Below are positions 1 through 64,000 of a DNA stretch of 64,000 nucleotides, piece by piece (position 1 is the first letter of the stretch; every line of letters begins with the position of its first letter). The position numbers and the translations under genes were made by a program. The DNA is taken from NCBI GenBank assembly GCA_902518985.1, contig CABYIF010000001.1, positions 8,814 through 72,813 of the forward strand, in the 5' to 3' direction. The notes below the pieces were generated by a model. The model was not told the origin of the DNA and did no database searches. It worked only from the letters and a program-made list of their open reading frames with translations. This stretch comes from an uncultured Alphaproteobacteria bacterium (GTDB taxonomy: Bacteria; Pseudomonadota; Alphaproteobacteria; HIMB59; GCA-002718135).

Positions 1-241
1 TTGCAGATTTAAATTCTCCAACGCCTTCTGGAAAGCCCCCTACCATAAATTCAACGTTATGACTTTTTTCTACTGACTTCCAAATTACAGTATCTCCCTC
101 ATCAATTGATACAATTAATGGCTCATATCGTTGATTCTTTTTTTCACCATTGAAGTTAGTCCACATCTCAACCTCAACAGTTTTTGCAGAAAGTTGAGTT
201 GCAGGTATTAAAAATAAAAAAATAAATAATAAAAATCTCAT
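1..241 (-). CDS. pseudoazurin-like blue copper protein (cupredoxin); C-terminus cut by the window edge
   Basis: Own reverse-strand translation from the ATG at 241: MRFLLFIFLFLIPATQLSAKTVEVEMWTNFNGEKKNQRYEPLIVSIDEGDTVIWKSVEKSHNVEFMVGGFPEGVGEFKSA... A signal peptide is followed by a stretch colinear with remembered pseudoazurin (EVHMLNKG..FEP...PGDTVTF.PVDKGHNVE...PEGAEKFKS). It is absent from the ORF track because it runs off the window. Confidence 0.7.
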   Translation of the reverse strand, partial: MRFLLFIFLFLIPATQLSAKTVEVEMWTNFNGEKKNQRYEPLIVSIDEGDTVIWKSVEKSHNVEFMVGGFPEGVGEFKSA

Positions 242-243
242 TT

Positions 244-564
244 TTATTTTGGCATATTTGTAGCACCAGTTTCTAATGATACAATTTTACCATTTTCTAT
301 TTTAAAAACAGACATTACAGCTTGTGTGTTGCCATCATTAAAAGTTACAAATGAATGATGAACTGCTATTTCATCATTTTCATATACAATTCTATCTTTA
401 TCAGAATTTATATCACCAGACATAGCCCAACTAACAACATCAGATTTTGATAAAACATTTCCAGATGCATGCATTGTGAATTTAAAATCATCATGTATGA
501 TGTCATTCATTTCAGCTTCATTTTTTTCTTTCATCGCTTTTTGGTATCTTTCCATTAAAGTCAT
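244..564 (-). CDS. small NTF2/SnoaL-like fold protein (function unknown)
   Basis: 106-aa ORF with no signal peptide. Size and alternating pattern (DDFKF..H.SG.....D...W......D....YEND...V.H......G....VM.V....NGKI) are typical of SnoaL-like domains. Family assignment is from memory only. Confidence 0.45.
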   Translation of the reverse strand: MTLMERYQKAMKEKNEAEMNDIIHDDFKFTMHASGNVLSKSDVVSWAMSGDINSDKDRIVYENDEIAVHHSFVTFNDGNTQAVMSVFKIENGKIVSLETGATNMPK

Positions 565-618
565 ATTTTCTCCTATGTTAATTGTTATATATATTTGTTT
601 ATCTAAATTAATACTTAA

Positions 619-1590
619 TTATCTTTCCTTAATATAAGGTTGTCCAATTGCGTTAGGTGCAATTGCTTTTCCAACAAAACCAGCAAGCAACACAACGGTT
701 AAGACATAAGGTAATGCTTGAATTAATTGAACAGGTATTTCTCCGATGGCAGGTAATTCAACTCCTTGGAGTCTAATTTGAAGTGCATCTGTGAATCCAA
801 AAAGTAAACAAGCAATTAGTGCAGTTTTAGGATGCCACTTTCCAAAAATCATTGCTGCTAGAGCTAAGTATCCTCTTCCTGCTGACATCTCTCTAAAGAA
901 GTTGGCGTTAACAGCAGTTGATAAGTGAGCACCAGCAAAAGCAATTAAGACACCGTTGATTGCCAAAGCTTTATATCTCATTGCAAAAACATTAATACCT
1001 GCTGTATCAACAGCACTTGGATTTTCACCAACTGCTCTTAATCTTAAACCAAAACTTGTTTTAAATACAACCCAGAATACTAGTGGGACTGTAAGATATG
1101 CTAAATACACAAAGACGTAATGACCGCTTAATATATCACTATATATTGTTCCTACTATTGGTACATCTCTTAAACTTTCAGCAAAAGGTAAGTTTACTTC
1201 TAAAAAACGCTGATCTTCTGTAAGTGTTGGAGTTAAACCAGCTTGTCCAAACCAGGCGGCTGCAAGAGCAGTGGTTAAACCGATGATTAAAATATTAATA
1301 GCAACACATGATACAACTTGATCACCTTTATAAGTAACAGAAGCAAAGCCGTGTAACATAGAAAGGCTTACACATGCAATAATGGCCAACAATAAACCGA
1401 GCCATGGATTTCCTAAAAAGTATGAACCTACTGCAGCAACAAAAGCGGCCATTAGCATTTTACCTTCTAAACTAAAATCAATAACACCTGATCTTTCTGC
1501 AAATATACCTGCCATTGCTGCAAAAACTAATGGTGTTGAGATTCTTAAAGTAGAATTTATTAAAGATGCAATATCAGATAAAAATTCCAT
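619..1590 (-). CDS. ABC transporter permease, BMP/nucleoside (simple-sugar-like) importer, second permease
   Basis: 323 aa and polytopic hydrophobic. It is the last gene of a 4-gene SBP-ATPase-permease-permease operon. Its start overlaps the stop of the upstream permease at 1590. Confidence 0.85.
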   Translation of the reverse strand: MEFLSDIASLINSTLRISTPLVFAAMAGIFAERSGVIDFSLEGKMLMAAFVAAVGSYFLGNPWLGLLLAIIACVSLSMLHGFASVTYKGDQVVSCVAINILIIGLTTALAAAWFGQAGLTPTLTEDQRFLEVNLPFAESLRDVPIVGTIYSDILSGHYVFVYLAYLTVPLVFWVVFKTSFGLRLRAVGENPSAVDTAGINVFAMRYKALAINGVLIAFAGAHLSTAVNANFFREMSAGRGYLALAAMIFGKWHPKTALIACLLFGFTDALQIRLQGVELPAIGEIPVQLIQALPYVLTVVLLAGFVGKAIAPNAIGQPYIKER

Positions 1591-2705
1591 TATGCTTTTG
1601 CCTTTAAATTTAGTCTGTTAACAAAGAAGTTTTCAATTTGTGGTCTAAATAGGTTCTCTAATGCACCACTAAATAAAATTATTACACCTTGAACAGCAAC
1701 AAACATATACCTAGTAATATTTGGCATATCAAAAGTAACTTCTGATCCACCTTGGTATAAAATTCCAAATAAAAATGCTGCCGGAAAAATTCCTATAGGA
1801 TGGTTTCTGCCCATTAAAGCAACGGCAATTCCAGTAAAGCCGTATCCAGCAGGAAAACCTGCAACTATTTTATGATGAACCCCTAATATTTCATTAACGC
1901 CTAACAGTCCTGCCAAACCACCAGATATACACATTGCAATAATTATATTTTTATTAGGAGAAATTCCTGCATAGATTGCCGCTTGTGTATTGTGGCCAAC
2001 AGCTCTCATTTCATAACCCCATCTTGTTTTCCAAACTAAGAACCAAACAAAAAATGATGCAGCAATTGCTAAAAGAAAAGAAATATTTAAAGGCGAATAT
2101 CTAATCTTAACTCCAAAAAGAGCAGCAAAATCTTCAAAACTCGGAAACCATTGCTCCTCTGGTAAAGCAACAGTATGTGGCCCCATTTGTGTTGTGTCTC
2201 TTATTACATCAACAAGTAGAAATACCATTAAAGATGCGGCTATAAAGTTAAACATTATTGTAGTTATAACAACATGACTACCTCTTGTTGCTTGGAGATA
2301 TGCTGGAATAAAAGCCCAAGCTGCACCAAAAACTACAGCACCACCAACAGCCAATAACCATACTATTGGAACAGGTAGAAAACTAAAATTTATAGCAACT
2401 AAAAAAACACCAAGACCACCAATGTAAGCTTGGCCTTCACCGCCTATGTTAAAAAGTCTACAATGAAATGCAACGGCAAATGCTAAACCAGTAAAAATAA
2501 AATTTGTTGTATAATAAAGAGTGTAAGCAAAACCTTCAATATAACCAAAAGAACCATAGATGATTAAACGTACTGCTTCATAAGGATTTTCACCTGCTAT
2601 AAATATAAACAGGCCCGAAACAAACAATGCTAATGTTAGATTAACGAGAGGGACAATGAGATTAGAAACCCACCAAGGAACTCTAGATTTATCTACTGTT
2701 GCCAT
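1590..2705 (-). CDS. ABC transporter permease, BMP/nucleoside importer, first permease
   Basis: 371 aa and polytopic. Its start overlaps the ATPase stop at 2705. The YufP/YufQ-type pairing follows a duplicated-ATPase gene. Confidence 0.85.
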   Translation of the reverse strand: MATVDKSRVPWWVSNLIVPLVNLTLALFVSGLFIFIAGENPYEAVRLIIYGSFGYIEGFAYTLYYTTNFIFTGLAFAVAFHCRLFNIGGEGQAYIGGLGVFLVAINFSFLPVPIVWLLAVGGAVVFGAAWAFIPAYLQATRGSHVVITTIMFNFIAASLMVFLLVDVIRDTTQMGPHTVALPEEQWFPSFEDFAALFGVKIRYSPLNISFLLAIAASFFVWFLVWKTRWGYEMRAVGHNTQAAIYAGISPNKNIIIAMCISGGLAGLLGVNEILGVHHKIVAGFPAGYGFTGIAVALMGRNHPIGIFPAAFLFGILYQGGSEVTFDMPNITRYMFVAVQGVIILFSGALENLFRPQIENFFVNRLNLKAKA

Positions 2706-4225
2706 TACACAACTCCTGCCATTAATAAGCCTAACTCACGGTCAGTAACATTTTTGTTTTCTTTCTCTCCAACTATCTTTCCATCAAACATAACAACAAT
2801 TCTATCAGACAATGAAAGTACCTCATCCAACTCAACGGATACTAAAAGTATCGCAGCGCCTCTATCTCTCATGTCTATTAATCTTTGATGTATAAATTCA
2901 ATAGCCCCTATGTCTACGCCTCTAGTTGGTTGACCAACTAATAATACTTTTGGTTTTTCATTAAGTTCTCTACTTAAGATTATTTTTTGTTGATTACCGC
3001 CTGAAAAATTAGAAGTAATTAGATTTGGTGATTGGGGTCTTACATCATACTCTTCCATTATTTTTTTAGAATGAGAAATTATATCTTTATGATTTAAAAT
3101 TGATGACTTTGAAAATGGTTGTTGGTCATGATAACCAAATATAAGATTTTCATAAGCTTTAAAATCTGTAACTAATCCCATTCTTTGTCTGTCTTCAGGA
3201 ACGTGTGCTAAACCTTTTTCTTTTAGTTGTCTTGGGTTGAGAAAATTTTGACTATCTGATACTTTTTTTTCATCCAAATATATTTCACCTGACTCAACTC
3301 TTCTAATTCCAGAAAGTGCTTCCAATAATTCTGTTTGACCGTTTCCTGTAACTCCTGCTAAACCTAAAATCTCTCCTGCACGAATTTCTAAGTTTACATT
3401 CTTAACTCTTGTGACATCTAAATCATCTTTAACTGTCAAATCTTCAACTTTAAACACAACATCGCCAGTTTTGAGTTCTGATTTATCAAGTCTTAATAAT
3501 ACACTTCTACCTACCATCATTTCAGCTAATTGTTCTTTGTTTGTATTTTCGGTTTTTGTATGGCCAACCATTTCCCCTTGGCGCATAACAGATACTTCAC
3601 TTGTTAAGTCCATAATTTCAATTAATTTATGTGTGATTAAAACAATTGTTTTTCCTTCTTCATTAAGAGATCGTAATATCTTAAATAATTCATCAACTTC
3701 TTGAGGTGTCAGAACACCTGTTGGCTCGTCTAGTATAAGAATTTCTGCCCCTCTATAAAGTGACTTTAATATTTCAACTCTTTGACGAAACCCTACTGAT
3801 AAATCTGATATTGTTGAATTCAAATCAATATTTAATTTGTAGGTATCACATAAATTTTTTAAATCTTTTTTTGCTTTTTCTAAATTTTTTCCAAATACTA
3901 ATTCTCCTTCAAATCCCAAAATAATATTTTCCAGAACAGTAAAATTTTCTACCAACATAAAATGCTGGTGAACCATTCCAATCCCATTTATTATAGAGTC
4001 TTTGGGTGATCTGAGATTTATCTCTTTCCCATTAACTTTTATTGTTCCTGAATTTGCTTGATAAAGACCAAACACGATACTCATTAGTGTAGATTTTCCA
4101 GCACCATTTTCTCCAATTATTCCGTGTATTGTGCCTTTGTTAATTGTAAGATTAATATTCTTATTGGCGTGAACGTGGCCAAATGATTTATTGATGTTTG
4201 TTAACTCTAAGATTGGTGAGACCAT
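2705..4225 (-). CDS. ABC transporter ATP-binding protein with two fused ATPase cassettes
   Basis: 506 aa. Cassette 1 has Walker A GENGAGKST, signature LSVGFRQRVE and Walker B ILILDEPT. Cassette 2 has signature FSGGNQQK and Walker B-like LLVGQPTRGVD. Confidence 0.92.
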   Translation of the reverse strand: MVSPILELTNINKSFGHVHANKNINLTINKGTIHGIIGENGAGKSTLMSIVFGLYQANSGTIKVNGKEINLRSPKDSIINGIGMVHQHFMLVENFTVLENIILGFEGELVFGKNLEKAKKDLKNLCDTYKLNIDLNSTISDLSVGFRQRVEILKSLYRGAEILILDEPTGVLTPQEVDELFKILRSLNEEGKTIVLITHKLIEIMDLTSEVSVMRQGEMVGHTKTENTNKEQLAEMMVGRSVLLRLDKSELKTGDVVFKVEDLTVKDDLDVTRVKNVNLEIRAGEILGLAGVTGNGQTELLEALSGIRRVESGEIYLDEKKVSDSQNFLNPRQLKEKGLAHVPEDRQRMGLVTDFKAYENLIFGYHDQQPFSKSSILNHKDIISHSKKIMEEYDVRPQSPNLITSNFSGGNQQKIILSRELNEKPKVLLVGQPTRGVDIGAIEFIHQRLIDMRDRGAAILLVSVELDEVLSLSDRIVVMFDGKIVGEKENKNVTDRELGLLMAGVV

Positions 4226-4253
4226 AAAATTATTTAAATCTTAGGTCTCACCA
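4214..4253 (-). promoter_or_regulatory. intercistronic RNA stem-loop (10-bp perfect stem, 20-nt loop) whose 3' arm covers the start region of the ATPase gene
   Basis: tggtgagacc (4214-4223) is the exact reverse complement of ggtctcacca (4244-4253). In the minus-strand mRNA the 3' arm is the G of the AUG plus codons 2-4 (AUG GUC UCA CCA). The stem-loop sits 21 nt after the SBP gene stop. Confidence 0.5.
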
Positions 4254-4273
4254 AATTATTTATAATACTTTTA

Positions 4274-5251
4274 TTATTCTTGTGACCAGTCAGCAACTTC
4301 CATTGAGCCGCTCACAATATCTGCTGCTGCTGCTGCAACTGCTGCTTCCATTTCAGAGGTTACCATACCATCTTCAGTAGCATAGCCAACCATACCTTCG
4401 GCTAATCCAAGAATATGAATTCCTGATTCAAAAGTACCTGCAGCTGTTTTTTCAGCTTGTTCAAAAATTGTTAAATCAAGTCTTTTTAACATAGAAGTAA
4501 GCATGTTACCTGGGTGCATCCAGTTTTGATTTGTATCAACACCAATACCCATTATTCCTGCATCAGCTGCCGCTTGAAGAACACCAATACCTGTTCCACC
4601 TGCTGCTTGATACACAACATCTGCACCGCCATCAATTTGTGCTTTTGTTAATTCAGCACCCTTTGTTGGGTTGTTCCATGCTTCTGGAGTTGATCCAGTC
4701 ATGTTAGCCATAATGTTGATGTCAGGATTTACGTAAAGTGCACCTTGCTCATAGCCGCCTTGGAATTTTCTGATTAAAGGAATGTCCATTCCACCAACGA
4801 AACCTATTGTTCCGCTTTCAGAAGCCATCGCTGCAATCATACCAACTAGGAATGATCCTTCGTGCTCTTTATAACAAGCTTGATAGATATTACTTGCTGG
4901 ATCGTCTACCCAACATACATCCACCGCAACAAAGTTTGTGTCAGGATAATCAGGAGCAACTGCTGCAACGGCATCAGCTTGAGCAAAACCCATTGCTACG
5001 ATTAATGATGCACCTCTGTCTGCAATCTTACGCATACCTTGTTCAATTTGTGTATTGTTTGAAGCTTCAAATTCAACCATGCTCCAACCAAGTTCATTTT
5101 TAACTCTTTCAGCTGTTTTAAATGCTAATTCGTTAAATGATTTGTCAAACTTTCCTCCGGAGTCATATACGACTCCGATTTTGTTTGCAAACGCACTTGA
5201 AGAGAAGACAAGAGCGAAACAAACAAAAAAAATACTAAAAATTTTCTTCAT
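4274..5251 (-). CDS. BMP-family (PnrA/Med-like) periplasmic substrate-binding protein, probable nucleoside binding
   Basis: 325 aa with a signal peptide (MKKIFSIFFVCFALVFSSSAFA). BMP-family pattern GVVYDSGGKFDKSFNE...GFVGGMDIPLIRKF..GY. It is the first gene of the ABC operon. Confidence 0.85.
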   Translation of the reverse strand: MKKIFSIFFVCFALVFSSSAFANKIGVVYDSGGKFDKSFNELAFKTAERVKNELGWSMVEFEASNNTQIEQGMRKIADRGASLIVAMGFAQADAVAAVAPDYPDTNFVAVDVCWVDDPASNIYQACYKEHEGSFLVGMIAAMASESGTIGFVGGMDIPLIRKFQGGYEQGALYVNPDINIMANMTGSTPEAWNNPTKGAELTKAQIDGGADVVYQAAGGTGIGVLQAAADAGIMGIGVDTNQNWMHPGNMLTSMLKRLDLTIFEQAEKTAAGTFESGIHILGLAEGMVGYATEDGMVTSEMEAAVAAAAADIVSGSMEVADWSQE

Positions 5252-5370
5252 ACCAAAAATCCCCCTTAAATATGAATTATAGATATCCCATTGATAACAT
5301 TTTTATTGTAAAATAAAATTAATTATAAAGTGAGATAGTGGATAAATAATAAGTTTTTTTATGGATTATA

Positions 5371-5991
5371 TCAAGTTCCCATATACCGATCACCTGCGTC
5401 ACCTAGACCGGGAACGATAAATTTATTTTTGTCCAGTCTGGAGTCAATACTGCAGGTGAAAATATGGATCCCTTTTTGTTTTTTTTGGATGTTTTTCAGT
5501 CCCTCTGGGGCAGCCAGCAGGGATATCAAGAAAATATCTTTAATATTTGCCCCCTTGTTTCTAACCAAATCAATCGCAGCAGTAGATGAATTTCCAGTAG
5601 CAAGCATAGGGTCTAAAATCAAAATTTTTTTATTCTTTATTTTTGGTAACTTGAATAAGTACTCAACAGGTTCATAAGTTTGTTCGTCTCTGTATAACCC
5701 TATATGACCTTTTTCTGCATCAGGTAGAAATTTAGAAAAGCCCTCTAGCAGGCCTAAGCCAGCTCTTAAAATAGGGACAAGTATTATTTGTTTAGACAAG
5801 AATATTCCATTTGTGTTTTTAAGCGGTGTTTGCACCTTAACCCTTTTATATGGAAGATGTTTTAAAACGTCTGCTGCAATTAAATAACTAGTTTCATTCA
5901 TTGTTTGTCTAAAAACAGTATTTGAAGTTTTTTTATTTCTTAATATTGTTAGTTTATGTTGGACAAATGGAGATTTAATTACTGTAATCAT
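5371..5991 (-). CDS. upp: uracil phosphoribosyltransferase
   Basis: Motifs VPILRAGLG, PRPP loop ILILDPMLATGNS, and C-terminal VPGLGDAGDR. The track ORF extends to 6027. I prefer the Met at 5991 (MITVIKSPFVQHKLT), which matches usual Upp N-termini. Confidence 0.88.
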   Translation of the reverse strand: MITVIKSPFVQHKLTILRNKKTSNTVFRQTMNETSYLIAADVLKHLPYKRVKVQTPLKNTNGIFLSKQIILVPILRAGLGLLEGFSKFLPDAEKGHIGLYRDEQTYEPVEYLFKLPKIKNKKILILDPMLATGNSSTAAIDLVRNKGANIKDIFLISLLAAPEGLKNIQKKQKGIHIFTCSIDSRLDKNKFIVPGLGDAGDRYMGT

Positions 5992-6026
5992 TGAATATAA
6001 CATATATACAAACCTACTAAAGAGCA

Positions 6027-6512
6027 ATGCGGTTATTAACCTATTTTCTATTACTTATATTGATATCAAGCTGTACGACAATAGAGGTCACTAAAGAGGT
6101 TGTAAAAGTTAGTAATGTTGTAAAAGAAAAAGTTGGGGACCAATTTGAGAAAAAGAAAAAAGATATTGTTGAAGATAAGACTATTGTAGAAGAACAACAA
6201 ATAATCACTGAAGAAAAAGAAGAGGAAAAAACGATAGTCAAAACACAACAAAAACTGGCTCAAATTAATTTTATAGGAAAAAAAATTAATGAAATACAAA
6301 ATCAAATGGGAGAACCTAAGTTATCAAGATCTGATGGGTCTGTTCAAACATTAAGATATGATAGTAAATCTTGTAGACTTTTTCTTTTTTTTAATCTCAA
6401 TTCAAATATAAAAAGAGTAGAGCATTTTGAGTTCAGAAATTATATGGGTGTGCTTCTCAATACTAAGCGATCATTAGAAACTTGTTATAGAGAGTACAAA
6501 TTAATTAGTTAA
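6027..6512 (+). CDS. hypothetical lipoprotein with an E/K-rich linker
   Basis: 161 aa. Signal peptide with lipobox LISSC, then a charged low-complexity stretch and a C-terminal globular part. The 3' end overlaps the pyc stop by 8 nt in convergent orientation. Confidence 0.5.
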   Translation: MRLLTYFLLLILISSCTTIEVTKEVVKVSNVVKEKVGDQFEKKKKDIVEDKTIVEEQQIITEEKEEEKTIVKTQQKLAQINFIGKKINEIQNQMGEPKLSRSDGSVQTLRYDSKSCRLFLFFNLNSNIKRVEHFEFRNYMGVLLNTKRSLETCYREYKLIS

Positions 6513-9500
6513 TTTCAACTAATAAATCTTTTGTCTCAACATTATCTCCTGAGCCAACTTTAACTGATTTAATTGTGCCGCTCTTTTCAGCATTAATGGT
6601 TGTTTCCATTTTCATTGCTTCAATTACTAACAGTTTGTCACCTTTAATAACTTTATTTCCAGGTTGTACAAATATTTTAGCAACTTGACCTGGTAGTGGA
6701 GACCCGACGTGATTATTATCACTATCATCAGCTTTAGTTCTTTGTGAAATATTTTTTGAAAATTCTTTATTTTCAATATCAATTGTTCTTGGCTGTCCGT
6801 TTATTTCAAAAAAAACAGAACATTTGCCGTTAGTGTTCACTTCACTTTTTGCTAAATATCTTAAAATTAAATTTTTTCCTTTGTCCATTTCTATTGTGTA
6901 TTCTTTGTCTTGTTGCGGTCCATAAAAAAACAACTCGGTAGATAGAATAGAGGTATCACTAAACTCTTTATAGTGATCAATAAAATCTTTAAAAACTTTT
7001 GGATACATTAGATAAGATGCAAGATGATTCTGATTGATTTTCATTTCTATTTCTTTTTCTAGGTTTTCTCTTTCTTCATCTAAATTAATTGCTTCTAATA
7101 TTTCACCTGGTCTTTTTGCTAGAGGCCTTACATCTCCCAAAACTTTTTTCTGAAGTTCTTTAGGAAATCCGCCGTGAGGAATTCCTATTTCTCCTTTAAA
7201 GAATTCAATTACAGACTTTGGAAACGAAATTTCTTTTTTTGGATTTATAATATCCTCTTTACTCAAATCATTGGCAATCATATATAAAGCCATATCACCA
7301 ACAATTTTTGAAGAGGGTGTAACTTTCACAATATCCCCAAAGAGCTTATTTACTTCTGCATATGTATTAGCAACTAGACCCCACTTATCTGTTGTAATAC
7401 CTAGAGATCTTGCCTGTTCTTTAAGATTTGTGAATTGTCCGCCTGGCATTTGATGTAAATAAACATCGGAGCTTCCACCTTTGAAATCAGTTTCGAAGGC
7501 CTGATAGTTTTGACGTACTTGCTCCCAATATAATGAGAGCGTACGAATACTCTCTTCATCAAGAAGAGGATCATGATTATTTTGTTTCATAATAGAGACT
7601 ACTGAACCCAGCGCAGGTTGAGAAGTTAATCCGCTCATTGAATCTATTGCTAAATCGACAATGTCTACATTTTCTTCAATTGCCGCTAAAACTGATGCAG
7701 ATGACGTTCCTGATGTATCGTGAGTATGAAAGTGAATTGGAAGATCTGTTTCATTTTTGATTTCTTTAACAAGAAGTTTGATTGCATTTGGTTTTGCAAG
7801 TCCAGCCATATCTTTTATAGCAATGATATTTGCCCCTGCGTTTTCTAAATCTTTAACAAGATCCAGATAGTATTTAAGTGTATATTTTTTTTCATTTGGG
7901 TCTGTAACATCATTGGTATAACAAATAGTTCCCTCACAAAGTTTATTTTGTTTACGAACTTCATCAATTGCAACTCTCATATTATCAATTAAGTTTAATG
8001 AATCAAAAACACGAAATACATCTATTCCAGACTCAGCGGATTGTTTTATAAAATATTTTACAACATTATCAGGGTAATTTTTATAACCCACAGCATTAGA
8101 ACCTCTAAACAACATTTGCTTCAATAAATTTGGGGCCTTGGTATTCAATCTTGCTAGTCTATCCCAGGGATCTTCTTTTAAAAATCTCATTGAAGTATCA
8201 AACGTTGCTCCACCCCAACATTCAAGTGAAAACAAATTACTTAAATTTTGACTATAATATTCAGCAATGTTAATTATGTCATCAGTTCTCATTCTTGTTG
8301 CAAGTAACGATTGATGGGCATCTCTCATCGTAGTATCCGTTATCAAAGTGTAGGAATTATCTTTAATTTTTTTTGCAAATTTATCGGCTCCAAGATTTTT
8401 TAAATCTTCAACATAATTGTTATTTGAAATTTTATTTTTGCCACTTGGTATTTGAATTTCTGTAAATGAATTTTTATGATCTCTTCCAATTATATCAGTG
8501 TGACCATTAACTATTATGTTTCCTAAATAAGATACTATTTTTGATGCTCTATCTTTTTGGGGTTTATAATTATAAAGATCTTTGTTTGTATCAACAAAAT
8601 TCGTATTGTAATTACCATCAACAAAGTTTTTATTATTTATAAGTGACTCAAGGAAAACAAGATTAGTTTTTACTCCCCTAATTCTAAACTCTCTTAAAGC
8701 TCTATCCATCCTCTTGATACAATCTTCTTGATTTTTAGCCCAAGTAGTAACCTTAACAAGTAAGGAGTCGTAGTAGGGAGTTATGATAGATCCTGCTGAC
8801 GCATTAGCGGCATCAAGCCTTACTCCGAAACCTGCTGCAGAGCGATATGTCATTATTTTTCCATAATCAGGCATGAAATTATTAAGTGGATCCTCGGTGG
8901 TGACCCTACATTGGATGGCGTGACCATCCAAATGAATATTTTCTTGCTTTGGTAAAGCAGGATGATTTCCGACTTTCTCACCTTCCGCAATTTTTATTTG
9001 TGCTTTAACAATATCTATTCCTGTTACTTCTTCTGTAACAGTATGCTCAACTTGTATTCTTGGGTTAACTTCAATAAAATAAAATTCTGCATTTTTTTTA
9101 TCAAATAAAAACTCAACTGTACCGGCACCAAAATAATTTACCTCTTTTGCGATCTTTATTGCAGCATCACAAATATTTTTTCTAGTTTTTTCTTTTAAAA
9201 AATGAGCGGGTGCTCTCTCTATAATTTTTTGATGCCTTCTTTGTAGGGAGCAATCTCTTTCATAAAGATGTAAAATATTTCCGTGCTTATCTCCTAATAT
9301 CTGAACCTCAATATGTGCTGCATCTTCTAAAAATTTTTCAATAAATACCTCATCTTTACCAAATGCTTTTAGCGACTCACTTTGTGCCATAGTTATTTGG
9401 TCTATTAGCTCTTTGCTTGAATGCACAACTCGCATTCCTCTTCCACCACCGCCCCAACTTGCTTTGACAATTACAGGATAACCGATTTTCTCAACTTCTT

Positions 9501-9945
9501 TTTCAACTGTTTTTATATTTTCTTTTGAAACTAAAACGGAGGGTACAGTTTTAACATCGGCATCTTGTGCAACTTTTTTAGCTTCTGTTTTATTTCCAAA
9601 TCTTCTTAATATTTCTTTGCTTGGACCAATAAAAGTAATATCGTTTTTTTCACACTGCTCAGCTAGTTCAGGGCTTTCAGATAAAAAACCGTATCCAGGA
9701 TGAATAGCATCAACTTTTGCATCTTTTGCAATTTTTATTATTGAGTCGATATCTAAGTATGCTTGTATGGGTCCTTTGCCCTCACCAACTAAGTAGCTTT
9801 CATCAGTTTTAAAACGATGAATTGCAAAACGGTCTTCTTTTGAATAAATAGCTGCTGTTTTAATACCAGATTCTTCAGCAGCTCTAAAAATTCGAATAGC
9901 AATTTCACTTCTGTTTGCGGCTAGGATTTTACTAATCTTTTTCAT
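6505..9945 (-). CDS. pyc: pyruvate carboxylase
   Basis: 1146 aa. It has an N-terminal biotin carboxylase (GYPVIVKASWGGGGRGMR), a central carboxyltransferase (TMRDAHQSLLATR, HFHTHDTSG) and a C-terminal biotinyl domain with EAMKME. Confidence 0.96.
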   Translation of the reverse strand: MKKISKILAANRSEIAIRIFRAAEESGIKTAAIYSKEDRFAIHRFKTDESYLVGEGKGPIQAYLDIDSIIKIAKDAKVDAIHPGYGFLSESPELAEQCEKNDITFIGPSKEILRRFGNKTEAKKVAQDADVKTVPSVLVSKENIKTVEKEVEKIGYPVIVKASWGGGGRGMRVVHSSKELIDQITMAQSESLKAFGKDEVFIEKFLEDAAHIEVQILGDKHGNILHLYERDCSLQRRHQKIIERAPAHFLKEKTRKNICDAAIKIAKEVNYFGAGTVEFLFDKKNAEFYFIEVNPRIQVEHTVTEEVTGIDIVKAQIKIAEGEKVGNHPALPKQENIHLDGHAIQCRVTTEDPLNNFMPDYGKIMTYRSAAGFGVRLDAANASAGSIITPYYDSLLVKVTTWAKNQEDCIKRMDRALREFRIRGVKTNLVFLESLINNKNFVDGNYNTNFVDTNKDLYNYKPQKDRASKIVSYLGNIIVNGHTDIIGRDHKNSFTEIQIPSGKNKISNNNYVEDLKNLGADKFAKKIKDNSYTLITDTTMRDAHQSLLATRMRTDDIINIAEYYSQNLSNLFSLECWGGATFDTSMRFLKEDPWDRLARLNTKAPNLLKQMLFRGSNAVGYKNYPDNVVKYFIKQSAESGIDVFRVFDSLNLIDNMRVAIDEVRKQNKLCEGTICYTNDVTDPNEKKYTLKYYLDLVKDLENAGANIIAIKDMAGLAKPNAIKLLVKEIKNETDLPIHFHTHDTSGTSSASVLAAIEENVDIVDLAIDSMSGLTSQPALGSVVSIMKQNNHDPLLDEESIRTLSLYWEQVRQNYQAFETDFKGGSSDVYLHQMPGGQFTNLKEQARSLGITTDKWGLVANTYAEVNKLFGDIVKVTPSSKIVGDMALYMIANDLSKEDIINPKKEISFPKSVIEFFKGEIGIPHGGFPKELQKKVLGDVRPLAKRPGEILEAINLDEERENLEKEIEMKINQNHLASYLMYPKVFKDFIDHYKEFSDTSILSTELFFYGPQQDKEYTIEMDKGKNLILRYLAKSEVNTNGKCSVFFEINGQPRTIDIENKEFSKNISQRTKADDSDNNHVGSPLPGQVAKIFVQPGNKVIKGDKLLVIEAMKMETTINAEKSGTIKSVKVGSGDNVETKDLLVEIN

Positions 9946-10167
9946 AAGACCACCATTTTTATTATATGATATTTCTTAATATTTAATCGATCATCCATCT
10001 ATATCTTCCTATCTTATTTAGCAAGAGATGTAGGCAAATTAGCCATTTTTTAAGGTTTGGAGGCCAATTTTTTCTCCTTAGTTTGAATAATTAATATCAA
10101 TTTTAGGTATGTGCAAATATGTCCCTTTATCAGGTTAATATTTTTATAATAATGTGATTTTCTAATT

Positions 10168-10605
10168 ATGAATGAAAACATAACTCCGTATCAAAGTTGC
10201 TCAAAATCTGTGTTTCTTATATTAGGAATAATACTTATGGGATGGAGCGCTCTATTCTCAATATTTCTAATCAGCCAAGGTGCGTGGCCTGTTTCAATTT
10301 TTTTAGGTGTTGAGTATTTACTGATTGTTTATTTAATTAAATTATATTTCAGAGAAAAAAATATTAAAGACGAAATTAGTATTAATGAGAAAGAGATTTC
10401 TATTAAAAAATTTAAAGGTGATAAATTATTAAATTCATCAACCTTTAATACTTATTGGTCAAAAATTTTTTTCACTAAACATAAAAATCAGTCAAAACTT
10501 TCTATAAGGGAATCAAATAAAGAAACTGAGGTGGCATCTTTCTTACATGCTGATCTTAAAGAGAGTTTGTATTTGAGAATCAAAAGACAACTAACTTACT
10601 ATTAA
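10168..10605 (+). CDS. DUF2244-like two-helix membrane protein
   Basis: 145 aa. Two TM helices around the pattern GAWPV..F.G.E.LL..Y......R, followed by a soluble tail, as remembered for alphaproteobacterial DUF2244 proteins. Confidence 0.5.
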   Translation: MNENITPYQSCSKSVFLILGIILMGWSALFSIFLISQGAWPVSIFLGVEYLLIVYLIKLYFREKNIKDEISINEKEISIKKFKGDKLLNSSTFNTYWSKIFFTKHKNQSKLSIRESNKETEVASFLHADLKESLYLRIKRQLTYY

Positions 10606-10612
10606 GTAAATA

Positions 10613-11416
10613 TTAAAATAAAAGATCGTTCATATTAAAGAAACCATTTTTCTTTTTTGAAATAAAAATAGCTGCTTCAATGGCTCCATCTACAAAAATT
10701 GATCTATTGTTAGCTTTGTGAACTAGATCAACCCTATCGTTAGTACCTATAAAGCTGACTGTATGTTCACCAGCAATCTCACCACCTCTCGTAACAGAAA
10801 AACCAATATCACCTTTTTTTCTAGATATTAGTTTTTTTGTTCGATCTAAAACTTTTGATTTATTTAATTTAGTTTTTCTTCCCTCAGCAGCATATTCACC
10901 TAAAGATAATGCTGTTCCTGAAGGTGCATCTTTTTTATGTTTGTGATGTGTTTCAGCAATTTCGATATCATAATCAGTATCTTTTAAAGCTGATGCAGTT
11001 TGTTGTACTAAATTAAACAATAAATTGACCCCTAAACTCATGTTGGAGGACATAAGTATTGGAATTTTTTTAGAATAATTTTTTACTTTCTTTTTTTGGG
11101 CATCTGTCATACCAGTTGTTCCTATAACGATAGCTGTTTTGTTCATTGATGCAATTTTTAGATTATCTAAAGTGGACTCAGGTGTTGTAAAGTCAATTAC
11201 GACATTTGCTTCTTTAATTAATTGATCTGAATTAGCAGTTACCAGTTTTGAAGAATTTATACCCAAAACTTTATTTAGTGTTTTGTTTATATCTCTATGT
11301 TTTTTGTGTTCAAAACCTCCTACAAATTCTAAATTTTTATTTTGTAAAATTTGTTTAGAGATTTCCTGACCCATTCGGCCAAGACAACCCGCAACTGCTA
11401 TTTTAATTTTTGTCAT
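10613..11416 (-). CDS. dapB: 4-hydroxy-tetrahydrodipicolinate reductase
   Basis: 267 aa. N-terminal NAD(P) fold IAVAGCLGRMG and signature E.HH..K.DAPSGTA (IAETHHKHKKDAPSGTA). Confidence 0.92.
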   Translation of the reverse strand: MTKIKIAVAGCLGRMGQEISKQILQNKNLEFVGGFEHKKHRDINKTLNKVLGINSSKLVTANSDQLIKEANVVIDFTTPESTLDNLKIASMNKTAIVIGTTGMTDAQKKKVKNYSKKIPILMSSNMSLGVNLLFNLVQQTASALKDTDYDIEIAETHHKHKKDAPSGTALSLGEYAAEGRKTKLNKSKVLDRTKKLISRKKGDIGFSVTRGGEIAGEHTVSFIGTNDRVDLVHKANNRSIFVDGAIEAAIFISKKKNGFFNMNDLLF

Positions 11417-11457
11417 AAAAACTTCTTATACTTTGGTGATTGTAAGTTGAAAAGAAA

Positions 11458-12591
11458 TTAAGTTAAATCTTCCCAGACTTCTTTTAATTTTGAGAAAAAA
11501 CCTTGAGATTTTGGACTATGTTTCTTTGAGGTGCCGCCTTCATTTTCAAACTCTCTTAGAATATCTTTTTGTTTGCTAGTTAGGTTTACTGGTATTTCAA
11601 CACTAGCCTGAACGTACATATCGCCTCTTCTGCTTTGTCGAAGTATACTCATTCCTTTACCACGTAGTCTAAATTGAGTTTCAGATTGTGTTCCTGACGG
11701 GATATTAAGTCTAGCTTTTTTTCCTTCTATTGTTGGTACTTCTATTTCGCCACCTAAAATAGCGGTAGTGATTGAAATTGGTATTTCACAAAATAGATTT
11801 TCTTCTTCTCTTTCAAAGAGTTTGTCTTTTTGAACTTCAACAAAAATATATAGATCTCCATTACCTGCACCTCTTTCACCAGGCTCTCCTTCACCAGATA
11901 TTCGAATTCTTGTGCCTGTATCAACACCGGCTGGAATTGTAACAGAAATTGTTTTTTGTTTTTTTATATTTCCTGTTCCCGAGCATTTAAGACATGGGTT
12001 TTTTATACTTGATCCTTCACCACCGCATGTAGGGCATGGTCTTTCAATTGAAAAAAAGCCTTGTTGTGATCTAACCTTACCGGCACCTCCACAAGTGGAA
12101 CAAGTACTTGGCCCAGATTTATCTGCACTTCCTGTAGCTGCACAAGTATCACAACCGACATAAGTTGGTATTCTTATTTGTGGTTTCTTTCCAGTAAAAG
12201 CTTCGAATAGTGAAACAGACATATTATAACGAAGATCGCTTCCTCTCTGAGGGCCTCTTCTTCTTGATGATTGTCCTCCGAAACCTCCACCAAAAAATTC
12301 TTCAAAAATATCAGAAAAACCGCCTGCAAAATCTCCAAACCCTTGCGCTCCACCCATTCCACCTTGTTTAAAAGCATCATGTCCATATTGATCGTAAGCT
12401 GATCTTTTTTCTGAGTCTTTTAAAATCTCATAAGCTGCGGCAGCTTCTTTAAATTTTCTTTCTGCAGTTTTATCATCCTTGTTACGATCAGGATGATATT
12501 TCATGGCTTGTTTTCTATAAGCTTTTTTTATTTCATCTTCACTGGCGTTTCGTTGAACGCCTAGTATCTCATAGAAATCTTTTTCAGCCAC
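11458..12591 (-). CDS. dnaJ: chaperone DnaJ
   Basis: J domain with HPD (KYHPDRN), a G/F-rich linker and four CxxCxGxG zinc-finger repeats. Confidence 0.96.
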
Positions 12592-12620
12592 ATCTCCTCC
12601 TTTTAAAAAATTATGGAGCG

Positions 12621-14543
12621 TTAATCTTTTTTATCTTCGTCTACTTCTTCAAATTCAGCATCAACAACCTTCTCATCTTTAGTATTATCAGCTGATGGTT
12701 CAGCGCCAGATGGATCAGGTTGTGGACCAGCACCTTGGGGGTTTTGTTTATAAATGGCTTCACCCATTTTTAAAGATGATTGAACAAGTGCTTCTGTTTT
12801 AGATTTTATAGCTTCTAAATCGTCGCCATCTTTTACTTTCTTGAGCTCTTCAATATCTTCTGTAATTTTATTTTTATCAGCTTCAGGAATTTTATCTCCA
12901 TGTTCTTTTAAGTTCTTTTCAGTTTCATTAATTAAACTATCAGCGTGATTTCTGGTATCAACAGCCTCTCTTTTCTTCTTATCGGCCTCAGCATTTTCTT
13001 CTGCTTCTTTAACCATTTTTTCAATTTCTTCATCTGATAATCCACCAGAAGCCTGGATCTTGATTTGTTGTTCTTTACCAGTTGATTTATCTTTAGCCGA
13101 AACATTTACAATACCGTTTGCATCGATATCAAAAGTTACTTCAATTTGTGGCATTCCTCTTGCAGCAGGCGGGATGCCTACCAAGTCGAACTGACCAAGT
13201 AATTTGTTGTCAGCTGCCATTTCTCTTTCACCTTGAAAAACTCTAATGGTTACTGCACTTTGATTATCTTCAGCTGTTGAAAATACCTGGCTTTTCTTTG
13301 TTGGAATAGTTGTGTTTTTATCAATAAGTTTAGTGAATACGCCACCAAGTGTTTCGATTCCAAGTGATAATGGCGTAACATCAAGTAGTAGTACATCCTT
13401 AACATCACCTTGTAATACTCCTGCTTGTATAGCAGCTCCAGATGCAACAACTTCATCAGGGTTAACACCTTTGTTTGGATCTTTACCAAAAAAGTTTTTT
13501 ACAATTTCATTTACTTTAGGCATTCTTGTCATACCACCAACTAAAATAACATCGTCAATCTCTGCTGCTTGAAGACCTGCATCTTTTAGTGCCATCTCAC
13601 AAGGTTTTAAACTTTGATTTAAAAGCTCACCAACAATTGCTTCTAGTTTTGCTCTTGATAACTTTATTGTAAGATGCTTTGGTCCTGATTGATCTGCAGT
13701 TATAAATGGGAGGTTTACCTCTGTCTCTGTTGAGCTAGATAATTCAATTTTTGCTTTTTCTGCGGCCTCTTTTAATCTTTGTAGAGCGAGTTTGTCTGAT
13801 CTTAAATCTATACCATTATCCTTTTTAAATTCATCGGCAAGGTAATCTATAATTTTTAAATCAAAATCTTCACCACCTAAATGTGTATCACCGTTTGTAG
13901 ACTTTACTTCAAAAACTCCGTCTCCAATTTCTAAAATAGATATATCAAAAGTACCTCCACCTAAATCGTATACAGCTACGGTGCCTGTTTTCTTTTTATC
14001 TAATCCGTATGCAAGAGCTGCTGCCGTAGGTTCATTAATTATTCTAAGTACTTCTAAGCCAGCAATTTTTCCAGCATCTTTAGTTGCCTGTCTTTGGGCA
14101 TCATTGAAATAAGCAGGTACTGTTATGACTGCTTGAGTTACGTTTTCATTAAGATATGACTCAGCAGTTTCTTTCATCTTTTGAAGGATGAAGGCGCTAA
14201 CTTGACTTGGGCTATATTTTTCACCCCTTGACTCTACCCATGCATCACCATTATCACCTTTAACAATTTTGTATGGAACAAAGCCACTATCAGATTTTAC
14301 ATTTTGATCCTCATAAGTTCTTCCAATTAACCTTTTTATAGCAAATAAGGTATTCTCTGAATTGGTTACAGCTTGTCTTTTAGCAGATTGACCTACTAAT
14401 TTTTCTTTGGTCTCTGTGAAGGCAACCATGGAAGGTGTTGTTCTTCCTCCTTCAGAATTTTCTATTACTTTTGCCTCTTTGCCATCCATTACTGCAACGC
14501 AAGAGTTGGTAGTACCTAAATCAATACCTATTACTTTCGCCAT
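12621..14543 (-). CDS. dnaK: chaperone DnaK (Hsp70)
   Basis: 640 aa with [33 protein letters not shown] and an acidic C-terminus. Confidence 0.98.
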
Positions 14544-14591
14544 TTTAATCCTCTTTAGTTAATTTTTTGCTAATTAATTGTAGCTACAATG

Positions 14592-14621
14592 AATATGGGA
14601 AAAAACTTTAAAAATACAAGG
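14592..14621 (-). promoter_or_regulatory. candidate sigma-32 (RpoH) heat-shock promoter for dnaK-dnaJ
   Basis: The minus strand reads cCTTGTAtttttaaagtttttTCCCATATtc. This fits CTTGAA-N13-15-CCCCATNT geometry. It lies about 48 nt upstream of the dnaK ATG. Confidence 0.4.
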
Positions 14622-14703
14622 ATTGTCCTAATATATATTTTAAATAATTATATTTTCTGCCGTTTTTTTTTATATTTTATTTATTTTTAGCTTCAAAGGG
14701 AGA

Positions 14704-15336
14704 TTAATTATCTCCCTCTTCACTTTTAGAGTCTTCTTTATTTTCTTTTGCTTTTTTTGAAACACCCACCATTGCTGCACGCAATAGACGGTCATACATT
14801 GTGTATCCTGATTGTACTTCTTGGACAACAATTCCCTCATCAATATCATTTTTTTCAACTTCCATCATTGCTTGATGAAAATTATGATCAAACTTTTTAT
14901 TAACAGTTTCTATTTTTTTGACACCATGTTTCTCAAGAATATTTTTGAATTCCTTAAGTACCATTTTAAGTCCATCAATTAAATTTTTTATATTTTGTGA
15001 GTAATCTTCTTCATCTGGCAATGCATCTAAAGCGCGTTCTAAGTTATCTGCTGGTGAAAGAACATCTCTTGCAAGATTAATACTGCCAAATTTTATTGTT
15101 TCAATTTTTTCTCTTTCAAAACGTTTTCGAAGGTTTTCCATTTCTGCCAATAGTCTTATTTTTTCTTCTTTTAGTGATTCTATTTCTTTTAAAAGGTTTT
15201 CGCTTTCATTATCATCTTCAGAAATTTCATTTTTTATATCTGCGTCAGAACTTTCTTCAACTTCGTTATTGTTGTTATGATCATTATTATCCAGGTCCTC
15301 TGGATTAGAATTTTGTTTTTCTTCTTTTTGATCCAT
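14704..15336 (-). CDS. grpE: nucleotide exchange factor GrpE
   Basis: 210 aa. Acidic N-terminus, long coiled helix (LKEEKIRLLAEMENLRKR) and a C-terminal GrpE beta-domain. It follows hrcA with a 1-nt overlap. Confidence 0.92.
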   Translation of the reverse strand: MDQKEEKQNSNPEDLDNNDHNNNNEVEESSDADIKNEISEDDNESENLLKEIESLKEEKIRLLAEMENLRKRFEREKIETIKFGSINLARDVLSPADNLERALDALPDEEDYSQNIKNLIDGLKMVLKEFKNILEKHGVKKIETVNKKFDHNFHQAMMEVEKNDIDEGIVVQEVQSGYTMYDRLLRAAMVGVSKKAKENKEDSKSEEGDN

Positions 15337-16382
15337 TATTCAATTACCTTTCCAATAATTTTTGATGTATAATCAACCAGCGGAACTATTTTAGAATAAT
15401 TGAGTCTTGTTGGCCCAACAACTCCTATGGCACCGATTATTTCCTGGTCATTATTTTTATATGGGGCCATTACCATAGAAAGACCAGAGTGTTTAAATAA
15501 AAAATTTTTAGAACCTATAAATATCTGAACTCCTTTAGCTTTTCCTGCTATTTCTAAAATTTCAACGAAACTTGATTTTTTTTCGATATCATCAAAGAGA
15601 TTACGAATTTGATCAAGATCTTTAGATATAATTTCATCTTTCAATAAATTAGACTGACCATGAAGAAATATGTAAGGATTCTTTACATTTGGTGGGGTTT
15701 CAATAATACCTTTTTGCATTAATTTTGATGAAATTAGCTCTAGTTGACTCTGAGATTTTTTAATGTCTGTTTGAATAACTCTTTTAATTTGAGAAATATT
15801 TTTGTTATTAAATTTTGAAGTAAGATAATTTGAAGTTTGAAGTAATAGAGAATTGTTGTATCTGCCATTATCTTCGATTATACGGTTTTCAACCTCTCCA
15901 TTTTCATAAGCTAAAATTAGCATAAGTTGTGTTTCGTTTAATCTTATAAACTCTAAGTGCTTTAGATTTTTTTGGAACTTAGGCGCTATAACTATACCAG
16001 CATAGTTTGACAAACCAGATATTGCTCTAGAAGCAACATCTAAAGCTTCTTCATAGGACTTACCTTTGTTTGAACACTTTTGTTTTATATTTTCTTTATC
16101 TGTTTTAGAAATTCTGCCAAACTCTAACAAACCATCAACGAAAAACCTCATGCCCCTTTCTGTTGGCATTCTGCCAGCTGATCTATGTGGTGCAAATAGA
16201 AGCCCTTCTTTTTGCAAGTCTGAGAGTATTGATCTGATTGAAGCTGATGAAAGATTAAGACCTCCCATTTTCATCAGAGTTTCAGAGCCTGCAGGAGAGC
16301 CTGTTTCTAAATATGATTCAACTAATTTTTTAAAAATTAGTTTAGATCTGTCGTTTAAATCTGAATATAAATTATCAACCAT
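15336..16382 (-). CDS. hrcA: heat-inducible transcription repressor HrcA
   Basis: 348 aa. N-terminal winged helix (GSPAGSETL...SSASIRS.L..L...GLL..PH.SAGR.PT..G) and hrcA-grpE synteny. Confidence 0.9.
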   Translation of the reverse strand: MVDNLYSDLNDRSKLIFKKLVESYLETGSPAGSETLMKMGGLNLSSASIRSILSDLQKEGLLFAPHRSAGRMPTERGMRFFVDGLLEFGRISKTDKENIKQKCSNKGKSYEEALDVASRAISGLSNYAGIVIAPKFQKNLKHLEFIRLNETQLMLILAYENGEVENRIIEDNGRYNNSLLLQTSNYLTSKFNNKNISQIKRVIQTDIKKSQSQLELISSKLMQKGIIETPPNVKNPYIFLHGQSNLLKDEIISKDLDQIRNLFDDIEKKSSFVEILEIAGKAKGVQIFIGSKNFLFKHSGLSMVMAPYKNNDQEIIGAIGVVGPTRLNYSKIVPLVDYTSKIIGKVIE

Positions 16383-16431
16383 AGCAGTTTATTGTTTAAA
16401 ATAATTTTTTATCTACTATTATTAAATTTAA

Positions 16432-17151
16432 ATGAGAAAAGATAGAGCGTTCAATCAAATGAGAGAAATTTCATTTGAAAAAAATGTGAGCATTCATGCA
16501 GACGGATCATGTTTAGTAAAATTTGGAAATACTCACGTGATATGTCTTGCAACAATTGATGAAAAAGTACCCCATTGGTTAAAAAATACAGGTAAGGGAT
16601 GGGTTACAGCTGAGTATGGGATGCTACCAAGATCCACAAATAGCCGAATGGACAGAGAGGCTGCTAAAGGAAAACAGTCGGGCAGAACACAAGAAATACA
16701 GAGATTAATTGGAAGGAGTTTAAGATCAATAGTGGACCTTTCTAATCTTGGAGAAAGACAAATAAAAATAGATTGTGATGTTATTCAAGCCGATGGTGGA
16801 ACCAGAACAGCATCTATAAGTGGTGGATTTGTAGCTCTTTACCTTGCAATAGATAAACTAAAGAACAATTACAACTTAAAAAAACCAATAATAAAAAACT
16901 ATATTGGTGCAGTTTCAGCTGGAATTATAGATGACAAGCCACTGCTGGATTTAGATTATAATGAAGACTCCAATGCACAAGTTGACGCTAATTTTGTAAT
17001 ATGTGACTCAGGAGATATTTCTGAGATACAAGTCACAGGAGAGGAATTTTTTTTTAGTGACAACCAGTTTAATGAAATATTTAGTTTAGCAAAAAAAGGT
17101 ATACAAGAAATAGTTGAAATTCAAAAAAAGGCTTTAATAAAAATTGGCTAA
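16432..17151 (+). CDS. rph: ribonuclease PH
   Basis: 239 aa with [14 protein letters not shown] and [19 protein letters not shown], the RNase PH phosphate-binding region. Confidence 0.94.
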
Positions 17152-17725
17152 AATATTATTTTACTCAAATAATAATAACAAATTTGATGAAGTAAAAAGT
17201 CTTTTTAAATATTTGCCAGTTAAAATTTTACGCCCTAAAGATTTTGGAATTGATTATGAGCCTAGAGAAAATGGCGCTTCTTTTGCAGAAAATGCAAAAA
17301 TTAAATCTTTATATGGTTTTCAAAATATCAAAATACCCTGTTTCGCAGATGACTCAGGAATTTGTATTGAGGCCCTTGGTTGGAAACCTCATACACATTC
17401 AAAGAGATTTATCGAAAGTTTTAATAATAAAGTTGCTTGTTTTAAGTACATTCTTAATAAAGTAGAAAAAAGTGGTAAAAACAAAGCTTTTTTTCAAACG
17501 TCAATATGCTTCACAACAAAAGAGAATTATCACGTTGTATTTGAGGGTGTAATACAGGGTAAAATTTCAAAAAAAATATTGGGAGAAAATGGCTTTGGTT
17601 TTGATCCTATATTTATACCTAATGGCAGCAAAAAAACCTTTGGTCAGCTTAATAAAAATAAAAAAAATATACTAAGTCATAGATCTATTGCTGTACAAAA
17701 ATTAGTTAATTTTTTATCTAATTAA
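17144..17725 (+). CDS. rdgB: non-canonical purine NTP pyrophosphatase (Ham1/RdgB family)
   Basis: 193 aa with [12 protein letters not shown] and SHR..A motifs. rph-rdgB synteny with an 8-nt overlap. Confidence 0.85.
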
Positions 17726-19046
17726 TTTTTTTCGCTGAACCATTTGAAATTTGTAAAATATTTAAGTTTCTCTCTACCATATTATTTTCGAAGTAAAATT
17801 CACCATCAATGCCATCAAACTTTACTTTAGAGTTATTCAAAAGTTTAATTAATTCTGTTAATGTCATTTCTTTTAAAAATACGAAATTTAGCAAGCCCAC
17901 TATATCAAATGGAAGGGTCGATATTCTCAGTAATTTCTCATCATATACCTGTTGGTATTGATTTACTAAATTTATTCTTTTATTTTTTTCAATACCAGGA
18001 AATATCGAACCTTGCAAAGAGGGCTCGTGAAAAAAATTTTCATCATCTAAAACTCCAGTTCCAATAAATTGCACAACATCGGGATCAATATCATAATAAG
18101 GAAGAAGTGGGGCGACTTGTAATAAGTTTAAACCATAGTCAGCTATTAAAACATGTGTAAAATCATAATCACTAGTTGTCTTAAATTTTTTGAGTTTTTC
18201 AAGCCTTGCCTTTGATTTATCATCTTGCTTAGAGTTTAATATTTTTTTTTGTCTTTCTAGTTCATACTTTCTTAATTCATATTTTCCCAATTCTTTAATT
18301 GCATCTCTTACATTGGACAGGTCATTTTTATAAGATGACCTATTTATAATTATCGCATTACTGTCATTTGCAACATCATCAATAAGTGCGTTTATCATAT
18401 AGCCATAATTATTCTCAGGATAAAGCAGTGCAACTCTTGAGTCTTTTTCCAAATAATTAAATAGCTGTTGTAACTCATTCTTTGGAAAAAAATTCATTAA
18501 ATAAACACAATCTTTCGCTAGAGTTTCATTAGAAGAAAATGAGAAAATTATAATTTTATCATCACAATAATTATTTACAATCTTGGTATAATTGCTTTCA
18601 ATAGGTCCTATATAAATTTTTCCATTCTTTTTTGTTTTAAGCAAAATATTTTCTAACTCATTCGTATTTTCAAAAAATTCAATTTCAAATATAACATTTT
18701 TTAAACCCTTATTAAAAACTGCAAGTTCCAAAATATTAATGAATTGATTAGCATAATCATTTGTATTTTTTGATGATAACAAAAGTGTAATGTTTTTTTG
18801 CAACGGAACATTTTGATTGTCTTCGATTTTTTTTATATTTTTATTTTTTTCACTTATGTTTAAAGGCTGGTTTTCCTTAACAAGTACTTCTTTTTTAGAT
18901 GATTGATTGTCATTTTTTTGTTGTTCCGATTTTGTTGATAAATTCATTGGAGTACAAGAAATTAAAAGTATAAATAGAATACTAATGAAAAATAATGATT
19001 TTGGCTTATTTATAGTTGCAACACCAATTGGAAATTTAAAGGACAT
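17718..19046 (-). CDS. LpoA-like lipoprotein (type-1 periplasmic-binding-fold, penicillin-binding-protein activator family)
   Basis: Lipoprotein signal ...SLFFISILFILLISC, then a Leu/Ile/Val-binding-like fold. It is divergent from rsmI as in E. coli yraM/yraL. The track ORF starts at 19139. The first plausible start is Met32 at 19046, or possibly an ATA at 19013. Either start overlaps the rsmI 5' end. Confidence 0.55.
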   Translation of the reverse strand: MSFKFPIGVATINKPKSLFFISILFILLISCTPMNLSTKSEQQKNDNQSSKKEVLVKENQPLNISEKNKNIKKIEDNQNVPLQKNITLLLSSKNTNDYANQFINILELAVFNKGLKNVIFEIEFFENTNELENILLKTKKNGKIYIGPIESNYTKIVNNYCDDKIIIFSFSSNETLAKDCVYLMNFFPKNELQQLFNYLEKDSRVALLYPENNYGYMINALIDDVANDSNAIIINRSSYKNDLSNVRDAIKELGKYELRKYELERQKKILNSKQDDKSKARLEKLKKFKTTSDYDFTHVLIADYGLNLLQVAPLLPYYDIDPDVVQFIGTGVLDDENFFHEPSLQGSIFPGIEKNKRINLVNQYQQVYDEKLLRISTLPFDIVGLLNFVFLKEMTLTELIKLLNNSKVKFDGIDGEFYFENNMVERNLNILQISNGSAKKIN

Positions 19047-19830
19047 TTCTGAAAGAGCTATTGACACTATAAGTGATGCAGATCTGATTATTTGCGAAAA
19101 TCCAAAACATTCGCTTAAGTTACTAAATAAATTAGGCATTAAAAAGAAGTTAATTTCATTACATGATTATAATGAAAATATGGTTATAGAAAGAGTATCA
19201 TTAGACTTAAATCAGAAAAAAATTGCTCTAATTTCTGACGCGGGGTCTCCATTAATTTCTGACCCGGGTTTTAAGTTAGTTCAGCATTGTATTAAAAATG
19301 CTGTAAAAATTACCTCAATTCCAGGATCTAGTTCTCTTCTGCCTGCACTACAATTGTCGGGCTTACCTATAAATCAGTTTTATTTTGCAGGTTTTTTTCC
19401 AAAAACAAAAAGTCAAATGTTAGATTTTTTTAAAGATATTAAGAATATTAATAAAACATCAGTGTTTTTTGTATCTAGTCATAAAATACAAAAATGCTTA
19501 GAACTTATAGAGGCTGAGTTTGCCAATAATTTAATTAGTGTTTCAAAAGAACTCACAAAATTAAATGAAAAAGTATTTTACGGACTTGGTAAAGATTTAA
19601 AATCCATTATTTTAAAAGAGAAAAGCAACTTAAAAGGTGAGTTCGTTATAGTTGTTGAAGGAAATTCCTTAAAAAAAACACAAACCAATAATTTAGAAGA
19701 TTTTAATTATCTAATTAATAAACTACTTAAAAAATTTTCTTTGACCGACGTCGTTGAAATAGTACATAAATTAACAAATATAAAAAAAAATACAGTATAT
19801 AAATGGGTTCTAAATTTAAAGAAATCTTAA
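18985..19830 (+). CDS. rsmI: 16S rRNA (cytidine1402-2'-O)-methyltransferase
   Basis: Tetrapyrrole-methylase fold with LFIVATPIGNLKDIS and DAGSPLISDPGF. I use Met27 of the track ORF (MKNNDFGLFIVATPIGN), which matches usual RsmI N-termini. Confidence 0.85.
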   Translation: MKNNDFGLFIVATPIGNLKDISERAIDTISDADLIICENPKHSLKLLNKLGIKKKLISLHDYNENMVIERVSLDLNQKKIALISDAGSPLISDPGFKLVQHCIKNAVKITSIPGSSSLLPALQLSGLPINQFYFAGFFPKTKSQMLDFFKDIKNINKTSVFFVSSHKIQKCLELIEAEFANNLISVSKELTKLNEKVFYGLGKDLKSIILKEKSNLKGEFVIVVEGNSLKKTQTNNLEDFNYLINKLLKKFSLTDVVEIVHKLTNIKKNTVYKWVLNLKKS

Positions 19831-20405
19831 AACTATCTGCAAGCTTAACAATATTAATTCTTTTGTTATTTTCTTATAGTTGTTCGCCGACAGGAATGTT
19901 GGCGACGGGTGGAAGCACTGCAATGGTTGTTGCTGAAGGTGATAGATCATTTGGAACTGTAGTCGATGATGCTACAATTAAAGTAAATATAGCTGCAAAA
20001 TTTTTAAACGCAGGAAACAATCTCTTTGTTGATATTAATACTACAGTTTTGGAGGGAAGAGTTTTGTTAACTGGTTTAGTTGATAATCAAGAAGTTAGAA
20101 TTGATGCTGTTAGGTTGGTTTGGGAAATAGAGGGAATTGCGGAAGTTGTTAATGAAATTGAAGTTGGTAATAGAGAGTCTATAAAAGATTATGCAAATGA
20201 CCTTTGGATAAACACTCAAGCACGAGGTGTGGCAGCAAAAACAATTGGTTTGAGATCTGTTGCTTACAACTTTGAAACTATTAATGGTAAAGTGTATATA
20301 GCGGGTATTACTTCTAAACCAGAACAGCTAGATACTTTAATTGATGGTTTAAAAACAATTAAAGGTGTTAAGGAAATTATAAACTACGTAATTGTAAAAG
20401 AATAA
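19803..20405 (+). CDS. BON-domain lipoprotein (OsmY/YraP-like)
   Basis: 200 aa with lipobox LFSYSC and two BON-like repeats (V..G.V.LTG.V......, ..NGKVYIAGI......). Synteny with rsmI/lpoA-like. Confidence 0.7.
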   Translation: MGSKFKEILKLSASLTILILLLFSYSCSPTGMLATGGSTAMVVAEGDRSFGTVVDDATIKVNIAAKFLNAGNNLFVDINTTVLEGRVLLTGLVDNQEVRIDAVRLVWEIEGIAEVVNEIEVGNRESIKDYANDLWINTQARGVAAKTIGLRSVAYNFETINGKVYIAGITSKPEQLDTLIDGLKTIKGVKEIINYVIVKE

Positions 20406-20756
20406 TTAATTTAAACGACCAATCTTCTCTCCGCCTAAGATATGTACATGAAAATGAGGTACTTCTTGACCCCCATCCTTTCCTGAATTTGATATGATTC
20501 TAAATCCAGATTCATTAAGGTCTAGTTTATCAATAACTAAATTAACACTTTTGAAAAAAGATGAAATTATTTTTGGATCTGACTTTTTTATAAAGTCAGT
20601 TAAGTCAATACATGAAACCTTTGGGATCCCTAGTACATGAATTTTTGCTTGAGGATTAATATCATAAAAAAATAAAGAGTGTTCATTCTCATAAACCTTT
20701 TTACATGGAATTTCCTTTCTCAATATTTTAGCAAATATATTATTGTTATCGTACAT
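20406..20756 (-). CDS. HIT-family (histidine triad) hydrolase
   Basis: 116 aa with the histidine triad HFHVHILGG. Confidence 0.88.
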   Translation of the reverse strand: MYDNNNIFAKILRKEIPCKKVYENEHSLFFYDINPQAKIHVLGIPKVSCIDLTDFIKKSDPKIISSFFKSVNLVIDKLDLNESGFRIISNSGKDGGQEVPHFHVHILGGEKIGRLN

Positions 20757-21033
20757 TTTTCTGACGCTTTGAAAGTTCTTTTTTTATATCATTCAAATTT
20801 ATTCTTTTAGATTTAAGAAGAACAAATAAATGATAAATTACATCTGATGCCTCTTCTATAGTTCTTTTTTTTGATCCTTTTAAATAATCTATAATAAGCT
20901 CATTAGCTTCTTCTCCAAATTTTTGAGCAATTTTTTTTGAGCCTTGTTTAAGAAGTTTTTTTGTATATGAACTACTTTTGTTACCAAGTTTTGATCTTTC
21001 GTCTATTATTTTAAATAAGTTTTCAATGTCCAT
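20746..21033 (-). CDS. hisE: phosphoribosyl-ATP pyrophosphatase
   Basis: 95 aa. Pattern SYTKKLL..G..KI.QKFGEEA.E.I...........E..D..YHL.VLL. It follows hisF. Confidence 0.85.
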   Translation of the reverse strand: MDIENLFKIIDERSKLGNKSSSYTKKLLKQGSKKIAQKFGEEANELIIDYLKGSKKRTIEEASDVIYHLFVLLKSKRINLNDIKKELSKRQKNVR

Positions 21034-21035
21034 AT

Positions 21036-21800
21036 TTATTGTCTAATATTTATGTTTTTTTTAATCAAATATTCTTTTACCTTTTTAATACTTAATTCGT
21101 TAAAATGAAAGACAGATGCTGCTAATAGGGCGTCGGCTTTGCCTTTGCTGATCCCTTCATAAAAATGTTCCAGTTTACCAACACCCCCGCTTGCTATTAA
21201 GGGAATTGTTAAAAACTCTGCAACCCTTGATAGAAGATCAATATCAAATCCTGACTTTGTTCCATCTTTGTCCATTGAAGTTAATAGAACTTCTCCTGCG
21301 CCGTATTTTTGAATGTTTTCAATCCACTCTAGAGCAAAGAGACCAGTGTTTATTGTCCCTCCATGAGAAAATACATACCAATCATTGTTTATTTTCTTAG
21401 CATCTACCGCAACTACAATGCATTGATTGCCGAAAAATTCAGATGATTGTTTTATTATTTCAGGGTTTTTTATCGCAGCTGAGTTGATTGATACTTTGTC
21501 TGCACCTGACCTAAGTAATGATTTAATGTTTTCTATTGATGAGACTCCACCACCAACTGTTAATGGAATAAAAACTTCATTAGCAGTTTTTTCGACAATG
21601 TTAAGCAGCGTATCTCTGTTTTCCAAAGAGGCGCTTATGTCTAAAAAACATATTTCGTCTGCACCGTTTTCTGAATAATGTTTTGCCTGTTCTACAGGAT
21701 CGCCAGCATCGATTAAGTCAATAAAGTTTATTCCTTTTACAACCCTTCCATCTTTAACATCTAGACAAGGTATTATTCTAACTTTAGACATCTGAGTCAA
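21036..21800 (-). CDS. hisF: imidazole glycerol phosphate synthase cyclase subunit
   Basis: 254 aa with [23 protein letters not shown] and TVGGGV. Confidence 0.95.
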
Positions 21801-22533
21801 GAATTTCTTGTGCTTTAATTAAGTCAATATTTCCAACATAGAATGATTTACCTGACACAACCCCATCAATATTTTTTAGATTCATTTTTTTTAAATTTCT
21901 TAAATCTGAATAATTTGTAAGCCCTCCAGCTATTATTAGTTTTTTATTTAGATTATTATTTTTTTCAATTTTTTTTGTAATTTCTTTTATAAAAATAGTG
22001 TCAAGACCTTTTAGCATTCCATCGTTTTCTATGTCAGTTATAACAAATCCTCTCACCTTTGTTTCTTCATATAGTTTGATAAAATCTTCTATGTCTAGTT
22101 TAGATTTTTCGTTCCACCCCTTAACCATGATATTGTTTTTTTTAATATCTAGAGAAATATATATTTTATTTTGGTAAGTTTCCGAGAGTTCTATGACGGT
22201 ATCAGGGTTTTTCACAGACATTGAGCCAATGATCAAATAATTAATACCCAAACTAAAGTATTGTTCAACCACAGATTTAGTTCTTATTCCACCTCCTAAC
22301 TGAATAGGGATTGATACTGATTTTCTAATTTTATTAATAGACGGAATGTTTATATTTGGTCTTCCAAAAGCGGCGTCTAAATCAACTATGTGAATTTTTT
22401 TACAGCCTATATTTTCAAAGTAAGCTGCTTGTTTTTCCGGCTCTTTATTAAATACTATACTAGTTTCATCCTTTCCTTCAGAAAGCCTCACACATTTATT
22501 ATCCTTAAGGTCAATCGCAGGTATAATTTCCAC
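21784..22533 (-). CDS. hisA: ProFAR isomerase
   Basis: 249 aa with [15 protein letters not shown] and GGGIR, in his operon context. Confidence 0.9.
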
Positions 22534-23069
22534 TATAAATTTTTAAAAAAATAAATACCTTTAATAAAGCTACCATTAATAAAAGCATAATAAGGATTTT
22601 CTCCCCAAATTTTATAACCCTTGTTAGAAAACAATGTTACTGCAGCCTCTTGAGTTTCTCTTACAGCAAGTTGTATTGATTTAATATTGTCTTCTTTTGC
22701 TTTTTCCTCCGCAAAATCAATCATGGATTTTGCTAATCCATATCCACGGGCCCATGGCGCAACAAAATGTCTTTTAATTTGTGCAATATTTTTTCTAGAC
22801 TCAATATTTGCTGCTTCATAAGACAATTGAAGTGTTCCAGCAATAACCCCATTTAACCTGCCAACAACTAAATTACATAATTTATCATCAGTTGTTTTAT
22901 TCCAATAGGTGTTTAAAACCTCCCTTGTAGGTACTCTCAACCACCCAAAACCTCCCCCTGCACTTATAGCTTGCTCAGTAATGTTACATAGGTCCGCAAG
23001 GTCTACTTCTGAAAGCTTTTTTATTGTGTCGACAGATATATTTATTTTTTCTTTTAATTGTGTATTCAT
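22533..23069 (-). CDS. GNAT-family N-acetyltransferase inserted between hisH and hisA
   Basis: 178 aa. Acetyl-CoA-binding-like segment HFVAPWARGYGLAKSMIDFAE with GNAT-sized architecture. Confidence 0.75.
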   Translation of the reverse strand: MNTQLKEKINISVDTIKKLSEVDLADLCNITEQAISAGGGFGWLRVPTREVLNTYWNKTTDDKLCNLVVGRLNGVIAGTLQLSYEAANIESRKNIAQIKRHFVAPWARGYGLAKSMIDFAEEKAKEDNIKSIQLAVRETQEAAVTLFSNKGYKIWGENPYYAFINGSFIKGIYFFKNL

Positions 23070-23071
23070 GT

Positions 23072-23695
23072 TTATAAGTTCATAAAATTTTTAATTAAGT
23101 TTAATCCTTGGGAGGAACTTTTTTCAGGATGAAACTGAACGCCATATATATTTTCTTTCCCTATAATTGAAGTAAAATTCATTCCGTACTGGGTTTCTGC
23201 CAATATATTTTCTTTATTTTTACAATCAAAATAATATGAATGAACAAAATAATAGTCATTGGAATTTTTTAAAAGATTGTTTTCCTTTGCGGGGTGCACT
23301 GAATTCCAACCCATGTGTGGCATTTTTAAATTATTAGCTGGAAGCCGTTTAATGTTTCCTGGAATCCAACCTAGTCCTTTATGAATACCATTTTCTTCAC
23401 TTTGAGAGGCAAGCATTTGCATGCCTACACAAATACCTAAAAATGGTTTTTTATCAATTATAGCAAAATTGTTTAGCTCTTCAATTAAGCCAGGTTTGTT
23501 TCTTACGCCGTTCATGCAAGTTTCAAAAGCGCCTTGTCCTGGTAAAACTAAGTGTGAAGATTTTTTTATATCGTCTAAGTTGTTAGAAATTAGAACTATA
23601 CTATTAATATTGTTGTCTTTGGCAATTTTAATAAAAGATTTTTGTGCTGATAAAACATTGCCCGATCCATAATCAACTATGGTAATCTGTTTCAT
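23072..23695 (-). CDS. hisH: imidazole glycerol phosphate synthase glutaminase subunit
   Basis: 207 aa class I amidotransferase with LGICVGMQML (Cys nucleophile) and VQFHPEKS. Confidence 0.94.
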   Translation of the reverse strand: MKQITIVDYGSGNVLSAQKSFIKIAKDNNINSIVLISNNLDDIKKSSHLVLPGQGAFETCMNGVRNKPGLIEELNNFAIIDKKPFLGICVGMQMLASQSEENGIHKGLGWIPGNIKRLPANNLKMPHMGWNSVHPAKENNLLKNSNDYYFVHSYYFDCKNKENILAETQYGMNFTSIIGKENIYGVQFHPEKSSSQGLNLIKNFMNL

Positions 23696-23700
23696 TTAAA

Positions 23701-24288
23701 TTATAGAGTGCCCTTGGATGAAGGTATTTTGTTTTTTCTTCTTTTGTCCCTTTCAACAGCCATCCGATAACTTCTGCCAAATGCTTTAAAACAAGACTCA
23801 ATGATGTGATGATTATTTTTTCCATATAGATTTTCCATATGTAAATTGCATTTTGCTTCATTTGTAAATGATTTAAAAAACTCAACAAATAGTTCTGTAT
23901 CCATCTCACCAATCTTTTTTAAACCTAAATTAACATTCCATACTAATTCTGGTCTGCCACTAAAATCAATAACACATCGAGATAAGCAATCGTCCATTGG
24001 CACATAGAAAAAACCATATCTATTAATTCCTTTTTTATCTCCAAGTGATTTAATTGTTGCCATTGCAATTGCGTATGCAGTATCTTCAACACTATGATGT
24101 AAGTCTACATTTGTGTCACCTTTGGTTGTAAGTTTCATATCTACTAAACTGTGGTGAACAAACAACTCTAACATATGATCAAAAAAACCAATCCCAGTTG
24201 AAATATTGGACTTTCCTGTACCATCTAGGTTAATTGAGCAGGATATTTTAGTCTCTTTAGTATTTCTTTTTATAATTCCTTTTCTCAT
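23701..24288 (-). CDS. hisB: imidazoleglycerol-phosphate dehydratase
   Basis: 195 aa with the duplicated metal motifs GFFDHMLE and DLHHSVEDTAYA. Confidence 0.94.
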   Translation of the reverse strand: MRKGIIKRNTKETKISCSINLDGTGKSNISTGIGFFDHMLELFVHHSLVDMKLTTKGDTNVDLHHSVEDTAYAIAMATIKSLGDKKGINRYGFFYVPMDDCLSRCVIDFSGRPELVWNVNLGLKKIGEMDTELFVEFFKSFTNEAKCNLHMENLYGKNNHHIIESCFKAFGRSYRMAVERDKRRKNKIPSSKGTL

Positions 24289-24380
24289 TTTTGCCTATTA
24301 TCAGCGAATTTGAATTAATTCTAGGTAAATCACTTGATAAAAATAATTAAATAGCCATTTTAATAGTCAGGCAAATAATT

Positions 24381-24928
24381 ATGAAAAAAACAAAATTAAA
24401 TCAACCACTATAATTGGTGTTAGAAAAGACAATCTTGTTGTTATAGCGGGTGATGGACAGGCTAGTTTTGGAAATACAGTAATGAAATCAAATGTAAAAA
24501 AAATAAGAAGGTTGGGAGTCGAAGAGACTGTTATATCTGGTTTTGCGGGATCGACAGCTGATGCCTTTGCTTTATTTGAAAGGTTAGAAGGAAAACTTGA
24601 TCAATATAAAAATCAACTAAAAAGAGCGTGTGTAGAACTTGCTAAAGATTGGAGAACTGACCGATATTTAAGAAGATTAGAAGCAATGATGATTGTTGCT
24701 GATAAGGACGTAAGTTTATTATTATCTGGTACCGGTGATGTTATAGAATCTGATGATGGAATTTTAGCAATTGGCTCTGGTGGTCCTTATGCTAACAGTG
24801 CTGCAAAGGCTTTAATGAAAAATACAAAAATGGATGCGAAACAAATAGCGTTAGAGTCGCTAAATATTGCAGCGGATATATGTATTTACACTAACCACAA
24901 TATAATCTCAGAAAGCATAGAGTTATAA
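24381..24928 (+). CDS. hslV: ATP-dependent protease subunit HslV; the only ATG upstream of the catalytic Thr is out of frame across an A7 tract
   Basis: The track ORF (24482-24928) starts at an internal Met. The same frame is open from 24347 and encodes ...[41 protein letters not shown], which is the HslV N-terminus including the nucleophile Thr at 24404. That frame has no ATG/GTG/TTG. The ATG at 24381 joins it only through a -1 shift, or one extra A, in the aaaaaaa run at 24384-24390. Confidence 0.8.
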
Positions 24929-26242
24929 GTGGAGTCGAGTTTTAGCCCAAGAGAGATTGTATCTGAATTAGACAAATTCATTATTGGACAAAACAAGGCT
25001 AAACGAGCTGTTGCTGTTGCTTTAAGAAATAGGTGGAGAAGAAAACAACTTGATGAAAGTTTAAAAGAAGAAATTGTTCCTAAAAATATTCTAATGGTTG
25101 GCCCAACAGGTTGTGGTAAAACTGAAATTTCGAGAAGGTTAGCAAAACTAGCAAATGCACCATTTATAAAGGTAGAGGCCACAAAATTTACTGAAGTTGG
25201 TTATGTGGGTAGGGATGTAGAGCAAATTATTCGCGATCTAGTTGAAATAAGCATTACAAAAACAAAAACTCAGATGGGAAAAGAAGTAAAGGCAATGGCT
25301 GAAAAAAATGCAGAGGAAAGAATTTTAGATGTGCTTGTTTCAAAGAGTTCAGCTCCCGCAACAAGAGATAATTTTAGAACTAAATTACGAACCGGTGAAC
25401 TCAATGATAAAGAAGTTGAAATACCAGTTTCATCAAACTCAGGTATTAGTTTACCCACAATGGACATACCTGGGATGCCTGGCTCTCAAATGGGTATGAT
25501 TAATTTGGGAGATGTTTTTGGAAAGGGCTTTGGCGGCCAAAAAAAAATGAAAAAAATGTCTGTCAAAGATAGTCACGCCTATTTATTAAATGAAGAAACT
25601 GAAAAATTACTTGATCAAGATAAAATTAACACAAGAGCCTTAGAAGATGTTGAGCAAAATGGAATTGTTTTCATAGATGAAATTGATAAGATCACCTCAA
25701 GAAGTGACCGTACTGGTGCAGATGTATCAAGAGAAGGTGTTCAAAGAGACCTACTGCCTCTGATAGAGGGAACAGCGGTAAATACAAAGCATGGTGTTGT
25801 AAAAACGGATTACATTTTATTTATTGCCTCTGGAGCTTTCCATTTATCCAAGCCAGCTGATATGCTGCCTGAATTACAGGGTAGGCTCCCAATCAGAGTT
25901 GAGCTTGACAGCCTCAGCAAAAAAGATTTTAGGCTTATTCTTACAGAAACTCAAAACAGCTTGATAAAGCAGTATATAGGATTACTTGGAACTGAAAAGG
26001 TTGATTTAGAGTTTGAGGACTCTGGCATCGAAACCATAGCTACGCTTTCAACAGAAATTAATCAGAATGTTGAAAATATTGGAGCAAGAAGACTTCACAC
26101 TGTCATGGAAAAACTTCTTGAAGAGATAAGTTTCACAGCTTCAGATATAGGTCCAACAAAAGTTATAATTAATAAGGAATATGTAGAAAATAGCTTAGGA
26201 GAGTTAATTAAAAGTCAGGACTTATCAAAATTTATACTATAA
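24929..26242 (+). CDS. hslU: ATP-dependent protease ATPase subunit HslU
   Basis: 437 aa with a GTG start. Motifs [19 protein letters not shown], Walker [16 protein letters not shown] and Walker [10 protein letters not shown]. Confidence 0.96.
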
Positions 26243-26269
26243 AACTCATTTATTTCATAATTAGTAAAA

Positions 26270-27601
26270 ATGAGTGTTTTTAATATCACAAAAATCGAAT
26301 TATTTGTTGTACTCATAATAACATTAAGCATCTTTGTTGCTTTTAACTTTGATATATATGTTTATAATTTCTTTCTTTCATATAATGAAAATGATAGTGG
26401 GATTTATCTTAAAGAGTTTTTTGTAAATATAACTGAACTAGGAAGCTCTTTTTGGTATTTCGGAACTTCATTAATCTCACTAGCAGTTTTGTTTTTTATA
26501 AAAAAAACTCAATTTTTTAAAATTAATGAAATAGATAAAAAGTTAAATTTTTTTTTATCAGTTGTATTTTATTTACTAGCAGTAGGTATTATAACTCAAC
26601 TAATCAAACATTTTGTAGGAAGGGCAAGGCCAAATTATACAGATTTTGAAGTTGGCTTTAATTTTAATTATTTTACACTGGACTCAAGCTTTCATTCTTT
26701 TCCATCAGGACATTCATCTACTATTTTTATGGTTTGTTTTATATTAATAGCAATTTTACCAAAACTAAAATATTTTTTTTACGCATTGGCCGCAATCATT
26801 GCTCTTAGTAGAGTTGTTGTTAGTGCACATTTTCTTTCGGATGTTATTGCGGGCGCTTTGCTTGCCTTATTAGTATATAAATTTTTAAATAATTTTTTTG
26901 GAAAAAAAAATAAAAATTATTTATTTAATGAAATTATTTTTATTAATAGCAGCAATCTTTACTATTCATTAATATTTTTACTGGGAATTTGTTTATTTTT
27001 GAGTGTGGGGCCTTCGTTAGATTTGTTTATTGCTAAATTATTCTATCATGGAAATGCTCAATTTTCACTTCAAAGTTTTGATTTTCTTTCATTGTTTTTT
27101 AGAGAAATATTGATTCCACTAATTTTAATATACCTTTTGATTTTACCCATAATTGGAAAGTACATCAAATTAGATAAAATATATTTCGGACATATTTTTT
27201 CAAATAAAGAAATTTTGTTAATTTGGATAACACAGATTTTGTCGCTATTAATTTTTGTTAATCTATTTTTAAAAAACTTTTGGGGTAGAGCAAGACCGGG
27301 GGATGTAAAACAGCTTGATGGGGATGGGCTGTTTACACCTTGGTATCAGTTAAGCAGCTCATGTGAAACGAATTGTTCGTTTGTATCAGGAGACGCCTCT
27401 GTGGGATTTGCTGTTGTTATTTTATATTTTATAACAAAGAATAATTTTTTTCTTTATTCCGCTCTACTACTTGGCTTTTTATTAGGATTTATAAGAATTT
27501 TAGCAGGAGGACATTTTCTCAGTGATATTGTTTTTTCTGGTTTTTTTATAATTCTATTAAGCATGCTTATACATAAGGTTTATAAAAGATATTATGAGTA
27601 A
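26270..27601 (+). CDS. membrane protein with two tandem PAP2 (acid phosphatase / lipid phosphatase) domains; LpxE/LpxF-like candidate
   Basis: Domain 1 is complete: KHFVGRARP, SFPSGHSS, SRVVVSAHFLSD. Domain 2 has KNFWGRARP and RILAGGHFLSD, but its C2 motif reads SFVSGDAS, with Asp in place of the His of PSGH. Confidence 0.75.
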   Translation: MSVFNITKIELFVVLIITLSIFVAFNFDIYVYNFFLSYNENDSGIYLKEFFVNITELGSSFWYFGTSLISLAVLFFIKKTQFFKINEIDKKLNFFLSVVFYLLAVGIITQLIKHFVGRARPNYTDFEVGFNFNYFTLDSSFHSFPSGHSSTIFMVCFILIAILPKLKYFFYALAAIIALSRVVVSAHFLSDVIAGALLALLVYKFLNNFFGKKNKNYLFNEIIFINSSNLYYSLIFLLGICLFLSVGPSLDLFIAKLFYHGNAQFSLQSFDFLSLFFREILIPLILIYLLILPIIGKYIKLDKIYFGHIFSNKEILLIWITQILSLLIFVNLFLKNFWGRARPGDVKQLDGDGLFTPWYQLSSSCETNCSFVSGDASVGFAVVILYFITKNNFFLYSALLLGFLLGFIRILAGGHFLSDIVFSGFFIILLSMLIHKVYKRYYE

Positions 27602-28985
27602 ATCAATTTTGTTTGCGCTGACAACTATGTTGCTTTTATTAAAATTAGTGGCAATAAATATCACTGGTTTTGATTTGTTTGGTGACGAAGCCCAATATTG
27701 GTTGTGGTCTAAAGATTTAAATTTTGGATATTTTTCAAAACCTCCATTTTTAGCATGGATGATTTCTTTTTACACGGGTGTTTTTGGTGACTCTTTTTTT
27801 GCATTGAAAACAATGCCTATAATCGTTTATTTTCTAATAGCATGGTCTGTCTATGTTTTGTGTAATAATATGGGATTGGATAAAAGCAATTCTATTTCTT
27901 GCTCACTAATATTCTTAATTTTACCAGCTGTTTCAGTATCAACTTTTATTATTAGCACTGATATATTTTTGTTACTTTTTTGGTGTTTATCTCTAAACGA
28001 ATTAGTAAAAATAAAAATTAAACCAAATATAAAAAGTTTTGTTTTACTTGGGGTATTTCTTGGTCTGGCCTTTTTATCTAAATATGCGGCTATTTATTTT
28101 ATAATATGCTTATTGCTTTATGTTTTGTTAGATAAAAAATTTAGAGAGGTATTTATAAAAAACTATTTTGGTTTTCTCTTAAGTGCGTTTTGTATAATTA
28201 CTATTTTACTTCCAAATATATTTTGGAACATAAACAATGGTTGGATAACTGTTGTTCATACTTCTGATAACGCAAATTTAAATAACATAGACATAAATCT
28301 ATTACGAGGTTTGCTTTTTTTGTTTACTCAAATACTTATGTTGGGCCCTATAATTTTTTTTGCCTATATTGTTGATTATAAAAAATGGAGTATTAGTGAG
28401 TACCAAAAATTACTTTTGATATTCTCACTACCAATATTTATAATTGTTTTTTTTGAGGCGATTGTTGTGAGAGCAAATGCTAATTGGGCCGCACCAGCCT
28501 TAATTTCTTTTTTTATATTTTTGTATATTGGTGTAAATAATAATTTTTTAAGAAAATTAAATTTAGGTTTTAATTTCTTTTTTTGTATAATTTTTTTTGT
28601 ATTAATAGGCACAAACTTTTCTTCTGGTTTCTTTAATAGAATAAGTGGATTAAGTGAATTTGCCGAAAAAATATATTTTGAAAGATCGCAAAAAAATTTA
28701 GTTAATTTTGTTGTATCTGACCGACTTTTATTTGCTTCTATGAGTTATCAGCTTAGAAACAGGGGTTTGTACTTTCATATGCCTCACGAAAGCGGTTCTA
28801 AAATAACAAATCATTTTAAAATTACATCTCCACTTAAAAAAAATATGAGTGAAAATTTTGTTTTTATAGGTACTCCTAACGAAATAAAATATTTAGAAAA
28901 TAATTATATTATAAATAAAAAAAATACCCCAAAGTATAACTTTACAAAAAAAAATATTAATATTTATGAAGTTGTTTTTAATTAA
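27594..28985 (+). CDS. ArnT/PMT-like (GT39/GT83-type) polytopic glycosyltransferase
   Basis: 463 aa with more than 10 TM helices. The N-terminal loop motif FGDEAQYWLWS...GYFSKPP is typical of ArnT-like lipid-linked-sugar transferases. It overlaps the PAP2 gene by 8 nt. Confidence 0.7.
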   Translation: MSKSILFALTTMLLLLKLVAINITGFDLFGDEAQYWLWSKDLNFGYFSKPPFLAWMISFYTGVFGDSFFALKTMPIIVYFLIAWSVYVLCNNMGLDKSNSISCSLIFLILPAVSVSTFIISTDIFLLLFWCLSLNELVKIKIKPNIKSFVLLGVFLGLAFLSKYAAIYFIICLLLYVLLDKKFREVFIKNYFGFLLSAFCIITILLPNIFWNINNGWITVVHTSDNANLNNIDINLLRGLLFLFTQILMLGPIIFFAYIVDYKKWSISEYQKLLLIFSLPIFIIVFFEAIVVRANANWAAPALISFFIFLYIGVNNNFLRKLNLGFNFFFCIIFFVLIGTNFSSGFFNRISGLSEFAEKIYFERSQKNLVNFVVSDRLLFASMSYQLRNRGLYFHMPHESGSKITNHFKITSPLKKNMSENFVFIGTPNEIKYLENNYIINKKNTPKYNFTKKNINIYEVVFN

Positions 28986-29637
28986 AATATTTATTCTTGT
29001 AATATTTTTAATGGCTAAAGTGGTTTACGCTAATAAAATTGATGTTGATTACAGTGTTAGTGTTGGAGGAATTAAAATTGGTGAGTTTGCATGGTATTTG
29101 AATATTAATAAGGATGAATATTATTCAGAAATTAACCTTAAAAACTCAGGTATTTTATCATCATTATACAAGTTTAGTGGCAAATATACTTGTAGTGGGT
29201 TGATTAAAGATAATAAGTTTTTGAGCAAAGATTACAAACAATATTGGAAAACAAATAAAAAGGTAAAAGTTATTGAAATGACTTTTGGAAATTATTTAAA
29301 AAATCTTATTCAAGAGCCAGAGGAAATAGAAAAACCTCGAATTAATCTATATAAGCTATATCAACATTCTGATCCTATTTCTTCTTTTATAAATATTTTA
29401 AATGGAAATGATAATTCTAAAACTATTGATGGTCGAAGGGTTTATGATATGGAAAAAATTAATGGGGCTGATCCAAAAATTGTAACTGTAGAAATCAATA
29501 ATTATAAAAATATATGGGCAGATCACAAAAGAAATGATCTGGAAAAAATTCAGCTTTATTTAGATAAAAAAAATTTTTTACCGGATGTTATAAAAATACA
29601 TTTTAAAAAAAGAGTTTTTAAATTAAAAAAAATTTAG
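28966..29637 (+). CDS. secreted DUF3108-like protein
   Basis: 223 aa with a signal peptide (..FLMAKVVYA). The beta-rich Y/K/G pattern resembles DUF3108 as I recall it. It overlaps the glycosyltransferase gene by 20 nt, so the two appear coupled. Confidence 0.35.
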   Translation: MKLFLIKIFILVIFLMAKVVYANKIDVDYSVSVGGIKIGEFAWYLNINKDEYYSEINLKNSGILSSLYKFSGKYTCSGLIKDNKFLSKDYKQYWKTNKKVKVIEMTFGNYLKNLIQEPEEIEKPRINLYKLYQHSDPISSFINILNGNDNSKTIDGRRVYDMEKINGADPKIVTVEINNYKNIWADHKRNDLEKIQLYLDKKNFLPDVIKIHFKKRVFKLKKI

Positions 29638-30170
29638 TTTTTCTTTTTTCTCAAATAAACAAAAATTGCTCCTTCACCACCATGGTCTGTTCCGGCAGAC
29701 TGATAAGTTAAAATATAATTTTTTAAGGTCTCTTCATTAATCCATGATATTATTGAGTTTTTGATTTTACCATAAAATAGTTTTGGCTCTTCATCTTTGC
29801 TGTTAAATTTGCTTGGGCGGACCCCTTTTCCAGTAACAACTAAAATGCACCTTTTATTATTGTTATATGTTTTTATAACCTCATTTTTAAACCTTTCATA
29901 TGCTTCTAATAAAGTATAGCCGTGCAGATCGAGCCTTCTGTCTATTTGTACTCTACCCTTTTTAAGATCTTTATTTATTTCGCCAAAGGATATGTCTAAA
30001 TTTTTTTTTGTATGCGGTGTTTTTTCAATAATTTCTCTAATTTGATCTTTGTCTTCTGTTTTGTTTTGTAATTTTGTTTTTTTAATTACAATTTTTTTTA
30101 TTTGTTTGTTTTTCTTTTTTTTGAAAGGCTTCACTCCTTTCATGTTTTTTAAGAATAAGTCGTCGTCCAT
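29634..30170 (-). CDS. Smr-domain protein
   Basis: 178 aa. Basic N-terminal tail and a C-terminal Smr domain with LDLHGYTLLEA and ILVVTGKG. Confidence 0.75.
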   Translation of the reverse strand: MDDDLFLKNMKGVKPFKKKKNKQIKKIVIKKTKLQNKTEDKDQIREIIEKTPHTKKNLDISFGEINKDLKKGRVQIDRRLDLHGYTLLEAYERFKNEVIKTYNNNKRCILVVTGKGVRPSKFNSKDEEPKLFYGKIKNSIISWINEETLKNYILTYQSAGTDHGGEGAIFVYLRKKKN

Positions 30171-30599
30171 TTATTCCCCTATATAATTTAATATAATATC
30201 CTCAACTCTTTTGGGTGTTTGTTTATACCACAAACTATCAATCATCTCTAAGCAAGTCATATATTTCTGTTTTTGATTTAAATAAAATAACATTTTTTTA
30301 AATTTTGAAACACCTCTTGGTCCCAATTGAAAAATCATCTCAATTAATAATTCTTTTTCATGTTGATTATGATTCTTATTATAAAATATTTGATAATACT
30401 CATTCAGGGCTTTTTTAAAATCAGACTCAAATAGATTACTGAAATGTTCTTTTTTATAAAAATTAAAGAAATATTTTTTTTCATTAAACCTAATAAGATG
30501 CCCGTATCCAATTGTATAAAATCCTAGTTGATCTTTGTATGGTTTAGCCGAATAACCTTCGTTTTTTTTTATTCTTATTTTTAGGTTTGTAAAAGACAA
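30171..30599 (-). CDS. GH24 (T4-type) lysozyme-like protein
   Basis: NEGYSAKPYKDQLGFYTIGYGHLI is colinear with the T4 lysozyme catalytic segment [23 protein letters not shown], conserving the Glu, Asp and Thr positions. 142 aa with no signal peptide. Confidence 0.65.
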   Translation of the reverse strand: MSFTNLKIRIKKNEGYSAKPYKDQLGFYTIGYGHLIRFNEKKYFFNFYKKEHFSNLFESDFKKALNEYYQIFYNKNHNQHEKELLIEMIFQLGPRGVSKFKKMLFYLNQKQKYMTCLEMIDSLWYKQTPKRVEDIILNYIGE

Positions 30600-30602
30600 A
30601 AA

Positions 30603-31184
30603 TTAAGTTTGAGTTAATATCCAAATTGGGCTTGAGGAATTAGTGGGCTTTTCGAAAGTCCACGTATCTTTATTTTTTATTATTTTTCCCTCGTCGTTAT
30701 TTAGCATTTGTTCACTAACGAAATTTACCGATATTGAAATTATATTATTCTCAACCTTTGCCTTTTCAATTCCATCAACAACTAAAGAGTAAAATTGAGA
30801 TGAGGGGTTGTTTGTTTTTTGGTCAATAGCATTTTCAAATGCGGTGTAGACGTCTTTTGAAACAAGTTCTTTTAATGTTCTCTTATCACCGTTGTTAAAA
30901 GCTGTTATGATTATTTCGAATGCTTTTTTTGCTCCGTCTAAAAATTGTCTGTGGTCAAAATTGCTTACCCTCTTATAAACCTCTTCTAGCTTGACCTCAC
31001 TATCAAGTAAAGATGGGATTTTTTTTGGAGTTTCTTGATCTTTGTTTTGCTTTGGTTGTTGTTCAGCCACCTCTTTTTGGAATCCAGTTCTTTTTCCTAA
31101 AACGCTTCTTAATCTATAAATAATAAAACCCGCTATCGCAGCAAATATTAAAATATCAAAGAACTGTAATTCACCATAAAGCAT
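30603..31184 (-). CDS. Tim44-like domain membrane protein
   Basis: 193 aa. N-terminal TM helix and a C-terminal Tim44-like NTF2 fold (FDHRQFLDGAKKAFEIIITAFNNGD...L..L....V...F). Confidence 0.7.
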   Translation of the reverse strand: MLYGELQFFDILIFAAIAGFIIYRLRSVLGKRTGFQKEVAEQQPKQNKDQETPKKIPSLLDSEVKLEEVYKRVSNFDHRQFLDGAKKAFEIIITAFNNGDKRTLKELVSKDVYTAFENAIDQKTNNPSSQFYSLVVDGIEKAKVENNIISISVNFVSEQMLNNDEGKIIKNKDTWTFEKPTNSSSPIWILTQT

Positions 31185-31213
31185 AAAAAATTATATAATT
31201 ACTTTTTTCAATA

Positions 31214-31891
31214 TTAATAGTTAAATTTATTCCAAATTGGGTTTTTTATTTTTTTTAACATTAGCCTGTGTTGTTGTATTTGATCAATAGTGGGTTTTAT
31301 TTCTTTAGTTTTTTCTTTATTTGTGTTGTTCGTTGAGGATTTTTGGTTTTCCTTTTTATTTGGCTCTAGCTGCATAGAAAACTGTTTTCCACCTCTAAGC
31401 TCTAAATATACAGAGGCTAACAATTGTGAGTCTAATAAGGCTCCGTGGAAAGATCTGTCAGACAAATCTATATTAAATCTTCTGCACAAATAATCTAGGT
31501 TTGCCACTCTAGTATTAAGAACCTGTCTTGCCAATGTTACAGTGTCTATAATTGGGTTTTTTAATGGTTCCTTTCCAATTAAAGAAAGCTCTTTATTTAA
31601 AAAACCAAGATCAAAATCAGCATTGTGGATAATAAGCGTGTCCTCCTTTAGAAAATCTAAAAGAATATCATGATTTTCTCCAAAGGTTTTCTGTTGTTTT
31701 AAAAAGCTGTCTGATAAACCAACAACTGTTTTTGCTCCATCAGAGATTTCTATGTCTGGTCTACAATAGAATTGAAGTGTTTTGCCTGTGGGAACGTAGT
31801 TTTTTAACTCAACACAGCCTACTTCAATTATTCTGTCGCCAGATTTGTAATTTAGTCCTGTTGTTTCGGTATCAAGAACAATTTCTCTCAT
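31214..31891 (-). CDS. dnaQ: DNA polymerase III epsilon (proofreading exonuclease) subunit
   Basis: Exo I VLDTETTG, Exo II IIHNADFDLGFL and Exo III HGALLDSQLLASVY. Confidence 0.9.
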   Translation of the reverse strand: MREIVLDTETTGLNYKSGDRIIEVGCVELKNYVPTGKTLQFYCRPDIEISDGAKTVVGLSDSFLKQQKTFGENHDILLDFLKEDTLIIHNADFDLGFLNKELSLIGKEPLKNPIIDTVTLARQVLNTRVANLDYLCRRFNIDLSDRSFHGALLDSQLLASVYLELRGGKQFSMQLEPNKKENQKSSTNNTNKEKTKEIKPTIDQIQQHRLMLKKIKNPIWNKFNY

Positions 31892-32484
31892 AAAAATTTC
31901 TTGTCCAAAAGTTTGTTTATTTTTTTTAAATACATTTTCATGCTGTCATTGTTTATAATTACTATATCAGATTTTTCCTTTCTAACCACATCTGATGTTT
32001 GGACTTTTAATATTTTGTTAAAAACAATCTTTGTGATTTTTTTTGATTTTTTTAGCCTTTTAAGCCTCTCTTTTTTTGATGAAATAATAGAAATTATTAT
32101 ATCAAAATTTTTATCTAAGTTATTTTCAAATAACAGGGGTATGTCTAAAAAAATAATTTTTGTGTTTTTTTTCTTATGTTTTTCAATAAATCTCTCTCTG
32201 CCTTTTCTTACAATTTTAAATATAAACTTCTCTAGTTTTGATTTAATTGCTTTGTTGGAAAAAATTATATTTGAAACATATTTTTTATCAATATTTGTAC
32301 CATTAATTGCTTTTTTTAAGCCTATTTTTTTTAAATATTTTATAAATTCTATAGTCGGCTTTCTATAAATATTTGCAACCACAAGATCAGAGTCTAATAG
32401 TGGTATGCCTCTTTTAAGTATTTCTTTTGAAAAAGTTGATTTGCCCGAACCTATTCCACCAGTAATACTGACCACAATCGTCAT
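31888..32484 (-). CDS. coaE: dephospho-CoA kinase
   Basis: 198 aa with P-loop ITGGIGSGKST. Position between aroE and dnaQ is conserved in alphaproteobacteria. Confidence 0.85.
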   Translation of the reverse strand: MTIVVSITGGIGSGKSTFSKEILKRGIPLLDSDLVVANIYRKPTIEFIKYLKKIGLKKAINGTNIDKKYVSNIIFSNKAIKSKLEKFIFKIVRKGRERFIEKHKKKNTKIIFLDIPLLFENNLDKNFDIIISIISSKKERLKRLKKSKKITKIVFNKILKVQTSDVVRKEKSDIVIINNDSMKMYLKKINKLLDKKFL

Positions 32485-33266
32485 TGTATTTTTTTATCTA
32501 GTGTTTGAATAAGTTTTTTATCTATAAGTGGATTAAAGCCAAACCATATCCTAAAACAAGATGCGGCTTGTTCTAATAACATTGAAATTCCATATATTTT
32601 TTTATTGTCTGGAAAATTTTTTAGAAAATCAGTATTTTTTGGGAAGTAAACTATGTCGCTTAATAGCGTTTTTTTGCTTAAATATTTTAAGCTTTCCTTT
32701 TTGATTGGGTTTTTGGGGGTTGTGTTAATTACTATTTCAGAGTTAGTTAGAAGCTTGTTTAACTTTTTTATGCTGATTGTATATTTGGTAGTTTTTTCAA
32801 ACCTTAATTTTTTTTTTGTTCTGTTAATAATTGAAATATTTTTAAAACCTTTAAGGCTTAAGACATAATGAATTGCAAGCGCTGCTCCCCCGTACCCTAT
32901 AATTAAGATATTTTTTTTCTTTATATTTTTTATTTTAGGAAGCGTCTTGTAATAACCCATCCAATCAGTGTTAAAGCCTTTGATTTTTTTGTTAACATGA
33001 ACGCAGTTAACTGCATTTATGTTTAAAGAATGTTCATCGCATAGCTCAATATATTTCATTATTCTTTGTTTAAATGGGATTGTTATATTGAGTCCACCCA
33101 ATCTTTTATCAGCTAATGTTTCTATAATTTTTTTATCAAATTTTTTTTGGCTTACTTCTATAAAGCCATATCTAGCATCTATTTTATATTTCCTGAACCA
33201 ATGATTAAAAATTATAGGCGAAAGACTTTTTGATGACTTGTTTCCAACTACATAGTAATTCTTCAT
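32481..33266 (-). CDS. aroE: shikimate dehydrogenase
   Basis: 261 aa. Contains GLNITIPFK, NTDW.G, and a Rossmann segment IIGYGGAA. Confidence 0.85.
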   Translation of the reverse strand: MKNYYVVGNKSSKSLSPIIFNHWFRKYKIDARYGFIEVSQKKFDKKIIETLADKRLGGLNITIPFKQRIMKYIELCDEHSLNINAVNCVHVNKKIKGFNTDWMGYYKTLPKIKNIKKKNILIIGYGGAALAIHYVLSLKGFKNISIINRTKKKLRFEKTTKYTISIKKLNKLLTNSEIVINTTPKNPIKKESLKYLSKKTLLSDIVYFPKNTDFLKNFPDNKKIYGISMLLEQAASCFRIWFGFNPLIDKKLIQTLDKKIQ

Positions 33267-33862
33267 TTGTTAGTAGATATAAATTTTAACAACTTGAAAA
33301 GAGGAAGTCCCATTACATTAAAAAAATCTCCTCTTATGTCTTCTATAATTTGTGGACCAAGGCTTTCAACTTGGTAGCAGCCAACTGACATTAAAATTTG
33401 TTTGCCTGTATTTTGTAAATAATTATTTATTTGTAATGAGTTAATTTTTCTTATTTTTACTATAGTTGTTGAGGAACAGCCCCAAACTTTTTGTCCTTTT
33501 TTACAAACCGTTAAGCCTGAAACAATTTTATGCTTTCTTCCAGAAAGCGCTTTTATTTTTTCATGAGCTTCATTTATGTTTTTTGCTTTATCAAATATCT
33601 TTCCATTCATATAAATTAATGTATCACAGCCGATTACATACTTGTTATAATGTGTTTTGGTTTCACTGATGCTTTTAGCTTTCTCATAAGATAGTTTTTT
33701 TGCGACGTAGCTGGGATTGTTTTTTTTTAATTTAAGTTTCTTTTTTAATTTTTCTTCATCACACATAGGTTTTACTTGTTTAAAATTAAAACCCGCATTT
33801 TTTAGAATCGTATATCTTGACTTACTTGTGCTTGCTAAAACATATGTGCTGTGGGTAATCAT
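33263..33862 (-). CDS. maf: Maf-family nucleotide pyrophosphatase
   Basis: LASTSKSR...L......F.....DE pattern and a C-terminal GDFFNVMGLP. I prefer Met10 of the track ORF (MITHSTYVLASTSKSR). Confidence 0.82.
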   Translation of the reverse strand: MITHSTYVLASTSKSRYTILKNAGFNFKQVKPMCDEEKLKKKLKLKKNNPSYVAKKLSYEKAKSISETKTHYNKYVIGCDTLIYMNGKIFDKAKNINEAHEKIKALSGRKHKIVSGLTVCKKGQKVWGCSSTTIVKIRKINSLQINNYLQNTGKQILMSVGCYQVESLGPQIIEDIRGDFFNVMGLPLFKLLKFISTNK

Positions 33863-34272
33863 GTTAATAAATCTAATGGTTATTAACACAATTCATAAAG
33901 GTTTAAATTATTCATAAAAGAGTTTTTTTAAAGAATAATGTTGCTAACAAGTTAATAACTTAATTTTTTATATCCAGATTGTTTTAAAATAATATTTATT
34001 AGAAATATTTAACAAGTTATCAGACTTTTTATTATATTCTAAATAATTGTTAATTAGTCTTAATTTTTAGATATTAAATTTATTAACAACAAAAATTAAC
34101 AGTTTTTCCATATGTTAGTAAGACAGAGATAACCTATTAAAAACAAGAAATTGTTGTGATTCACCTTACAAATACTACTAATACCTAAATATTAAATATT
34201 AATATTATTTATTTTGACAATAATATTTATTTTTTGTAATGATCTACTTCATTTCAATTTTACCCCATCAAT

Positions 34273-35532
34273 ATGAACCTACAAGAATTAAAAAGTAAAA
34301 ATCCTGAAGAGTTATTAAAAGAAGCTGATAAACTAGAAATAGAAAATCCTTCATCTCTAAGAAAACAAGACTTAATGTTTGCAATATTAAAAACAATTGC
34401 TGAGGAAGGTACTGCTATTACTGGTCTCGGTGTTATTGAAATTATGCAGGATGGATTTGGTTTTTTACGTTCCTCAGAGTCAAATTATTTACCAGGACCA
34501 GATGATATATATGTTTCACCTTCTCAAATAAAAAAATTTAGTTTGAGAACAGGCGACAGTGTTGAAGGAGAAATTAGATCACCAAAACAAGGTGAAAGAT
34601 ATTTCGCTATAATTAAAATCAATAAAATCAATGGCCAAGAAACAGATCAGGTAAGAAACAGAGTTAATTTTGAAGACCTAACTCCTTTATACCCTGACTC
34701 TAGATTTAAATTGGAACAAGAAAAACCAATGCCCGATCTCACTGAAAGAATAATAGATATTATAGCTCCTTTAGGGAAAGGACAGAGACAGCTAATAGTG
34801 GCGCAACCATTTACCGGGAAAACCATTATTATGCAGAAAATAGCTAATGCAATTACCGCTAATAGTCCAAACACAAAACTTATTGTTTTATTAATAGATG
34901 AAAGACCTGAAGAGGTTACAGATATGCAGAGATCACTAACCAAAGGTGAGGTTATTAGTTCAACCTTTGATGAACCAGCATCTCGACATGTGCAAGTTGC
35001 TGAAATGGTAATCGAAAAAGCCAAAAGACTGGTTGAATATAAACACGACGTTGTCATCCTCCTAGACTCGATAACAAGATTGGGAAGGGCTTATAATACA
35101 GTAGTTCCTTCAAGTGGAAAGGTGTTAACTGGAGGAGTTGATGCAAACGCACTTCAAAGACCAAAAAGGTTTTTTGGAGCAGCAAGAAACGTTGAAAAAG
35201 GCGGTTCTCTTACAATTATAGCAACCGCTTTGATCGACACCGGAAGCAGAATGGATGAGGTTATTTTTGAAGAGTTTAAAGGAACAGGTAACAGTGAGAT
35301 GGTTTTAGACAGAAAGTTGAGTCAAAAAAGAACTTACCCAGCCTTTGATATTGGTAAATCAGGCACAAGAAAAGAAGAGCTATTGTTAGACAAAGACGAG
35401 CTTGGAAAAATATTTATTTTGAGAAAAATATTAGCACCTATGGGAACAACAGAATCAATGGAATTTTTGTTAGAAAAAATGAAAAATACAAAAACCAACA
35501 ATGATTTTTTCCAAAGTATGGGAACAAAATAA
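34273..35532 (+). CDS. rho: transcription termination factor Rho
   Basis: 419 aa. Rho N-terminal domain, cold-shock-like RNA-binding GFGFLR, Walker A AQPFTGKT, Walker [17 protein letters not shown]. Confidence 0.97.
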
Positions 35533-35606
35533 TTCAAATAAACTATACAAGTTAATTTTAACTTTTATCATTTACATAACCACTTCTTGGGTTTAATTCC
35601 CAAAAA

Positions 35607-36893
35607 ATGAAACATATAAATGATACGATTTTTGCTCTTTCTACAAAAAAAAGTAAATCAGCAATCGCAATTTTTAGGTTTTCAGGAAATAAGTCCCATA
35701 GTGTCATAAAGTCGATTTCCTCAAAAAAAATCTTTAAACACAAAGTCTCCACACTGAATGATATTTTAGAAGGAAAAAAAAGAATTGATCAGACATTAAC
35801 CACTTTTTTTAAATCACCAAACAGCTATACAGGCGAAGACATGGTAGAAATTTCATGCCATGGAAGTGTTTCAGTAATTAATAAAATTACAGAAATTATT
35901 TTAAAAAAAAATATAAGGCTGGCTGAACATGGTGAGTTTACTAAAAGAGCATTGATTAATGATAAGCTCACTTTGTTAGAAGCTGAATCTATAAACGATC
36001 TTATAAATGCAGAAACAGAAAACCAAAGAAAAATTGCAATTGGTAATTTAAGTGGAGATTTAGACAAATTTATAGACAATATTACCAAAAAAACAAAAAA
36101 GCTTCTTGCAGATGTTGAAGCAATTATAGATTTTGCCGATGAAGATCTACCAAACTCATTACACAAAAATATTAAAGAACAATATAAGAACATTTGTGAT
36201 CTGATTAACAAGGCTATTAAAAAATCAAACATATCAAAAAAAATTTATGAGGGTTACAGAATTACTATTATTGGTAAACCTAATACAGGTAAGTCTTCAT
36301 TTATTAACTATATTAACAACAAAGAGGTTTCTATTGTTACAAATATACCAGGCACAACAACAGATTTAGTCACATCTTCTCTTGATATTAATGGCGATAA
36401 GTACACTTTTGTTGACACAGCTGGTATTAGAAAATATAGAAATATAATTGAAAAAATAGGAATTGAAAGAACAATTGAAAGCGCACAAAAGTCCGATCTT
36501 AATTTAGTTTTCCTTGAAAATAATGAAAAATCTAATTATGAAAAATTAAATAATAATATTTTTGTAAAGTCTAAATATGACAAAAAAAAACAAAAGTTTC
36601 GAGGAGTTTACAATATATCTAGTGTGAGCGGGTACGGTGTAGAGGCCCTTTTAAAGGCTATAAGTAAAAAGCTGAAGAAAAACCATGTCAAAGGACCATA
36701 TTTTTCACGTGAAAGACACGTAGAAAATCTTAAAATGTCTCTATCTTCTTTAAAGTTAGTAAATTTTAAGGAAATTGATATAGCCGCTGAAAATATTAGA
36801 AATTCCCTTATTTATTTAAATGGTATTAATGAAAAATTTGATATTGAAAATATTTTAGATATAATATTTAGTGATTTTTGTATTGGAAAGTGA
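35607..36893 (+). CDS. mnmE: tRNA modification GTPase MnmE
   Basis: 428 aa. G domain with GKPNTGKSS and DTAGIR, and the C-terminal CIGK tetrapeptide. Confidence 0.92.
   Translation: MKHINDTIFALSTKKSKSAIAIFRFSGNKSHSVIKSISSKKIFKHKVSTLNDILEGKKRIDQTLTTFFKSPNSYTGEDMVEISCHGSVSVINKITEIILKKNIRLAEHGEFTKRALINDKLTLLEAESINDLINAETENQRKIAIGNLSGDLDKFIDNITKKTKKLLADVEAIIDFADEDLPNSLHKNIKEQYKNICDLINKAIKKSNISKKIYEGYRITIIGKPNTGKSSFINYINNKEVSIVTNIPGTTTDLVTSSLDINGDKYTFVDTAGIRKYRNIIEKIGIERTIESAQKSDLNLVFLENNEKSNYEKLNNNIFVKSKYDKKKQKFRGVYNISSVSGYGVEALLKAISKKLKKNHVKGPYFSRERHVENLKMSLSSLKLVNFKEIDIAAENIRNSLIYLNGINEKFDIENILDIIFSDFCIGK
36701..36716. promoter_or_regulatory. parS-like centromere palindrome (14/16 to TGTTTCACGTGAAACA)
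   Basis: tttttcacgtgaaaga, with a perfect 12-bp palindromic core TTTCACGTGAAA at 36703-36714. It lies inside the mnmE 3' end and 2.7 kb upstream of parA. Confidence 0.5.
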
Positions 36894-36907
36894 TTTCACG
36901 TGAAAGA
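36892..36907. promoter_or_regulatory. second parS-like palindrome (13/16 to consensus)
   Basis: gatttcacgtgaaaga, with the same 12-bp core TTTCACGTGAAA at 36894-36905. It spans the mnmE stop and the mnmG GTG start. Confidence 0.45.
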
Positions 36908-38774
36908 TATTATTAAAAAATACGATGTAGTTGTTATAGGCGGAGGTCATGCTGGAGTAGAGGCAGCATGTTCTTCTGCTAGAACAGGGTCAAAAACACT
37001 ATTAATAACACACAAAATTGATAAAATTGGTGAAATGTCTTGTAATCCAGCAATTGGAGGACTGGGAAAAGGTCATTTGGTCAAAGAAATAGATGCGCTT
37101 GATGGAATAATGGCTAGGGCAACTGACAAATCATGCATACAGTTTAGAATGTTAAATTCAAGCAGGGGGGCAGCAGTTAGGGGGCCAAGGGCCCAAACAG
37201 ATAGGCTTTTATATAAAAACGCAATTAATGAACTTGTAAAACAACAAAAGGGCCTTGATTTAATGCAGGGGTCTGTAGAAGACCTAATTATATCTAATCA
37301 AACAGTTAGCGGTGTTATTTTAGGCGACAACCAAAAAATATTTTCAAAATCTGTTGTTTTAACAACAGGAACTTTTTTACAAGGGCTTATTAGAATAGGT
37401 TCGGAAAAGCAAAAGGCAGGAAGAGTTGGTGACAAACCGTCAATTAGACTTGCAAAAAGACTTAAAGACCTAAAGTTTTCAATAGGCAGATTAAAAACAG
37501 GAACACCACCAAGATTACTAAAAAAATCTATAAATTTCAACAACTTAAGCGAACAAAAGCCTGACAAAAACCCAATACCCTTTTCTTTTATCAACAGAGA
37601 TATCCACATTCAGCAAATCTCTTGTTTTATTACCCACACCAATAAAGAGACACATGAAATTATATCTAGAAACCTGAATCTATCACCCATGTATTCTGGT
37701 GAAACTCAATCAACTGGTGCAAGATACTGTCCTTCAATAGAGGATAAAATACACAAGTTTAAAAACAAAACATCACATCAAATTTTCTTGGAGCCAGAAG
37801 GCCTCGAAAGTGATTTAATATACCCAAATGGAATATCTTCCTCTTTGCCAACTGAAATACAAGAGCGTTTTGTTAAAACGATTATAGGTTTAGAAAATGT
37901 CAAAATCACCCAGCCTGCCTATGCTATTGAATATGATTATGTTGACCCTCAAGAACTAACACATAGTTTAGAAACTAAAAAAATTAAAAACCTTTATTTT
38001 GCAGGTCAGATCAACGGAACAACAGGATATGAAGAAGCGGCAGCACAAGGATTAATAGCTGGAATTAACGCATCTCTCTCAGTAACTTCAAACAGAAAAT
38101 TTATTATACCAAGATCATCAGGTTATATAGGTGTTTTAATAGATGATTTGGTTACTAAAGGCACTAAAGAGCCTTATAGAATGTTCACTTCTAGGTCTGA
38201 GTACCGACTTCTTCTTAGGTCAGATAATGCGGACTTAAGATTAACACAATTAGGTATCGACGTCGGGTGTGTTGGACTTGATAGACAGAAATTTTTCGAA
38301 AAAAGATCTAAAAGAATTGAAAAAGGTTTTAAAGTTGCCCGCAGTCTAAAGTTTTCCCCAGACGCATTGTCATTAAAAGGTATTAAAATAAATAAAGATG
38401 GTAAAAAAAGAAACATAATAGACCTTCTTTCATTTTCTAACATTACGACAAATAAATTAAAAAAAATAATACCCGAACTAAAAAACCTTGATAATGACGT
38501 GGTTGAACAAATTGAAATTGAGGCAAAATATTCAGGTTACTTAAAAAGACAAAGAATGGATATAAAGGATTTTGAAAAAGAAGAAAATTTACTAATTCCA
38601 AAATCGACTAATTACAAACTTGTTGGCAGCCTATCCAATGAAATTGTAGAAAAACTATCTAAAATTAAACCTCCTACACTTGGTGCTGCGTCAAGGGTTT
38701 CTGGGGTTACACCTGCAGCCATAATTGCACTACTAAGGTATATAAAAAAGAACAAAAATAAGAAAGCGGCCTGA
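36900..38774 (+). CDS. mnmG: tRNA uridine 5-carboxymethylaminomethyl modification enzyme MnmG (GidA)
   Basis: 624 aa with a GTG start. FAD fold [12 protein letters not shown] and the GidA signature [16 protein letters not shown]. Confidence 0.97.
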
Positions 38775-38776
38775 TA

Positions 38777-39382
38777 TTGGAAAAAGAATCAGTTATTAAA
38801 TTATACAAACTTAATAAAAGGCAAGTTTTTTTAATAGAAACTTACATTAAGAAAATTAGAGATATTAATGAAAGACTAAATCTTGTTGGTACATCAACAT
38901 TAAACAATGCATGGGATCGACATATCAACGACTCGCTGCAACTTTCAAATTTTATTCCCAATAAAAAATCATCGATAATAGACCTTGGTACAGGTGGAGG
39001 CTTTCCTGGATTAATATTACAGCTTTATGGGTACAATAATATATTGTTAACTGACTCTAAGTTAAAAAAACTAAAATTTATAAAAGAGTTTGCTGATGAA
39101 AACAAAATTGCAGTTAAGCAAATATGTTCACGAGTTGAAAAAATAAAAAATCTAAAATTTGATTTTATAACTTGTAGAGCGTTTGCTCCGCTCACAAAAA
39201 TATTAGATTATTCACTGATATTTGTAAAAAAAAATACATCATTACTTTTTCTTAAAGGAAGAAGTGTTAAAAATGAGATTAATGATGCAAAAAAATTATT
39301 CAATTTTCACTATAATCTTCATGAAAGCAAAAGCGTAGGAGGAGGGTTTGTTTTGAGCATAAATAACTTGAGCAGAGAATGA
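38777..39382 (+). CDS. rsmG: 16S rRNA (guanine527-N7)-methyltransferase RsmG (GidB)
   Basis: 201 aa with a TTG start. SAM motif DLGTGGGFPG. mnmG-rsmG-parAB synteny. Confidence 0.86.
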   Translation: MEKESVIKLYKLNKRQVFLIETYIKKIRDINERLNLVGTSTLNNAWDRHINDSLQLSNFIPNKKSSIIDLGTGGGFPGLILQLYGYNNILLTDSKLKKLKFIKEFADENKIAVKQICSRVEKIKNLKFDFITCRAFAPLTKILDYSLIFVKKNTSLLFLKGRSVKNEINDAKKLFNFHYNLHESKSVGGGFVLSINNLSRE

Positions 39383-40152
39383 AAAAAATTATCTCTGTAA
39401 CGAATCAAAAAGGAGGTGTTGGAAAAACAACAACAACCATAAATCTAGCAACCTCTCTTGCCGCTATTAAGAAAAGCGTTCTTATAGTAGATGCAGATCC
39501 ACAAGGGAACGCAAGTACAGGACTTGGACTAAATTATAGCGAAAGAAGCCCTTCTGTTTATGAAATGATACATGAAAAAAAACTCCTAGAAGCTGGGATA
39601 AAAGAAACTATAATTCCTGGTTTAAAAATTATTGGATCAAATACAGACTTAGCTGCCGCTGAAGTGGAGTTAACTGATTTTAATAAAAGAGAATATGTCT
39701 TAAAAAAAATATTTGACGATCTTTTAGATTTTGATTTTGTTTTTATTGATTGTCCTCCTGCCTTAGGCCTTTTAACTATCAACGCTTTGGTGGCCTCAAA
39801 CACAGCCCTTATTCCGCTTCAGTCTGAATTTTTTGCTTTAGAGGGTCTTTCAGCGCTAATGAAAACAATTAATCTAATTCAACAAAACTATAATAAAAAT
39901 CTTGAAATTGAGGGAATTTTATTAACAATGTTAGACAAAAGAAATTCTCTAAGCTCTTTAGTTGAAAAAGATGTAAGAAACCATTTTGGTGAAAAGGTGT
40001 ATAACACTACAATTCCAAGAAATGTAAAAATATCAGAAGCTCCCAGCCATGGTAAACCAGCTTTAGTATATGATACACATTGCTCAGGTTCTTTAGCATA
40101 TATTGAGCTTGCAAAAGAAGTAATTTTAAACCAAAATAAAAATAATGAATAA
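39379..40152 (+). CDS. parA: chromosome partitioning ATPase ParA
   Basis: 257 aa. Deviant Walker A NQKGGVGKTTT and Walker B FVFIDCPP. Confidence 0.94.
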   Translation: MKKIISVTNQKGGVGKTTTTINLATSLAAIKKSVLIVDADPQGNASTGLGLNYSERSPSVYEMIHEKKLLEAGIKETIIPGLKIIGSNTDLAAAEVELTDFNKREYVLKKIFDDLLDFDFVFIDCPPALGLLTINALVASNTALIPLQSEFFALEGLSALMKTINLIQQNYNKNLEIEGILLTMLDKRNSLSSLVEKDVRNHFGEKVYNTTIPRNVKISEAPSHGKPALVYDTHCSGSLAYIELAKEVILNQNKNNE

Positions 40153-40984
40153 AGACAAAAAACTAGGCATGGGTTTAGGCGCCTTATTATCTAACTCTAC
40201 TTCAAATACACTATCAGACACAGGGGTGCAAAAAATTAATATCTCACAAATTCAACCAAACCCAACACAACCAAGAAAAAACTTTAAAGATGAAGATTTA
40301 AATGAGCTTTCAACGTCTATTAAGAATCAAGGTTTAATCCAACCAATTGTTTTAAGAAAACTAGAAAATGATCAATACCAAATTATTGCTGGGGAAAGGC
40401 GGTGGAGAGCATCTCAATTAGCGGGATTGCATGAAGTTGATTGTGTTATTAAAGAACTAAAAGATACTGAGGTTTTAGAGGCAGCTTTGATAGAAAACAT
40501 CCAAAGAGAAGATTTAAATGTCATTGAAGAAGCAAACGCATACAAAAGCCTGATAAAAATTAAAAATATTAATAATGAAAAACTTTCAAAAATTATAGGA
40601 AAAAGCTCAAGCCACGTATCTAATATACTTAGGCTTCTCGAGTTAGAACAGCCAATACAGGAATTAGTAATTAAGGGTGATTTATCAATGGGACACGCTA
40701 GAGCGCTTATAGGCGTTCCAAATGCATTAGAAAAAGCAAATCAAATTATTGAGAAAAATTTAAGTGTTAGGCAGGTAGAAAAAATAACCTCTGAGTTTAA
40801 AAAAAATAAAAAAAACAGTCAACTAAAAGACCCAAACATTGCGGATCTTGAAAGAGAGCTATCAGATAAAATTGGATTAAAAACTTCTATTCAGTTTAAT
40901 GAAAATGGCTCTTCAGGATCACTGACCTTATATTATTCAGATTTAAACCAACTTGACGATTTAATGAAAAGACTTAAGAAATAG
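40145..40984 (+). CDS. parB: chromosome partitioning protein ParB
   Basis: 279 aa. ParB box IQPIVLR and GERRWRAS, plus a helix-turn-helix segment. Confidence 0.94.
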   Translation: MNKDKKLGMGLGALLSNSTSNTLSDTGVQKINISQIQPNPTQPRKNFKDEDLNELSTSIKNQGLIQPIVLRKLENDQYQIIAGERRWRASQLAGLHEVDCVIKELKDTEVLEAALIENIQREDLNVIEEANAYKSLIKIKNINNEKLSKIIGKSSSHVSNILRLLELEQPIQELVIKGDLSMGHARALIGVPNALEKANQIIEKNLSVRQVEKITSEFKKNKKNSQLKDPNIADLERELSDKIGLKTSIQFNENGSSGSLTLYYSDLNQLDDLMKRLKK

Positions 40985-41912
40985 TTAACTTTCTAAAATT
41001 TAACAAAAACCGCAAACCAATAACCATAGAAAGCTCACCATTTACCCTAATAGACTTCTCTGTTCTCATTAGTAATTTTAACAACTTCTTTTTTTTTTCA
41101 TCATTATATTTTCGAAACATATCTATCATGTAGCTTTTTTCTCTAAATAAATATCTTGGAATATTAGCCGTGAAGTCTGATTCATTATTGTTATTTATAA
41201 TTAAAAAAGAGTATTGCTTAAAAGAATAGTAAAAACTTGCAACATCAGTCAAATTAGAAATTTTTTTATTATAAAGATCAATCAACTTTTCATTGTTGCT
41301 TAAAACCTCAAAAAACATCTTATCCAAACCATGTGTTTTAGATGAAATAATTTGATTTAAATTTTCCTTTGTAATATCTTTGTTTTCTAACTTTTCTATT
41401 TTCTCTAAAGTTTGCTCTAAAAAAGCATATCTTTCATCCAAATTTTCTAACAACCACCAGTACAAAGTTTCATCAAGTTTTAAGGATGTTTTTTGTAACC
41501 ACTTGTTCAAAAAAAGTTTTTTATCCTCTTTTGACAACTCATAGCACTCAATAACCCAACTATCTTTTCTTTTTAAAAAAATATTTTTTATTGTTTTTAT
41601 CTTTGGAGAGTTTTCAAACTTGAACACAAATATATCATCGCCCGTCGATGCTCTATCAATATCATCCTCATTTGTTTTTAAAATGTCATCTACAAGATAT
41701 ATTTTTTGAGCACTAAACAAACCTGGCTCACTCCGATAAAGATTAAGATTCTTTATATTTTCTAATTCAAAACTATTTTTGGATCTATGGCCTGAAATAA
41801 CAATCTGTTTAACTTTTTCCATGTACGTAATTTCAGAGCCAGATATGAAATAAAATTTTTTATTAAGGCTTAGATTATAATCTAATACAAAAGCAGATGT
41901 GTTAATCTTCAT
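40974..41912 (-). CDS. holA: DNA polymerase III delta subunit
   Basis: 312 aa. The assignment is mainly from conserved leuS-lptE-holA synteny and size. Sequence motifs are weak in this AT-rich ortholog. Confidence 0.65.
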   Translation of the reverse strand: MKINTSAFVLDYNLSLNKKFYFISGSEITYMEKVKQIVISGHRSKNSFELENIKNLNLYRSEPGLFSAQKIYLVDDILKTNEDDIDRASTGDDIFVFKFENSPKIKTIKNIFLKRKDSWVIECYELSKEDKKLFLNKWLQKTSLKLDETLYWWLLENLDERYAFLEQTLEKIEKLENKDITKENLNQIISSKTHGLDKMFFEVLSNNEKLIDLYNKKISNLTDVASFYYSFKQYSFLIINNNNESDFTANIPRYLFREKSYMIDMFRKYNDEKKKKLLKLLMRTEKSIRVNGELSMVIGLRFLLNFRKLTIS

Positions 41913-42405
41913 TTTGGCAATTTGATAAATCTTTACTTGAAATAAAATTAATAAATTGTTTTATGTTGTCCTCTATTGCTAATTCATACATTTTATTTAA
42001 TGACTCATCCGAACCAAAATTATATCCTTCTGCTTTAGGAATATAGGAAAATCGAGAAAAAATTTTTCTTGCATGTAATAAACACTCATTTTCAACTTTT
42101 ATTAAGAGATAATTAAATTTTAGTTCATAATCTAGTTTTGAAACAGCTTGATTTTTTTGAACAGATCTTTTTGTTTTTTCTTCTTCAATTTCTACTTTCA
42201 GCAGGTAGTTTGGCTCTGAGCTATTCCCAAAATATTTGTCTGAATATTTATAAATTGAAAAATTATCTGTGCCCGAATATCTAAAGGCAGTTTTATTATA
42301 AAGAGGGTTTTCTAGCGTGTCTTGTTCGCTATAAACAAAGTCTATGCTTTGACACGAATAAAGCAAATTACTAAATGCAATAATTAAAAAAACAATATAC
42401 CTCAT
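41902..42405 (-). CDS. lptE: LPS-assembly lipoprotein LptE
   Basis: 167 aa with lipobox LLYSC. It lies immediately downstream of leuS, overlapping by 4 nt, as in the E. coli leuS-lptE-holA arrangement. Confidence 0.65.
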
Positions 42406-44915
42406 ATAACAAAATTAATTATTTTTCCGGGAACATATATTTTTTTTATTATTTTTTTATCTTTAATATATTTCATTATTTTATTATCTTTCTCTACCAT
42501 CTCAAAAATCTTAGTTTTATCGAATGATTTATTTATTTCAATAACACCCCTTGTCTTACCATTAATTTGAATAGCAATATTTACATTTTCATTATTATTT
42601 TCTATTTCTTCCACAGGCCATGCTTGTTCAATACAAAGGCCTTTTTGACTAATTGCTGACCAGATTTCTTCACTAATGTGGGGAACAAAAGGTTGCAATA
42701 TTATTGAAAGTTTTTTTAAAGACCATTCAAAATTACTGCTTGAAATAGTATTTTTTGAAACAGCATTGTTAAGTAAATTAACAAATTCATAAACTTTTGC
42801 TACAGACTTGTTAAATTGAAACGCCTCTATATTGCTAGAAACCTCATTAATAATCTTTTTTAATTCATTAATTGTTTTATTATCATCACTGTCGTTTGTT
42901 TTGTAACTTCTGTACTTGTCTACAAACTCCCATAATTTATTTATTAATCTATATGATGATGTAATTCCATTTTCTGTCCACTGAAGATCTCTTTCAGGAG
43001 GGCTGTCTGATAACATGAACCACCTTGCGGTATCTGCTCCATAGAGCTCAATTATATCATTGGGATCAACGACATTTTTTTTTGACTTACTCATTTTTTC
43101 AATTTTACCCATTACTACTGGGTTATTATTTCTATCAAACAAAACGCCGTTTTTTTCTTGAATATCTTTAGGCTCAATCCAGTCATTTTTATTGTTTTTA
43201 AAAGTTTGATGAGTAACCATGCCTTGTGTGAACAAGCCCTTAAAAGGTTCACCTAATTTAAAATACCCCAAATCCCTTAATGCTTTTGTAAAAAACCTTG
43301 AATAAAGTAGGTGTAATATAGCGTGCTCTATCCCCCCTATATACTGATCAACTGGTAGCCAATAGTTAATATCACCTTCATCAAAAGGCATTTCCGATCT
43401 TGCGTTGCAATATCTAAAATAATACCAAGAGGACTCAAAAAATGTGTCAAAAGTATCAGTTTCTCTGAATGCTTTCATGCCAGTTTTTTTACATTTTGTT
43501 TCACCCCAGTTTTCAATATTTTTTAATGTACTGGATGTTTCGTTAAAATTTTCTACCTTAGGAAGCTTTACTGGCAAGTCTTCTTCATCAACTGGAATCA
43601 CCTTACCATCTTCTCTATATAAAATTGGGATTGGACAACCCCAAAATCTTTGTCTAGATATACCCCAATCTCTAAGCTTAAAATTTGTTTTTCTTAATCC
43701 AATTTTTTTTTCTTGGATTATTCTAATTACCTTTTCTTTAGCTTCGTTTGTGCTTAATCCATTTAAAAAATCAGAATTAATAACTATTCCAGGCTCAGTG
43801 TAAGCAACATTTTTAATACTAAAATCATTTATATCTATGTTAGATGGGCGCAAAACTGGGATAACTTCTAAATTATATTCATTTGCAAAATCTAAATCCC
43901 GTTGATCATGCGCTGGACAACCAAAAATAGCTCCTAAGCCATATTCTTTGAGAACAAAGTTGCTAATAAATACAGGAATTTTTTTATTTTTAATTAATGG
44001 ATGCTCAACAAACAAACCTGTATCAAAACCCTTTTTTGTTTTGTCAGGATTTAAGTCTTTACATTCTTCAATAAAGTTTTTTGCACTTATACTATTTTTT
44101 GATATTTCTTTTGAAATATTGTGCTCAGTAGATAGTGCGATAAATGTAGCACCAAAAATAGTATCCGGCCTAGTTGTAAAAATCTTTATATTTTTTTCGC
44201 TCTTTGATAATTTAAAATCTATTTCGGCTCCTACTGATTTTCCAATCCAATTTGATTGCATAACTTTAACTTTGTTTGGCCAATCTTTTAATTTATCTAA
44301 ATCTTCTAATAATTCTTCTGAATATTTACTTATTTTTAAAAACCATTGAGACAACTTCTTTTTTTCAATAATTGCCCCAGACCTCCAACCTTTACCATCA
44401 ATCACTTGTTCGTTAGCAAGAACTGTTTTATCAACCGGGTCCCAATTTACCTCAGCCTCTTTCTTATAAGCCAAACCAGAGTTGAACATATCAATGAAAA
44501 ATTTTTGTTCATGTTTATAATAATTTGGATGACATGTGGCAATCTCTCTTTCCCAGTCTAGCGATAAGCCCATTTGCAAAAGCTGCTTCTTCATTGTTTT
44601 GATATTTTGATAAGTCCAATCCTCAGGGTGTTTTTTCTCTGTAATAGCTGCATTTTCAGCAGGAAGACCAAATGCATCCCAACCCATTGGATGAAGCACA
44701 TTATACCCCTTCATTTTTTTGTATCTTGCTACCACATCTCCCAGTGTATAGTTTCTTACATGGCCCATATGTATTCTTCCAGAAGGATATGGAAACATCT
44801 CTAAAACATAATACTTTTCCTTTTTTTTATTTTTTTTCGATGAAAATACTTTTTTTTCTGACCATGCGTTCTGCCATTTCTTTTCTGTTATTCTATGATT
44901 GTATCTAGATGACAC
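42402..44915 (-). CDS. leuS: leucine--tRNA ligase
   Basis: 837 aa. Class I HIGH variant PSGRIHMGH, a KMSKS loop and a CP1 editing insertion. Confidence 0.97.
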
Positions 44916-44919
44916 TATT

Positions 44920-45525
44920 TTAGCTTGATTGAAGTCTTATCTTTTTTGCTCTGTTTAGAATAGCATCTTCAATTTTAATGTTGTTTTTTTTATCTATTTC
45001 CTTGTTAACCCATTTTTGATTTTTAAAATCTTGACAGAAAGATGTAACTTTTAAGTTTTGTGTTTTTAGCTCAGAACCTGTGATAAAAATATTTAATTTG
45101 CATCTTTCATTTTCGTTGTTGCTTGTTGAATACCAATCTGTAATTATTGTACCACCAATTGGATCAGCTGAGTTTAATGGCATAAAATTTATTGTTTCAA
45201 GAGCACCTTTCCAAAGAAAAGAATTTATAGACATTCCAATCATACTAACATTTGAGTTGTTATCAGATTTTTTTCCAGTAATAATACCATCAACTGACAA
45301 ACCATCTTTAAAAAGACCTCCTCCACTCATAAGTCTATTTTGTGCATCTCTAAGAGCTAATTCTTTATTTGACCCAGAATTAAATTTTGTTCCAGACCTA
45401 TCAATAATTTCACCAGTTGTCTGAGCCTTGCTCCATAGCTCTTCCATTTCTTCATCGGTCTTATTTCTATTACAAGAGGATATGGTAAGGCTTAAAACAA
45501 AAATAAGTAAAATTTTAAAAAGCAT
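44920..45525 (-). CDS. conserved alphaproteobacterial lipoprotein (DUF3576-like)
   Basis: 201 aa with lipobox LTISSC. The DUF3576 assignment is from memory of proteins adjacent to leuS and is tentative. Confidence 0.4.
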
Positions 45526-45562
45526 TTAGATTAATTATTGTATTGAGGCAGAAATGTAAAAC

Positions 45563-45594
45563 ATAAAAAAACGGCACTATAAGAATAGTGCCGT
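45563..45594 (-). terminator. rho-independent terminator of the porin gene
   Basis: The minus-strand RNA reads ACGGCACUAU-UCUU-AUAGUGCCGU followed by UUUUUU. It starts 22 nt after the porin stop codon. Confidence 0.75.
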
Positions 45595-45616
45595 TATAAG
45601 ATAAAAAATTATCTAA

Positions 45617-46675
45617 TTAAAATGACATGTTAGCACCGATGTACCATGCAGATCCATCAGTAGTGTCGTTAACACCTTCGTCTGAAGAGTCAACATCTGT
45701 GTATCCAAGATAAGCAGTTACACCAGAAGCTACAGCATATGAAACACTTGCAGAAGTTTTTTCATATGAGTCTTCAGTTGTTCCAGCTGTACCTAAAGTA
45801 TGACTGTCTTGACCTTCACCTGATGTAGCACCAACGTTGAAAGTTAAGTCACCTGATACATATTTCACACCAACTTTTACAACTTCACCATCAACTTCAG
45901 TGTTTAATGATTCAGTAGTTGCTTGAGATACGATATCATCACCGTCAGCATAACCAACAGCAACAGTTAAATCTCCTGTAACAGCACTTAATCCGATGTG
46001 CATTCCACCTTCATCACTGTTTGCAGCAGTTCCAGTTTTACCACCTTCAGATTGAGAGAAACCAGCACCAATAGTTACTGCTGAGTCTCCTAAATCAGTT
46101 ACATAAGTACCACCAATTGCATAGTGACCATCTCTTGTGTAAGTCGCACCGTTGTTTGACCCATCATCAGAAGAGAATGAGAATGACATTTTAAGACCAT
46201 CAGCCATAAAGTCATCAGCAGTGTGATATTCAACACCGTATACTGTAGATGCTGTAGCAAAGTCCAATCCAGTTGGTGCTTTGTTAGTAGTAGTTACAGT
46301 TACGCCTTCAGAACCAGCTGAAGCAGGTACTGAGATATCATGTGAACCAGATGCGTTACCAGCATTTAGTACATCTAATTTTGATCCGTCAGTGAATTCT
46401 AAAGTGAAACCAGCGTCTGTGTCTCCACTTGCACCATTTTCGTTCATAAGCATAAAGCTTGAAGAAATAGTCATTCCACCGTCAGTAGTTTCAGATAATG
46501 ACACTGTAAAGTTGTTGTCATTAATCTGTGCTCTTGTATCAGTTCCACCTGTTGGTGAATCAAATTCAAGACCAGTTTGGTGGTTACCACTCATAGTAGC
46601 TTCTACAGCTTGAGCAACAGATGCTGCGCCAAGAGTTGAAACTAAAGCAGTTCCCATTAATAGTTCTTTTTTCAT
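45617..46675 (-). CDS. outer-membrane porin (beta-barrel, acidic, Gly/Thr/Ser/Asp-rich)
   Basis: 352 aa with signal peptide ...ASVAQA. Alternating beta-strand pattern and a C-terminal aromatic residue (..ANMSF). Strong SD AAGGAG 5 nt upstream and a dedicated terminator. Confidence 0.72.
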   Translation of the reverse strand: MKKELLMGTALVSTLGAASVAQAVEATMSGNHQTGLEFDSPTGGTDTRAQINDNNFTVSLSETTDGGMTISSSFMLMNENGASGDTDAGFTLEFTDGSKLDVLNAGNASGSHDISVPASAGSEGVTVTTTNKAPTGLDFATASTVYGVEYHTADDFMADGLKMSFSFSSDDGSNNGATYTRDGHYAIGGTYVTDLGDSAVTIGAGFSQSEGGKTGTAANSDEGGMHIGLSAVTGDLTVAVGYADGDDIVSQATTESLNTEVDGEVVKVGVKYVSGDLTFNVGATSGEGQDSHTLGTAGTTEDSYEKTSASVSYAVASGVTAYLGYTDVDSSDEGVNDTTDGSAWYIGANMSF

Positions 46676-46691
46676 AATTACTCCTTTTGAG

Positions 46692-46731
46692 TTAATGAAT
46701 ATTCATTAAATGTAAGAAACTAAACTTACAT
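46692..46731 (-). promoter_or_regulatory. porin leader: perfect 18-bp palindrome plus an adjacent 7-bp-stem hairpin just upstream of the SD
   Basis: TTAATGAAT|ATTCATTAA lies at 46692-46709. ATGTAAG(46710-46716)...CTTACAT(46725-46731) follows. This could be an operator or 5'-UTR structures. Confidence 0.35.
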
Positions 46732-46832
46732 TAATTAGGTATTTATTAAAAAATTGAATAAATTTCAAAAAAAGCTTAGAAAACAAATTGATTATTTTAA
46801 TAAGTGTTGTTTTTTTGCAACAAATTATAATT

Positions 46833-47468
46833 ATGTTTGATATAAAAAAATATAAGGAAATCAAGGATTTTATCAAAAAAAACCATAAATTTAGCCAAAT
46901 TATTGCTATTTCTAAAAATCACCCAAAGGACAGTGTAATAAATGCAATCAATTCAGGTGTTAGAATATTTGGTGAAAACAGGGTTATGGAAGCAAAATCT
47001 AAATTTGATGAACTCAAGATCAAGTATCCTGATTTAGAGCTTCACTTAACTGGACCACTTCAGTCAAACAAAGTTAAATTGGCTACAGAATTGTTTGATG
47101 TTTTTCATACTCTTGATAGAGAAAAAATAGCAAAAGAATTTTACAAATATAAAGACAATTTGAGAAATAAAAAAATATTTATTCAAGTTAATACAGGTGA
47201 AGAAAAAAATAAAAGTGGAATAAATCCATCTGAATTAAGTGATTTTAAAAATTTTTGTATCAACGACATAGATTTGAAAATTTGTGGGCTAATGTGTATC
47301 CCACCAATTGACGAAGACCCTTTATACCATTTTAATTTATTAAAAAATTTAGCACATAAAAATAAACTTCAAGAATTAAGCATTGGAATGAGCAATGATT
47401 ATAAAATTGCACTTCAATTAAACCCCGCTTATATTAGGTTAGGAACTTTACTTTTTGGAAACAGGTAA
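46833..47468 (+). CDS. yggS: YggS-family pyridoxal-phosphate homeostasis protein
   Basis: Alanine-racemase N-terminal-like barrel with AISKNHP (Lys), FGENRV.E and HLTGPLQSNK. I use Met16 of the track ORF. Confidence 0.85.
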   Translation: MFDIKKYKEIKDFIKKNHKFSQIIAISKNHPKDSVINAINSGVRIFGENRVMEAKSKFDELKIKYPDLELHLTGPLQSNKVKLATELFDVFHTLDREKIAKEFYKYKDNLRNKKIFIQVNTGEEKNKSGINPSELSDFKNFCINDIDLKICGLMCIPPIDEDPLYHFNLLKNLAHKNKLQELSIGMSNDYKIALQLNPAYIRLGTLLFGNR

Positions 47469-48073
47469 TGAAAAAAAAAATAAATTTTTTTAGTAATCAA
47501 AGTTCAGAAAAATTCCTGTCTCAGTTATTTCCAGACCTACTAATTACATCCAAAAACTTAAATGAATTATATAATGATAAAATCCCCACTGAAGGCGGCG
47601 TAGTTTTAATTAATGATTCATTAGAATTTACTAAAATTAATTTTAAAAAAATGAACAAAGAATTTTTGTTTTTTTCAAATATTGCCCCCAGTAGTAATAT
47701 CGTAATCAAAAACCCTGATATCATTAAATCACCCCTTTTGATTTCTCAAATCAGAAGTGAAATTAAAAAATTTTTATCAAATAAATCAATTAACTTTAAA
47801 GATATTGAAGTAATCGATAGAGAGTTAATTAACGTAAAGAACAATAATTCTTGTAAAATAACTGACATTGAGTATGAAATTTTAACATATTTAATAACGT
47901 CAAAAGATTGTAGTAAGGAATATATAAAAAATAATATTTTAATGATCAAATCATCATTAATGACAAACTCCCTTGATAGCCATTTAACAAGAATTAGAAA
48001 AAAATTAGATAAACTACAAACCGGAATTAAAATCAAAGCAAGTAACGATAAACTAATAATTTATACTAATTGA
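47468..48073 (+). CDS. OmpR/PhoB-type winged-helix regulator with a degenerate receiver-like N-terminus
   Basis: The C-terminus LTDIEYEILTYL...DSHLTRIRKKL fits the trans_reg_C pattern (LT..E..LL..L......SR..L........vd.hI..LR.KL). The N-terminal half lacks the acidic DD pair of receiver domains. Confidence 0.55.
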   Translation: MKKKINFFSNQSSEKFLSQLFPDLLITSKNLNELYNDKIPTEGGVVLINDSLEFTKINFKKMNKEFLFFSNIAPSSNIVIKNPDIIKSPLLISQIRSEIKKFLSNKSINFKDIEVIDRELINVKNNNSCKITDIEYEILTYLITSKDCSKEYIKNNILMIKSSLMTNSLDSHLTRIRKKLDKLQTGIKIKASNDKLIIYTN

Positions 48074-48668
48074 AGAAATTTGGATTTATTAATTTGAAAA
48101 AATTTTTATCAAACTCCTCATTATATTTATGATTAAAAGTAGAGAGAACTAAATTTGTATCTCCAATAATTAATTCAATTTTTCTTATTAGAAGTGGATT
48201 ATTCTCAAAATACATTTTTAATGTATATTCTTCATTTTGGTTAATGCCATTAGACTCCACAACAATATAATTATCTTTTGAGACTAGCTTTGAATTTCTA
48301 AAAAATTCAGGATTATTAAATATTTCAAAAAAAAACCATGCTGATGTGTCATTTGGATCAAAAAATTCATCTTCATCTAGATCAAAATTGTAATACATAG
48401 CTTTTGATTTACTTAGAATAATTAATATTTTTGTAGGTGTATAGTATTCAACCCTAACCCTACTTGCTCCCACTGAAATTTTTCCTTCACTTAAATTTAA
48501 TTTATCTTTTTGAATAAATGACACTGAAAAATTATTTAATTCATCAAGGTAGTTTATAATTTCTTCATTTTCTGCAAAAACACTTTTTTGAAAAAAAAAA
48601 CTTAATAAAATAAAAACTATAACTGAGAAAAAATTACTCTTTTTTAAGAACATGTCTTTTTCCCGCAT
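48066..48668 (-). CDS. lolA: outer-membrane lipoprotein carrier LolA-like
   Basis: 200 aa with a signal peptide. ftsK-lolA synteny as in E. coli. It overlaps the ftsK 3' end. Confidence 0.6.
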   Translation of the reverse strand: MREKDMFLKKSNFFSVIVFILLSFFFQKSVFAENEEIINYLDELNNFSVSFIQKDKLNLSEGKISVGASRVRVEYYTPTKILIILSKSKAMYYNFDLDEDEFFDPNDTSAWFFFEIFNNPEFFRNSKLVSKDNYIVVESNGINQNEEYTLKMYFENNPLLIRKIELIIGDTNLVLSTFNHKYNEEFDKNFFKLINPNFFN

Positions 48669-50880
48669 TATTTGCTTCAGTTATTATCCCATCCTCTTCC
48701 ATTTTTTCGATGATCCTTGCTGCTCTATTATAGCCAATTTGCAAATATCTTTGAATGAAACTTGTTGAAACCCTTTGTTGTTTTACAATTATATCAACGG
48801 CTTTATTATATAATTCATCTTTATTGTCAGAAACTAAATCTAAACTATCTTTTTGCAAACTATCAGCATCACTTAATGAAATTTCTTTTTTATAATCAAA
48901 AGTAGCCTGTGATTTTATTGAATTAACAACTTTTTCTACTTCAGTTTCTGAAACGAAACCACCATGTAGTCTTTTTATATTTCCACCATTTTCTAATAAT
49001 AACATATCCCCACTTCCAAGTAATTGTTCAGCACCCATCTCATTTAATATTGTCCTGCTATCAAATTTACTCGCAACTTTATAACTAATTCTACTTGGAA
49101 AATTTGCTTTTATCGTCCCAGTAATAACATCTACGCTTGGTCTTTGTGTTGCTGTTATTAAATGAATACCAGAAGCTCTCGCCATTTGAGCTAATCGTTG
49201 AACAAGAGACTCTACTTCTTTACCAGCAACCATCATTAAATCTGCCATTTCATCTATTACCACAACAATAAAAGGCATTTTCTCCAATGGTATTTCTTTT
49301 TTTTCTATTATTGGTAATTTAGTATCACTATCAAAACCTGTTTGAACTTCCCTGTATAGTTTTCTGCCACTTGAAATTGTTCTAAGAACTTTATTGTTAT
49401 AAGACTCAATATTTTTTACATTAACAGAGCTCATCAACTTATATCTATTTTCCATTTCTCTAACGACCCACTTAAGTGCAAAAACTGCTTTTTTAGGATC
49501 TGTTACTACTGGAGTTAAAAGATGTGGAATGTCTTCATAAACACTTAGCTCTAACATTTTAGGATCAATCAATATTAACTTACAATCATTTGGCTTAAAT
49601 TTATACAGAATGCTCAGTATCATTGTGTTGATACCAACCGACTTACCGGAACCAGTTGTTCCAGCAATAAGCAAATGGGGCATTTTTTCTAAATCAGTGA
49701 ACACCTTTTCTCCAGAAATATCCTTACCTAAAGCTAATGTTATAGAGTCATTTTTAGCTTTAAATTGATCATCCTCAATCAAATCTCCAAACAATACACC
49801 ATCTCTTTTTGAGTTAGGGATCTCAATGCCTAGGCTGGTTTTTCCGGGTTGAGATGAAATTCTTGCCGAATAAGAAGACATCGCCCTTGATATATCCTCA
49901 GAAAGACCAATAACTTTACTAGATTTTATACCCGCATTAGGAACAAACTCAAATAGTGTAACTATTGGCCCACTTTTATATCCAATTACTTTACCATCAA
50001 CTCCATATTCTGAGAGGGTCTTTTCTAGTTTTACTGACGATTCATCGTTAAACCTATTTAACTCTTTATTAAAATTTTTTTTGTTTAAGGATTTTATTAG
50101 TAAACTTACAGAAGGAAGACTAAACTTCAAACTATTTTTTTCTATTTTTTGATTTATTTTTTCAAAATTATTTGAAGATTTTTTAATACCCAATAGATTT
50201 TTTTTATTTAGAGTAGGTTCATTTCTTTTAGTATAGTTACTTAAACCAGTTGTTTTTTTGTTTATTCTTAATATTCTAAATATTGTAAATATTTTTAATA
50301 TATTTTTTGCAAACCTTAATATGTATAAGAGTTTTAATATGTGCTTAAACCCTTTTAATTTTACAGAATAAGAAAAAAGAATTATGTAAACCCCTAATAA
50401 TAATAAAAATATATTGAATAGAAAATTTAATATCGAGTTGCTTAAATAATTCTCAATAAAGTTAAATAATAGATCTGATATAAATATTGATGTTATTCCA
50501 AAATTTATATTAAAAAAATTATAAAATGATAATGATGCACTCAGCATTATTATTCCAACTAAATTTGAAATAAATTTAAATATAAATAGATTATTATTGA
50601 AACCAAAAACAAATTTAAAGCCGTTTATTAAAAAAAACACACTAACTAAAAAAGACAACTGTCCTAAAAGCACCATCGAGTAGCTTGATAAATAAGCTCC
50701 CCCTATGCCAAAAAAATTTTCAATTTGTGTGACGTCAACATTATCTGAAAAGCTGTTGAAACCTGGGTCATTATTATCATAGGTTATAAGGCTCCCAAGA
50801 TGAAAAATACTAAACGTTAATATTAATAGCCCAAAAACTAGCTTTACTATAAATAATTTTACTGAACCATACTTGAACAT
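48634..50880 (-). CDS. ftsK: DNA translocase FtsK
   Basis: 748 aa. N-terminal TM helices, motor Walker A GTTGSGKS, Walker B VVVIDEMADLMM and a C-terminal gamma winged helix. Confidence 0.95.
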   Translation of the reverse strand: MFKYGSVKLFIVKLVFGLLILTFSIFHLGSLITYDNNDPGFNSFSDNVDVTQIENFFGIGGAYLSSYSMVLLGQLSFLVSVFFLINGFKFVFGFNNNLFIFKFISNLVGIIMLSASLSFYNFFNINFGITSIFISDLLFNFIENYLSNSILNFLFNIFLLLLGVYIILFSYSVKLKGFKHILKLLYILRFAKNILKIFTIFRILRINKKTTGLSNYTKRNEPTLNKKNLLGIKKSSNNFEKINQKIEKNSLKFSLPSVSLLIKSLNKKNFNKELNRFNDESSVKLEKTLSEYGVDGKVIGYKSGPIVTLFEFVPNAGIKSSKVIGLSEDISRAMSSYSARISSQPGKTSLGIEIPNSKRDGVLFGDLIEDDQFKAKNDSITLALGKDISGEKVFTDLEKMPHLLIAGTTGSGKSVGINTMILSILYKFKPNDCKLILIDPKMLELSVYEDIPHLLTPVVTDPKKAVFALKWVVREMENRYKLMSSVNVKNIESYNNKVLRTISSGRKLYREVQTGFDSDTKLPIIEKKEIPLEKMPFIVVVIDEMADLMMVAGKEVESLVQRLAQMARASGIHLITATQRPSVDVITGTIKANFPSRISYKVASKFDSRTILNEMGAEQLLGSGDMLLLENGGNIKRLHGGFVSETEVEKVVNSIKSQATFDYKKEISLSDADSLQKDSLDLVSDNKDELYNKAVDIIVKQQRVSTSFIQRYLQIGYNRAARIIEKMEEDGIITEANNAGKRHVLKKE

Positions 50881-50927
50881 ATAGTTAGATTGTAATACAT
50901 TTAGATTATGGTAATTCGAAGAAAATT

Positions 50928-52109
50928 ATGAAAGAAATACGCTCAAATATTAATATTATTGGCGGGGGTCTAATAGGTGCCTCAGTTGGTTATTCTCTAT
51001 CTTTACTTGGCTATAAAATAACTATAATTGAAAAAAATAACCAATATAACTCTGCTAAAGATAAAGATCATAGAACTATAGCGGTATCTGAGGGAACTAA
51101 GAATTTTCTCACTAACATTGATATTTGGCCAAGTATAAAAAATTTTTCACAACCTATAAAAAAAATAAAAGTAATAGATAGAAAAATCTCTAACATACTA
51201 GAATTTGATAATAATAGAAGAGGCTCAAACCTGGGTTACATTGTAAAGAATAAATATTTGTTGGATATTCTTTATAAAAAATTAAAAAATAATAAAAACA
51301 TAACTATCTTAAACAACTCTTTAGTTGAGAGTTTTCAAATGCAAAATGATTGCATTATTACTAATTTGGGAAATCAAATGATTTTATCAGACTTAAATAT
51401 TGCTGCAGATGGAAAAAAAAGTTCTGTTAGAAAATACTTAAAAACACCTATTTTTAATAAAAATTATAAAAAATCAGCATTGGTTTTAACCTTTACTCAT
51501 TCTAAAAACCACAACAGTACAGCATTTGAATTTTTTTATAAAAATGGACCTCTTGCAATTCTTCCTATGCAAAAAGTTAATAATACTTTTGTAAGTTCAA
51601 TTGTTTGGACAAATGATAGCGGCTATTTAGAGCAGGTTCACAAAACTAATAATAAAAATCTTTTATCAATCTTAAATCAAAACACCCAGCATGTTATTGG
51701 AAATATAAATAAAATTTTAACTAAACAACTATTTCCAATTACTGCACATTTAAATACAAGCTTCTTTAAACAAAGAACAATATATATAGGTGACGCAGCC
51801 CACTCTTTTCATCCAATAGCTGGACAAGGATGGAATTTGGGAATGAAAGATGTAGAAAACCTGTTCTATCTGGCTAAAAATTACAAGGCCTTAGGGATAG
51901 ATGTTGGAGATAATATTTTTTGTAAAAAATATCATAATGAAAATTTTTACAATGCTTTTAGATTATATCAAGTGACAGATAAGCTTGATCACGTATTTAA
52001 AAATCAAAACCCTTTACTCACTATTGGAAGAAAATTAGGATTAAGCTTTATTCAAAAAAATAAAAAAATTAACAATATGATTAGTGATTTTGCTATGGGA
52101 ATTAATTAA
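50928..52109 (+). CDS. UbiH/UbiF/Coq6-family FAD-dependent ubiquinone hydroxylase
   Basis: 393 aa with a GxGxxG fold (IIGGGLIGAS) and GDAAHSFHPIAGQGWNLGMKD. Confidence 0.8.
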   Translation: MKEIRSNINIIGGGLIGASVGYSLSLLGYKITIIEKNNQYNSAKDKDHRTIAVSEGTKNFLTNIDIWPSIKNFSQPIKKIKVIDRKISNILEFDNNRRGSNLGYIVKNKYLLDILYKKLKNNKNITILNNSLVESFQMQNDCIITNLGNQMILSDLNIAADGKKSSVRKYLKTPIFNKNYKKSALVLTFTHSKNHNSTAFEFFYKNGPLAILPMQKVNNTFVSSIVWTNDSGYLEQVHKTNNKNLLSILNQNTQHVIGNINKILTKQLFPITAHLNTSFFKQRTIYIGDAAHSFHPIAGQGWNLGMKDVENLFYLAKNYKALGIDVGDNIFCKKYHNENFYNAFRLYQVTDKLDHVFKNQNPLLTIGRKLGLSFIQKNKKINNMISDFAMGIN

Positions 52110-52695
52110 CTACTTTGTCAGACAAATCACCAGCAAGTTCTAAATCAATTATGGATAGCAGTTTACTATAGAAATCAACAGAATTTTCAGTTTCAAGTAA
52201 TGCCTGCTTATCAATATTTTTAAAAGGAGAAACCATTGCAATAAACTTTATTATTTGATCAGTTTCGATATTTTCAATCTCCTCTAAATTTAAATCAATA
52301 CTTTTTATTTGAATGTAATTTTTGTATTTTTTAATTAAGGAATATCTCTGGTCTTCCGAAAAAGCATAATAATCTTGATTATTTTCTATAAGCTCAGCAC
52401 TAATCATCCTAAAATTATAATCAGGTCCTAATTCTTTAATAACCTTAAAACAACTAGTGCCTTGCAAGCTTATTAAATATCTTCCGTCATTAGTTTCGTT
52501 AAAGCTATGTATTTTACCTATGCAACCGATACTAAACAAATCTCCATTTTCATCTGTTTGAATCATTCCAATTAATCTATCTCTTCCCAAAGAATAATTA
52601 ACCATTTCTAAATACCTTTTTTCAAAGATATTAAGAGGAAGACTTGTGCCTGGAAACAAAACTGCCCCATTTAATGGAAATATTGGTAATTCCAT
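52102..52695 (-). CDS. LON N-terminal (substrate-binding) domain protein
   Basis: 197 aa with LPIFPL.GAVLFPG..LPLNIFE.RY..M, typical of stand-alone Lon N-domain proteins. Confidence 0.75.
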   Translation of the reverse strand: MELPIFPLNGAVLFPGTSLPLNIFEKRYLEMVNYSLGRDRLIGMIQTDENGDLFSIGCIGKIHSFNETNDGRYLISLQGTSCFKVIKELGPDYNFRMISAELIENNQDYYAFSEDQRYSLIKKYKNYIQIKSIDLNLEEIENIETDQIIKFIAMVSPFKNIDKQALLETENSVDFYSKLLSIIDLELAGDLSDKVVN

Positions 52696-52696
52696 T

Positions 52697-53563
52697 TCAA
52701 GAAAACATAATTTGAGAAAGTTTTTTTCTATAATGAATTGTATGCTCGTTTGAATTACCTAGTGCCCCAAAAAACTCCACCATTTTTTCTTTAACCTTAT
52801 CTTTGTTTTTTGAATAATGCTTTAATAACAAATCAAAACAATTTTCATAATCTTGTATTGAGAAATACTTGTCTGCAATTTCAACAATCAAACTTATATC
52901 ATTAGGTTTCTTATTTAATCTATTTATTAATTCTTCAATATCTGGTCCTGATAAATTTCCACTTATTATTTTCATTTTCTTTAACAATTGTTTTATTTCA
53001 TCATTATCTTGTATATCTTTTTCTAAAGACTCAATAAACGCATTAGCTTCTTCAAACTGCTTTTGTTCTATGAGGCACTCTAAATAAAAAATTATCGCCG
53101 GAACCTCATTAGAATTTTTTGATATAAATTCAATTAGCGTATCTTTTGTTTCTTCAAATTTTTTTTCTGCTATAGCGTTTTTTATTTGCTCATAAAATTC
53201 ACTAAAATCATCTTTAATTTTTGATCCTAAAGATTTCTCTATAAATTCTATTACTTGATTTTCAGGAAGAACACCTTGAAAAGCATTAACTATTTGTTTG
53301 TCTTTAAAAGCAAAGACAGTTGGAATTGATTGGATTTTTAGATGCGAAGCAATTTGCTGATTTTCATCAATATTAATTTTAACCAAAACAATTTTGCCAC
53401 CTGAATTTTTAGTAACTTTTTCTAAAGTTGGCGTTAGTTGTTTACAAGGACCACACCAAGGAGCCCAAAAATCTACAACAATTAAGTTATTAACACTTGC
53501 TTCTACAACCTTATCGTTAAATTCGCTTTCATTGATATCTAATATGTTTGTTGTTTTGTTCAT
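52697..53563 (-). CDS. thioredoxin-domain protein with C-terminal TPR-like region (YbbN/CnoX-like)
   Basis: 288 aa with VDFWAPWCGPCKQL, followed by a helical repeat region. Confidence 0.8.
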   Translation of the reverse strand: MNKTTNILDINESEFNDKVVEASVNNLIVVDFWAPWCGPCKQLTPTLEKVTKNSGGKIVLVKINIDENQQIASHLKIQSIPTVFAFKDKQIVNAFQGVLPENQVIEFIEKSLGSKIKDDFSEFYEQIKNAIAEKKFEETKDTLIEFISKNSNEVPAIIFYLECLIEQKQFEEANAFIESLEKDIQDNDEIKQLLKKMKIISGNLSGPDIEELINRLNKKPNDISLIVEIADKYFSIQDYENCFDLLLKHYSKNKDKVKEKMVEFFGALGNSNEHTIHYRKKLSQIMFS

Positions 53564-54072
53564 AAAATATTAACTACACTATAATCATCTAGTGAAAAAA
53601 TATTAACCTTTTTTTTATTTTCAAGAATAAAACTAATAAAGTCACTTGTTTTTATTGAAATCGTTGTTGTGTTTACAAGTGGATGAAAGTTTATAATCTC
53701 ACTTTTAAAGAGTTTTTCATCTAAATAAAAAATCACAACATTGTTCTTATCATTTAATAGAGCATAAGGGGAAACAGACCCCGGTTTTATTCCCAGGTAT
53801 TGATCTAAATATTTTTCGTTTGCAAATGATAGGTTTTTTGCATCAATTGACTTAGAAAATCGCTTAATATCAACATCTGCATTTTCATCACAAGAGAAAA
53901 GAAAAAATTTATTTTTTTTATTTTTTAAAAATAAGTTTTTAGTGTGAGATCCATCTATTTTTCCTCTAAAATTTTCAGAATCCTCAACTGTAAAAAGCGG
54001 TTTGTGGTTATGTATTTGAAAATTTATCCCTTTTTCACTAATTAATTTTAATAAATCTGATTCTGTTAGCAT
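53560..54072 (-). CDS. YbaK/ProX-type aminoacyl-tRNA deacylase domain protein
   Basis: 170 aa. The HTKNLFLK...GS.SP pattern is typical of prolyl-tRNA-synthetase-associated editing domains. Confidence 0.65.
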   Translation of the reverse strand: MLTESDLLKLISEKGINFQIHNHKPLFTVEDSENFRGKIDGSHTKNLFLKNKKNKFFLFSCDENADVDIKRFSKSIDAKNLSFANEKYLDQYLGIKPGSVSPYALLNDKNNVVIFYLDEKLFKSEIINFHPLVNTTTISIKTSDFISFILENKKKVNIFSLDDYSVVNIL

Positions 54073-54129
54073 AAATAGTACTATATTTATTTAGAAATAA
54101 GGTATTTAAATAAAATTAGTAAATTAACA

Positions 54130-55611
54130 ATGAATAAAAAAGCAGTAGTAATAGGAAGTGGTTTTGGGGGAATTGCAATAAGTCTCAGACTAAGAAAATT
54201 AGGCTATGAAACAACTATTATTGAAAAACTCAATGAAATAGGAGGTAGAGCAAGAGTTTTTGAGATTAATGGATACAAACATGATGCTGGTCCTACTGTA
54301 ATTACGGCCCCATTTCTTTTTGATGAATTATTTGAATTATTTAATAAAAAAAGACAAGATTATTTAAAATTTGTCCCTCTAGAACCGTGGTACAGGTATT
54401 ATTTTCATGACGGTAGAACTTTTGATTATTGTTCAACAATAGATAAAACTAACCAACAAATAAGTAAGTATGATAAGAGTGATATAGATGGGTATAAAAA
54501 ACTTTTAAATCAATCAAAAAAGATTTTTGACGTAGGGTTCACAAAATTATCAGATAAACCATTTATTTCATTTTTTAAAATGATTAAAGTGATTCCAAAT
54601 TTAATTTTTTTACAAAGCTATTTGACTGTTTCGCAGCTAGTAAATAAATATCTCAAAAACCCTTACCTTAGAAAAGCTTTTTCAATTCACCCACTTTTAG
54701 TTGGTGGTGACCCACATACAACCACATCTATATATGCCTTAATACATTATTTGGAGAGAAAATGGGGTGTGTTTTTTTGTATGGGAGGAACTGGTAAGAT
54801 TGTTTCTGAGCTTAAAAAATTAATGATAAATTGTAACATTGAAATAAAAACAAATACGGAAGTAAAAGAATTTATTGTAGAAAATAATAAAATTTCAAAA
54901 ATTATTACAGATAAAGAAGAAATTACTAACTTTGATCTTGTGGTTTGTAATGCTGATCCACCAGTTGTTTATTCCAAATTATTAAAAAAATATAACTTAA
55001 AAAGACCTTTCAAAAAAGAGAAAAATCTTCTCTATTCCATGGGGCTTTTTGTTCTTTTTTTTGGAACTAAAAAAAAATATAATGATGTAGCTCATCACAC
55101 TATCTGGATGACTGAAAGATTTAAATCTTTATTGCATGATATATTTAGAAAAAAAATTTTATCGAAAGACTTTTCTTTATACATCCATAGACCTACGGCT
55201 ACAGATAAATCATTTGCGCCTGAGGGCTGCGATAGTTTTTATGTATTGTGTCCCGTTCCTAATCTTCAAGGTAATATTAATTGGGATAAAGAATCAGAAA
55301 TTCTTAAAGACAGAATTATTAGTGAATTATCCAACACCATAATGCCAGATTTAGAAAAAACGGTAACAGATGTTTTTTGGATGAACCCAAATGATTTTAA
55401 TAAAGATTATAATTCTATGCATGGGTCTGGGTTTTCGATAGCACCTATTTTTACGCAATCAGCCTGGTTTCGTTATCATAACAAAGACAAAAAGATAAAA
55501 AATTTATATTTTTCTACTGCTGGAGCTCATCCAGGGGCTGGTATACCAGGAGTCCTCTCATCTGCTAAAGTTGTAGAAAATATTATTAAAAAAGAATTAA
55601 ATATTAAGTGA
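54130..55611 (+). CDS. crtI: phytoene desaturase
   Basis: 493 aa. N-terminal FAD fold VIGSGFGG....L...G..T.IEK....GGR and C-terminal GAHPGAGIPGV. Confidence 0.9.
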   Translation: MNKKAVVIGSGFGGIAISLRLRKLGYETTIIEKLNEIGGRARVFEINGYKHDAGPTVITAPFLFDELFELFNKKRQDYLKFVPLEPWYRYYFHDGRTFDYCSTIDKTNQQISKYDKSDIDGYKKLLNQSKKIFDVGFTKLSDKPFISFFKMIKVIPNLIFLQSYLTVSQLVNKYLKNPYLRKAFSIHPLLVGGDPHTTTSIYALIHYLERKWGVFFCMGGTGKIVSELKKLMINCNIEIKTNTEVKEFIVENNKISKIITDKEEITNFDLVVCNADPPVVYSKLLKKYNLKRPFKKEKNLLYSMGLFVLFFGTKKKYNDVAHHTIWMTERFKSLLHDIFRKKILSKDFSLYIHRPTATDKSFAPEGCDSFYVLCPVPNLQGNINWDKESEILKDRIISELSNTIMPDLEKTVTDVFWMNPNDFNKDYNSMHGSGFSIAPIFTQSAWFRYHNKDKKIKNLYFSTAGAHPGAGIPGVLSSAKVVENIIKKELNIK

Positions 55612-56489
55612 AACATCTAAAAATTAACTCAACTCATGATTTAAGAAAAGAGGGCAAAAGTTTTTATTGGGCAAGCTTTTTTCTACCTAGAAAGTCAAAA
55701 CTAGAAGCTGGTACCCTCTACTCAATTTGTAGATATTTTGATAATATTGCAGACGAAAACAATGAAGACAAAACTGTATTTTTAAGAGAGTCAATTGAAC
55801 AAATTAAAAAAGACAAAAAAAATGATGTGAATATTTTTTTAAAAAAAAACAATATAAATGTAACAATATTTTCAGATCTAATTGAAGGATTGATAATTGA
55901 TCAAAAAACAGTCATTATTAAAAATAGGAATGATCTAATAAAATACTCTTATCATGTAGCTGGGACAGTAGGCTTAATGATGTCAAAAATTATTGGAGTA
56001 AAAAGTGACAAGGCAGCACCTTGTGCTATTGATTTAGGCATTGCAATGCAATTAACTAACATTGCTCGAGATGTTTACGAAGACGCTCAAATGCAAAGAG
56101 TCTATTTACCCTCTGAATGGCTTCCAAATATTAATCTTTTGAACTTAAAAGACAAAAATAGTATTAATTTAGACCAAGAAAAACAAATATCAGATGCAAT
56201 TCATCGAATAATTGATTTATCTAATAATTTTTATAAAAATGGATTTGCAGGTTTGCGTTTTATTCCTTTAAAAACAAGATTGGGAATCTATATTGCTGCT
56301 AATGTTTACAGAGGCATTGGTATTAAAATAAAAAAAAATGGAAAAAAATATTTAAAAAAAAGAATTTATTTAAATTCATTTGAAAAAACATTAATAACAA
56401 TAAAATCAATTATTTTATTTATATTTATTCCAATCATTAATTATAAATATTTAATCTTGAGAGAAAATCTACCCAATGAAAATTTATAA
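55608..56489 (+). CDS. crtB: phytoene synthase
   Basis: 293 aa with a GTG start in a GTGA overlap. Motifs YSICRYFDNIADE and NIARDVYEDAQMQRVYLP. Confidence 0.9.
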   Translation: MKHLKINSTHDLRKEGKSFYWASFFLPRKSKLEAGTLYSICRYFDNIADENNEDKTVFLRESIEQIKKDKKNDVNIFLKKNNINVTIFSDLIEGLIIDQKTVIIKNRNDLIKYSYHVAGTVGLMMSKIIGVKSDKAAPCAIDLGIAMQLTNIARDVYEDAQMQRVYLPSEWLPNINLLNLKDKNSINLDQEKQISDAIHRIIDLSNNFYKNGFAGLRFIPLKTRLGIYIAANVYRGIGIKIKKNGKKYLKKRIYLNSFEKTLITIKSIILFIFIPIINYKYLILRENLPNENL

Positions 56490-57561
56490 AGCGGCTATTA
56501 TTGGACTGGGGCCAAGTGGTTTAGCGGTAAACAAATTAATATATGGTAAAAAAGAAGATGAAGTTATTGCATTCGAAAATACAAATTTCAAAAATAGGAA
56601 CAATTTATTTGGTTTTTGGCTAACTGATTGGATGAAGCCTTTTGAAAAACTAATTAAAAAAAAATGGCATAATTGGTCAATAGGCAATGATTTTATAAAA
56701 ATAAATCATTATGAAAAAAATTATCCATATTGTGTAATTAGTTTTGATACTTGGAGAGAATATTGTTTAGATAACCCAAATAAAATAGAAATCAAAATTG
56801 AAAAAGTACTAAGGTACTATCCAGTTAAAAATTACTTCAAAATAATTACAGAAGATAAAAGAGAATATTTTGCAGAGAAAATTTACGACTCAAGATCAAT
56901 TAAACATAAAAATAACGAACTCATTCAACACTTCTTTGGCATTAACATTACGACAGAAGACAATAAATTTCATGAAAACGAAGCTACACTGATGCATTTT
57001 ACACAAGAAGAGAGTATGTTACATTTTATATATGCTCTTCCGTTTAGTCATAATAAAGCACTTATTGAGTCAACAGTATTCTCAAAAGAAATTTTAACTG
57101 AGAATTGGTATAGAAACAAAATTGATAAATTTCTTAAAAATTTAAACATTACAAAATACGAAGAAAACGAAATAGAAAGAGGTGTTATACCTATGTTTTC
57201 TGCAGAAGAAAAATCAGCAAATCATCCAAATATTTTTAATATTGGAATAAGGGGTGGGGCATGTAAAACCTCAACTGGCTACGCTTTTTCTTTTTTAATA
57301 AAACAAATACTACTTTTAAAAAAAACCAATAAAAATAAAGTTTATGTTCATAATTTTATTGAGACAGAAATGGATAAAATATTTATAAAATATTTAAAAA
57401 ATTTTAATGAAAATGGTAAATCATTTATTAATTTAGCAAAAAATTTAAATGGTTATGAATTTCAAAGTTTTATGATGGGTCAATCATCACTTCTAACTAA
57501 AATTAAAATAATTAATAGCATGCCAAAGATGCCATTTATAATGTCAATTTTTAAAAATTAA
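56476..57561 (+). CDS. crtY: lycopene beta-cyclase
   Basis: 361 aa with an N-terminal dinucleotide fold IIGLGPSGLA. Position between crtB and blh. Confidence 0.78.
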   Translation: MKIYKAAIIGLGPSGLAVNKLIYGKKEDEVIAFENTNFKNRNNLFGFWLTDWMKPFEKLIKKKWHNWSIGNDFIKINHYEKNYPYCVISFDTWREYCLDNPNKIEIKIEKVLRYYPVKNYFKIITEDKREYFAEKIYDSRSIKHKNNELIQHFFGINITTEDNKFHENEATLMHFTQEESMLHFIYALPFSHNKALIESTVFSKEILTENWYRNKIDKFLKNLNITKYEENEIERGVIPMFSAEEKSANHPNIFNIGIRGGACKTSTGYAFSFLIKQILLLKKTNKNKVYVHNFIETEMDKIFIKYLKNFNENGKSFINLAKNLNGYEFQSFMMGQSSLLTKIKIINSMPKMPFIMSIFKN

Positions 57562-57562
57562 T

Positions 57563-58378
57563 ATGAACGATCTTACGTTTTTTAATATTTTATCTTTTTT
57601 CTTAATATTTTTTATAGGCTTACCTCACGGCTCCTTTGATGGAGCAGTTGCATCCTTAGTTGGTTTTAGGAGTAAAGCAAAATTTCTTCAGTTTCTTTTA
57701 TGTTATTTGATCTTGTTTGCCTTTGTTATTGTGTTTTGGGTTTATTATCCAATAATAGCATTATTAATTTTTCTTATTATGACTATTGCACATTTTGGTT
57801 TGTGTGATTGGGCAAATTTTAAGCTTAAAGATAATAAATATTCAATATGCTTTACTTATGGCATGACAGTAATATTTGGAATAATTTTTTTTAATGAAAA
57901 CCAGTCATTCCAAATATTTAAATACTTAACAAATGATAATATATATTTTTTAAGACCATATTTTTTCATACCCTATATATTAACATTGCTCTCTATATTT
58001 TATTTTATATACTTGTCTTACTATGAGGTTAAATTACGCATTGGCGTTTTAGAAATTTTATTTCTTTTGTTAATTTTTTATTTATTTGACCCACTTCTCT
58101 CTTTCTCAATATATTTCTGTTTTTTTCACACATATAAACATCTTAAAAACTTAATAACTAATGTTTATTTACATCTATCAAATAAAAAATTTGTTATTTT
58201 TTCAACTTTAATTTTTACAACTATTTCTTGGATTGGAGGTTTGGTAGTAATTTTAATTTTAGCTAATAATTTCGATCTTTATGAATCAATTTTACAGGTT
58301 ATTTTCATAGGCCTTGCAGCACTAACTTTACCTCATATGATATTAGTAGATTTTGTATATCGACGAAAATACAATTAA
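57563..58378 (+). CDS. blh: Brp/Blh-family beta-carotene 15,15'-dioxygenase (retinal synthesis)
   Basis: 271 aa polytopic protein with GLPHGSFD, AHFG..D, FHTYKH and LPH motifs, consistent with the four-His pattern of the family. Confidence 0.82.
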   Translation: MNDLTFFNILSFFLIFFIGLPHGSFDGAVASLVGFRSKAKFLQFLLCYLILFAFVIVFWVYYPIIALLIFLIMTIAHFGLCDWANFKLKDNKYSICFTYGMTVIFGIIFFNENQSFQIFKYLTNDNIYFLRPYFFIPYILTLLSIFYFIYLSYYEVKLRIGVLEILFLLLIFYLFDPLLSFSIYFCFFHTYKHLKNLITNVYLHLSNKKFVIFSTLIFTTISWIGGLVVILILANNFDLYESILQVIFIGLAALTLPHMILVDFVYRRKYN

Positions 58379-58431
58379 ATCATTTCGTCTTATATTGACT
58401 TATAAACTTAAAGTGTTAATTGTGATTTTAT

Positions 58432-58506
58432 GCGGGCGTAGCTCAGGGGTAGAGCGCAACCTTGCCAAGGTTGAAGTCGAGGGTTCGAATCCCTTCGCCC
58501 GCTCCA
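58432..58506 (+). tRNA. tRNA-Gly (anticodon GCC), CCA encoded
   Basis: Manual cloverleaf. Acceptor GCGGGCG/CGCCCGC, D-arm GCTC-AGGGGTA-GAGC, anticodon arm CAACC-TTGCCAA-GGTTG, variable AAGTC, T-arm GAGGG-TTCGAAT-CCCTT, then discriminator T and CCA. Confidence 0.93.
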
Positions 58507-58611
58507 AAAACATTGTAATCACTTAATTTTCTGAAAAACCCCCTCAATGCACCTCAATGTACTTTTTTGCTTTTGTAACAGTCAATACATTGAGTATTTA
58601 ATCTTAATATT

Positions 58612-59589
58612 TTAATTAAATATTCTAGTTTCAAAAATTTTTTTAATGATACTTTCTAAAACATTAACCACAACAGTATTGCCAAATTGTTTGTATGAAA
58701 CAGAATCTTTTTGATGTAATTTAAAATTTTCAGGAAAACCAAAAAGTCTTGCACATTCTCGAGGAGCAAGTTTTCTTATTTTATTGTTAATTTGGTATAA
58801 ACCTGTTTTTGCACCTACTCCACCACCATAAGCAGTTAATGCGATTGCATGTCCAAATTGACTATAAATCCTTTCACCTTGCCCACCCTTATTTACTATA
58901 CCAACTCTAAAACTTTTCTGAGGATAACTATTAAACATATCTTTAATTGGTTTTGTTTTAGTTAAAACAATATCATCTCTTTTGATTACATACTTTTTAG
59001 TCTCTTTATCTGGTAAAATTATATCTTTTATTACTGATTCTTTATTGTTTGAATTATCAAAAGAAAAATTTTTGATTTTCAAATTTTTTCTAAATGAAAC
59101 TAAATAAATTCTTTCTCTTTTTTGTGGCACGCCATAACTAGATGCATTTATTACTTTATAAAATGTATTATACCCAATTTCATCTAATGTACTTAATACA
59201 GTAGATAGAGTTTTACCATTATCATGTTCTTTAAAATTCTTAACGTTTTCTAAAAGTAAAACTTTAGGTTTATGATATTTGGCAATTCTGGCAATATCAA
59301 AAAAAAGCGTACCTCTCGTATCTTTAAAACCTAATCTTTTTCCAGATATACTAAATGCTTGACATGGAAAACCTGCACATAAGATCTGATGACTTGGTAT
59401 ATCTTTTTCATGAATTTTAGTAATATCTCCTGAGGGTTTGATTTTAAAATTATCGAAGTATACATCTTGACAATTCTTGTCCCATTCAGATGCAAATACA
59501 CATTTAGTACCAAACTTTTTAAGAGCAATATGAAAACCACCTATACCGCAAAATAAATCTATATAATCAATTTTTCTCTTAGGGTTCAC
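58612..59589 (-). CDS. DNA (cytosine-5) methyltransferase, M.HhaI-like (predicted GCGC specificity)
   Basis: 325 aa with a GTG start. m5C motifs are I DLFCGIGGF, IV GFPCQAFS, VI ENVKNF, VIII QKRERIY, IX RECARLFGFP and X GNTVVVNV. The variable region GIVNKGGQGERIYSQFGHAIALTAYGGG is nearly colinear with my recollection of the M.HhaI target-recognition domain (GIVGKGGQGERIYSTRGIAITLSAYGGG). Confidence 0.92.
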   Translation of the reverse strand: MNPKRKIDYIDLFCGIGGFHIALKKFGTKCVFASEWDKNCQDVYFDNFKIKPSGDITKIHEKDIPSHQILCAGFPCQAFSISGKRLGFKDTRGTLFFDIARIAKYHKPKVLLLENVKNFKEHDNGKTLSTVLSTLDEIGYNTFYKVINASSYGVPQKRERIYLVSFRKNLKIKNFSFDNSNNKESVIKDIILPDKETKKYVIKRDDIVLTKTKPIKDMFNSYPQKSFRVGIVNKGGQGERIYSQFGHAIALTAYGGGVGAKTGLYQINNKIRKLAPRECARLFGFPENFKLHQKDSVSYKQFGNTVVVNVLESIIKKIFETRIFN

Positions 59590-60401
59590 TTTATCATTTC
59601 TAAATATAGTTTATTATCTTCATCATATTTTTCGGAGTCTAACTGTATAGTAAATATCACTGTAGGACTGTTTGTATTACTTTTTTTCTTAATATAATAT
59701 GAATTACTTTCCCCAATTCGTGACAAAAATAACCTTATATCCTGAAATTTAATCTCATTAACACTTCTTATCTGGGTATCGGTCTTTAATGTAATCTTAA
59801 TTCCTTTTTCATCATTACTAAATTCTGCATCTATGTATTTTGTTTTTAAAAAATCAATTATCTCACCTTTATTTTTCTTTGGTAAATAACTAGTGCCACT
59901 TCTTTTTTTTCTGTAGAGACCTTCAACTTTAAAGTTTCTTTTAAAATTTTGTCTATGTATTAAGAAGAAATTATTTTCATTTTTAGACGTTATAATAAAT
60001 TCTATATTTTTTTCTTGGAAATAATTATCAATACATTCATATATTAAATCAATTTCACAATCTAATTTTATACCACTTTGATTTGGGTTTTTGTAGTATT
60101 CATATCTGCCTTTCATATGTTCAAGGATTTTACTTGTTTTAAATACTGCTGACTTTTTTAAATCTCCAAGTTTATAACTTTTATTTTTTTTATCTATCAG
60201 AACAACAAACTGTGATATCTGTGATTTTCTTTCTTTAATTTCTATATTAAATATATTTTTATTTTTTTTAAAAATCTTAATGTCAACTTCATTTGAGTCT
60301 GACCCACCAACCCCACTGGAGGGTCCAACAATATTTACCATTCCTTTGGAAATATCACTTAGAAAAGATTCTGCATATTTCTCAGTTATTTTCCAATTCA
60401 T
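59586..60401 (-). CDS. type II restriction endonuclease candidate (PD-(D/E)xK-like), partner of the M.HhaI-like methylase
   Basis: 271 aa. Its stop overlaps the methylase GTG start (GTGA). Candidate catalytic motif VD-X13-EIK (SNEVDIKIFKKNKNIFNIEIKERK). Size is close to that of R.HhaI-type enzymes. Confidence 0.6.
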   Translation of the reverse strand: MNWKITEKYAESFLSDISKGMVNIVGPSSGVGGSDSNEVDIKIFKKNKNIFNIEIKERKSQISQFVVLIDKKNKSYKLGDLKKSAVFKTSKILEHMKGRYEYYKNPNQSGIKLDCEIDLIYECIDNYFQEKNIEFIITSKNENNFFLIHRQNFKRNFKVEGLYRKKRSGTSYLPKKNKGEIIDFLKTKYIDAEFSNDEKGIKITLKTDTQIRSVNEIKFQDIRLFLSRIGESNSYYIKKKSNTNSPTVIFTIQLDSEKYDEDNKLYLEMIK

Positions 60402-60544
60402 AAACTGAGTTTAGCAAATTATTCTGCATCAACCAACTTTCTTACAGTTAGTTTTTAAAAAAAGTTAAGAATATACAATGCACCTTCAATGCACTTTTTG
60501 AGAAAAGCATTATATACTCTAGATAATTAAAAGTGAGTGAAGTA

Positions 60545-60570
60545 TTCGAATCCCTTCGCCCGCTCCAAAA
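60545..60570 (+). repeat. att-like direct repeat 2: exact 26-nt copy of tRNA-Gly 3' end (T-loop to CCA plus AAA)
   Basis: ttcgaatcccttcgcccgctccaaaa is identical to 58484-58509. The upstream tgaagt (60538-60543) may be residual similarity to the variable-loop region, with a short deletion. Confidence 0.9.
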
Positions 60571-60666
60571 TTCTAGATACATTAGTTTTAATCAGCTTTA
60601 TATCGGCACTTATATAATTAAATTCTTGATGAATTAAAAAAATTAATAGAGTTTAAAGATATTATT

Positions 60667-61428
60667 ATGAAATTTATCTTTACTTTACTCTTCTTAGTTT
60701 TTTGTTCTTTCACAAACTCCTATGCTAAACCACCTTACGATGGAACTATTTGGTACTTTCCAGATATAATTAATTCTAATGACCCAACAACATTTAAGGA
60801 GTTAATTTATATTGGTAAAGATTATCGCGAAATGTTTGATCGAAGAAAAGGTGGCAGATGGTTAAATAAAGAAGCATTTTTATTTAATGCAGTATACGAG
60901 GAAAGAACAATTGAAATACAAGTAAATCCTGAATTTAAAAATGTTGATAATGCACTTAAGGAAGCGTTTTACTATTCTGAAGTGATTGGAAGATTGCCAA
61001 ATTTCTTACTAACTAATGTAAAAACTGTCTGGATCCATAAAGGAAAAAAAAACTATGGTGGCGGTAATGAAAATTTATTGATTCATACTGGTAGAAGTAA
61101 GGAATATATTTCTAAAGGTATCCTAGAAGAAGTTTTTATCCATGAAGCAGGCCATACCTCTTTAGATTGGGATTTCGGAGGATTACTAAGTAAAACACTA
61201 TGGCAAAAAGCAAAAAGAAAAGACAAAGAACATATTTCTGATTATGCCAAAAAATTTCCTCGTAGAGAAGATGTGGCTGAGAGTATTTTGACATGGATAG
61301 CTGTGCGTTATCGTTCAGACAGAATATCAGAAGAAAATAATGAAATAGTTCTAAATACAATACCTAATCGCTTGAAGTTCTTTGATGAACAAAATTTTGA
61401 TATGTACCCTTTAGTTCCTCGAGAGTAG
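60667..61428 (+). CDS. secreted HExxH zinc-metallopeptidase-like protein (family unknown)
   Basis: 253 aa with signal peptide MKFIFTLLFLVFCSFTNSYA. Contains an HEAGH motif (VFIHEAGHTSL) with downstream acidic residues (REDVAES). It is the only gene in cassette B. Confidence 0.5.
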   Translation: MKFIFTLLFLVFCSFTNSYAKPPYDGTIWYFPDIINSNDPTTFKELIYIGKDYREMFDRRKGGRWLNKEAFLFNAVYEERTIEIQVNPEFKNVDNALKEAFYYSEVIGRLPNFLLTNVKTVWIHKGKKNYGGGNENLLIHTGRSKEYISKGILEEVFIHEAGHTSLDWDFGGLLSKTLWQKAKRKDKEHISDYAKKFPRREDVAESILTWIAVRYRSDRISEENNEIVLNTIPNRLKFFDEQNFDMYPLVPRE

Positions 61429-61551
61429 TATAGGGTTTTTTTACTTTTCATTGGCACTGTATCGGCACTTCAGATAAAATTATAAAATTGATGGAATAAA
61501 ATGTTTTAGATTACTAAGGATTGTGGTGATCAAGTTCATACCCAGCAACAC

Positions 61552-61598
61552 TGCCAAGGTTGAAGTCGAGGGTTCGAATCCCTTCGCCCACTTCAACA
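61552..61598 (+). repeat. att-like direct repeat 3: 38-nt exact copy of tRNA-Gly from anticodon loop to acceptor stem, then 6/9 matches
   Basis: tgccaaggttgaagtcgagggttcgaatcccttcgccc (61552-61589) is identical to 58463-58500. The tail acttcaaca aligns with gctccaaaa. Confidence 0.9.
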
Positions 61599-61683
61599 AG
61601 GCTTTATAATTATATTTAAATAAATTTATAAAAACGTTATGTATTATAATTAATCATTTTATGTTAAGTTAATTATAAAAAAA

Positions 61684-62265
61684 ATGATCATCTTTAATCC
61701 ATTAAAAGAAATAATTATATGGTTTGAGTATATTATCAATTTTTTACCAGGAAAAATTGGTAAACTTATTAGAATCTTTTGGTTTTCAATAAGAACAAGA
61801 AAAATTTTTGGAGTTAGTGTTGATACAGGCTGCAGATTTATTATGTTAAGCAACATAGAATTTGGAAAAGGAGTGGGCATATCAAGAAACTGTAGTTTTT
61901 TAGCAGATGGAGGAAAAATAATTATTGGAGATAAAACAGCTTTTAACGAAAATTGTCATATTAATGCTTCAAATGGTGGAACAATTAAAATTGGAAAGAA
62001 ATGCCCAATTGGTCCAAATGTAGTAATGAGAACTTCTAATCATAATTTTAATAACAAAAATATATATATTCAAGATCAAGGTCATACATCTGGGAATATT
62101 ACTATTGAAGATAACTGCTGGATAGCTGCCAATGTTACAATACTTAATAATGTTAAAATAGGTAAGGGAAGTGTTATTGGTGCTGGAGCAGTAGTAACAA
62201 ACAATATTCCTGAAAATAGTATTGCTGTGGGGATCCCAGCAAAAGCAATAAAAAAGATACCATAG
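61684..62265 (+). CDS. left-handed beta-helix (hexapeptide-repeat) O-acetyltransferase, WbbJ/WcaF-like
   Basis: 193 aa. Hexapeptide repeats (IGDKTAFNENCHINASNGGTIKIGKKCPIGPNV...IEDNCWIAANVTILNNVKIGKGSVIGAGAVV) and C-terminal VGIPAK. Confidence 0.8.
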   Translation: MIIFNPLKEIIIWFEYIINFLPGKIGKLIRIFWFSIRTRKIFGVSVDTGCRFIMLSNIEFGKGVGISRNCSFLADGGKIIIGDKTAFNENCHINASNGGTIKIGKKCPIGPNVVMRTSNHNFNNKNIYIQDQGHTSGNITIEDNCWIAANVTILNNVKIGKGSVIGAGAVVTNNIPENSIAVGIPAKAIKKIP

Positions 62266-62435
62266 AAATGTACCCTTAATCTAATAACAACTAATTCTAA
62301 AATTCTAAACAAATTAGAAAAATTCTACAGCCCCAAATTTACATTTATAATTAAAATTAAATGTTATTAAGTAAGCAATATTTAAATATTCTTAATTAGT
62401 ATTGCAAATTTATTAATAAACCATAAAATAAAATC

Positions 62436-62528
62436 ATGAAGAATATTTTACTTTATATTTTGGTTTTACTTACACCTCTTTTTTTAACAAGTTGTAATTT
62501 AGGTGCTGCTTGGAATGTTGGCTGGTAA
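62436..62528 (+). CDS. candidate 30-aa mini-lipoprotein (not in the ORF track)
   Basis: Own translation: MKNILLYILVLLTPLFLTSCNLGAAWNVGW*. It has a signal peptide and lipobox L-T-S-C. The predicted mature lipopeptide is 11 aa and Trp-rich. Confidence 0.35.
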   Translation: MKNILLYILVLLTPLFLTSCNLGAAWNVGW

Positions 62529-62566
62529 TCATTAGTAATTAATTTTTTGACTAAATCATTTTAATA

Positions 62567-63337
62567 ATGAAAGAGCTGCCAATTGCTATATATACAGATC
62601 ACTCAATAAGTAAAACACTGTGCTATAGTTTTGCTTTAGGCTCAAAATCACTGATGTGTCATGTAAATAATTTTAAAGAATATAATAAAACTATTATTAC
62701 TTACGGGGTGTTAAGAGGGACCGGCGAATTGCTAAAAAAAGTAAATAAATACTATTATATTGATCATGGATATTTTAATCAATCTAAACGAGTTTTTGAA
62801 AATAAAAAGACAAATGTTATCGATTTAGATGGCTATTTTAGAATTGTATTCAATAATTTAATTTTTAATAATAAAGGCAAACATTCTTCTGATAGATTAA
62901 ATAAACTTAATTTAAAATTTAAGAATAAAAAAAAATCAGGGCAATATATTATCTTATCTGAACCATCTGATGCTATGAAAAAATTTTATAATGTTAAAAA
63001 TTGGACAGAGGAAACAATAAAATTAATTAAAAATTTTTCAGATCGCAAAATTATTATTCATAATAAATTTTCTAAAGTATCATTAAATGATTTACTTTTA
63101 GATGCTTGGGCTTTTGTCAGTCTTCAATCAACAGCTGGTTTTAAGGCGATGATTTATGGAGTGCCTGCATATTTTACTGATAAGACATTAAGAGCTATAA
63201 GTAAAATTGAAGAAATAGAAAAACATGAAATTAATTATGAAATATTTAATAGCCTTGCATATTCACAATGGACTATAAATGAAATAAAAAGTGGAGAAGC
63301 TTGGGAATTTATATCAAAACAACAAAATACTAATTGA
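62567..63337 (+). CDS. hypothetical protein, possibly GT-B-like glycosyltransferase half
   Basis: 256-aa ORF. The C-terminal segment VSLQSTAGFKAMIYGVPAYF resembles the nucleotide-sugar-binding S..G.E....G.P pattern of GT-B enzymes. No firm family recognised. Confidence 0.3.
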   Translation: MKELPIAIYTDHSISKTLCYSFALGSKSLMCHVNNFKEYNKTIITYGVLRGTGELLKKVNKYYYIDHGYFNQSKRVFENKKTNVIDLDGYFRIVFNNLIFNNKGKHSSDRLNKLNLKFKNKKKSGQYIILSEPSDAMKKFYNVKNWTEETIKLIKNFSDRKIIIHNKFSKVSLNDLLLDAWAFVSLQSTAGFKAMIYGVPAYFTDKTLRAISKIEEIEKHEINYEIFNSLAYSQWTINEIKSGEAWEFISKQQNTN

Positions 63338-63347
63338 TCTAAAGATT

Positions 63348-63944
63348 TTACTTAACGTAAAAACTTATATTAAAGCTTATTACTATTCTTTCTTCTTTTG
63401 ATAAATTTGGATTAACGGAATGATCTAAATAACTTGGAAAAAGTATTAATCCTCCTTCTACTGGACTTATAGAATTAACCATTGCGTTAAGAGCATTTGG
63501 AGTTTTTGCCAATGGATGCGAGTACACTGGAGCTGGCCTTGGATCATAAAAAACAATATCTCCTGAGTTTATTGGAGCTCTAACATAGTAAGCCCCACTA
63601 ATAGAGCTATTTCCATGATGATGTCTTGAGTTTTCAGCACCACCTTTATTAACAATAGCCCACATTTCGGTAATTTTGATACTTTGTTTATTATTGTCCC
63701 AATTCATGTCATTAATGACTTTTTCAATATTTGGTAATATTAACTTAATAAAATTTTGTGGCTCAGCCGTTTTTAAGTCAAATTCTTTTGAATGCCATCC
63801 TCTGACATTACTCCTAGTTAAGCCATCACTATCTTCATTTTGAAGTTTTTTTATATAATTGAATATCTGCTCATTGGTTTCTTTATAATTTTCTATTTTT
63901 GAAACCCACACAGGAGTTGAGAAAAAGAGCGTTGGATTTGACAT
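63348..63944 (-). CDS. TIGR02466-like putative 2OG-Fe(II) oxygenase
   Basis: 198 aa. Motifs TPVW, GWHS, NSRHHHGNSSISGAYYV, FYDPRP and LILFPSYLDHSVNPN...RIVISFN match my recollection of this family, which is common in marine bacteria and cyanophages. Confidence 0.65.
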   Translation of the reverse strand: MSNPTLFFSTPVWVSKIENYKETNEQIFNYIKKLQNEDSDGLTRSNVRGWHSKEFDLKTAEPQNFIKLILPNIEKVINDMNWDNNKQSIKITEMWAIVNKGGAENSRHHHGNSSISGAYYVRAPINSGDIVFYDPRPAPVYSHPLAKTPNALNAMVNSISPVEGGLILFPSYLDHSVNPNLSKEERIVISFNISFYVK

Positions 63945-64000
63945 GAAATATTATTTTAATTTTATAATATAATTAATTGCTATTATAATTTAATTATACT

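What the first reader, a model, noticed from the sequence alone, without database searches (positions are those of the whole stretch)
58432..61598. Two integrase-less cargo cassettes stacked at tRNA-Gly(GCC), delimited by three copies of the tRNA 3' half
Seen directly:
- An intact tRNA-Gly(GCC) lies at 58432-58506.
- Its last 26 nt, counting the encoded CCA and three following A (58484-58509), recur exactly at 60545-60570.
- A longer 38-nt piece, from anticodon loop to acceptor stem (58463-58500), recurs exactly at 61552-61589. It continues with 6/9 matches to 61598.
- All three copies have the same orientation.

This is the classic footprint of successive site-specific integrations into the 3' half of a tRNA gene, with older insertions pushed distally. 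The distal copy has the degenerate tail, which fits that order.

The segments are unusually small and minimal. Cassette A is about 2.0 kb and holds only an R-M pair. Cassette B is about 1.0 kb and holds one secreted HExxH protein. No tyrosine or serine recombinase, excisionase, replication or phage gene appears in them or anywhere else in the 64 kb.

SAR11-type genomes are generally described as nearly free of mobile DNA. A modular array of single-function cassettes, apparently mobilised in trans, is therefore noteworthy. It recalls the tRNA-anchored cargo arrays linked to tycheposon-type elements in marine picocyanobacteria. That is an analogy only.
Basis: partly seen in the sequence, partly recalled or inferred. 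Interest (0 to 1): 0.78.

Follow-up and report, generated by a model that had tools for sequence, protein, structure and literature searches.

The report
Integrase-less gene cassettes at SAR11 tRNA-Gly
Two small gene cassettes without a recombinase sit in a row behind a tRNA-Gly gene of a SAR11 marine bacterium; each still carries complete integration-site arms like those of phage satellites that target the same tRNA, and one cassette is precisely missing from near-identical wild strains.

Summary
An intact tRNA-Gly(GCC) lies at 58432-58506, with two same-strand partial copies at 60545-60570 (26 nt exact) and 61545-61599 (55 nt, 91%; 38 nt exact).

- In 67 SAR11 single-cell genomes the same tRNA is followed by 0 to 6 such copies. 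Between them lie 88 segments whose order varies.
- Near-identical metagenome contigs lack cassette A exactly at the repeat.
- A genome whose flanks are only 77% identical carries cassette A at 97% identity, in second position.

Each cassette carries its own 7-10-nt motif as a tandem pair, 11 nt apart, near both ends. The free (unintegrated) forms of two satellite-like elements show the same layout around a tRNA-Gly copy: motif pair, tRNA copy, motif pair, then a lambda-type tyrosine integrase gene. One of them shares its motif with a family of integrase-less cassettes.

The cassettes are therefore best read as non-autonomous integrative elements, probably moved by integrases supplied in trans. 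No integrase matching the window's own two motifs was found.

The kind is known: additive tRNA islands, and partial-tRNA cassettes noted in SAR11 in 2025. I found no description of the arm architecture or the satellite link in the papers I could search.

The parts
58432..58506 (+). Intact tRNA-Gly(GCC). It serves as the attachment site (attB/attL). It lies directly downstream of the retinal operon crtI-crtB-crtY-blh.
   Evidence: ARAGORN; Rfam 70.9 bits; blh is PF15461. The same arrangement occurs in 67 of 69 related loci.
58507..60544 (.). Cassette A, 2038 bp, T-loop class. A non-autonomous integrative cassette carrying a restriction-modification pair.
   Evidence: Precisely absent in L215, L216, L218 and L219. 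Present at 96-97% identity in two other array contexts, L145 and L220.
58543..58562 (+). Cassette A left (P') arm motif pair: CTCAATGCAC CTCAATGTAC.
   Evidence: The same left arm precedes at least 8 other cargos in metagenome contigs.
58612..59589 (-). C5 cytosine DNA methyltransferase, 325 aa.
   Evidence: PF00145, E 7e-95; TIGR00675.
59586..60401 (-). 271-aa ORF, probably the restriction endonuclease partner.
   Evidence: Only 18 homologue clusters in 5.8 billion proteins. In every context read, at 93%, 56% and 43% identity, an overlapping C5 methylase gene follows it. No domain match.
60476..60494 (+). Cassette A right (P) arm motif pair: CAATGCAC ctt CAATGCAC. It starts 69 nt before copy 2.
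   Evidence: The same arm at the same 69-nt distance occurs in 10 SAR11-like metagenome contigs and in L049.
60545..60570 (+). Partial tRNA copy 2, the attR of cassette A. It repeats tRNA positions 53-75 plus AAA, exactly.
60571..61544 (.). Cassette B, about 0.97 kb, anticodon-stem class. An older non-autonomous cassette with one secreted HExxH protein.
   Evidence: Also present in L006, L058, L035, L061, L178 and L220 at 80-89% identity, in different array positions.
60591..60609 (+). Cassette B left arm motif pair: ATCAGC tttat ATCGGCAC. Spacing 11 nt; one copy is degraded.
   Evidence: L023_c1 and L178 carry ATCGGCA pairs at the same place.
60667..61428 (+). 253-aa protein with a signal peptide and an IHEAGH motif; function unknown.
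   Evidence: no family match and no solved relative.
61450..61468 (+). Cassette B right arm motif pair: ATTGGCAC tgt ATCGGCAC. Spacing 11 nt; it starts 95 nt before copy 3.
61545..61599 (+). Partial tRNA copy 3, the degraded attR of cassette B. It copies tRNA positions 25-75 and 4 following bases at 91% identity; 38 nt are exact.
61600..62415 (.). Probable older third insertion carrying a hexapeptide-repeat transferase (61684-62265). No recognisable distal repeat or arms.
   Evidence: The gene is absent from all 67 related single-cell-genome loci but present in the near-identical contigs L215-L217. The conserved flank resumes at about 62415.
62567..63944 (.). Conserved right flank of the island: a 256-aa ORF (+) and a 2OG-Fe(II) oxygenase (-).
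   Evidence: tblastn hits in most related loci, at variable distance from the tRNA. In L010 the ORF starts 264 nt after the tRNA, the fully empty site.

Best explanation
Window 58432-61599 is the tRNA-proximal end of an additive genomic island. The island sits at the tRNA-Gly(GCC) gene downstream of the retinal operon in a SAR11 (Pelagibacteraceae) genome.

Two small circular DNA molecules integrated here one after the other by site-specific recombination with the 3' part of the tRNA gene. Cassette B came first. It crossed over at the anticodon stem-loop and left a copy of about 51 nt. Cassette A came later. It crossed over at the T-loop and left a copy of 23-26 nt.

Neither cassette encodes a recombinase, yet each still has a full lambda-type attachment site split between its two ends. 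Its own 8-nt motif appears as a tandem pair, 10-11 nt apart. One pair lies 20-40 nt inside the left end. The other lies 50-95 nt before the right-hand tRNA copy. I read these pairs as arm-type binding sites for the N-terminal domain of a cognate tyrosine integrase.

Integrases of that type are encoded by 5-7-kb satellite-like elements that use the same tRNA. The cassettes would therefore be integrated and excised by an integrase supplied in trans. Alternatively they ride along when a neighbouring autonomous element excises using a distal repeat.

Shown: the repeats, the arms, the precise presence/absence polymorphism, the transfer between divergent genomes, and the free attachment sites of the satellites.

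Inferred: that the motif pairs bind integrase; that the window's cassettes can still move; and which integrase moves them.
For: 1. Hotspot. In 67 related loci, tRNA-Gly is followed by 0-6 same-strand partial copies. These bound 88 segments (window included) of 0.5-7.6 kb.

2. Discrete units. The same cassettes recur at different array positions and in both relative orders. Fam1 is found at positions 1-5. Fam1-Fam2 occurs in L004 and L026; Fam2-Fam1 occurs in L039 and L050.

3. Recent transfer. Cassette pairs are 96-99.9% identical where the 3-kb flanks are 79-93% identical. Cassette A is 97.2% identical in L220, whose flank is 76.6% identical, and it sits second in that array. It is also found in a third context, L145.

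4. Precise empty allele for cassette A, in contigs 99.8-100% identical to the window.

5. Arm sites. A left tandem motif recurs near the right end of the same cassette in 54 of 62 cases, and twice in 43 of 62. Mismatched pairings give means of 17.6 and 5.5. At least 15 motif families exist.

6. Repeat length follows the cassette on its left. CAATRCAC and GCAATATAG arms go with 23 nt. GGGACAC, GTAGCC and similar arms go with 51 nt.

7. Free attachment sites. Element P0039 sits on head-to-tail concatemer contigs with a 7339-nt period. It reads GTGTCGAC x2, about 85 nt, a 72-nt tRNA-Gly copy, about 50 nt, GTCGAC x2, then the integrase gene. Element P0085 sits on circularly permuted 6.7-kb contigs. 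It reads GCGGGACA x2, about 85 nt, a 51-nt tRNA-Gly copy, about 30 nt, GCGGGACA x2, then the integrase gene. That motif is the one found in the integrase-less cassettes L015_c1, L018_c1, L041_c1, L054_c1 and L063_c2. In the same way, the GTGTGACA arms are shared by the integrase-bearing L030_c1 and L061_c1 and by the integrase-less alternative-oxidase cassette.

8. The integrase is PF00589. Its AlphaFold model (pLDDT 89.9) has an extra N-terminal three-stranded sheet plus helix. The model aligns over its whole length with full-length lambda Int.

9. Same arms, different cargo. The CAATRCAC arms flank at least 8 unrelated cargos. None of them includes an integrase.

10. Decay. Repeats degrade with rank from the tRNA: 0.24 to 2.67 mismatches.
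Against: - No integrase-bearing element with the window's own motifs (CAATGCAC, ATCGGCAC) was found. It was absent from 69 genome loci, about 50 metagenome loci and two scans of viral contigs.
- No integrase was seen in any cassette of the T-loop class.
- No free circular or concatemeric form of any integrase-less cassette was seen.
- Cassette B has one degraded motif copy and a degraded distal repeat. It always lies distally, at 80-89% identity, so it may be fixed and no longer mobile.
- The allele without cassette A cannot by itself tell excision from RecA-mediated deletion, or from a strain that was never invaded.
- Protein binding to the motif pairs is untested. They could be sites for another protein.
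- L049_c1 and L060_c1 carry different motifs at their two ends, so the rule that left equals right is not absolute.
Confidence: 0.62

Rival explanations
1. Fossils. The cassettes are decayed, now immobile remnants of once autonomous satellite- or tycheposon-like elements that lost their integrase and replication genes. Present-day polymorphism would come from RecA recombination between the direct repeats (deletion) and from homologous exchange of array segments between cells.
For: About 8 segments hold truncated integrase N-termini. Repeats decay distally. Cassette B looks old and partly degraded. SAR11 is known for high homologous recombination (my own knowledge). The 51-75-nt repeats are long enough for RecA.
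Against: The arms are intact and matched at both ends of tiny single-gene cassettes that show no integrase remnant. Both relative orders of the same two cassettes exist. Cassette A lies at position 1, at position 2 and at position 2 or later in three genomes. The same arms flank at least 8 cargos. The 23-nt repeats are marginal substrates for RecA.
Confidence: 0.28
2. Remnants of tandem duplication of the tRNA-Gly gene. The partial copies would be decayed paralogues and the intervening genes ordinary chromosomal DNA.
For: All copies are on the same strand. Copy 3 reaches back to tRNA position 25.
Against: No 5' half: 15 of 52 positions upstream of copy 2 match, which is the chance level. Across 67 genomes the copy boundaries fall sharply at position 25 or 53. 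The content between copies differs between genomes and is precisely absent in near-identical strains. Free elements carry the same partial copies.
Confidence: 0.01
3. An integron-like array, with cassettes captured by an IntI-type integrase through folded attC sites.
For: Single-gene, recombinase-less cassettes in a row with a proximal-newest gradient.
Against: There is no intI next to the array. The recombination sites are tRNA copies with direct-repeat arms, not imperfect inverted repeats. The motif matches within a cassette, not across a junction. The related integrases are lambda-type with an arm-binding-like domain.
Confidence: 0.01

Closest known systems
Additive flexible genomic islands at tRNA genes (Rodriguez-Valera and co-workers). 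Example: the tRNA-Lys island of 'Ca. [quoted passage not shown] Also the partial-tRNA repeats noted in four SAR11 islands (PMC11796062).
   Same: A tRNA anchor, cassettes separated by direct repeats of the tRNA 3' end, strain-to-strain variation by gain and loss of cassettes, and few or no recombinase genes in the island.
   Different: Those reports give the repeats only. Here each cassette is shown to carry a complete split attachment site with its own phased motif pairs. Two attachment-site classes coexist at one tRNA. Autonomous partners with the same architecture are identified.
VEIMEs, virion-encapsidated integrative mobile elements: marine phage satellites of Pelagibacter and others (Eppley et al. 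2022, bioRxiv 10.1101/2022.07.26.501625).
   Same: The integrase family found at this tRNA sits on 6.7-7.3-kb elements assembled as head-to-tail concatemers or circular permutations. These carry a DUF5906 primase/helicase-like gene, which is the published signature. They use the same tRNA-Gly.
   Different: The window's cassettes have no integrase, replication or packaging gene and are 1-2 kb. At most they are non-autonomous relatives or hitch-hikers of such satellites. Whether P0039 and P0085 belong to the published VEIME set was not checked.
Tycheposons of Prochlorococcus (Hackl et al., bioRxiv 10.1101/2020.12.28.424599). Tycheposon-like elements are also reported in Pelagibacter (PMC11876622).
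   Same: tRNA-anchored islands in a streamlined ocean bacterium, stacked elements separated by partial tRNAs with newer ones proximal, defence and nutrient cargo, and many degraded remnants.
   Different: Tycheposons are defined by their own recombinase and hallmark genes. None is present here. The single-gene cassettes with intact arms are not part of that description.
CIMEs, cis-mobilisable elements, and accretion arrays of integrative conjugative elements in Streptococcus thermophilus (Pavlovic, Bellanger, Guedon and co-workers; my own knowledge, not read here).
   Same: Elements flanked by functional attL/attR but lacking recombination and transfer genes. They lie in tandem with autonomous relatives at one site and are mobilisable by the partner's integrase.
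   Different: There the partner is conjugative. Here the candidate partners are phage-satellite-like. The cassettes are far smaller and far more diverse, with many arm specificities at one tRNA.
Lambda-type attP: a core site flanked by arm-type sites that bind the Int N-terminal domain.
   Same: Total size of about 200-240 bp. Tandem direct repeats at helical phase on both arms. An integrase with an extra N-terminal sheet-plus-helix domain.
   Different: Only two copies per arm and the same orientation on both arms. Binding has not been shown.

Membership tests
Additive flexible genomic island at a tRNA | The island directly adjoins a tRNA gene. | tested here: met
   tRNA-Gly at 58432-58506, followed at once by variable DNA.
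Additive flexible genomic island at a tRNA | Cassettes are delimited by direct repeats of the tRNA 3' end. | tested here: met
   Copies at 60545-60570 and 61545-61599. The same holds in 47 of 67 related loci.
Additive flexible genomic island at a tRNA | Content differs between strains by addition or loss of cassettes, between conserved flanks. | tested here: met
   56 cassette families among 88 segments. Conserved flanks are blh on one side and the 256-aa ORF plus 2OG oxygenase on the other. A precise allele lacking cassette A exists.
Non-autonomous (cis- or trans-mobilisable) integrative element, CIME-like | Flanked by attL and attR derived from a complete attP. | tested here: met
   tRNA copy plus matched motif pairs at both ends of A and of B. 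The layout equals the free attP of P0039 and P0085.
Non-autonomous (cis- or trans-mobilisable) integrative element, CIME-like | No recombinase, replication or transfer genes of its own. | tested here: met
   A holds only the methylase and the 271-aa ORF; B holds one ORF. No integrase-HMM hit in the window.
Non-autonomous (cis- or trans-mobilisable) integrative element, CIME-like | An autonomous partner exists whose integrase recognises the same attachment site and arms. | tested here: inconclusive
   Found for the GCGGGACA arms (P0085) and the GTGTGACA arms (L030, L061). Not found for the window's CAATGCAC and ATCGGCAC arms.
Non-autonomous (cis- or trans-mobilisable) integrative element, CIME-like | Demonstrated excision or integration when the partner is present. 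| not testable with these tools
   Needs an experiment or read-level data.
Tycheposon | Encodes a tycheposon-clade tyrosine recombinase or a large serine recombinase. | tested here: not met
   No recombinase in the cassettes or in the window. The clade of the related integrases was not determined.
Tycheposon | Hallmark replication or packaging genes (primase/helicase, excisionase, and so on). | tested here: not met
   None in A or B. DUF5906 occurs only in related autonomous elements.
VEIME phage satellite | A 5-7-kb element with an integrase, found as a concatemer in virions. | tested here: not met
   The window's cassettes are 1-2 kb without an integrase. Arm patterns gave no SAR11 hit in viral contigs. 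The partner elements P0039 and P0085 do show concatemer or permuted assemblies.
Integron gene cassette | An IntI integrase with attI next to the array, and attC inverted-repeat sites. | tested here: not met
   No integrase next to the array. The junctions are tRNA copies with direct-repeat arms.
Type II restriction-modification pair (cargo of A) | A methyltransferase with an adjacent, co-inherited endonuclease gene. | tested here: inconclusive
   The methylase is certain. The 271-aa partner is always paired with it across 43-93% identity. No nuclease fold or motif was shown.

The most novel reading that the evidence does not exclude
SAR11 populations maintain an integron-like gene-cassette economy at tRNA-Gly(GCC), and probably at other tRNAs. 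Hundreds of single-gene cassettes each consist of cargo plus a roughly 200-bp attachment site with a private 'arm code'. They have no recombinase of their own. Integrases of phage satellites insert, excise and reshuffle them in trans, and they spread between divergent lineages together with those satellites. The many arm specificities would then form a matching system between cassette families and integrase families.
Probability: 0.35. Interest if true: 0.82.

Novelty: new variant of a known kind. Interest (0 to 1): 0.6.

Why it matters
SAR11 is the most abundant bacterial group in the ocean. Its gene-content variation is large, and how that variation arises is debated. Recent work states that its islands hold no canonical mobile elements.

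The data here show a concrete, testable mechanism at one hotspot.
- Single-gene cassettes carry defence, surface-modification and secreted proteins, with intact integration sites but no recombinase.
- Their site architecture is identical to that of satellite-like elements that target the same tRNA.
- One cassette shows precise gain or loss among near-identical wild strains.
- The same cassette was transferred between lineages whose flanks are only 77% identical.

If the cassettes are mobilised in trans, phage satellites would be the engine of a much larger pool of non-autonomous cargo. The short motif pairs would also give a simple sequence handle for finding such cassettes and pairing them with integrases in metagenomes.

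Tried and rejected
- Viral contigs (IMG/VR), tRNA copies. The 51-nt copy gave one hit, a high-GC full tRNA. The 23-mer gave 75 hits; the low-GC ones I read were phage-borne or other tRNA-Gly genes, and none was an attP of SAR11 type.
- Viral contigs, arm patterns. CAATRCACCTTCAATRCAC gave 0 hits. GGCACTRTATCGGCAC gave 17 hits, none low-GC.
- Known pelagiphages. They integrate at tRNA-Cys, tRNA-Leu and tRNA-Arg, not tRNA-Gly (bioRxiv 10.1101/410191). The closest phage integrases are only 32-36% identical and come from Ralstonia and Burkholderia podophages.
- L049_c1 as an integrase-bearing partner for cassette A's arms. Its right end has the arm, but its left end carries a different motif and no internal left arm was found. 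It is probably a fusion.
- Tandem tRNA duplication and integron readings were rejected (see rival explanations).
- Function of the HExxH protein and of the 271-aa ORF. Pfam, NCBIfam and PDB sequence searches gave nothing usable.
- The Cell version of the tycheposon paper is not held, so what it says about SAR11 could not be read.
- The tRNA-Ser(UGA) copies inside many right arms were followed only as far as mapping their extents. They remain unexplained.

Full report
**1. The observation**

ARAGORN finds a single tRNA in the 64-kb window, tRNA-Gly(GCC) at 58432-58506. Rfam agrees at 70.9 bits and calls no other tRNA nearby.

The last 23 nt of the gene plus AAA recur exactly at 60545-60570. A longer piece recurs at 61545-61599. 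All copies are on the + strand. Chance expectation for such repeats is about 1e-12 or less.

Upstream lies the retinal operon crtI-crtB-crtY-blh. Between the copies lie two segments.
- Cassette A: a C5 DNA methylase plus an overlapping 271-aa ORF.
- Cassette B: one 253-aa protein with a signal peptide and an HExxH motif.

**2. The site is a hotspot across SAR11**

Using the Blh protein I fetched 69 loci from species-representative genomes. All are marine single-cell genomes labelled uncultured Alphaproteobacteria or Pelagibacteraceae. In 67 of them tRNA-Gly follows blh.

Twenty have no further copy of the 3' 23-mer. The other 47 have one to six copies, always on the same strand, 0.5-7.6 kb apart. 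L010 shows the fully empty site: the conserved downstream 256-aa ORF starts 264 nt after the tRNA.

With the window included, these copies bound 88 inter-repeat segments. They fall into 56 sequence families. Recurrent families sit at different array positions and in both relative orders. The sulfotransferase cassette precedes the 86-aa cassette in L004 and L026, and follows it in L039 and L050.

Cassette pairs are 96-99.9% identical between genomes whose 3-kb upstream flanks are only 79-93% identical. Mismatches in the repeat rise with rank from the tRNA, from 0.24 to 2.67. This fits newest-proximal stacking.

**3. Two attachment-site classes**

The copies come in two sharp lengths. One is about 51 nt (tRNA 25-75, from the anticodon stem onwards). 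The other is about 23 nt (from the first base of the T-loop). A third type of 72-73 nt accompanies one element family.

The length goes with the cassette to the left of the copy, wherever that cassette sits in an array. That is what integration predicts, because attR inherits the identity block of the incoming attP. In the window, cassette A belongs to the T-loop class and cassette B to the anticodon-stem class. The two lengths therefore reflect class, not only decay.

**4. Every cassette carries matched arm motifs**

Nearly every cassette has a tandem pair of a 7-10-nt motif, spaced 11 nt start to start, 25-70 nt after its left tRNA copy. The same motif pair lies near its right end. It sits about 55 nt before the 23-mer in the T-loop class and about 75-95 nt before the 51-mer in the other class.

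The motif differs between cassette families. Examples are GGGGACA, GTAGCC, GTGTGACA, GTCCCAC, CGCAGTAGT, TCCGACA, GCAATATAGTT and at least eight more.

A left motif is found again in the last 170 nt of its own cassette in 54 of 62 cases, and twice in 43 of 62. With right ends of cassettes that bear other motifs, the means are 17.6 and 5.5.

The window obeys the rule.
- Cassette A: CTCAATGCAC/CTCAATGTAC at 58543-58562 and CAATGCAC-ctt-CAATGCAC at 60476-60494.
- Cassette B: ATCAGC-tttat-ATCGGCAC at 60591-60609 and ATTGGCAC-tgt-ATCGGCAC at 61450-61468.

**5. Who has the integrase**

Only 5 of the 88 segments encode an intact tyrosine integrase (PF00589). In L049, L060 and L067 the gene lies next to the tRNA. 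In L030 and L061 it lies at the far end. About eight more segments hold truncated N-termini.

A Pfam scan of 67 representative cassette proteins of at least 140 aa matched 39 families. The 25 that were listed contain no recombinase or transposase. Cargo is mostly of three kinds.
- Defence: restriction-modification systems, an McrB-like protein, an HNH nuclease, a helicase.
- Envelope modification: methyl-, sulfo-, carbamoyl- and pyruvyl-transferases.
- Small secreted proteins.

An alternative-oxidase module also occurs.

The integrase family is abundant in marine metagenomes, with 284 clusters at E <= 1e-20.

P0039 lies on contigs that are head-to-tail concatemers with a 7339-nt period. The repeat unit holds a DUF5906 primase/helicase-like gene, small ORFs and the integrase. 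This is the published signature of VEIME phage satellites (bioRxiv 10.1101/2022.07.26.501625).

Its unintegrated attachment site reads: GTGTCGAC-cgag-TGTCGAC, about 85 nt, a 72-nt exact copy of tRNA-Gly(GCC) positions 4-75, about 50 nt, GAGTCGAC-tctg-TGTCGAC, then the integrase start codon. L045_c1, L059_c1 and L048_c2 look like integrated, decayed copies of this element.

P0085 lies on circularly permuted 6.7-kb contigs. It shows the same layout around the 51-nt copy, with GCGGGACA pairs on both arms. That motif and core are those of the integrase-less cassettes L015_c1, L018_c1, L041_c1, L054_c1 and L063_c2, which carry four different cargos. Likewise, the GTGTGACA arms of the integrase-bearing L030_c1 and L061_c1 are shared by the integrase-less alternative-oxidase cassette and by L008_c1.

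An AlphaFold model of P0039 (pLDDT 89.9) has an N-terminal three-stranded sheet plus helix ahead of the core-binding and catalytic domains. The model aligns over its full length with full-length lambda integrase and with Tn1549 Int. This fits an arm-binding domain. Binding itself is inferred, not shown.

**6. The window's own cassettes move as units**

The 271-aa ORF of cassette A has only 18 homologue clusters among 5.8 billion proteins. In every context read, an overlapping C5 methylase gene follows it. This supports a restriction-modification pair.

Cassette A occurs in three array contexts.
- Window: first after the tRNA and followed by cassette B.
- L145 (96.4% identity): preceded by the right arm of another T-loop-class cassette and followed by a different one.
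- L220, assembly GCA_028408895.1 (97.2% identity): the crt-blh flank is only 76.6% identical. Cassette A is second in a run of at least four matched-arm cassettes.

Four metagenome contigs (L215, L216, L218, L219) encode the window's exact HExxH protein. They join blh-tRNA-Gly (100% identity in three of the four; 91% over L219's 138 nt) directly to 60545 onwards (99.6-99.8% identity). The overlap is exactly the 26-nt repeat.

A metagenome scan with the right-arm pattern of cassette A returned 10 clear SAR11-like contigs and one degenerate one. In the clear ones the arm lies 69 nt before the 23-mer. The cassettes carry the same left arm and at least eight unrelated cargos. None has an integrase.

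Cassette B is also present in L006, L058, L035, L061, L178 and L220, directly after the tRNA or after other elements. Identity is 80-89%, against 72-77% for the flanks. It is older and probably long resident. One arm copy and its distal repeat are degraded.

Beyond copy 3, the hexapeptide-transferase gene (61684-62265) is absent from all 67 single-cell-genome loci. It has no recognisable boundary, so it is probably a still older insertion.

**7. Mechanism**

The best reading is stepwise site-specific integration of small circles. Each circle carries a lambda-type attP: arm pair, tRNA-derived core, arm pair.

The cassettes are non-autonomous. They could be moved by integrases encoded elsewhere, on satellite-like elements or possibly on phages. 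They could also be co-excised with a neighbouring autonomous element.

The main rival is that they are immobile fossils reshuffled by homologous recombination. Four observations weaken it: intact matched arms on tiny cassettes, both cassette orders, position changes, and one arm set around many cargos. It is not excluded, least of all for cassette B.

What is missing: an integrase with the window's motifs, any integrase for the T-loop class, and any free form of an integrase-less cassette.

**8. What is known**

tRNA-anchored additive islands with repeats of the tRNA 3' end are an established category (for example PMC10872708). [quoted passage not shown] It also states that no canonical mobile elements were found.

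Tyrosine-recombinase elements, tycheposon-like elements and VEIME satellites near tRNAs in Pelagibacter are reported in PMC11876622. Stacked elements separated by partial tRNAs are described for Prochlorococcus tycheposons.

The following did not appear in the papers I could search:
- the split, complete attachment site on each integrase-less cassette;
- the family-specific phased motif pairs;
- two site classes coexisting at one tRNA;
- the match to the free attachment sites of satellite-like elements.

I therefore file this as a new variant of a known kind.

Noticed in passing
L025 14374-14463, L039 12614-12703, L041 14899-14988, L050 12595-12684, L059 14078-14167, L007 13878-13967 (all minus strand). 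Shorter pieces in L009, L015, L018, L031, L041_c1, L048, L054, L063.: Many right arms of the 51-nt class contain a reverse-strand copy of tRNA-Ser(UGA), just left of the motif pair. It spans nt 4-90 in six loci and is cut back to nt 36-64 in others. The first 3 nt of the 'full' copy do not pair with the acceptor 3' strand, so it looks like an attachment-site copy rather than a working gene. This may be a second or ancestral target of these elements. None occurs in the window.
   Followed up: partly
window 61684-62265: A hexapeptide-repeat transferase gene lies between copy 3 and the conserved flank. It is absent from all 67 related single-cell-genome loci but present in near-identical metagenome contigs. 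No repeat or arm marks its far end.
   Followed up: partly
L207-L210 (P0133); L208 1399-4657: One identical 336-aa integrase sits next to tRNA-Arg(ACG), with GTCAC-tcgtgc-GTCAC arms, and is followed by entirely different cargo on four contigs. One of these cargos is a sugar ABC transporter/ROK/glycosidase block. In L208 this tRNA-Arg island faces a tRNA-Gly array on the opposite strand.
   Followed up: partly
L203 8825-16257: In a SAR11 single-cell genome, a 7-kb element with an integrase and a DUF5906 gene is integrated at the 5' half of tRNA-Ser(GCT). A 42-nt 5' copy marks the far end and the intact tRNA lies at the near end. The same integrase family therefore also uses 5'-half sites.
   Followed up: partly
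L025_c3, L039_c2, L041_c4, L050_c2, L059_c2 versus L004_c1, L012_c1, L026_c1: The same sulfotransferase cargo occurs with two different arm sets. The GTCCCAC-armed version keeps a remnant of the GGGGACA left arm just inside its own left arm. This suggests that one cassette was nested in, or captured by, another chassis.
   Followed up: no
L023 15541-17117; L049 18524-20061: The 86-aa cassette and the sulfotransferase cassette are fused into one segment with no tRNA copy between them. This is loss of an internal attachment site.
   Followed up: no
window 59586-60401: The 271-aa partner of the methylase belongs to a very rare family: 18 clusters among 5.8 billion proteins, with no domain match. 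Some homologues sit in phage- or plasmid-like contexts with a resolvase and a large helicase-nuclease (L147).
   Followed up: partly
window 62436-62528: A 30-aa ORF with a lipoprotein-type signal (LTSC) lies just upstream of the conserved 256-aa ORF. The DNA here is conserved in L026, L050 and L056.
   Followed up: no
L153-L156, L160 (high-GC viral contigs): Runs of four or five GGCAC-containing repeats at about 11-nt spacing occur in unrelated high-GC phage contigs. They were picked up by the arm pattern of cassette B. They resemble arm-site arrays and are unrelated to SAR11.
   Followed up: no
L049 10946-18500; L060 10944-15899: Two integrase-bearing segments carry different motifs at their left and right ends. 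They are probably fusions of two elements. L060's integrase differs from the truncated L013-type integrase mainly in its first 30 or so residues, while its left-arm motif also differs.
   Followed up: partly

What the first reader, a model, noticed from the sequence alone, without database searches (positions are those of the whole stretch)
58544..60494. Cassette A carries phased TCAATG(C/T)AC 9-mers just inside both ends (candidate recombinase arm-type sites)
Left end, 38 nt after the tRNA: tcaatgcac (58544-58552) and tcaatgtac (58554-58562) are spaced 10 nt apart. An inverted copy follows, since ctcaatgta (58553-58561) is the reverse complement of tacattgag (58586-58594).

Right end, 50-70 nt before att-like repeat 2: acaatgcac (60475-60483) and tcaatgcac (60486-60494) are spaced 11 nt apart, in the same orientation as the left pair.

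Tandem sites one helical turn apart, inside both attL- and attR-like junctions, are what the P and P' arms of an integrated element look like in lambda-type tyrosine integrase systems. No cognate protein is encoded here. This suggests mobilisation in trans or an orphaned element.
Basis: partly seen in the sequence, partly recalled or inferred. Interest (0 to 1): 0.6.

Follow-up and report, generated by a model that had tools for sequence, protein, structure and literature searches.

The report
Integrase arm sites on orphan cassette
The paired CAATG(C/T)AC words just inside both ends of this restriction-modification cassette are very probably the outer ("arm") docking sites of a lambda-type integrase; hundreds of small integrase-less gene cassettes stacked behind tRNA-Gly in SAR11-like marine bacteria have the same layout, but the enzyme that moves them was not found.

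Summary
The left pair starts 37 nt after the tRNA-Gly CCA. The right pair starts 70 nt before the second tRNA 3'-end copy.

It is not chance. Matching phased pairs at both ends occurred in 8 of 200,000 random pseudo-cassettes.

It is also general:
- In 20 related genomes nearly every cassette between tRNA-Gly 3' repeats has its own 10-11-nt phased word pair inside both ends.
- Cassette A belongs to a "T-loop/CAAT" class whose pairs always sit at +37/+48 and -69/-58.
- In marine metagenomes, 29 of 34 AT-rich contigs holding a CAATGYAC pair place it at exactly those distances from a tRNA-Gly att.
- Sequence conservation between cassettes with unrelated cargo stops at the pairs.

Sister elements in the same arrays carry integrases with an extra N-terminal beta-beta-beta-alpha domain (best fold match: full-length lambda Int) and a phased pair next to the gene. 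A 41-kb viral contig shows the free form: pair, core, pair, int.

No integrase for CAAT-type arms was found in 187 genomes of the order, in the metagenome contigs or in IMG/VR. The cassette is therefore an orphan or is moved in trans.

The scan noted similar integrase-less arrays before on other DNA, including one in a SAR11/HIMB59-like genome.

The parts
58432..58506 (+). tRNA-Gly(GCC), the integration target (attB side of attL)
   Evidence: ARAGORN
58484..58506 (+). attL core: T-loop to CCA (TTCGAATCCCTTCGCCCGCTCCA), the 23 nt shared with attR
   Evidence: Exact repeat search. In this class identity between att copies begins at the T-loop.
58507..58543 (+). Left spacer of the conserved end module (AAAACATTGTAATCACTTAATTTTCTGAAAAA...)
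   Evidence: Nearly identical in metagenome cassettes L154 and L182, which carry different cargo
58544..58562 (+). Left arm: TCAATGCAC and TCAATGTAC, 10-nt phase, candidate P'-type integrase arm sites
   Evidence: The position (+37/+47-48 after CCA) is the same in 23 class-2 cassettes. Conservation ends here.
58586..58594 (-). Inverted copy (tacattgag). Real, but not conserved in sister cassettes, so probably incidental.
58612..59589 (-). Cargo: M.HhaI-like C5-cytosine methyltransferase (325 aa)
   Evidence: Pfam PF00145 at 6.8e-95; PDB M.HhaI at 2.4e-117
59586..60401 (-). Cargo: R.HhaI-like restriction endonuclease (271 aa)
   Evidence: PDB 6UKE HhaI endonuclease, E 1e-12 over the full length. 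Unique among 187 genomes of the order.
60475..60494 (+). Right arm: ACAATGCAC and TCAATGCAC, 11-nt phase, candidate P-type integrase arm sites
   Evidence: The position (-69/-58 before the core) is the same in 23 class-2 cassettes and in metagenomes. Conservation starts here.
60495..60544 (+). Right spacer of the conserved end module, ending in the pseudo T-stem GTGAGTGAAGTA
   Evidence: Alignment of 19 right ends; pattern search in the family
60545..60567 (+). attR core of cassette A, which is also the attL core of cassette B
60591..60610 (+). Cassette B left arm (degenerate ATCAGCTTT plus ATCGGCACT)
   Evidence: It has class-1 geometry.
61450..61469 (+). Cassette B right arm (ATTGGCACT and ATCGGCACT, 11-nt phase)
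61552..61595 (+). attR of cassette B: long anticodon-loop-type copy of the tRNA 3' half (2 mismatches in the last 23 nt)

Best explanation
Cassette A (58507-60567) is a miniature, integrase-less integrative element inserted in the T-loop-to-CCA segment of tRNA-Gly(GCC).

Its two ends are the split halves of a roughly 165-bp lambda-type attP. The order is: right arm pair, 50-nt spacer, 23-bp core, 37-nt spacer, left arm pair.

The CAATG(C/T)AC words are arm-type sites. The small N-terminal domain of a heterobivalent tyrosine integrase would bind them while its core-binding and catalytic domains act at the T-loop core. Bridging arm and core would assemble the excisive (attL x attR) or integrative (attP x attB) complex.

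The cassette encodes only an HhaI-type restriction-modification pair. Movement therefore requires an integrase supplied in trans by a phage or a larger element with the same arm specificity. Without one, the cassette is stranded.

The word differs from cassette to cassette in the same array. This fits arms acting as identity tags that let each integrase pick its own element among neighbours sharing one tRNA core.

Shown here: the anatomy, its recurrence, its fixed geometry, the conservation boundary, and the link of such pairs with integrases that have lambda-Int architecture.

Inferred: protein binding, trans-mobilisation, and the identity-tag role.
For: Statistics:
- Matching phased pairs at both ends occurred in 8 of 200,000 random pseudo-cassettes.
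- Under a strict 8-mer test, 17 of 43 real cassettes in 20 related arrays passed, against 3 of 5,000 controls. By eye nearly all real cassettes show the layout.

Fixed geometry:
- In 23 non-redundant class-2 cassettes the words sit at +37/+47-48 and -68-69/-57-58.
- A left word equals a right word in 16 of 23 cassettes, against 6.1 expected on shuffling; 0 of 2,000 shuffles reached 16.

Metagenomes: of 34 AT-rich contigs with a CAATGYAC pair, 29 have it 37 nt after the tRNA-Gly CCA or 68-69 nt (79 in one) before TTCGAATCC.

Conservation boundary: among cassettes with unrelated cargo (R-M, or single ORFs of 204, 226 and 706 aa) similarity starts and stops at the pairs.

Independence from cargo: the cargo here is on the minus strand, whereas most sister cassettes have plus-strand cargo. 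The pairs keep their orientation to the att, not to the genes.

Link to integrases:
- 16 of 17 integrases of the clade have an 11-nt phased pair within 130 nt upstream of the start codon. This also holds at tRNA-Arg, Gln, Leu and Met.
- 39 of 56 viral relatives show the same.
- Integrase domains: a catalytic domain, a core-binding domain and an extra N-terminal stretch of about 55 aa with a weak PF14657 Arm-DNA-bind_4 match.
- The profile aligns to lambda Int from residue 71 onward.
- The AlphaFold model has beta-beta-beta-alpha at residues 2-48 with pLDDT of about 84-90.
- The best Foldseek hit is full-length lambda Int 1Z1B, with 340 aligned columns.

Free attP: on a 40.9-kb viral contig, a TTGTTATCTA pair, 92 nt, the tRNA-Gly core, 93 nt, a second TTGTTATCTA pair, then 35 nt to the int gene.

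Integrase-plus and integrase-minus versions of the same arm type exist (CCGACA, TGTGACA), as do integrase remnants.
Against: - No integrase associated with CAAT-type arms or with a T-loop crossover was found. I looked in 187 genomes of the order, in the metagenome contigs (mostly 1-3 kb) and in IMG/VR.
- All 23 complete class-2 cassettes lack an integrase, so the helper is hypothetical.
- 7 of 23 cassettes have different words in their two arms. This needs either a tolerant integrase or recombination between cassettes.
- The N-terminal domain matches the Pfam arm-binding model only below its cut-off (21.5 against 22.3 bits).
- The AlphaFold and Foldseek evidence comes from a GTCACA-arm integrase, not from a CAAT-arm one.
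Confidence: 0.72

Rival explanations
1. The pairs are fossil arm sites. Cassette A descends from an element that lost its integrase, and the words no longer function. They persist only because the loss is recent.
For: The genome has no integrase. Integrase remnants occur in sister class-1 cassettes (L041.1, 130 aa; L046.2, 82 aa). One left word has a C-to-T change and one right word starts with A instead of T.
Against: The class-2 end modules are conserved in sequence and to the base in spacing across many genomes and ocean metagenomes, while the cargo is unrelated. That pattern points to ongoing selection or mobility of the family rather than independent decay. No class-2 cassette shows an integrase remnant.
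Confidence: 0.15
2. The words bind a protein other than an integrase N-domain. It could be an excisionase or directionality factor, a host factor, or an accessory partner of the conserved host Xer-like recombinase, which would then run an integron-like capture system.
For: A single Xer-like recombinase is conserved in nearly every genome of the genus. The tmRNA arrays carry an additional constant pair (GTGCAGAAGTCGTGCAGAA) beside every right arm, which suggests a second binding protein. No cognate integrase was found.
Against: The words differ between cassettes in one array, so one host protein cannot read them all. The host recombinase lacks any extra N-terminal domain and scores far below the Xer cut-offs. 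The identical layout sits beside integrase genes with lambda-Int architecture.
Confidence: 0.08
3. The pairs are transcription signals of the cargo (promoter, operator or terminator) or replication iterons of the excised circle.
For: The right pair lies 75-95 nt upstream of the R-M operon start. In many sister cassettes the left pair lies 15-25 nt upstream of the cargo ATG.
Against: - Orientation and distance are fixed relative to the att core, not to the genes, which can lie on either strand.
- Promoter-like hits are no more frequent than in shuffles, none fits the minus-strand operon at the right pair, and no terminators were found.
- The cassettes encode no regulator or Rep gene.
- The reconstructed module has no significant fold (z = -1.04).
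Confidence: 0.04
4. Chance repeats in AT-rich DNA.
For: The single 9-mer is not enriched genome-wide.
Against: The frequency in the positional null model is 4e-5. The layout recurs at identical offsets in dozens of independent contigs.
Confidence: 0.01

Closest known systems
Arm-type sites (P1, P2, P'1-P'3) of phage lambda attP/attL/attR and heterobivalent lambda Int
   Same: Short direct-repeat words lie tens of bp from the crossover core, on both sides. They are distinct from the core sequence and phased about one helical turn apart. Sister integrases have N-domain, core-binding and catalytic domains, and the best structural match is full-length lambda Int.
   Different: The element here is 2 kb with no int or xis. 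The core is a tRNA T-loop-to-CCA segment. There are only two words per arm, all in one orientation, and the word varies between neighbouring cassettes. Binding is untested.
CIMEs (cis-mobilizable elements) and tandem accretion of ICEs/IMEs, e.g. the ICESt1/ICESt3 family (reviewed in PMC5704250; listed in ICEberg 2.0, PMC6323972)
   Same: Both are att-flanked DNA without recombination genes, stacked in tandem at one att site, and presumed to be moved by the integrase of a related element.
   Different: Here the units are single- or two-gene cassettes (0.55-2.5 kb) in arrays of up to five or more. They occur in streamlined marine alphaproteobacteria, and no related integrase-bearing partner was found for the CAAT/T-loop class.
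tRNA-anchored additive genomic islands and tycheposon islands (Hackl et al., bioRxiv 10.1101/2020.12.28.424599; Methylophilaceae fGI-2, PMC10872708)
   Same: Repeated partial tRNA copies separate blocks of accessory genes next to a tRNA. Remnants without an integrase are noted there too.
   Different: A term search found no 'arm-type' in the tycheposon preprint, and the passages shown from the Methylophilaceae paper do not mention arm sites. Tycheposons are larger elements with their own hallmark genes.
Integron cassettes (attC) and CALINs
   Same: Both are arrays of promoter-poor single-gene cassettes with unrelated cargo and a conserved recombination site per cassette. The recombinase is not in the cassette.
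   Different: The site is a double-stranded, lambda-type attP-like module rather than a folded attC (z = -1.04). The anchor is a tRNA gene, and there is no IntI.
HTVC019P-type temperate pelagiphages integrating in SAR11 tRNA genes (bioRxiv 10.1101/410191)
   Same: Tyrosine integrases of marine phages target tRNA genes of SAR11-type hosts. They are a plausible source of trans-acting integrases.
   Different: That paper reports cores of 11-46 bp in tRNA-Cys, Leu and Arg, and the word 'arm' does not occur in its text. None of its phages targets tRNA-Gly.
Dehalococcoides ssrA genomic islands (PMC3146451)
   Same: Tandem islands lie behind tmRNA and are bounded by ssrA 3' repeats, and only some carry an integration module. 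This parallels the tmRNA array with CAATGCAC arms in G187.
   Different: Those islands use a serine recombinase (DsiB) and are much larger.

Membership tests
Lambda-type att site of a heterobivalent tyrosine integrase | A common core (crossover region) is present as a direct repeat at both junctions | tested here: met
   A 23/23-nt repeat at 58484-58506 and 60545-60567
Lambda-type att site of a heterobivalent tyrosine integrase | Arm-type repeats distinct from the core lie on both sides, at a fixed distance from it | tested here: met
   Pairs at +37/+47 and -70/-59. The offsets are the same in 23 cassettes and in 29 metagenome contigs. The null frequency is 4e-5.
Lambda-type att site of a heterobivalent tyrosine integrase | A cognate integrase with an N-terminal arm-binding domain is encoded by the element | tested here: not met
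   There is no integrase in cassette A or elsewhere in the MAG except a Xer-like core gene. The MAG is about 70% complete. Sister class-1 elements do meet this feature.
Lambda-type att site of a heterobivalent tyrosine integrase | The integrase N-domain binds the arm words | not testable with these tools
   Needs EMSA, DAP-seq or footprinting
CIME (cis-mobilizable element) | Flanked by attL and attR, with no recombination or transfer genes | tested here: met
   The only genes are an HhaI-like methyltransferase and endonuclease
CIME (cis-mobilizable element) | A related integrase-bearing element uses the same att and arms | tested here: inconclusive
   Partners were found for the class-1 arm types CCGACA and TGTGACA. 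None was found for CAAT/T-loop arms in 187 genomes, 43 metagenome contigs or IMG/VR.
CIME (cis-mobilizable element) | Excision or transfer is demonstrated when a helper is present | not testable with these tools
An experiment is needed.
Integron cassette (attC) | The recombination site folds as an imperfect single-stranded hairpin and is recombined by IntI | tested here: not met
   The reconstructed 167-nt module folds no better than shuffles (z = -1.04). There is no IntI-like gene, and the sole recombinase scores 53 bits against a 220-bit cut-off for the XerA/integron-integrase model.

The most novel reading that the evidence does not exclude
SAR11-like marine alphaproteobacteria run an integron-like gene-capture system built from lambda-type parts.

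- tRNA-Gly (and tmRNA in another family) serves as a landing pad.
- Hundreds of kinds of one- or two-gene cassettes each carry a complete roughly 165-bp attP module but no recombinase.
- The variable arm word acts as an address code, matching a cassette to one of thousands of integrase variants that visit the cell transiently on phages, larger elements or vesicles. This would allow selective insertion and excision within a shared array.
- The CAAT/T-loop class, including this R-M cassette, would be a purely parasitic (satellite) lineage with no integrase-bearing members.
Probability: 0.3. Interest if true: 0.75.

Novelty: new variant of a known kind. Interest (0 to 1): 0.55.

Why it matters
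SAR11-type bacteria are among the most abundant cells in the ocean. They are usually described as nearly free of mobile elements, yet their strain-level gene content varies widely.

This finding gives a concrete, sequence-level handle on how small accessory genes could be shuffled. Here the accessory gene is a phage-defence restriction system. The handle is a compact attP-like module with recognisable arm words at fixed offsets from a tRNA core.

The fixed geometry makes such cassettes easy to find in metagenomes. The cassette-specific words give a testable hypothesis about how many elements share one integration site without excising each other.

It also shows that restriction-modification systems travel as minimal integrase-less cassettes: an HhaI-like system at tRNA-Gly here, and an unrelated system with the same arm word at tmRNA in another family.

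Tried and rejected
1. Genome-wide enrichment of the 9-mer. It is not enriched, so the signal lies in the arrangement and not in word frequency.
2. The exact tandem motif in 115 family genomes. It is absent. A looser view by att class was needed.
3. Homologous R-M cassettes. In its place I compared cassettes that share end modules but carry different cargo. The G187 R-M cassette with the same arm word is unrelated in protein sequence.
4. The conserved 352-aa recombinase (C24) as the trans-acting enzyme. It is a single-copy core gene, weakly Xer-like, with no arm-binding domain. I rejected it as a reader of the arms but cannot exclude it as a catalyst.
5. A promoter, terminator or operator role, and an attC-like fold. 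Both were rejected.
6. Search for a phage attP of the T-loop/CAAT class in IMG/VR, by the exact att core, by arm pattern and by integrase relatives. None was found. One unrelated high-GC viral contig (L202) has an int gene, a CAATGCAC pair, a tRNA-like core and a CAATGTAC/CAATGCAC pair. With n = 1 this may be coincidence.
7. Two hybrids, L047.1 and L054, combine an integrase left end with a class-2 right module. They were examined for hidden att copies and none was found. They remain unexplained.
Full report
**1. The observation**

The window lies in a 1.18-Mb, 29% GC, roughly 70%-complete MAG. Related contigs are titled 'uncultured Alphaproteobacteria' SAGs and 'Pelagibacterales bacterium SAG-MED31'.

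- tRNA-Gly(GCC) is at 58432-58506.
- Its last 23 nt recur exactly at 60545-60567, and with 2 mismatches at 61573-61595.
- These copies delimit cassette A (58507-60567) and cassette B.
- The inverted copy at 58586-58594 is also real.

The 9-mer alone is not enriched. There are 3 in the window against 0.94 expected, and 11 in the genome against about 20 expected from composition (my arithmetic). The other eight are singletons in genes.

The arrangement is what is improbable. In 200,000 random pseudo-cassettes of the same genome, matching phased pairs in the two positional windows occurred 8 times.

**2. The cargo**

The two minus-strand genes are an M.HhaI-like methyltransferase and an R.HhaI-like endonuclease.
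- Methyltransferase: Pfam 6.8e-95, PDB 2.4e-117.
- Endonuclease: PDB 6UKE, 1e-12 over the full length.

The endonuclease has no relative in 187 genomes of the order. The only tyrosine recombinase in the MAG is on contig C24. It is a 352-aa protein in a housekeeping context and is present once in nearly every genome of the genus. It resembles Xer proteins only weakly and has no extra N-terminal domain.

**3. The layout is general**

The tRNA-Gly 3' end is repeated two to six or more times in most of the 116 family genomes. The intervals range from 0.56 to 9 kb.

I fetched 20 arrays. Nearly every interval has its own 8-9-nt word as a 10-11-nt phased pair shortly after the left att copy, and again before the right one, in the same orientation. 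The words include CAATGCAC, CAATGTAC, CAATAGAG, CAATATAC, CAATACAC, GGGACAC, GTCCCAC, CCGACA, CGCTCCA, GTAGCC, TGTGACA, GCGTCTC, GCGTCAG and GGCACT.

A strict test required an 8-mer with at most 1 mismatch at both ends. It scored 17 of 43 real cassettes against 3 of 5,000 controls.

Two att classes exist.
- Class 1 repeats the tRNA from the anticodon stem onward, about 47 nt and sometimes nearly the whole gene. Cassette B belongs here.
- Class 2 repeats it only from the T-loop (23 nt) and always has CAAT-type words. Cassette A belongs here.

**4. Class 2 in detail**

- In 23 non-redundant complete class-2 cassettes the left words start 37 and 47-48 nt after CCA. The right words start 68-69 and 57-58 nt before TTCGAATCC.
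- A left word equals a right word in 16 of 23 cassettes, against 6.1 on shuffling; 0 of 2,000 shuffles reached 16.
- In alignments of this subfamily's ends, similarity runs from the att core out to the pairs and then stops. The cargo is unrelated: the R-M pair here, and single ORFs of 204, 226 and 706 aa elsewhere.
- The inverted copy is not conserved.

A scan of public metagenomes with CAATGYACYTKCAATGYACTTT returned 43 stretches.
- Of the 34 with GC <= 0.32, 29 have the pair at the canonical offset from a tRNA-Gly att.
- Three of the rest lie in a tmRNA context and one has a decayed att.
- The nine GC-rich hits have no att.

The pairs keep their orientation to the att whichever strand the cargo is on. 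Promoter and terminator scans and a fold of the reconstructed module (z = -1.04) give no support for a transcriptional role or an attC-like role.

**5. Link to integrases**

Larger intervals in the same arrays carry integrases directly beside a pair:
- L043.1 (CCGACA),
- L047.1 (GGTCACA),
- L051.1 (GCGTCTC),
- L046.1, L062, L067 and L073 (TGTGACA).

Others keep integrase remnants. Two arm types, CCGACA and TGTGACA, occur both with and without an integrase.

- Of 17 integrases of the clade, 16 have an 11-nt phased pair within 130 nt upstream of the start codon. This includes elements at tRNA-Arg, Gln, Leu and Met.
- GTCACA words go with the same N-terminal sequence type at both tRNA-Gly and tRNA-Met.
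- Among viral relatives of the family, 39 of 56 have such a pair.

The proteins have a catalytic domain, a core-binding domain and about 55 extra N-terminal residues.
- The extra residues match Pfam Arm-DNA-bind_4 weakly (best 21.5 bits against a cut-off of 22.3).
- A profile of the proteins aligns to lambda Int from its residue 71 onward.
- An AlphaFold model (mean pLDDT 87) has beta-beta-beta-alpha at residues 2-48.
- Its best PDB match is full-length lambda Int 1Z1B, with 340 aligned columns.

A 40.9-kb viral contig carries the unintegrated form. The order is a TTGTTATCTA pair, 92 nt, the tRNA-Gly core, 93 nt, a second TTGTTATCTA pair, and then 35 nt to a 405-aa integrase gene.

The family is very large in marine data, with more than 7,800 clusters.

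**6. The same word at another core**

In a genome of another family (G187, SAG AG-896-A16) the tmRNA 3' end is repeated four times.
- The first cassette has CAATGCAC three times on the left at 11-nt phase and twice on the right.
- It carries a different R-M pair on the minus strand. The methyltransferase is 28% identical to the one here and the endonuclease is unrelated.
- The following cassettes use TACAGACAC or GCAGACAC.
- G221 and three metagenome contigs show the same tmRNA context.

The arm word is therefore not tied to the core type.

**7. What remains open**

- No integrase with CAAT-type arms or a T-loop crossover was found in the 187 genomes, the metagenome contigs or IMG/VR.
- All class-2 cassettes seen lack an integrase.
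- Seven of 23 have unlike words at their two ends.
- Two loci join an integrase-bearing left end to a class-2 right module with no att between them.

**8. Comparison with what is known**

Arm-type sites and heterobivalent integrases are textbook lambda biology. Several related systems are described in print:
- integrase-less att-flanked elements (CIMEs; PMC5704250, PMC6323972);
- tRNA-end repeats in additive islands and tycheposon islands (10.1101/2020.12.28.424599, PMC10872708);
- ssrA islands with and without integration modules (PMC3146451);
- pelagiphage integration into SAR11 tRNAs (10.1101/410191).

Term searches found no 'arm-type' in the tycheposon preprint and no 'arm' in the pelagiphage and ssrA papers, and the passages shown from PMC10872708 do not mention arm sites. 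I did not find a description of miniature cassettes that each carry a full attP-like module with a cassette-specific arm word.

Earlier notes of this scan report similar integrase-less arrays in other lineages. One is at tRNA-Arg of a SAR11/HIMB59-like genome. I did not re-test those.

**9. Verdict**

This is a new variant of a known kind. Confidence that the words are recombination arm sites is about 0.7. Whether the cassette is still moved in trans or is stranded is undecided.

Noticed in passing
L199/L200 (G187:C1, SAG AG-896-A16), about 116800-124100 of that contig: A tmRNA-anchored array: the tmRNA 3' end (50+ nt) is repeated four times. Each cassette has its own phased arm word (CAATGCAC, TACAGACAC, GCAGACAC). 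A constant extra pair, GTGCAGAAGTCGTGCAGAA, sits before every right arm. The first cassette carries an unrelated R-M system.
   Followed up: partly
L047 (G023:C6) cassette 1; L054 (G006:C15) inside a tRNA-Arg element: An integrase-bearing left end (GGTCACA or TGTAACAG arms) is joined to a class-2 right-end module (CAATACAC or CAATATAC pair plus the tRNA-Gly T-loop att) with no att copy in between. In L054 this tRNA-Gly att lies inside an element bounded by tRNA-Arg repeats.
   Followed up: partly
G000 contig C24:1360-2418 (L001), outside the window: This is the only tyrosine recombinase of the genome. It is single-copy and conserved across the genus, scores only 47-53 bits on the XerA/XerD models (cut-offs 220-330), and lies between a peroxiredoxin-like gene and a sirtuin-like gene. 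It is possibly a divergent single-recombinase Xer.
   Followed up: partly
Arrays L035, L045, L053, L187 and others (class-2 cassettes): The cargo of most CAAT-type cassettes is one to three small proteins (90-200 aa) that share a near-identical signal peptide (MKILLTLFVLLFSSSVFA...) followed by divergent mature parts. This looks like a diversifying family of secreted or surface proteins.
   Followed up: no
L202 (IMGVR_UViG_3300031867_005794, GC 0.56): An unrelated viral contig has a 391-aa integrase whose 3' end overlaps a CAATGCAC pair, followed by a tRNA-3'-like core and a CAATGTAC/CAATGCAC pair. The same arm word may be in use in a distant lineage, or this may be coincidence.
   Followed up: partly
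window 54130-58378: The retinal pathway operon crtI-crtB-crtY-blh ends 53 nt before the tRNA-Gly hotspot. The same synteny is seen in metagenome contig L189 and in several relatives.
   Followed up: no
window 58507-60567: Cassette A contains no GCGC site, which is the presumed HhaI-type target. The genome has 499 GCGC sites, close to the composition-based expectation of about 530, so there is no genome-wide avoidance.
   Followed up: partly
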